Positions 1 through 14,376 of a stretch of 14,376 nucleotides of DNA are shown piece by piece. How positions within the stretch are numbered: the first letter of the stretch is position 1; every line of letters starts with the position of its first letter. A program made the translations under genes and the position numbers. The notes under the pieces were generated by a model that saw only the letters and a program-made list of their open reading frames with translations, did not search any database and was not told the origin of the DNA. Location: contig JBBCAV010000106.1 of NCBI GenBank assembly GCA_051382305.1, positions 1 to 14,376 of the forward strand, in the 5' to 3' direction. The DNA is from Bdellovibrionota bacterium FG-2. Lineage in GTDB: Bacteria > Bdellovibrionota > UBA1018.

Positions 1-75
1 GAAGCTCAGATTAAAGTTCTGATTCTAAATAGAATGAGCTGCATCGGTATGCCCAAGTCACATCCCGCGACATAA
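1..75 (+). CDS. IS5-family (IS903 group) transposase, last 24 aa (partial, runs off window start)
   Basis: Manual translation EAQIKVLILNRMSCIGMPKSHPAT, stop TAA at 73-75, followed by the terminal IR. Not in the ORF track. Confidence 0.85.
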   Translation, partial: EAQIKVLILNRMSCIGMPKSHPAT

Positions 76-109
76 CCGTCCCGCGCCCATCCCCCCGTTT
101 TGTCAGGGG

Positions 110-127
110 GAATTACGCAACAACGCC
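110..127. repeat. Terminal inverted repeat (IRR) of IS903-group element
   Basis: gaattacgcaacaacgcc. The element ends in ...AACAACGCC, i.e. 5'-GGC on the other strand, as in the IS903 group. The predicted 9-bp target duplication copy is AAAAGAAAC (128-136). Confidence 0.8.
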
Positions 128-188
128 AAAAGAAACTAGTGTATTTCCCACGCTTCAACTATCGGAAATTCGGAAGCGTCCCTTGAGA

Positions 189-740
189 TTAGTAGTGCGT
201 CAATAAAGTGACTGCTTGCCCGCAGATTAACCCCAGTATAACTCCGCCGAGGAGGTCGCTAGGAAAGTGAACGCCTAAATAGAATCTAGAAAAGCTCACG
301 AGCAGGGCCCAGACACCCACGACGGGTGCGATTGGGTGATGTGCGCTGGCCAAGGCGCAGAAAAAGGCTACTGAGGAGCTCGCGTGGGAGGATGGGAACG
401 AGCTATCGCTGGGCAACTGAACTTGGGCAGCATAATTTGTTATTTTTTGAGAGGGGCGTTTCCGCGCAATGATTCTCTTTATAATAGCTCCAGTGGCCCA
501 GGCGATGAATGCCGCAAGCATCGATCGTAAAAAGATCTCCTGCTGTCCAATAAAAATAATGCCCTTTCGGTCAAGAAGGATAAGAGGAGTGGAGATGAGA
601 AACCATGCTTTGCCTGTCCCTGAGTAGGTTATGGCCTTCAGTGCGAAAGTGATCGGAGTTCTTCTCCACTTTACGATAGTCCTCATGCTTGATTCGTCGA
701 AAGCTTCGATTCGTTTTAGTAGAGTTTGAACTTTAATCAT
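189..740 (-). CDS. PAP2-family membrane phosphatase (undecaprenyl-PP / phospholipid phosphatase-like)
   Basis: PAP2 motifs C1 IKRIIARKRP, C2 SFPSSH (PSGH variant) and C3 SRFYLGVHFPSD; several hydrophobic segments; starts 14 nt after the NtrC-like gene stop. Confidence 0.92.
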   Translation of the reverse strand: MIKVQTLLKRIEAFDESSMRTIVKWRRTPITFALKAITYSGTGKAWFLISTPLILLDRKGIIFIGQQEIFLRSMLAAFIAWATGAIIKRIIARKRPSQKITNYAAQVQLPSDSSFPSSHASSSVAFFCALASAHHPIAPVVGVWALLVSFSRFYLGVHFPSDLLGGVILGLICGQAVTLLTHY

Positions 741-754
741 TTATTCATTCGCCG

Positions 755-2245
755 CTAAATATACTCCCTCGCGGTGATCCCATACTTTTGCAACTTTCGA
801 AGCAAAGTCTTCTTCGGGATATTCGCGTGCAGCGCGGTCTGATTGATTCGACCCTTAAATGCGCGAAGAGCGCTCATTAAGAACTGTTTCTCGAACTCCT
901 CCTTATTTGCTTGGAAATCTAGACGATTGATATCAAGAGTAAATCCCACGGGATCGATCTTGGGTAATACTCCACCTTCAGCGCCAACAGCCACGGCCAT
1001 CTGTGCATCATCAAGATCAATCTCGTCAGAATCCTCATCGAGGTCTTTGAAACTTGTCTTCAGGCCTGGTCGTCGAGACCCACCGGTCAGCGAGTCGGGT
1101 AAGCTATCGACTGTCAAACGCTCCGTGGTCTCAATCACAAACGCATGTTCAATGACGTTCTCAAGTTCTCGAATGTTGCCAGGCCAAGCGTGGGCCTTAA
1201 GTAGGTCCATTGATTCGGGACTGAGGTCAACAATCTTCTTATTGTACTGTTGGTTAAACTTCTCGATGAAGTAATTGGCCAAGACTTCGACGTCATTGCG
1301 TCGTTCGCGAAGAGGGGGGAGTTGAATTGGCAATACGTTGAGGCGATAAAATAGGTCTTCGCGGAACTCGCCCTTTTTGATCATTTCTTCAAGGTTCCGG
1401 TTTGTGGCGGCCACAATACGTACGTTGACCTCGACTTCACGATTTGAGCCCACGGGTGTGAACTTCTTATCTTGCAGAACGCGCAACAGCTTGACCTGCA
1501 TACCCGGTGTGATGTCGCCGATTTCGTCTAGGAACAGGGTTCCGCCATCGGCATACTGAAACTTGCCAATCTTGCGCGAATCAGCGCCGGTGAAGGCGCC
1601 TTTTTCGTGACCGAAAAACTCGCTTTCAATTAGGTTCTCAGGAATCGCAGAACAGTTTACCGTGACAAAACGATTGTCTTTTCTTGGACTGTTAAAATGG
1701 AGGGCTTGAGCGACGAGCTCTTTTCCGGTTCCGCTTTCGCCGCGGATTAGAACGGCCGTTTCAACGCGCGCCAGCTTGTCAATGACGCTAAACACACGTT
1801 TCATTTCAGAGCTCTGTCCGACGAAATCCGTTCCATTGGGGAGCTTAATGTTCGGCGCGGATAAGGAGAGGCTCTTGACCATGTGCTTGGCCTTGAGTGC
1901 TTTTTCAAGCAGGTAGACCAAGTTCTCAGCTTTAATCGGTTTTTCAAGGTAGTTGTAAGCCCCTTCGCGGGTGGCCTCGATCGCGTCACGGATGTTTGAA
2001 AATGCCGTGAGGATAATCACAACCACCGAGGGGTCGTGGGCTTTGATTTCCTTGAGCGCTTCTAAGCCGCTAAGGCGAGGCATGTTCACATCCAGAAGAA
2101 CCAGATCATAATGTCCGGCTCGAACTCGATTGACACCTTCTTCGCCGTCTCTTGCCTGATCGACGTGAAAGTGATTCTCCGACAACGCGGAGGCCACGGA
2201 CATTCTCAAATCGGCATCATCATCAACAACGAGTACTCTAAACAT
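755..2245 (-). CDS. Sigma54-dependent response regulator (REC-AAA+-Fis HTH, NtrC/AtoC family)
   Basis: REC (VLVVDDD, LLDVNMP, YLEKP), Walker A GESGTGKE, intact GAFTGA, Walker B LFLDEIG, FREDLFYRLNV, WPGNIRELEN and a C-terminal HTH INQTALHANIPKKTLLRKL. Start moved to ATG 2245, which has a GAGGAG SD and an 8-nt overlap with the kinase gene end. Confidence 0.96.
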   Translation of the reverse strand: MFRVLVVDDDADLRMSVASALSENHFHVDQARDGEEGVNRVRAGHYDLVLLDVNMPRLSGLEALKEIKAHDPSVVVIILTAFSNIRDAIEATREGAYNYLEKPIKAENLVYLLEKALKAKHMVKSLSLSAPNIKLPNGTDFVGQSSEMKRVFSVIDKLARVETAVLIRGESGTGKELVAQALHFNSPRKDNRFVTVNCSAIPENLIESEFFGHEKGAFTGADSRKIGKFQYADGGTLFLDEIGDITPGMQVKLLRVLQDKKFTPVGSNREVEVNVRIVAATNRNLEEMIKKGEFREDLFYRLNVLPIQLPPLRERRNDVEVLANYFIEKFNQQYNKKIVDLSPESMDLLKAHAWPGNIRELENVIEHAFVIETTERLTVDSLPDSLTGGSRRPGLKTSFKDLDEDSDEIDLDDAQMAVAVGAEGGVLPKIDPVGFTLDINRLDFQANKEEFEKQFLMSALRAFKGRINQTALHANIPKKTLLRKLQKYGITAREYI

Positions 2246-4214
2246 ACTTCTGCTCCTCACTATTTTCGCCACTATTATGGGCCGTATCAATTGCCCGGGT
2301 CAATCCTGTTCCGACTGAATTATTTTCAATCGGAAGAAGAATTTTGAATGTGCTTCCAGAACCGAGTTCACTCAGAACCTCGACACGCCCGTTGTGGGCT
2401 TCCACAAAATATTTGGTAAGGTAAAGGCCAAGTCCGGTTCCGTTGACCCGGGCGGTCGCGTCGTTCTTGGCGCGATAAAATCGTGTAAAAAGGCTGTCGC
2501 GCTCGGTTTCTGTGAGGCCTTCACCCTGGTCTTGGACAGAGATTTCAACCCAGGCGTTATCAGCCGTTTCTTTGGATGAAACGAAGACGACAGACCCTTG
2601 GGGGGAGTATTTCATCGCATTATCAATGAGGTTATTGAGAACCTTCGAAATCAAAGTCGGATCAAGCTTAATCGGAAACAGGGGCTCGAGTTCTGATTGG
2701 ATCTTGATTCCCTTGGCTCGCGCCGGAGCCTTGAACCCTTCGAGGCATCGCTCAATGAGTTGATTGACGTCTTTGGATTCCAGTTGAATCCGGAGGAGTT
2801 TTGATTCCACTTTGTTGAGTTCCAATATGCTGGAGATAAAGCGATTGAGTTCTTCGCTTGAGCTAATGATGTGGCGAATGGTTTCTTGGTCGCGCTCAAT
2901 GAGGCGTGACGAAGCTTTGGCCATGAGCACTTCGGCCAGTCCTTGAATGCGTGCGACCGGGGTCTTTAAATCATGGGTCACGAGGGAGAGGAAGTTGGTC
3001 TTGAGTTCTTCAACTTGAACGAGAACTTCGTTCTTCTGCTGGAAATCCCAGCGTTGCTTGTATTCTTGAATGAGGCGATAGGGAACAGCAAGGTAGTAGG
3101 CGATGAAGACCCCGATGAGGGGCTGACTTTCTCGGATCCATATCCCTTGGGTATCGAGAAGGATTTGGCCAAACAGGAGAACGATCCCTGCCAGGATGAG
3201 CGACGAAAACACTCCGTAGAGCGGCGTCATTGTGAGTACCGCCCAGAGAACAAAACTGGTTACGCCAAGGGTAGTGAGCCAATTGACCGATGCTGGCGCA
3301 CGGACGATAGATTCTTGGTGCATCAGCGAGTCCAGGATATTGGCGTGGACAAGGATTTTTGGATTTCTAAATTGGACCTTGGAGTAGGGCGTTGATGCGA
3401 AGTCTGAGGAGTCATCCTTGAAAAGTGTTCCGACGAGGAGAATCTTGCCGCGCAACGAACCTACTGGAACTTTCCCATTGAGAATGTCGCTAAAAGATAT
3501 TCTGAGATACGGACTTTGAGTTTCTGTGGCACCGAGGGCGGTTGAGCCATGGTAACGGAAAAAGAAATAGCGGCTTTCTGCTTCAGGGACTTCGTAGCTA
3601 CCCGGGGCTTGGTATCCGTGAGGCACAAAGTTTAATCGCTCCGCAAGATCTAGATGAAAGGTAGGGCGGCCGTTGAGCGTAGTTAGGGCTCGACGAGTGA
3701 CTTTATCTTCGGCAAACACATTACCGTCTTTATGAAGGACGGCCACGGAGTGGGGGATGGAATTGAGAGGAAACGGCGGCGCAGTGAGATCATAAGGGGT
3801 TCCGAGTAGGACAACGCTTCCGCGGCTCTCAAGTCGCCGGGTCGCCTTGACAAAACGTGTGCCCCACTCCTTTCGGAGCAAATCGGGATTGGATTGATGA
3901 ACGAGGTTGAGGTTCACGAGGTATCCCACCGCTTTGGGTTCGTGAGCTTCAAGCGCTTCCATGAATCGAGTGTGAATATCTAGGGGAAGCGGTGCTGTCT
4001 CGTCGAGCTCGCTGGTTGTCTTATCATCGATGCTTATCAGGATGATGGAAGCGTCGGCTGCTTTTTGTGAGCCCTTTGAAATCCTAAAATCAAAAAGACT
4101 GGCTTCAAACAAATTGAAGTCCAAGTTCACAAGCACAGCGGTGAGGGCGAGCGCACCGGCGCAGATGAGGAGGGGTTTTTCAAATTTCTGAAGTAGCTTT
4201 TCCATTTGTAACAT
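2238..4214 (-). CDS. CHASE2-domain sensor histidine kinase
   Basis: N-terminal TM; CHASE2-like segments (ILISIDD, GKILLVG, VHANILDSL) followed by about 3 TMs; H-box THDLKTP, N-box NNLIDNAMKYS, DQGEG, FTRFYR, GTGLGL. Start is ATG 4214 or 4205; the track's TTG 4262 lies inside the sigma54 promoter. Confidence 0.92.
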   Translation of the reverse strand: MLQMEKLLQKFEKPLLICAGALALTAVLVNLDFNLFEASLFDFRISKGSQKAADASIILISIDDKTTSELDETAPLPLDIHTRFMEALEAHEPKAVGYLVNLNLVHQSNPDLLRKEWGTRFVKATRRLESRGSVVLLGTPYDLTAPPFPLNSIPHSVAVLHKDGNVFAEDKVTRRALTTLNGRPTFHLDLAERLNFVPHGYQAPGSYEVPEAESRYFFFRYHGSTALGATETQSPYLRISFSDILNGKVPVGSLRGKILLVGTLFKDDSSDFASTPYSKVQFRNPKILVHANILDSLMHQESIVRAPASVNWLTTLGVTSFVLWAVLTMTPLYGVFSSLILAGIVLLFGQILLDTQGIWIRESQPLIGVFIAYYLAVPYRLIQEYKQRWDFQQKNEVLVQVEELKTNFLSLVTHDLKTPVARIQGLAEVLMAKASSRLIERDQETIRHIISSSEELNRFISSILELNKVESKLLRIQLESKDVNQLIERCLEGFKAPARAKGIKIQSELEPLFPIKLDPTLISKVLNNLIDNAMKYSPQGSVVFVSSKETADNAWVEISVQDQGEGLTETERDSLFTRFYRAKNDATARVNGTGLGLYLTKYFVEAHNGRVEVLSELGSGSTFKILLPIENNSVGTGLTRAIDTAHNSGENSEEQKYV

Positions 4215-4245
4215 TCTTGTGCTCACTTCCACTACACTGGGTAAG

Positions 4246-4262
4246 AGCAATCGACGTACCAA
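4246..4262 (-). promoter_or_regulatory. Sigma54 (-24/-12) promoter of the CHASE2-HK/NtrC/PAP2 operon
   Basis: Minus strand TTGGTACGTCGATTGCT against consensus YTGGCACGNNNNTTGCW, with exact GG-N10-GC spacing. Predicted TSS ~4235, 21-30 nt before the start codon. Confidence 0.8.
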
Positions 4263-4296
4263 GTGGTGGCCTTTTGTCCCTGCTTTGATAAGTTTG

Positions 4297-4309
4297 TAAC
4301 CATTTGAAA
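4297..4309 (-). promoter_or_regulatory. Putative IHF binding site
   Basis: Minus strand TTTCAAATGGTTA has one mismatch to WATCAANNNNTTR, and lies between the sigma54 promoter and the putative enhancers. Confidence 0.5.
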
Positions 4310-4376
4310 TTGTGGGCCTAAATGTCGTGACTGTGGGCGGTGGATCATGGGTTGGAGGTGTGGTGTGTCCGCTAAG

Positions 4377-4393
4377 TGTCTAATCTTTTGACA
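4377..4393. promoter_or_regulatory. Putative sigma54 enhancer (UAS), TGTC-N9-GACA palindrome
   Basis: TGTCTAATCTTTTGACA (TGT-N11-ACA type), about 150 nt upstream of the predicted TSS. A degenerate second copy TGTCGTGACTGTGGGCG lies at 4323-4339. Confidence 0.55.
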
Positions 4394-4415
4394 ATCGAAT
4401 ACGAGGCAATCGTAA

Positions 4416-4468
4416 TTAATAAACTTTAATTTCGCTTTCATAAGACTCTAATCCCGGTCGCTTAGAGT
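4416..4468 (+). promoter_or_regulatory. Putative OmpR-family-activated promoter, copy 1 (upstream of micro-ORF and response regulator)
   Basis: TTAAT(4416), TTAAT(4426), TTCAT(4437), CTAAT(4448), then 10 nt, then -10 TAGAGT (4463-4468). Same geometry as 6619-6671. Confidence 0.6.
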
Positions 4469-4470
4469 CT
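4443..4470. repeat. Perfect 9-bp inverted repeat with 10-nt spacer
   Basis: AGACTCTAA (4443-4451) / TTAGAGTCT (4462-4470); an alternative pairing is CATAAGA (4439-4445) / TCTTATG (4472-4478). Confidence 0.75.
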
Positions 4471-4475
4471 CTCTT

Positions 4476-4538
4476 ATGGACACCTTGTATCCCGCTGTTG
4501 TGTGGCTAGCTCTTCTCGCGCTGATTCAAAGACTGTGA
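4476..4538 (+). CDS. Putative leaderless 20-aa hydrophobic micro-protein MDTLYPAVVWLALLALIQRL
   Basis: ATG lies 7 nt after the predicted -10 with no SD. The peptide has a continuous hydrophobic core (AVVWLALLALI) and ends in tandem stops TGA-TAG, 20 nt before the regulator ATG. Confidence 0.45.
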   Translation: MDTLYPAVVWLALLALIQRL

Positions 4539-4558
4539 TAGCGTGAGGGACAAAAGCT

Positions 4559-5230
4559 ATGAGACTTCTCGTTGTTGAAGATCAAAAGAAAATGTTGGGC
4601 TTTCTGAAAAAAGGCCTTACCGAGGCGGGCTACTCCGTGGATGCGGCTGATACTGGCGCGACCGCCGAGGCTTTGGCCGCCGAAAACACGTATGACCTCA
4701 TTGTCCTTGACGTGATGCTTCCGGATCAAAGTGGGTTAGATACCTCTCGGCATATGCGCCGTGATGGCTTTTCCGGCGCCATTCTCATGCTCACGGCATT
4801 GGCCGGGACTAAAGATAAAGTACAGGGTTTGGACGCGGGAGCGGATGACTACTTGACGAAGCCGTTTGCCTTTGAGGAACTCTTGGCCCGGGTGCGTGCG
4901 CTTTTGAGGCGGGGGACCCCTTCTGGGCAGCCTGTTTTGCGATTTTCGGATTTGGAGGTGGATCTTGTCACGCGCAAGGTCTGTCGTTTGGGGAAGGAGA
5001 TCCTGCTCACGGCAAAGGAATTTGCGCTTTTGGAGTTTTTCTTGCGGAATCCCAATCGGCCGCTTTCGCGTACTGAGATCAGTGAACACGTCTGGGACGT
5101 GCATTTTGATAGCGATAGTAATGTGATTGATGTGTACATTAATATGCTGCGAAAGAAAGTCGATCAACCGTTCAAGAAAAAGTTGATTCATACGATGGTT
5201 GGCGTGGGCTATGTCCTCAGGCAAGAGTAG
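4559..5230 (+). CDS. OmpR/PhoB-family DNA-binding response regulator (CusR/CzcR-like)
   Basis: MRLLVVED, VLDVMLP, GADDYLTKPF, winged helix LTAKEFALLE...SNVIDVYINMLRKKVD...IHTMVGVGY; SD GAGGGA at 4545-4550. Confidence 0.96.
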   Translation: MRLLVVEDQKKMLGFLKKGLTEAGYSVDAADTGATAEALAAENTYDLIVLDVMLPDQSGLDTSRHMRRDGFSGAILMLTALAGTKDKVQGLDAGADDYLTKPFAFEELLARVRALLRRGTPSGQPVLRFSDLEVDLVTRKVCRLGKEILLTAKEFALLEFFLRNPNRPLSRTEISEHVWDVHFDSDSNVIDVYINMLRKKVDQPFKKKLIHTMVGVGYVLRQE

Positions 5231-6632
5231 AGGGCTGCAGTTTCGTTTAACCGTGCTTTTTGTTGCCATTTTTGGAGTATTGCTTGTCCTATTTTGCACA
5301 CTTCTTTATGTGGAGTTTTCCCGGACCCAGCAGGCAGAGTTTGATGCCGCTCTCTTTAATCACGCCGTCGATATGTCTCAGACCATTGAGGTAGATTTTT
5401 TTGGCCGGCTTTCGATCCACTCGGATCAACTGGCGGAGGAGGGAAAAGTTTTTCCGTTCGCCCTAGGAAAAGCTTATCTCCAAATCAGCGATCAAAATGG
5501 CGAAATCCTAATGCGTTCGAGTAGCCTTGGGAGTCGCCAATTGCCTTTTTCCAAAGAGGATCAGGCGCTTTTGTTTGGGCAAAGAGTCACCTTTAAGACG
5601 TTTGAGCCGGGGGATCGATTGCCGTCTTACCGTTTGATTTCTTATTTGGTGGAGCGGCAGCCCGGCGTGCGTTTGATTTTGCAGATTGGCGTACCCTTAA
5701 ATCTTTTGGATCGCCAGAAAAGAGGGCTACTCGCATTCTTTCTAATCACGATTCCCTTGATCCTGGTTTTGGCAATCTTTGGTGGACTGCTCTTTTCAAG
5801 GCGGGCTTTGGATCCGGTCCGAGCTATTATTGAAAAGGCAAAAGAGATGAGCCCCTCGCAGCTGTCAGAGCGAGTTCCTGTTCCGGTTGAAAAAGACGAA
5901 TTACGGGAACTCGCACTTACGTTGAACCATCTTTTGGACCGCCTTCAGCAGTCCTTCGAGAGTCAGGAACGTTTCATTGCTGACGCCTCTCATCAGCTCA
6001 AGACCCCTCTTGCGATTTTGAGGGGCGAACTTGATGTCCTCAAAAGGCGCCCCAGGACAGTGGAGGAGACGAGTGGCTTTCTTGTGAGTGCTTCGCAAGA
6101 GGTCGAGTATCTTTCAAAGATGGTTGAAGATTTGCTCGTTTTGGCGCGTGTAGATGCGGGTTTCGGCACGCTTTCAATCAAGAAGGTTCGTGTGGACGAA
6201 CTGGCTCTTGAAGCGGTGTCACGCCTTGAGCGATTTGCGCAAACTAGGAAGGTGAAAATTCGGTTTAATTTAGGGGGCTCTGGTTCTTTTGAGATTTTAG
6301 GGGATTCAGATCTTCTGCAAGTGATGCTTCGAAATCTTCTAGAGAATGCAATTAAGTTTTCCCCAGAAGACAGTTGTGTCGAGGTCGAAGTGAACGATGA
6401 GCCTGCGTTTGTTTCCGTGAGAGTAAGTGATCGCGGGCCGGGGATTCCGCTCGAGGCAAGAGAGCGCATTTTTAGTCGATTTTTTAGGGCTGAAAATACG
6501 CGCAATTCAGTCGCTGGCGTAGGTCTCGGACTTCCTATTGCGAAGCGAATTATTGAAATTCATCAAGGAACAATTGAAGTGAGCGACGCTCATCCAGGCG
6601 CTTCATTTACTGTGAAGATTAAAAAGAATTAA
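5211..6632 (+). CDS. HAMP-domain sensor histidine kinase (CusS/QseC-like architecture)
   Basis: Two TMs flanking a periplasmic domain, HAMP (PVRAI...DELRELALTLNHLLDRL), H-box FIADASHQLKTPL, NLLENAIKFS, DRGPGI, GVGLGL. ATG 5211 overlaps the regulator's 3' end. Confidence 0.95.
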   Translation: MSSGKSRGLQFRLTVLFVAIFGVLLVLFCTLLYVEFSRTQQAEFDAALFNHAVDMSQTIEVDFFGRLSIHSDQLAEEGKVFPFALGKAYLQISDQNGEILMRSSSLGSRQLPFSKEDQALLFGQRVTFKTFEPGDRLPSYRLISYLVERQPGVRLILQIGVPLNLLDRQKRGLLAFFLITIPLILVLAIFGGLLFSRRALDPVRAIIEKAKEMSPSQLSERVPVPVEKDELRELALTLNHLLDRLQQSFESQERFIADASHQLKTPLAILRGELDVLKRRPRTVEETSGFLVSASQEVEYLSKMVEDLLVLARVDAGFGTLSIKKVRVDELALEAVSRLERFAQTRKVKIRFNLGGSGSFEILGDSDLLQVMLRNLLENAIKFSPEDSCVEVEVNDEPAFVSVRVSDRGPGIPLEARERIFSRFFRAENTRNSVAGVGLGLPIAKRIIEIHQGTIEVSDAHPGASFTVKIKKN

Positions 6633-6671
6633 TTTCCTATTAATGCCTCTTTAACGGCCCTTCGTTATTGT
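6619..6671 (+). promoter_or_regulatory. Putative OmpR-family-activated promoter, copy 2 (drives sRNA)
   Basis: TTAAA(6619), TTAAT(6629), TTAAT(6640), TTAAC(6651), then 10 nt, then -10 TATTGT (6666-6671). The boxes occupy the -35 region, and 11-bp TTAA direct repeats resemble PmrA/QseB-type sites. Confidence 0.65.
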
Positions 6672-6678
6672 TCTAACT

Positions 6679-6778
6679 GTGTTGAGGCAAAACATTCTTA
6701 GCACAACCCACCCATAGCAGGCAGGTGGTGGAACCCAACCCCCTCCGGGTCGCCACCTGCCGCATTTCTCGCCCTGCT
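6679..6778 (+). ncRNA. Putative structured small RNA with C-rich anti-SD loop
   Basis: Hairpin 1 is GUGUUGAGG (6679-6687) / UCUUAGCAC (6696-6704). Hairpin 2 is GGCAGGUGGUG (6720-6730) / CGCCACCUGCC (6751-6761), with inner ACCC/GGGU and loop AACCCCCUCC (6737-6746). All four non-Watson-Crick stem pairs are G-U wobbles on the + strand only. Confidence 0.65.
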
Positions 6779-6785
6779 TGTCTTC

Positions 6786-9125
6786 TTATTTCTCCGTGCC
6801 GCGAATGACCTTTTCTGAAATCACATCTGAAGCCGGACTGTCTGACGTCGCGAGCTTTCCACTTTTTCGATCAAGCTTCACATCAACGAGATCCGGATTC
6901 TGAGGAAATCCTTCGGGAGGCTGGCGTAGGAGCGCCGTGTTCATGAAATTGACCCAGATGGGAAGTGCGGACGTGGCTCCGGTGAGGAGGAGTTTGGTTT
7001 TCTTTTTACCTTTTTCCTGAAGTTCCTCCAGGTGGGGGGCCTCGTCCAGACCGACCCATACCACGGTGGTAAGTTGAGGAGAATAGCCTGCGAACCAGCT
7101 ATCGCGATGGTGACTCGTGGTACCCGTTTTCCCGGCCGCAGCGTTCTTATAGCCCAAATCACGAGCTGTCCGTGCTGTTCCTTCAGTGAAGACGGATTCA
7201 AGCATATCCGTCATGAGGTCCGCTTCAGTTGACTCCAATATTTTCTTAGGATGAAAAACAAAACGTGCGTAACCCGTTCCATCGTCTTGGGTGATTCCAC
7301 GAATCACGGTGAGTTCTTCTTGAAGACCGTGGTTCGCAAGGGTCCCATAGATGCGAAGCAGTTCAATAGGGGAGAGCTCCGCGACCCCCAGGGAGAGGGA
7401 GGGCACGGCGGGGAGATCGGATTCCACCCCCAAGCCTTTTGCAAGTTGAATTATCTCGGAGAGACCGACTTCGTAACCAAGCTTAGCCGTTACCGTGTTT
7501 ACGGAGTGGGCGAGCGCAGTGCGCAGGGAGGTCCAGCCCAGGAATTCTTTTTCGTAGTTTTTCGGGGACCAGTTCTGTTTTCCGTTATCATATTCAATCG
7601 TCCAGGGGGCATCTTCCATGGGGTAGCCGGGGGTGTAGGGAACGCCATGGACATCCGTTCTCTTTTTGATTGCGGCTAGGAATACGAGGGGTTTGAAAGT
7701 GGAGCCCACCTGGCGTTTCATGTTGAGGATGCGATTGAAAGTGGAAGCCGCGTAGTTGCGGCCCCCGACGAGCGCCCGGATGAATCCGTTGTGGTGATCC
7801 ACGCTAGCGAGTGCCCCCTCGAGTTTGAGCCCGGGGGGGAGTTTGAGAGCTTTGTCCAAATGAGCGACGCCGTCGGCGACCGCTTTTTGCGCGGCCGCAT
7901 TGAGGGGCACGTCGAGCGTCGTGTAAACGTGAAACCCAGCTTGCGGAATTTCTTGTTCGCTAACCCGATCTTTGAGAAGGCGGATGAGTTCAGCTTTTGC
8001 GTAGTCAGTAAAATAAGGCGCTTTGTTGGAGGCTGTCTGTGCCGGCGCCAGGCGTATGGGCATTTTCAGGGCTTCTTTGGCTTCTCCTTCTGCGAGTTGC
8101 CCGGTTTCGACCATTTTCTTTAGGACAAGTTTTTGTCTGTCTATCGCGCGTGCGCGATGAGTGTACGGCGAATAAAAGCCCGGACCCCGAATGAATCCCG
8201 CCATCAGTGCGACTTCAGCGAGGTTGAGTTCCTCGAGCCTTTTGCCAAAAAAGTGCTTGGCTCCTTCGGAGACGCCATGGATTTCGAGGTTTCCGACTTG
8301 CCCGAGATAAACTTCATTGAGATAGCGTTCAAGAATCTGCTCTTTTTCAAAGCGGAGTTCCAAGAGAATGGCGAGAAACACTTCGTTTATTTTTTTAAAG
8401 AAATTTTTTCCCCGTCTGGCGGTTAGATTTTTTACCAGCTGCTGCGTAATCGTACTTCCGCCTTGTGCCAGAGAGCGGGTTTTAATATTCACCCACACGG
8501 CGCGAAGAATTCCGCGAGGGTCGAATCCCTTGTGTTCTAGGAAGTGTTGATCTTCAATTGCGATAATGGCGGTTTTGACGTGATTTGGAATTTCATCGAA
8601 TTTGATAACGTCGCGCACCTCATTTTGATCTGATTTCTGTTCGCCCGCTTGAGAGGGACGAGATAATGTCGCGACCAATTCGGGTTCAAGGTAGAGGTCA
8701 GGGGTTGCTCGGCCCCCAACTTCGATGGATTGGAGCGGAGCGTCCGCAGCGGGTGTTTCAAATTTAAGAATTGTTTTCTTGCCGTACGCGTCAATGGTGG
8801 GGTGGTTTTCTGGAATGAGGTAGATGGGATAATTGACTTGATGCATCTCGAAACTTATCGATTCTGGCGCAAGTTTGGCTTCGTAGCCCCGGTTTTTGAG
8901 CTGTTCCAGGATGAATCCTCGTCGCTGAGGTTGGCTAATTCGTAGGATATCTGAGTAGATTCGCGTCGGAATGAATTGACTCTGTTGCACGAAGCTTCGG
9001 CCTAATTGTACGTAGAGAAAACCCAGGTAAACCCCAAAAAGGGCGGTGCCTATCAACGCCAGGAGGGCGAGGGGTTTCCAGAGTTTTTTGTTCCGAGAGC
9101 TTCTTTTTTTTATGGTTTTTCGCAT
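6786..9125 (-). CDS. mrcB: Class A penicillin-binding protein (PBP1B-like transglycosylase/transpeptidase)
   Basis: Basic N-tail plus TM, an intervening domain at the UB2H position, GT51 motifs AIEDQHF, GGSTITQQLVKN and ILERYLNEVYLG, transpeptidase SxxK (STFK), SxN (SVN) and KTGT. Start uncertain (ATG 9125 or TTG 9134/9140); mrcB is assigned from architecture. Confidence 0.9.
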   Translation of the reverse strand: MRKTIKKRSSRNKKLWKPLALLALIGTALFGVYLGFLYVQLGRSFVQQSQFIPTRIYSDILRISQPQRRGFILEQLKNRGYEAKLAPESISFEMHQVNYPIYLIPENHPTIDAYGKKTILKFETPAADAPLQSIEVGGRATPDLYLEPELVATLSRPSQAGEQKSDQNEVRDVIKFDEIPNHVKTAIIAIEDQHFLEHKGFDPRGILRAVWVNIKTRSLAQGGSTITQQLVKNLTARRGKNFFKKINEVFLAILLELRFEKEQILERYLNEVYLGQVGNLEIHGVSEGAKHFFGKRLEELNLAEVALMAGFIRGPGFYSPYTHRARAIDRQKLVLKKMVETGQLAEGEAKEALKMPIRLAPAQTASNKAPYFTDYAKAELIRLLKDRVSEQEIPQAGFHVYTTLDVPLNAAAQKAVADGVAHLDKALKLPPGLKLEGALASVDHHNGFIRALVGGRNYAASTFNRILNMKRQVGSTFKPLVFLAAIKKRTDVHGVPYTPGYPMEDAPWTIEYDNGKQNWSPKNYEKEFLGWTSLRTALAHSVNTVTAKLGYEVGLSEIIQLAKGLGVESDLPAVPSLSLGVAELSPIELLRIYGTLANHGLQEELTVIRGITQDDGTGYARFVFHPKKILESTEADLMTDMLESVFTEGTARTARDLGYKNAAAGKTGTTSHHRDSWFAGYSPQLTTVVWVGLDEAPHLEELQEKGKKKTKLLLTGATSALPIWVNFMNTALLRQPPEGFPQNPDLVDVKLDRKSGKLATSDSPASDVISEKVIRGTEK

Positions 9126-9163
9126 GGGGGTCAAAATCAAACTTCCTGTTTTATTTAATCTCC

Positions 9164-9192
9164 TTGACGGGACTCTATCTGGTCAATAGAAA
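9164..9192 (+). promoter_or_regulatory. Putative sigma70 promoter of the beta-barrel gene, overlapping a TTGAC-N13-GTCAA palindrome
   Basis: TTGACG (9164-9169), 17 nt, TAGAAA (9187-9192); GTCAA at 9182-9186. Confidence 0.4.
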
Positions 9193-9234
9193 ACTGGATA
9201 GGCCTTAGGTTCTGAATAGCTATAGGAGACTTGC

Positions 9235-10782
9235 TTGAATAAAATTCGTGTTGTGTCGGTAGGGTTGAAAGCCGGAGTTATGGGGTTGATGTTGGGGGCC
9301 AGCGTCCAGTCGTCTGCGATGGAGCTGGATTGGTCGGGTCAGTTTCGATCCGAACTGAATATCGTCCACAACTACGCGCTTGATAATACACCCGACGGTG
9401 AAGTGTATGATCCCGCTCGCGCGCTAGGAAACGGCTACTATGTCCCGAGTGGTGGCCAGCGCACGGCACATTTTCAGACTCTCTTCATGAAGCTTCGCCC
9501 GAAGCTCGTTGTGAATGACAACGTCTATATCAAATCTGAGTGGTGGGTGGGGGATCCCGTATACGGAATTTTTGGGAATGGCGTTCCGTATTCGACTGAT
9601 CAGCGTCGTTGGAATTCTACGTTTAATCGTGGAGCGCCTATTACAGCCCAGCGCTTTTGGGGCGAGTTCTTAAGTGAGTTTGGAACGGTTCAAGTGGGGC
9701 GTGCTCCTTTGAATTGGGGCTTGGGAGTGGTTTGGAATTCCGGTGACGGGTTGTGGGATCGGTATTCTTCAACCGGAGATACGATCAGGTTGATCTCCAA
9801 ATTTGGGGCGTTTACGTTTATTCCGAGTTTTGTTTCTTATTCGGCTGGAAACACTATTGGCGGCGCGTGCTCGGTTGTGGGCGGCGTGTGTGTTCGTCCT
9901 CAAAGTGTCACCGAGCAGGGAATCAGTGGCGTGTCCGAGTATACGCTCGCTTTTCGTTACGAGAATCCGGATGAGGACTTTGATGGCGGTGTGAATTTGG
10001 TAAGACGAATTGCGGGTACGGAGCAGGATCGAAGCAACGGCCTTGCGGGTCCGGAAAATACTGCTGGAGCGATGCATTTTAATACTTGGGATATTTACGG
10101 AAAAAAGCGGCTGGGTAAATTCACACTCTCTGGGGAGTTTCCGATTACGAGTGGAAATCTTAATGGGCCTGAGTATTCGACTTTTGCAGTGTTGGGTGAG
10201 CTTAATTGGAAAATGTCGGATTCTTGGGAAAGTTATGTAAAAGTGGGGCATGCACCTGGGCAACCGAATGGGGATTCTACGGACCTGACTCAGTTCAAGG
10301 CCTTCTATTTTCATCCCAATATTCGACCTGCGATGATTATGTTTAATTATCAGTTGGCAAATTTTGCGGGAATCAATACTCAAAATAGTGCTGCAGTGGG
10401 TGCTGCAAACTTGGCTTCTCCTTATGATAACCCGATCGTGAATGCGAACTTCATTAGTGTGGGGGGGGCGGCGCATGTTGATAAATGGGGTTTCAAGTTG
10501 AATTGGACTTATGCCAAGGCGCTTGAAACCGCAGTCACGGGCAAGTATTTCTATAATACGCGCTTAAGGCAGATGGTGGGTCCCGCGATAAAAGATCAGG
10601 AAAGTTCCTTGGGTTGGGAAACGGATTATACAACTTCGTTTCAGTGGGATGAGGCGTTTCAGTTTAACTGGGATTTTGGCCTTTTCGTGCCGGGTGGGTA
10701 TCACAAGTTCTCAAATACCGGGACGGACAACGCCACCTCGTTGGTGTATGCGACGAGCTTTCGGTTAGGGGTTTCGTTTTAG
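9235..10782 (+). CDS. Outer-membrane beta-barrel (porin-like) protein of unknown substrate
   Basis: SD AGGAG (9224-9228) 6 nt before TTG; signal peptide ending SSA/MELDWSG; many alternating amphipathic aromatic strands; C-terminal beta-signal RLGVSF. Confidence 0.85.
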   Translation: MNKIRVVSVGLKAGVMGLMLGASVQSSAMELDWSGQFRSELNIVHNYALDNTPDGEVYDPARALGNGYYVPSGGQRTAHFQTLFMKLRPKLVVNDNVYIKSEWWVGDPVYGIFGNGVPYSTDQRRWNSTFNRGAPITAQRFWGEFLSEFGTVQVGRAPLNWGLGVVWNSGDGLWDRYSSTGDTIRLISKFGAFTFIPSFVSYSAGNTIGGACSVVGGVCVRPQSVTEQGISGVSEYTLAFRYENPDEDFDGGVNLVRRIAGTEQDRSNGLAGPENTAGAMHFNTWDIYGKKRLGKFTLSGEFPITSGNLNGPEYSTFAVLGELNWKMSDSWESYVKVGHAPGQPNGDSTDLTQFKAFYFHPNIRPAMIMFNYQLANFAGINTQNSAAVGAANLASPYDNPIVNANFISVGGAAHVDKWGFKLNWTYAKALETAVTGKYFYNTRLRQMVGPAIKDQESSLGWETDYTTSFQWDEAFQFNWDFGLFVPGGYHKFSNTGTDNATSLVYATSFRLGVSF

Positions 10783-10788
10783 AGACGC

Positions 10789-11382
10789 TTATTGAATTTG
10801 GAACTCCGTAAAAAACACATTCGTGATGAGATCTTCTTCGCCCATACCGGATTGGCTTCCCACGACCTCATTGAGCATGTCGACAAGCTGACTCCGAAGG
10901 AGATAGCGGCCCTGCACGGAGGTCAGTTCATGCATCTCCTTGCGGCCAAGCATTGAGAGAAACCGATCGGTAATCACGGGAGTTAGGGCTTCAATGCGCT
11001 CTTTGCGTGAAGCCTCCCGGATTTCCATTCCGAAACCGATCGTGGCATAATGGATTTTCCCTTGAAGTTGGGAATCGGTTCCGTCAGCGCCTTTAATTGG
11101 ATTGGGTTTTGAAGCGATGTTAAGTGTGAGGGGTTTGAAAATAACCATCCCCCCTTCATTCTTTTGATCTTTGTCTGAATATTTCTTTTCGAGTCGATCG
11201 CGCTCGGTGGGTTCCGTGATCGCAGGACGTTTGTAGAGAATGCGCGTGAAGTAGGTGGAGCCTGCTCCTATTATAACAATTACCATGTTGACAATGACGG
11301 CTAAAAGAACAAGTTTTGCCGCTTTTGCTTCGGGTGAAACGGGCGCCTCTTCTGCCGCTTCTTTTTTTTCTTCTTTAGCCAT
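10789..11382 (-). CDS. fliL: Flagellar basal body-associated FliL family protein
   Basis: Charged N-tail MAKEEKKE, one TM, LTLNIA, PVITDRFLSML, LTSVQGRYLLRSQL and the hallmark C-terminus ITNVFFTEFQIQ. Start moved to ATG 11382. Confidence 0.85.
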   Translation of the reverse strand: MAKEEKKEAAEEAPVSPEAKAAKLVLLAVIVNMVIVIIGAGSTYFTRILYKRPAITEPTERDRLEKKYSDKDQKNEGGMVIFKPLTLNIASKPNPIKGADGTDSQLQGKIHYATIGFGMEIREASRKERIEALTPVITDRFLSMLGRKEMHELTSVQGRYLLRSQLVDMLNEVVGSQSGMGEEDLITNVFFTEFQIQ

Positions 11383-11389
11383 TAGATCT

Positions 11390-11418
11390 ATTTTAGCAGA
11401 GGTTGCAAGAACAGTGAA
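11390..11418 (-). promoter_or_regulatory. Sigma70 promoter giving a probably leaderless fliL mRNA
   Basis: Minus strand TTCACT, 17 nt, TAAAAT with an extended TGn; the -10 is followed by 7 nt and then ATG, with no SD. Confidence 0.6.
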
Positions 11419-11477
11419 ATGACAATTAGTTGGCGCTTTGGTGCCATGCTGTGTATATTTTGGATTCGAAGACAAAT

Positions 11478-12347
11478 ATGCGTTATCTCGAACCTGTTTT
11501 TCGTCCACCCAGCGAAGCTGACAGCTTAATTTTGCAAATCACCTACGGGTGTACCCACAATAAGTGCACGTTCTGCGCGATGTATCGCGAGAAGAAGTTC
11601 AAGGTTCGTCCCGTTGAGGAGGTCTTGGAGGACATTCAAGAGGCGTCGCGACGGTATCCTGACACGCGAAGAGTTTTCTTAGCCGATGGCGACGCCATGG
11701 TATTAAAGACTTCGAAGCTTCTCCAAATACTCGAGAAGCTCGAGCTGGCCTTTCCTGCACTTGAACGTGTGGGGATTTATGCAGATTCTAGGGGGATTTT
11801 ACAAAAAACCGGAGACGAGCTGCAGGCGCTTCGCGAACATAAACTGGCAATGGTCTATCTGGGTTTAGAGTCTGGCAGCAATGAAGTGCTGCGGAAGCTC
11901 GATAAAGGCGCTACCGCAAGCGAGATGACTTTGGCCATACAGCGAGCTAAACAGGCGGGGATTCAAACGAGTGTGATCGCACTCTTGGGTGCGGGAGGGC
12001 GGGCTCTGTCTTCGCTCCACGCGCAGGAAACCGCGAGGGTTGTGAGCGAAATGTCTCCTGATTTTTTCAGCGCGCTGACGTTGACTCTCGTGCCAGGGAC
12101 CCCTCTTGCAGCGGAAGTAGAACGAGGCGAGTTTGAGCCCCTTTCGCCGCAGGAGTTGCTTGCGGAGTTGGGGCAGATTCTGGCGCAGATTTCTCCAACG
12201 AGTTCGATTGTTTTTCGGACGAACCACGCGTCAAACTATGTTCCTCTACGGGGTTGTTTACCTGACGATAAAGAAGAGATTCTTAGTACCCTCCAGTGGG
12301 CAATCGAAAATCATGCGCTTCGGCCAGAGTGGATGCGGGGCCTTTAG
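11478..12347 (+). CDS. Radical SAM protein of unknown function
   Basis: MRYLEPVFRPPSEADSLILQITYGCTHNKCTFC Fe-S motif, FLADGDA, YLGLESG and FRTNHASNY, as in a widespread uncharacterised radical SAM family. Start moved to ATG 11478. Confidence 0.92.
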   Translation: MRYLEPVFRPPSEADSLILQITYGCTHNKCTFCAMYREKKFKVRPVEEVLEDIQEASRRYPDTRRVFLADGDAMVLKTSKLLQILEKLELAFPALERVGIYADSRGILQKTGDELQALREHKLAMVYLGLESGSNEVLRKLDKGATASEMTLAIQRAKQAGIQTSVIALLGAGGRALSSLHAQETARVVSEMSPDFFSALTLTLVPGTPLAAEVERGEFEPLSPQELLAELGQILAQISPTSSIVFRTNHASNYVPLRGCLPDDKEEILSTLQWAIENHALRPEWMRGL

Positions 12348-13705
12348 GGCGCAGGTTTCGTCGGGGGAGTTTCTTCGGGTTCATCGACTGTGATTTTGGC
12401 GAGCACCTTCTTGAAGTTCCCCATGTTGTATTTGCTTTTGTACTGCTCGACGAAATCGCGAAAGCCTTCGTTAGGGTGCCGATTAAAGACGTATTGAACG
12501 AGTTCGTGCGCGACGATAAAGAGGGTAGACAGCGGCGAGATCTGCGATGCGGTAAGCCCTTTTGGAAAGCCCGTTCCGTCGGGGCGCTCATGATGTTGTA
12601 CGATGATCGTATCAACGTCGGCGGGAATTTCGGTGAATTTTTGCACAATCGCCGCTGCCTTGAGAGGATGCTCCTTAAATGCGTGGATCTCCTCGATCGT
12701 AAATTCAGTTTGCCGCCGCTCGAGCTCAAGCAAATCATGGACGGCTGCAAGAGTGTTGTTTCGAAGCATAATGTCATGAAAAATTGCAGCAAGCGAAAGC
12801 TTTTGGAAGGTCGTTTCCGAAGGCCAATCCATCCGGCTTGCCAGTGCACAAGCGACATTGGCAACTACGATGCTATGAGAGCTGATGTAGTTCCCTTTTG
12901 CGGTCACGAACGCCATGAGGATCTTAGAAAGCTGAGGATTTTGTCCTACGGCTTTGACCGCGAGTTTGACGTTTTCTTTTGCAACGGCTTCTATTTCTTT
13001 AGTGAAACCCAGCTTTGTACTGAGTTCTAGAATTGCATCTTGGGTGGAGATCGCCAGTTCGCGCGCAATTTCAGGCGTCGTGGCTTCATTTGCAGCGATG
13101 GCAGCGACGCTGCTCTGGAATTGCGAAACTAGCGCTTCATATTCTCCCCTGTGCACATACAGGTATTCTATGCCCTTCTTAATGACAAACCGATCAAGGT
13201 CTACGAGGTCAAAGGTGTCGCCGGGTTGAAATATTTTAACAAACTTGAGCTTTGAAAGGCGAATATATACGGCGCATTTGAGCGGATTTGCTTTGACGAG
13301 CAAATTGGTTCTAATGCGGCAATAATCTGCTTCATCCAAGCTCGGGGTTAGGTCTCCCACCTTGAGAGCATTTTCGATCGCTTTGTTGACAAATTCGCGG
13401 GGTTGATCCGCGTTTGCGTACCCAATGATGCGAAGGTCTGGAAACAAGGGCTTGAGGGGTGCTCCGCTTTTAGTAAACACTATGATTGGTAAGAGGGATC
13501 CTACAGAAACAAGGTACTTGAAGAGACGGGTGCTCTCTTTTTGATCATCGCAAATGATGAGATCGAGTTCATTATCGTCCAGAAGAAATTCAATGGCGGT
13601 CTGAAACGTCGCAGCTCGGTGCACGCTTGCGCGAAAAGTGACTTCAATGCTGGTGGCAAGGCTTGCCGTTGCCGGTGTGTCGTCTTGGATGAGTAGGATG
13701 TTCAC
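12344..13705 (-). CDS. REC-like domain plus HD-GYP domain protein (degenerate c-di-GMP phosphodiesterase-like)
   Basis: N-terminal NILLIQDD...DLIICDD...IIVFT; C-terminal SHS, FHDI, HP and QHHERPDGTGFPKGL. Start moved to GTG 13705. Overlaps the radical SAM stop by 4 nt (convergent). Confidence 0.88.
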   Translation of the reverse strand: MNILLIQDDTPATASLATSIEVTFRASVHRAATFQTAIEFLLDDNELDLIICDDQKESTRLFKYLVSVGSLLPIIVFTKSGAPLKPLFPDLRIIGYANADQPREFVNKAIENALKVGDLTPSLDEADYCRIRTNLLVKANPLKCAVYIRLSKLKFVKIFQPGDTFDLVDLDRFVIKKGIEYLYVHRGEYEALVSQFQSSVAAIAANEATTPEIARELAISTQDAILELSTKLGFTKEIEAVAKENVKLAVKAVGQNPQLSKILMAFVTAKGNYISSHSIVVANVACALASRMDWPSETTFQKLSLAAIFHDIMLRNNTLAAVHDLLELERRQTEFTIEEIHAFKEHPLKAAAIVQKFTEIPADVDTIIVQHHERPDGTGFPKGLTASQISPLSTLFIVAHELVQYVFNRHPNEGFRDFVEQYKSKYNMGNFKKVLAKITVDEPEETPPTKPAP

Positions 13706-13711
13706 TCTATG

Positions 13712-13739
13712 AGTATAACGAAGGCCACGAAAACAGCAA
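13712..13739 (-). promoter_or_regulatory. Putative promoter giving a leaderless HD-GYP mRNA
   Basis: Minus strand TTGCTG, 16 nt, TATACT, then 6 nt, then GTG at the first REC strand; no SD. Confidence 0.5.
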
Positions 13740-13830
13740 AAGAAAATGCCGCGCACCGCAAGGTGAGTGTGTCATGGAATTGGCGCTATTAATCACTGAA
13801 GTATGGGGCGATCTTGGTCGATAAGTTTTC

Positions 13831-14265
13831 GTGAAAGTGTATTTCTTGTGGCGATCAATTATTGGGACATTTTTGGCTGGCGCAGCTTACTCCGCAGAGG
13901 TTTGTCCGCCTGGGAGCACCGCGAGCCCGGAAGCTTCAGGCGCCACCCTTCTTTCGCCCGTCGTTTCGCGGTTGAAATATTTTGATCCCTCCCCTGTGAA
14001 TCTCTTTGATGGGCAGTTCTTTTATGATTACCGAAAGAACGCGGACTCCGTGATTTTGACGGCCACTTCTTCGAGCGATCTGTCGGTAAAGGACGGCGTC
14101 CGATATGAAAAGGTTTACGAACTCTTTGGTGCGGGTTTTACTCCCGTTACCCCCAAATTTCACCCCGGTCTCCCGCCTTTTCCGAATGCAGCCAACTTTG
14201 ATTCCTATATGACTCTTTTGAAGTCCAAGGCTGGAACGCTTTCTTCAGATGAAAAGTATCTGTAA
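13831..14265 (+). pseudogene. Secreted hypothetical protein truncated by IS66 insertion
   Basis: Signal-peptide-like N-terminus (MKVYFLWRSIIGTFLAGAAYSA). Its TAA stop (14263-14265) is part of the IS terminal GTAA starting at 14262. Confidence 0.7.
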
Positions 14266-14376
14266 TTGGCCAGCCGTCTAGGACATGAAGTCGGGTAATT
14301 TTCCTGCGAACAGCGTCCGCAGCGCATCCATGGGATGCACTCCATTTTTTCTGCAGGTGGAGAGATAGCTTCGAAT
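14262..14376 (-). mobile_element. Right end of an IS66-family insertion sequence (ISBst12-group-like)
   Basis: Minus strand 14376-14278 encodes IRSYLSTCRKNGVHPMDALRTLFAGKLPDFMS*, an IS66-type transposase C-terminus. It is followed 16 nt later by the end ...GGCTGGCCAATTAC, i.e. the 5'-GTAA terminus typical of IS66. Confidence 0.88.
14278..14376 (-). CDS. IS66-family transposase, last 32 aa (partial, runs off window end)
   Basis: Manual translation IRSYLSTCRKNG...LFAGKLPDFMS, stop TAG at 14280-14278. Not in the ORF track. Confidence 0.85.
   Translation of the reverse strand: MRSYLSTCRKNGVHPMDALRTLFAGKLPDFMS

Follow-up and report, generated by a model that had tools for sequence, protein, structure and literature searches.

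The distance from the pho box to the −10 element is 10 bp. The small RNAs MicL and DapZ are each transcribed from a separate promoter that lies within the 3′ end of an upstream gene. PmrA half-sites are hexamers of the CTTAAT type (CTTAAT, xTTAAT) placed 5 bp apart, according to the accessible portion of the source (PMC3973317). In the excerpted accounts of MgrB (PMC2789325; 10.1101/438515), this 47-aa member of the PhoP regulon inhibits PhoQ. The available part of a study of the Mycobacterium MprAB–PepD system (PMC3062566) describes an HtrA-type protease that is encoded directly 3′ of the regulator–kinase pair and is directly regulated by that pair.

The window analysed here, a stretch of 14,376 nt from Bdellovibrionota bacterium FG-2, carries a regulator–kinase pair enclosed by two promoters with arrays of four direct repeats. 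These data are probably best explained by an autoregulated system of the OmpR/PhoB family with two promoters, whose cargo has been redistributed in the host genus (represented by two genomes). The sequence comparisons give good support to a two-component regulon that is autoregulated in PhoB style and includes an MgrB-like peptide; the twin promoters and the micro-protein are supported, and the small RNA with an anti-Shine–Dalgarno (anti-SD) loop that an initial annotation had placed behind the second promoter is unproven. The operon and its promoters comprise the following features:

4414–4452, + strand: copy 1 operator, half-sites 4416–4420, 4426–4430, 4437–4441 and 4448–4452
4463–4468, + strand: copy 1 −10 hexamer (TAnnnT type), 7 nt 5′ of the ATG at 4476
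4476–4538 including the stop codon, + strand: 20-aa micro-ORF with a single hydrophobic helix and a YPxxVW motif, 7 nt 3′ of the copy 1 −10 hexamer
4559–5230, + strand: OmpR/PhoB-type response regulator (Pfam Response_reg, Trans_reg_C)
5199–6632, + strand: sensor histidine kinase with two transmembrane segments, a periplasmic domain, HAMP, HisKA and HATPase (Pfam)
6617–6655, + strand: copy 2 operator, half-sites 6619–6623, 6629–6633, 6640–6644 and 6651–6655
6666–6671, + strand: copy 2 −10 hexamer, 7 nt 5′ of the GTG at 6679

The two promoters align without gaps (33/63 identity) and are alike in box spacing (10/11/11), in the 10 nt that separate the array from the −10 hexamer and in the 7 nt between this hexamer and the start codon, just as the initial annotation had described. 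In the sister species, the copy 1 −10 hexamer is identical and is separated from the ATG by 6 nt. Boxes 1 and 2 of copy 2 lie within the last codons of the kinase gene, whose stop codon (6630–6632) falls inside box 2, an overlap that had been missed in the first reading of this DNA.

Because the array ends 10 bp 5′ of the TAnnnT −10 hexamer, it appears to take the place of a −35 element, and the same phased-repeat geometry, with direct repeats in the −35 place at a set distance from the −10 hexamer, recurs in the sites of other genera. As in PhoB and PmrA targets, the repeats are hexamers with an 11-bp period that abut the −10 hexamer and replace the −35 element, and the half-site TTTAAT resembles the CTTAAT and xTTAAT hexamers in the accessible text on PmrA (PMC3973317). 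Unlike those targets, there are four half-sites here rather than two, the best-scoring families of the regulator are CusR/HprR-like rather than PmrA or PhoB, and the operator is a predicted one. We propose that the regulator recognises the four TTTAAT-like direct repeats in 11-bp phase and that activation may be PhoB-style by two regulator dimers, as the layout suggests.

The raw alignment of the two copies is only marginally above chance, since 28 of 1,000 dinucleotide shuffles of the two intergenic regions yield an ungapped 63-mer alignment with at least 33 matches. In addition, a strict three-box pattern yields 27 matches over the order against 25 for the reversed control, and short versions of this AT-rich motif are therefore unspecific when used alone. 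Both results would fit a reading in which the copies are a chance likeness of AT-rich DNA and not regulator sites at all. This reading is disfavoured, and we consider it extremely improbable, because a 58-nt weight matrix trained on 13 sites at kinase ends in other genera, with the host genus excluded, places copy 2 (39.6 bits) first and copy 1 (32.5 bits) second in the 4.34-Mb genome when both strands are scanned (about 8.7 million positions). This outcome answers the genome scan with a four-box plus −10 model that had been suggested for this locus. Next come two sites with 21.3 and 20.2 bits, after which no position exceeds 15.1 bits, and the copy 1 place in the sister species scores 36.8 bits with the same matrix. 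A chance likeness is also at odds with the order-wide conservation of the element’s position, with the confinement of between-species changes to spacers, and with the presence of the same element 5′ of a linked gene discussed below. In copy 2, the 18 nt that make up boxes 3 and 4 and the −10 hexamer show 0 differences from the sister species, and the surrounding spacers differ at 10 of 30 nt (hypergeometric arithmetic gives about 0.005), a pattern which indicates that the copy 2 promoter is still under selection. These comparisons support the four phased boxes as a real operator tied to the regulator–kinase pair, found across the order at the kinase end and unique within the genome, in agreement with the initial proposal that the boxes serve this system.

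The kinase has an ortholog in 41 of 116 genomes of the order. Of 34 orthologous loci, 21 have the four-box element at the end of the kinase gene, and these 21 include the 13 training sites of the matrix. Across the order, the element usually overlaps the kinase stop codon. At three loci (L013, L117 and L123) it lies entirely 3′ of the stop codon, which argues that it is conserved as DNA and not as codons alone. In other genera, the kinase-end promoter stands upstream of protein genes that encode a leaderless peptide and a protein with the fold of hibernation-promoting factor (HPF), or sometimes an HtrA protease. The commonest cargo across the loci is the leaderless peptide together with the divergent HPF-fold protein. 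By parsimony over the 34 loci, taken as unrooted, copy 2 is the ancestral output promoter. Copy 2 (6617–6671) would hence represent an output promoter that is ancestral to the order and built into the kinase stop-codon region, and in the host genus the peptide gene would have moved ahead of the regulator gene and the HPF-like gene to another contig, C115.

The regulator carries both domains expected of its type (Pfam E = 1.7e-27 for Response_reg and 7.5e-26 for Trans_reg_C), and 14 orthologs all share residues D8, D51, T79 and K101, consistent with a receiver joined to a winged helix. Its gene is preceded by a Shine–Dalgarno-like GAGGGA, begins 20 nt beyond the stop codon of the micro-ORF and overlaps the kinase gene (4559–5230 and 5199–6632), and the pairing of the two genes is retained in orthologous loci. 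As with CusRS, HprRS and CopRS, whose NCBIfam families score best for both proteins, the cytoplasmic part of the kinase is nearest to a solved structure of HprS. Unlike in those systems, the scores are below the subfamily cutoffs (TIGR01387 and TIGR01386), at 248.2 bits against 279.2 for the regulator (cztR_silR_copR) and 243.8 against 292.55 for the kinase (cztS_silS_copS), and the operator is made up of direct repeats. No solved chain matches kinase residues 1–187, the sole match that starts before residue 206 being 9m08_C, and the periplasmic part has no counterpart among solved CusS-like sensor domains, which is a further difference from CusRS. No metal efflux or oxidase genes adjoin the pair in the window, as judged by Pfam searches of the neighbours, which include a CHASE2 kinase, a sigma-54 regulator, PBP1A and FliL. 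The cargo of orthologous loci consists of the peptide, the HPF-like gene or HtrA. The pair can therefore be assigned to the sequence neighbourhood of CusRS/HprRS, and a metal system is not demonstrable from these matches.

Copy 1 stands directly before the 20-aa micro-ORF, whose predicted product reaches a maximum 15-residue hydropathy of 2.19. In the sister species, 8 nucleotides of the micro-ORF differ, giving 5 synonymous and 3 conservative changes. Other genera have homologous leaderless ORFs directly after this promoter, and all 14 aligned peptide sequences keep the tryptophan. An ATG is found 5–7 nt after the −10 hexamer at 21 of 42 distinct sites, compared with 4.1% of random positions, and the motif [YF][PSYLK]xx[IVL]W, defined post hoc after inspection of the data, occurs in 13 of the 42 ORFs behind sites and in 22 of 3,041 background ORFs. 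The order peptide gene, regulator, kinase is also present in another genus (L126, L130 and L150–L152); in the host genus, the peptide is shortened to 20 aa and is encoded first in the regulator–kinase operon. Taken from sequence conservation, the micro-ORF is a candidate conserved membrane-peptide gene, most likely translated without a leader, and the proposal of an operon that starts with a 20-aa membrane peptide, here behind copy 1, is supported.

Transcription from copy 1 (4414–4468) probably begins at or beside the ATG at 4476, in which case the peptide would be translated without a leader and the transcript would then run on into the regulator and kinase genes. With copy 1 at the head of this operon, the arrangement implies positive autoregulation. 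Like MgrB of the PhoQ/PhoP system, the predicted product is a small single-pass membrane protein encoded within the regulon of its own regulator, and it may act on the kinase as MgrB acts on PhoQ. Unlike MgrB, it is 20 aa long, leaderless and the first cistron of the regulator–kinase operon, and its effect on the kinase is purely conjectural.

The initial annotation had found no effector gene next to the system, and this is correct within the window; the regulon, however, continues elsewhere in the genome. In the host genus the HPF-like gene lies on contig C115 behind a third four-box promoter (21.3 bits) at a locus that also holds a decayed peptide ORF, and a fourth site is on contig C93. Copy 1 is closer to the promoter of the HPF-like gene (38–41 of 55 positions) than to copy 2 (31–35 of 55). 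The 116-aa protein encoded on C115 has a weak Pfam match to Ribosomal_S30AE (E = 6.6e-4; 20.8 bits against a cutoff of 23.7), and 2 of 13 other members tested match this family at E < 0.01, both under the cutoff. Among the PDB matches that Foldseek lists for its AlphaFold2 model (pLDDT 87.9), those down to rank 38 are HPF, YfiA or RaiA chains, with the first chain of another kind at rank 39 and the best match being 4hei_A (E = 2e-6, TMt 0.85). The C115 protein is thus HPF-like as a fold-level assignment drawn from the model.

Like HPF, RaiA and YfiA, this protein is predicted to adopt a beta-alpha-beta-beta-beta-alpha fold. It departs from them in that sequence identity is 7–21% and in that its subfamily is below the Pfam cutoff in every matching member and is tied to a two-component operator. 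In a phylum-wide sample of 301 genomes, the four-box promoter precedes the genes of all 8 of its closest relatives and none of 19 more distant ones. By tblastn, 12 of 34 loci have the HPF-like gene beside the regulator–kinase pair, and ORF listing and alignment add a 13th (L006).

Downstream proteins of about 400 aa are trypsin–PDZ (HtrA-type) proteases in all four cases tested, and HtrA lies directly 3′ of the regulator–kinase pair in some orthologous loci (L005, L111 and L125), a layout shared with MprAB–PepD. The window differs from the Mycobacterium system in having no HtrA beside the pair, in placing the operator in the last codons of the kinase gene and in belonging to a group whose commonest cargo is the peptide and the HPF-fold protein. 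The tentative suggestion that the module is undescribed needs revision, because twin promoters around a two-component operon are known in kind from mprAB–pepD, as far as the accessible part of that study goes (PMC3062566). A regulon of peptide, HPF-fold protein and HtrA points to a response to envelope or protein stress.

Behind copy 2 in the window there is no protein-coding gene; the sole ORF is 12 aa long here and 45 aa in the sister species, and is unconserved. This interval and the gene beyond it contain the following:

6679–6772, + strand: putative short non-coding transcript, predicted at about 85–95 nt
6679–6688, + strand: conserved 5′ decamer of the putative RNA, followed by a variable stretch
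6701–6716, + strand: C-rich single-stranded stretch of 16 nt, identical in the sister species
6717–6763, + strand: hairpin of the putative RNA, with CCCCCUCC in the loop and a weak U-tract after it
6786–9140, − strand: convergent gene for a class A penicillin-binding protein, PBP1A (Pfam Transgly, Transpeptidase)

An inverted repeat (6720–6728 and 6753–6761) has the motif CCCCCTCC in its loop, and the 9 nt after the hairpin stem include only 4 U. A consensus scan for intrinsic terminators does not call the hairpin on either strand, though a strong fold is predicted. The predicted fold of the + strand has −39.4 kcal/mol and z = −3.23, and that of the − strand z = −1.27. Positions 6701–6761 are 93% identical to the sister species (57/61), and flanking coding DNA is about 76% identical.

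In the initial annotation, the local output of the system is a small RNA made from copy 2, which would act in trans by pairing of its C-rich loop CCCCCUCC with Shine–Dalgarno sequences. An RNA-like unit on the + strand, made of the decamer, the C-rich stretch and the hairpin, is consistent with such a product, as are the constraint on the promoter, the better folding of that strand and the lack of a conserved ORF. The proposed seed, however, is not conserved, the loop CCUCC reading CCUAC in the sister species, and the U-tract is weak. The element is single-copy in the genome, has no Rfam match at E ≤ 1 anywhere in the window, and is matched by a covariance model in 2 of 75 family genomes, both of the host genus and both sources of the model. 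Of the features that had been expected beside orthologous pairs, the boxes and the micro-ORF are conserved and the proposed small RNA is confined to the host genus. In all other genera, moreover, the same promoter drives protein genes, and we consider a trans-acting role unlikely.

It is conceivable, though we would give it a minority share of belief, that copy 2 is an orphaned relic whose transcript is functionless, with the hairpin serving as a shared terminator of the kinase operon and the PBP gene. On this account the boxes have persisted because boxes 1 and 2 also encode the kinase and because decay would have needed more time. In the host genus, the peptide and HPF-like genes do lie elsewhere, the short ORF is unconserved, the element is genus-specific, and the hairpin is flanked by convergent genes, with 22 nt separating it from the stop codon of the PBP gene. 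A mere relic would leave unexplained why boxes 3 and 4 and the −10 hexamer, all non-coding, are unchanged next to diverged spacers, and a mere terminator needs neither the conserved loop nor the conserved 16-nt stretch 5′ of the hairpin.

Given the position of the PBP stop codon, a copy 2 transcript that continued past the hairpin would run antisense to the 3′ end of the PBP gene, and such read-through is plausible because the hairpin lacks a canonical U-tract. Copy 2 might in this way produce a regulator-dependent antisense RNA that couples envelope stress to a cell-wall synthase, an idea in keeping with the convergent layout retained in the sister species and with envelope proteins such as HtrA in the regulon elsewhere. 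Its basis is layout, however, a strong hairpin is expected to stop most transcripts, and the spacer between hairpin and PBP stop codon, 22 nt long here, measures about 100 nt in the sister species. We consider this coupling quite unlikely.

In the redistributed-cargo explanation that we prefer, copy 2 has been stranded without a protein gene while remaining under selection, and it would produce at most a non-coding RNA of about 85–95 nt that ends at the genus-specific hairpin. Such an RNA would resemble MicL and DapZ in that the copy 2 promoter begins within the last part of the upstream coding sequence and the transcript would end at a hairpin beyond that gene. It would differ from them in lacking a canonical terminator and in being conserved in one genus only, as a prediction from DNA comparison. 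More tentatively, the locus may represent an undescribed order-wide module of three parts (regulator, kinase and leaderless YPxxxW micro-protein) with an operator set in the last kinase codons and a conserved, divergent HPF-fold output, in which the stranded operator has been recruited for a new genus-specific small RNA.

The general understanding of two-component systems is not overturned by these findings. They give a two-component system that had been uncharacterised a clean and testable regulon, in an order that has been little studied and is mostly uncultured, and they link a divergent protein of the ribosome-hibernation fold to an envelope-type sensor. The conserved leaderless micro-protein joins the short list of candidate kinase-associated peptides, and the first half of the kinase-end promoter doubles as the C-terminal codons of the kinase. 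If the stranded promoter does make a functional RNA, the host genus would record the birth of a small-RNA gene, caught in the act.

The OmpR-type regulator gene and the HAMP/HisKA/HATPase kinase gene found in the window are accompanied by two promoters, here called copy 1 (preceding the regulator gene) and copy 2 (at the 3′ end of the kinase gene). The arrangement is as follows, where the sister species is a second genome of the same genus.

Features of the regulator–kinase region, in window coordinates.
4476–4538, micro-ORF of 20 residues with its ATG at 4476
4559–5230, + strand, OmpR-type regulator gene
5199–6632, + strand, HAMP/HisKA/HATPase kinase gene
6679–6688, + strand, 5′ decamer shared with the sister species
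6701–6716, + strand, C-rich stretch of 16 nt conserved in the sister species
6720–6761, + strand, hairpin core of 42 nt with one change relative to the sister species
6786–9140, class A PBP gene, downstream of and convergent with the kinase operon

Each promoter carries four TTAAT-like direct repeats (the operator) with 10/11/11-nt spacing, followed after a 10-nt gap by a TAnnnT element that ends 7 nt before a start codon (ATG 4476 behind copy 1, GTG 6679 behind copy 2). Aligned without gaps, the two copies are identical at 33 of 63 positions. In copy 2, the first two boxes reside within the final kinase codons, and the kinase stop codon (6630–6632) forms part of box 2, a detail absent from the initial annotation. 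The initial annotation had described this pair of promoters, and both its coordinates and its spacing were confirmed on the sequence.

Other features surround the operon. The 50 nt located 5′ of copy 1 (4364–4413) are nearly identical in the sister species and include CTAAG/CTAAT words, as well as a TTGACA hexamer (4388–4393) positioned 17 nt before a CGTAAT sequence. A consensus scan calls no promoter at 4364–4413; this element could be a basal promoter serving either the operon or the CHASE2 kinase gene divergent from it. The CHASE2 kinase gene (2238–4262) belongs to a signalling pair on the minus strand (755–4262) together with a sigma-54-dependent response regulator (755–2290), and a PAP2 phosphatase gene (189–740) lies downstream of the pair. 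On the far side of the PBP gene, the intergenic region 9141–9234 is identical to the sister species at 88 of 94 positions. Coding DNA is much less similar between the two, and this suggests a region densely packed with regulatory elements. The divergent 515-aa gene that it separates from the PBP gene gives a weak TIGR04551 match.

The alignment of the two copies alone is marginal when judged against chance, because 28 of 1000 dinucleotide shuffles attain the score of this best 63-nt ungapped intergenic match. Sequence comparison among genomes provides decisive evidence that the operator is more than a chance likeness. Within the order to which this genome belongs, 41 of 116 genomes carry a kinase ortholog, and 34 orthologous loci were examined for a kinase-end element. 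In most of these, the kinase stop codon carries the operator in the form of an ATTAA / TTTAAT / TTTAAT / TTTAA-like array, and a TAnnnT follows the array by roughly 10 nt in these other loci as well. A weight matrix (58 nt, 43.7 bits) was built from 13 kinase-end sites, all from other genera, and used to scan both strands of the 4.34-Mb genome. Copy 2 is the top-scoring position at 39.6 bits, and copy 1 is the runner-up at 32.5 bits; the initial annotation had suggested a genome scan of this kind. The third- and fourth-ranked sites, at 21.3 and 20.2 bits, belong to contigs C115 and C93, respectively, and all else scores 15.1 bits or less. At the orthologous loci, the kinase-end site exceeds 17 bits in 21 of 34 cases, where 13 of the 21 are the training sites.

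The constraint acts on the DNA. In three loci (L013, L117 and L123), the whole array is located 14–46 nt past the kinase stop codon, and thus the DNA is conserved rather than merely the protein C-terminus. In loci with the operator across the stop codon (for example, L003, L005, L007, L014 and L111–L125), the kinase ends in (R)IKK-x-stop, and the C-terminus differs in loci with a displaced operator. The binding site thus seems to determine which codons end the kinase gene. Across a syntenic 10 kb, the sister species is 79% identical, and all changes in copy 2 that lie 3′ of the kinase stop codon are found in spacers: none of 18 nt is changed in boxes 3, 4 and the −10 element, versus 10 of 30 spacer nt (hypergeometric estimate of around 0.005). 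Copy 1 exhibits the same spacer-confined pattern.

Three other searches returned little. A three-box pattern scan of the 116 genomes was uninformative (27 matches versus 25 for a reversed control), and its pattern, which accepted only TTCAT or TTTAT at box 3, missed copy 2 itself. In a scan of genome contigs that started from the regulator alignment, paralogs filled the results (58% identity at best) and no orthologs emerged, and a metagenome scan with the kinase protein yielded no match.

The micro-ORF behind copy 1 encodes a peptide that is essentially one hydrophobic helix following YPxxVW, with a maximum 15-residue hydropathy of 2.19. No Shine-Dalgarno sequence is present upstream of its ATG, which is located 7 nt after the −10 element (6 nt in the sister species). 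At this distance, transcription would start at or adjoining the start codon, and the mRNA would therefore be leaderless. An ATG is found 5–7 nt past the −10 element at 21 of 42 distinct sites, versus 4.1% of random positions, and on this evidence from sequence leaderless starts characterise the operator in general. Relative to the sister species, the micro-ORF carries eight nucleotide changes, five synonymous and three conservative. The motif [YF][PSYLK]xx[IVL]W plus a hydrophobic stretch, which was defined post hoc, occurs in 13 of 42 operator ORFs compared with 22 of 3041 background ORFs. The tryptophan is invariant in an alignment of 14 peptides, whose conserved core is what the peptide of the window represents.

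Only 20 nt separate the peptide stop codon from the regulator gene, which has its own Shine-Dalgarno sequence, and no hairpin lies between them. Any transcript begun at copy 1 must consequently extend through the regulator and kinase genes, and the operon would thus be autoregulated. Attenuation control by the micro-ORF was considered and set aside, as there is no terminator in these 20 nt. Five loci from another genus (L126, L130 and L150–L152) likewise carry the operator and a leaderless peptide before the regulator, as at copy 1. A complex prediction that combined two copies of kinase residues 1–230 with the 48-aa peptide of locus L010 was run with no controls, and its score of 0.00 speaks neither for nor against an interaction.

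In other genera, the commonest layout consists of the regulator, the kinase, the operator at the stop codon, a leaderless peptide ORF and a gene of roughly 110 aa (L003, L007, L113, L114, L116 and L120); in L124, the cassette is upstream of the regulator. By tblastn, this ~110-aa family adjoins the two-component system in 12 of 34 loci, and an ORF listing and alignment add L006 as a 13th. The sole family member in this genome is encoded on contig C115, where it immediately follows the operator ranked third. Its promoter is followed by an 11-aa leaderless ORF (C115:38391–38426; L131:2392–2427) that overlaps the gene start and resembles a degenerate version of the YPxxxW peptide gene. This layout is shared by the sister species, where the corresponding ORF is 16 aa long.

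Although the family gives only sub-threshold matches to Pfam Ribosomal_S30AE, a 14-sequence AlphaFold2 model (pLDDT 87.9) retrieves HPF/YfiA/RaiA chains as all listed Foldseek PDB matches to rank 38, with the first of another kind at rank 39. The best match is 4hei_A (E = 2e-6, TMt 0.85). Among 301 genomes sampled across the phylum, all eight of the closest homologs of this HPF-like protein have the operator upstream and a kinase ortholog in the same genome, and none of 19 more distant homologs has the operator. Other operator cargo includes trypsin-PDZ (HtrA-type) proteases, in four of four tested, and small secreted proteins. The best HtrA homolog of this genome (contig C128) has no site of at least 14 bits in a box-only matrix scan. 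We infer that the regulon responds to envelope or protein stress. The initial annotation appears to have read the operator, the autoregulated operon and the micro-protein correctly from sequence, but its regulon was incomplete and the small RNA that it named as the local output is unproven.

Additional sites were observed. The fourth-ranked site (C93:5072–5129; L132:1573–1630) has a weak −10 element with a 33-aa ORF 6 nt after it, and is located 300 nt from the contig end. In L111, the 88-aa ORF (540–803) that follows an upstream four-box site includes an X run that reflects masked or withheld bases. A further genus, at L009 (reverse strand; roughly 150 nt past the kinase stop codon), has a kinase-end operator of 23.6 bits with downstream ORFs of at most 4 aa, and long-range complementary arms and a terminator-like hairpin are present instead; this may be a second, unrelated non-coding output.

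Behind copy 2, the ORF from GTG 6679 spans 12 aa, its sister-species counterpart spans 45 aa, and past the first residues they bear no relation to each other. No conserved ORF exists on either strand of 6679–6772, and a coding reading was set aside. Conservation is instead concentrated in the decamer, the C-rich stretch and the hairpin core. A 13-nt insertion/deletion separates the first two, the sequence 3′ of the hairpin fades, and 6701–6761 is identical at 57 of 61 positions, compared with roughly 76% for flanking coding DNA. On the plus strand, the predicted fold (−39.4 kcal/mol, z = −3.23) consists of a 5′ stem and a large 3′ hairpin joined by a single-stranded C-rich linker; the minus strand has z = −1.27. 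Judged by this conservation, the succession of a constrained promoter and a constrained RNA-like unit is real.

Whether this unit yields a functional short RNA is about evenly balanced. Such RNAs are known from promoters inside the end of an upstream gene, as for MicL and DapZ, and copy 2 is similarly placed, its RNA being putative. The initial annotation had proposed an anti-SD sRNA here. The single change in the hairpin core turns the loop CCUCC into CCUAC in the sister species, and the specific anti-SD mechanism is unlikely. Alternatively, copy 2 could be a dead-end promoter with the hairpin as a shared terminator. Transcripts from copy 2 could also read through antisense into the PBP gene. 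The hairpin sequence is unique in the genome, and a repeated (REP-like) element was set aside on that account. A consensus scan calls no terminator at the hairpin on either strand. Among sequencing runs, a search listed one DNA run with the locus, probably the source sample, and no RNA run. Rfam gives no match for the region, a metagenome scan with a 22-nt hairpin word found none, and a covariance model of the RNA core matches only its two source genomes among 75 family genomes.

The regulator and kinase score best against the CusR/CusS heavy-metal families, below curated cutoffs. The nearest solved structure to the cytoplasmic part of the kinase is HprS, and no solved chain matches residues 1–187, which span the periplasmic sensor part. 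No metal genes are near the pair. For these reasons, we do not class it among metal systems. The geometry of the operator is like that of PhoB, and its half-site resembles that of PmrA (PMC3973317). A regulon-encoded membrane peptide recalls MgrB (PMC2789325, 10.1101/438515). Loci with an HtrA gene directly downstream resemble mprAB-pepD, in which an HtrA protease gene directly 3′ of the two-component operon is under its direct control (PMC3062566). A narrow full-text literature search found no description of the module, which is weak evidence that it is unpublished.

By parsimony, an ancestral kinase-end cassette would have split in this genus. The peptide gene would have become the head of the regulator–kinase operon, the HPF-like gene would have relocated together with an operator and what remains of the peptide ORF, and the original operator would have been left at the kinase end with no protein-coding cargo. 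Copy 1 matches the promoter of the HPF-like gene at 38–41 of 55 positions versus 31–35 of 55 for copy 2, a likeness that fits this scenario and is not strong evidence for it. The features of note in this system are an operator that appears to double as the last codons of the kinase, an order-wide micro-protein whose mRNA would be leaderless, and an output with a predicted HPF fold.

Follow-up and report, generated by a model that had tools for sequence, protein, structure and literature searches.

In Pho-box promoters, the place of the -35 element is taken by direct repeats with a periodicity of about 11 bp, which stop about 10 bp short of the -10 element. Helicobacter pylori is not known to possess Hfq, and to our knowledge no small RNA has been described in Oligoflexia. 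According to the description of RepG, an RNA of H. pylori, the loop of its terminator is C/U-rich and base-pairs with a G-repeat located in a 5' UTR (PMC8295292). DapZ and MicL are presented as small RNAs (sRNAs) that lie at mRNA 3' ends, carry their own promoter and act through Hfq (PMC9438474). Pxr of Myxococcus xanthus lies downstream of pxrR and pxrK, which control its synthesis; it is described as folding into three stem-loops and as having a sigma-54 promoter to which an enhancer site and an NtrC-like activator belong (PMC5684412). The cuckoo RNAs are described as two to four adjacent hairpins, each with CCUCCUCCC in its loop (PMC4615179). The location of Pxr and the cuckoo loop CCUCCUCCC had both been quoted in the original prediction for the present locus, and both are correct as printed in these two papers.

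The whole stretch of DNA analysed here, referred to as the window, comprises 14,376 nucleotides of Bdellovibrionota bacterium FG-2, an uncultured member of the Oligoflexia, and forms contig C106 of a 4.34-Mb assembly (G000) with 433 contigs and 85% completeness. A sister species of the same genus (G001, 98% complete) contains the syntenic stretch. The element under study lies between two convergent transcription units, and the surrounding genes are as follows.

4559-6632, + strand: two-component operon of regulator and kinase (Pfam, NCBIfam)
4559-5230, + strand: OmpR/PhoB-type response regulator (Pfam) with a Trans_reg_C output domain, not a sigma-54 activator domain
5199-6632, + strand: HAMP-HisKA-HATPase sensor kinase ORF (Pfam), stop codon TAA at 6630-6632
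6633-6785, 153 nt: gap between the convergent units, with the kinase (+) on one side and the penicillin-binding protein (PBP) gene (-) on the other
6786-9140, - strand: convergent gene for a class A PBP (Pfam, NCBIfam)

The two-component genes on the + strand and the convergent class A PBP gene on the - strand are the flanks that had been claimed. However, the naming of the convergent gene as PBP1B is not established, since the protein passed the PBP1A-family cut-off of NCBIfam but missed that of the PBP1B equivalog. For the two-component pair, the nearest NCBIfam subfamily was heavy-metal CztRS/SilRS/CopRS, below its cut-off. The PBP gene was located 3' of the kinase in two of 30 orthologous loci, namely the window and G001 only. 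Its start codon is ambiguous (TTG at 9140, an in-frame TTG two codons on, or ATG at 9125), and 9141-9234 is a divergent promoter region between the PBP gene and the ORF at 9235-10782 (weak match to TIGR04551); this region is 92-96% identical to G001, above the identity of the flanking genes.

Folding of 6679-6778 (100 nt, + strand) gave a minimum free energy (MFE) of -39.4 kcal/mol (z = -3.65), whereas 200 dinucleotide shuffles averaged -26.96 ± 3.41 kcal/mol and not one of them was as stable. The fold of the reverse strand was unremarkable (z = -0.74; 50 of 200 shuffles as stable), so the + strand proposed originally stands, and the asymmetry between the strands fits the three G-U pairs of hairpin 1 and the one U-G pair of hairpin 2. 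The predicted RNA is composed of the following parts.

6679-6704, + strand: hairpin 1 (5'), arms 6679-6687/6696-6704 (9 bp, 3 G-U pairs), loop CAAAACAU at 6688-6695
6705-6719, + strand: linker AACCCACCCAUAGCA, single-stranded in the fold
6720-6761, + strand: hairpin 2, lower stem 6720-6730/6751-6761 (11 bp), upper stem 6733-6736/6747-6750 (4 bp), bulge GA at 6731-6732, one U-G pair, C-rich 10-nt loop AACCCCCUCC at 6737-6746
6762-6770, + strand: weak U-tract tail GCAUUUCUC (UCAUCUCUC in G001), the presumed 3' end region

The predicted succession of hairpin 1, a C/A-rich linker and an 11+4 bp hairpin 2 was thus reproduced by folding. Within the linker, the C-rich portion AACCCACCCAU (6705-6715) was invariant in G001 and positions 6716-6719 were variable; its unpaired probability was about 0.9 or higher in both species. 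The RNA is presumed to measure about 85-92 nt between its inferred ends, and the stop codon of the PBP gene is 24 nt from hairpin 2. An outer helix between AGCAG (6716-6720) and CUGCU (6774-6778) had also been suggested. The two arms are complementary, but the helix is outside both the MFE and the centroid folds; G6720 is shared with hairpin 2, and both arms are altered in G001 (GAAAG; tail diverged). Being unconserved and in conflict with hairpin 2, the outer helix was discarded.

The sequence upstream of this fold contains an array of direct repeats followed by a -10 hexamer (P2), and a four-repeat version is present upstream of the operon (P1).

6628-6655, + strand: P2 direct repeats ATTAAT (6628-6633), ATTAAT (6639-6644) and TTTAAC (6650-6655), 11-bp spacing
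6666-6671, + strand: P2 -10 hexamer TATTGT (TAnnnT), 10 nt past the last repeat
4415-4452, + strand: P1 repeats ATTAAT (4415-4420), TTTAAT (4425-4430), TTTCAT (4436-4441) and TCTAAT (4447-4452)
4463-4468, + strand: P1 -10 hexamer TAGAGT, N10 after the last repeat
4476-4538, + strand: leaderless 20-codon ORF MDTLYPAVVWLALLALIQRL, starting 7 nt past the P1 -10

The first P2 repeat overlaps the stop codon of the kinase, and the predicted +1, G6679, is 7 nt past TATTGT. A protein search for the kinase in 61 genomes of the family gave matches at E<=1e-40 in 31, and 30 kinase loci of about 4.4 kb were scanned on both strands with a regular expression consisting of the three repeats and TAnnnT. The array was found at the kinase stop, on the kinase strand, in 13 of the 29 loci having downstream sequence, and 5' of the regulator gene in 4 loci; there were only 2 matches elsewhere in the 30 loci. 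Inspection by eye added four kinase loci whose arrays fail the regular expression. Across genera, the first 45 nt past the kinase stop are alike, with TTTAAT-type repeats 11 bp apart and then TAnnnT. The motif consensus was drawn from 19 instances, and an ATG follows the -10 after 5-7 nt in 7 of 18 distinct instances (leaderless genes). In the window and in G001, a GTG stands at +7 from the -10 and coincides with the first base of hairpin 1. The placement of the +1 near G6679, as first proposed, is based on the position of these leaderless ATGs behind the same promoter type elsewhere, and the promoter 7 nt upstream is of a direct-repeat kind conserved in the family.

Matches of the P1 type were present upstream of the operon in the window, in G001 and in two other genera. 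The 20-codon ORF behind P1 begins with MNTLYP in G001, with synonymous changes; its product may be a small membrane peptide feeding back on the kinase. A third copy of the array is located on another contig of the same assembly (G000:C115:38331-38757; L069:1422-1848), before an unlinked gene for an HPF-fold protein. A loose form of the promoter pattern also gave false matches (TCAACAACGCTTCACGAG...) in a repeat family at the ends of contigs C301, C325, C360 and C392, at position about 57. A consensus sigma-70 scan of 6400-7000 detected no promoter, which is expected if the repeats of P2 replace the -35 element. Repeat periodicity of 10-11 bp, a -10 about 10 bp further on and adjoining cognate genes are the architecture of OmpR/PhoB-type promoters, and from these sequence features we read the array as the regulon promoter of the adjacent OmpR/PhoB-type regulator, with a +1 at about G6679. 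With a promoter conserved across the family and unpaired stretches that are almost invariant, the element looks like a transcription unit of its own on the + strand, in agreement with the original prediction.

The reading that we prefer, with roughly even chances of being correct, is a non-coding RNA of about 90 nt that is controlled by the two-component system and shares its terminal hairpin with the operon. The phosphorylated regulator would bind the three repeats at 6628-6655, as their architecture and conservation suggest, and the repeats would stand in for a -35 element 10 nt upstream of TATTGT (6666-6671). Transcription would begin about G6679, judging from the leaderless start codons. 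The product would measure about 85-92 nt, starting with hairpin 1, leaving the linker AACCCACCCAU unpaired and finishing with the very stable hairpin 2, whose 10-nt loop is C-rich; here the fold is computed and the ends are estimated. The 3' hairpin would also end read-through transcripts of the operon. The least secure step is that the two invariant, unpaired C-rich stretches would form the working surface; they may base-pair in an Hfq-independent manner with mRNA sites rich in G, whether these are ribosome-binding sites or runs of G, or may bind a protein. The RNA would then belong to the regulon-embedded sRNAs of the 3'-UTR type with their own promoter, in a slot that holds protein-coding cargo elsewhere. 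A stress-controlled small regulatory RNA, so far in one genus, is plausible.

Conservation was evaluated between two species only, the window and G001. The kinase proteins are 89.5% identical, and 77 of 201 four-fold degenerate sites in the kinase (38%) are identical, which is near saturation. The identities along the element are as follows.

P2 repeats and -10: 24/24 identical (18/18 repeat bases)
P2 promoter spacers: 13/20 identical (Fisher p 0.002 against the repeats and -10)
Hairpin 1, 5' arm: 9/9 identical
Hairpin 1, loop: 13-nt insertion in G001
Hairpin 1, 3' arm: 6/9 identical
Linker AACCCACCCAU: 11/11 identical
Hairpin 2: 41/42 identical, the sole change being C6745 to A in the loop
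15 nt past the tail: 6/15 identical

The layout of hairpin, single-stranded linker and hairpin is kept in G001 when its sequence is folded from the predicted +1. Through the changes in hairpin 1, two G-U pairs become G-C and one pair is lost, and all 15 pairs of hairpin 2 are invariant. There was no compensatory pair in either hairpin between the window and G001, and R-scape-type covariation is impossible at present because only two sequences are available; the support for hairpin 2 consists of its energy and its identity. CC/GG swaps at 6636-37, 6656-57 and 6677-78 were considered as helix covariation and dropped, as they fall within promoter spacers. The loop (9/10) and the linker (11/11) are unpaired in the predicted folds of both species, as a conserved single-stranded seed would be, and invariant, unpaired, C-rich stretches are, as sequence patterns go, typical of seed regions. 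High identity is not unique to the element, since nearby intergenic stretches are also 92-96% identical between the window and G001.

No family in Rfam 15 matched the window at gathering thresholds in a covariance-model scan, so the element is new to Rfam, as had been supposed. Over 6500-6900 at E<=10, the best match was ncS035 with 13.1 bits against a threshold of 79, which is noise. Searching the 4.34-Mb, 85% complete assembly for a second copy, as a REP- or MITE-like repeat would have, returned the self-match only. By blastn against 40 relatives, the element was detected in G001 only (78% identity over 133 nt); a 25-nt match in G013 is surrounded by unrelated sequence and was attributed to chance. 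An 18-nt loop pattern occurred in 10 stretches among genome contigs, and the flanks were shared by the G001 contig only. When 75 genomes of the family were searched with a covariance model derived from both sequences, the RNA was detected in 2, which belong to the same genus, once in each; two further matches at E about 0.3 were taken as chance. Run on 27 loci with an orthologous kinase from other genera, the same model gave no match. Metagenome contigs scanned with a kinase profile gave only paralogues (25-30% identity) and no close relative among the matches listed. The RNA and the junction of kinase and PBP gene co-occur, in this genus only.

Several contig ends of the assembly carry repeats of their own. 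The 3' end of a multi-copy element, 73-110 nt or more, is identical at eight contig ends (C63, C65, C75, C105, C179, C191, C290 and C380), about 75-330 nt from the end of the contig; it stops at ...CCCGGAGGGGGGACTCTAAA, after which the flanks differ. This element is probably mobile and broke the assembly, and it has no Rfam match. Its CCCGGAGGGGG is complementary to positions 6739-6749 of hairpin 2, which was taken as chance.

The designation of the hairpin 2 loop as an anti-Shine-Dalgarno loop did not hold in the sister species. The G001 loop reads AACCCCCUAC, in which the CCUCC core becomes CCUAC, though the run of five C is kept, and no conserved target was found. Exact complements of loop 11-mers numbered 38 genome-wide against 24.8 expected, 8 of them from one repeat family, which is chance level, and those of linker 11-mers numbered 13 against 29 expected; complementary 11- and 12-mers were no more frequent genome-wide than by chance. 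Of the duplex energies calculated for 45,686 candidate start regions, the top scores were merely noisy, and pairing with the start regions of the operon, the PBP gene, ORF 9235 and the gene on C115 was within about 1 SD of background. Shine-Dalgarno-like candidate targets in C360 and C45 were discarded, as they are within coding sequence and not kept in G001. The ends of C232, C236, C244, C342 and C417 show a start codon after a perfect long Shine-Dalgarno sequence AAGGAGGTGATCC, probably of one repeated gene, and C131 contains a 21-nt tandem repeat with GGATCACCTCCT. A search of the G000 assembly with this motif did not find the 3' end of 16S rRNA. Neither Hfq nor ProQ was found in G000 (85% complete) or G001 (98% complete), which fits a C-rich, chaperone-independent seed of the kind described for RepG (PMC8295292).

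In other genera, the position behind the kinase is occupied by protein-coding cargoes: a leaderless hydrophobic YPxxxW peptide, a protein of 90-136 aa, an HtrA-like protease, or small secreted proteins. The YPxxxW peptides, which resemble the product of the ORF behind P1, were found behind the post-kinase promoter in L029, L037, L047, L048 and L050. HtrA/DegP-like proteases (Trypsin_2 and PDZ domains) follow the kinase in two genera (L027:3043-4293 and L042:2957-4162), which hints that the two-component system answers envelope or protein-folding stress. Relatives of the 90-136-aa family stand directly behind the kinase in at least eight other genera, and the family had no sequence match in Pfam, NCBIfam or PDB. 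Its copy on C115 has 116 aa and an AlphaFold model (mean pLDDT 85.6) with a beta-alpha-beta-beta-beta-alpha fold, for which Foldseek gave 33 matches at E<=0.001, nearly all to HPF/YfiA/RaiA ribosome-hibernation factors (best match 4hei_A; E 1.6e-6, target-normalised TM 0.85). Canonical PF02482 genes are present elsewhere in both G000 and G001, and the modelled fold identifies the C115 protein as a predicted member of a divergent HPF-fold family wired to the two-component system.

Judged by its sequence, the stretch at the kinase stop is a predicted family-wide output promoter whose cargo changes between genera, from peptide, HPF-fold protein or protease to the candidate RNA found here. As the usual outputs of the two-component system touch translation, a translation-related role of the RNA is conceivable by analogy. 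It is a long shot that this cargo slot was refilled here with a C-rich, anti-Shine-Dalgarno-like RNA, so that a stress signal would damp Shine-Dalgarno-dependent translation through the RNA and the hibernation-factor-like protein while the leaderless messages of the regulon escape. The RNA was also considered as an orphaned leader, an idea that was dropped, as it has no similarity to the leader sequences that other genera have after that promoter. In one such locus (L049, genome G015; 0-290 nt past the kinase stop), a non-coding leader of about 230 nt comes after the post-kinase promoter; it contains the C-rich stretches CUCCACCCCCCC and CUCCUCCCUCC and precedes a gene whose ribosome-binding site is G-rich (AAAGGGGGA). 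This leader, which is unlike the window RNA in sequence, could have an anti-Shine-Dalgarno function in cis.

Termination alone could account for hairpin 2, because this genome often has strong hairpins where convergent genes end: among convergent gaps of 40-400 nt, hairpins of -25 kcal/mol or lower were present in 25 of 190, compared with 5 of 184 controls, and hairpin 2 (-29.9 kcal/mol in a 50-nt window) was the 8th most stable of the 190. It is a stable, G+C-rich hairpin, as intrinsic terminators require, and its tail GCAUUUCU has 4 U in 8 nt, with fewer in G001, below the U-tract of at least 5 U in 8. Of the hairpins in this genome that have 5 or more U in the next 8 nt, only those of -20 kcal/mol or lower were more frequent after genes (18/587) than inside them (1/587). 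A consensus scan of 6400-7000 gave no terminator-like site, and hairpin 2 has no good U-tract on either strand; a better terminator-like site on the + strand, followed by TTTTTCC, is located at 6981-7010 inside the PBP gene. The suggestion that hairpin 2 doubles as a terminator thus holds for its stability but not for its U-tract. It plausibly ends both the operon mRNA and the small RNA, with some read-through into the PBP gene being possible. A reading with a modest chance of being right goes further and takes the whole element as a terminator with a 3' UTR, perhaps a barrier toward the PBP gene, whose promoter is an ancestral leftover and whose RNA has no function of its own. The place between convergent stops, where stable hairpins are enriched, agrees with it, as do the fruitless target searches and the fact that the same promoter drives protein genes in other genera that are absent here. 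However, a leftover promoter should decay, yet all 24 motif bases are kept with 7 of 20 spacer bases changed. Nor does a terminator require that an 11-nt single-stranded linker be invariant or a 10-nt loop nearly so; the loops of most of the 25 strongest convergent-gap hairpins are 3-7 nt long.

The weak U-tract, which is absent in G001, the short distance from hairpin 2 to the PBP stop, the better terminator-like site within the PBP gene and the confinement of both the junction and the RNA to this genus can also be explained by an antisense or polymerase-collision device, in which P2 transcripts read into the 3' end of the PBP gene and couple stress to the cell-wall synthase. This has a small chance of being true: hairpin 2 is among the most stable gene-end hairpins of the genome, conservation falls directly past it (6/15), and the read-through is conjecture. 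A role other than base pairing, with the linker and loop bound by a protein (a poly-C-binding KH or HPF-fold protein) or the inverted repeat serving as a DNA site, has a slim chance; conservation at the level of the sequence rather than of the pairs and the lack of enrichment of complementary targets speak for it, but the U-G and G-U pairs argue for RNA over a DNA palindrome, and the protein partner is conjectural. The GTG at 6679 could finally start a leaderless peptide of 12 codons (6679-6717), being 7 nt past the -10 in both the window and G001, with the first five codons similar. This micro-ORF is hardly credible and was rejected, since the 13-nt insertion in G001 shifts the frame (12 vs 45 codons). 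The downstream nucleotides are identical but in a different frame in G001, so conservation is at the RNA level.

Should hairpin 2 be no more than a terminator, the finding would be ordinary. The preferred candidate, a small RNA under the adjacent two-component system, has a regulatory logic that can be read from a putative box for the cognate regulator, a predicted start and a single-stranded C-rich surface that is invariant, and is thus directly testable; it also suits a bacterium for which searches gave neither Hfq nor ProQ. The replacement of a protein-coding output by an RNA at one regulatory slot would be a tidy natural example.

Compared with known elements, hairpin 2 resembles an intrinsic (Rho-independent) terminator in being G+C-rich and in standing between convergent genes where a transcription unit ends, but differs from the typical form by its conserved 10-nt loop, its bulge and its 4 U in 8 nt; the flanking A/U tracts that are common at other convergent junctions in the genome are missing. 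P2 has the repeat and -10 geometry of Pho-box promoters, which are bound by OmpR/PhoB regulators, with its own TTTAAT-like repeat sequence, and binding of the regulator is predicted from the sequence. Pxr and the cuckoo RNAs are analogies only. The window RNA is located directly downstream of two-component genes, like Pxr as described in PMC5684412, but has two hairpins, an OmpR/PhoB-type array with a -10 and no Rfam match, and it does not belong to Pxr as characterised there. It has a C-rich hairpin loop with a partial anti-Shine-Dalgarno sequence, as the cuckoo RNAs do (PMC4615179), but only one such loop (AACCCCCUCC; the other is CAAAACAU), with CCUAC in G001, which places it outside the cuckoo RNAs as defined in that report. 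Like DapZ and MicL in the account of PMC9438474, it would have a promoter that coincides with or adjoins the upstream gene's stop codon, for which DapZ is the precedent, and a terminator shared with the mRNA; unlike them, it occurs where Hfq was not found, and its promoter is of the response-regulator direct-repeat type. With RepG as described in PMC8295292, it has no sequence or Rfam relation, and no conserved target of the G-repeat type was found here. Nevertheless, both have two stem-loops and a 3' loop rich in C (C/U-rich in RepG) and are encoded beside a response-regulator gene (PMC8295292), and the second invariant, single-stranded C-rich stretch, the linker, is a feature of the window RNA when set against RepG.
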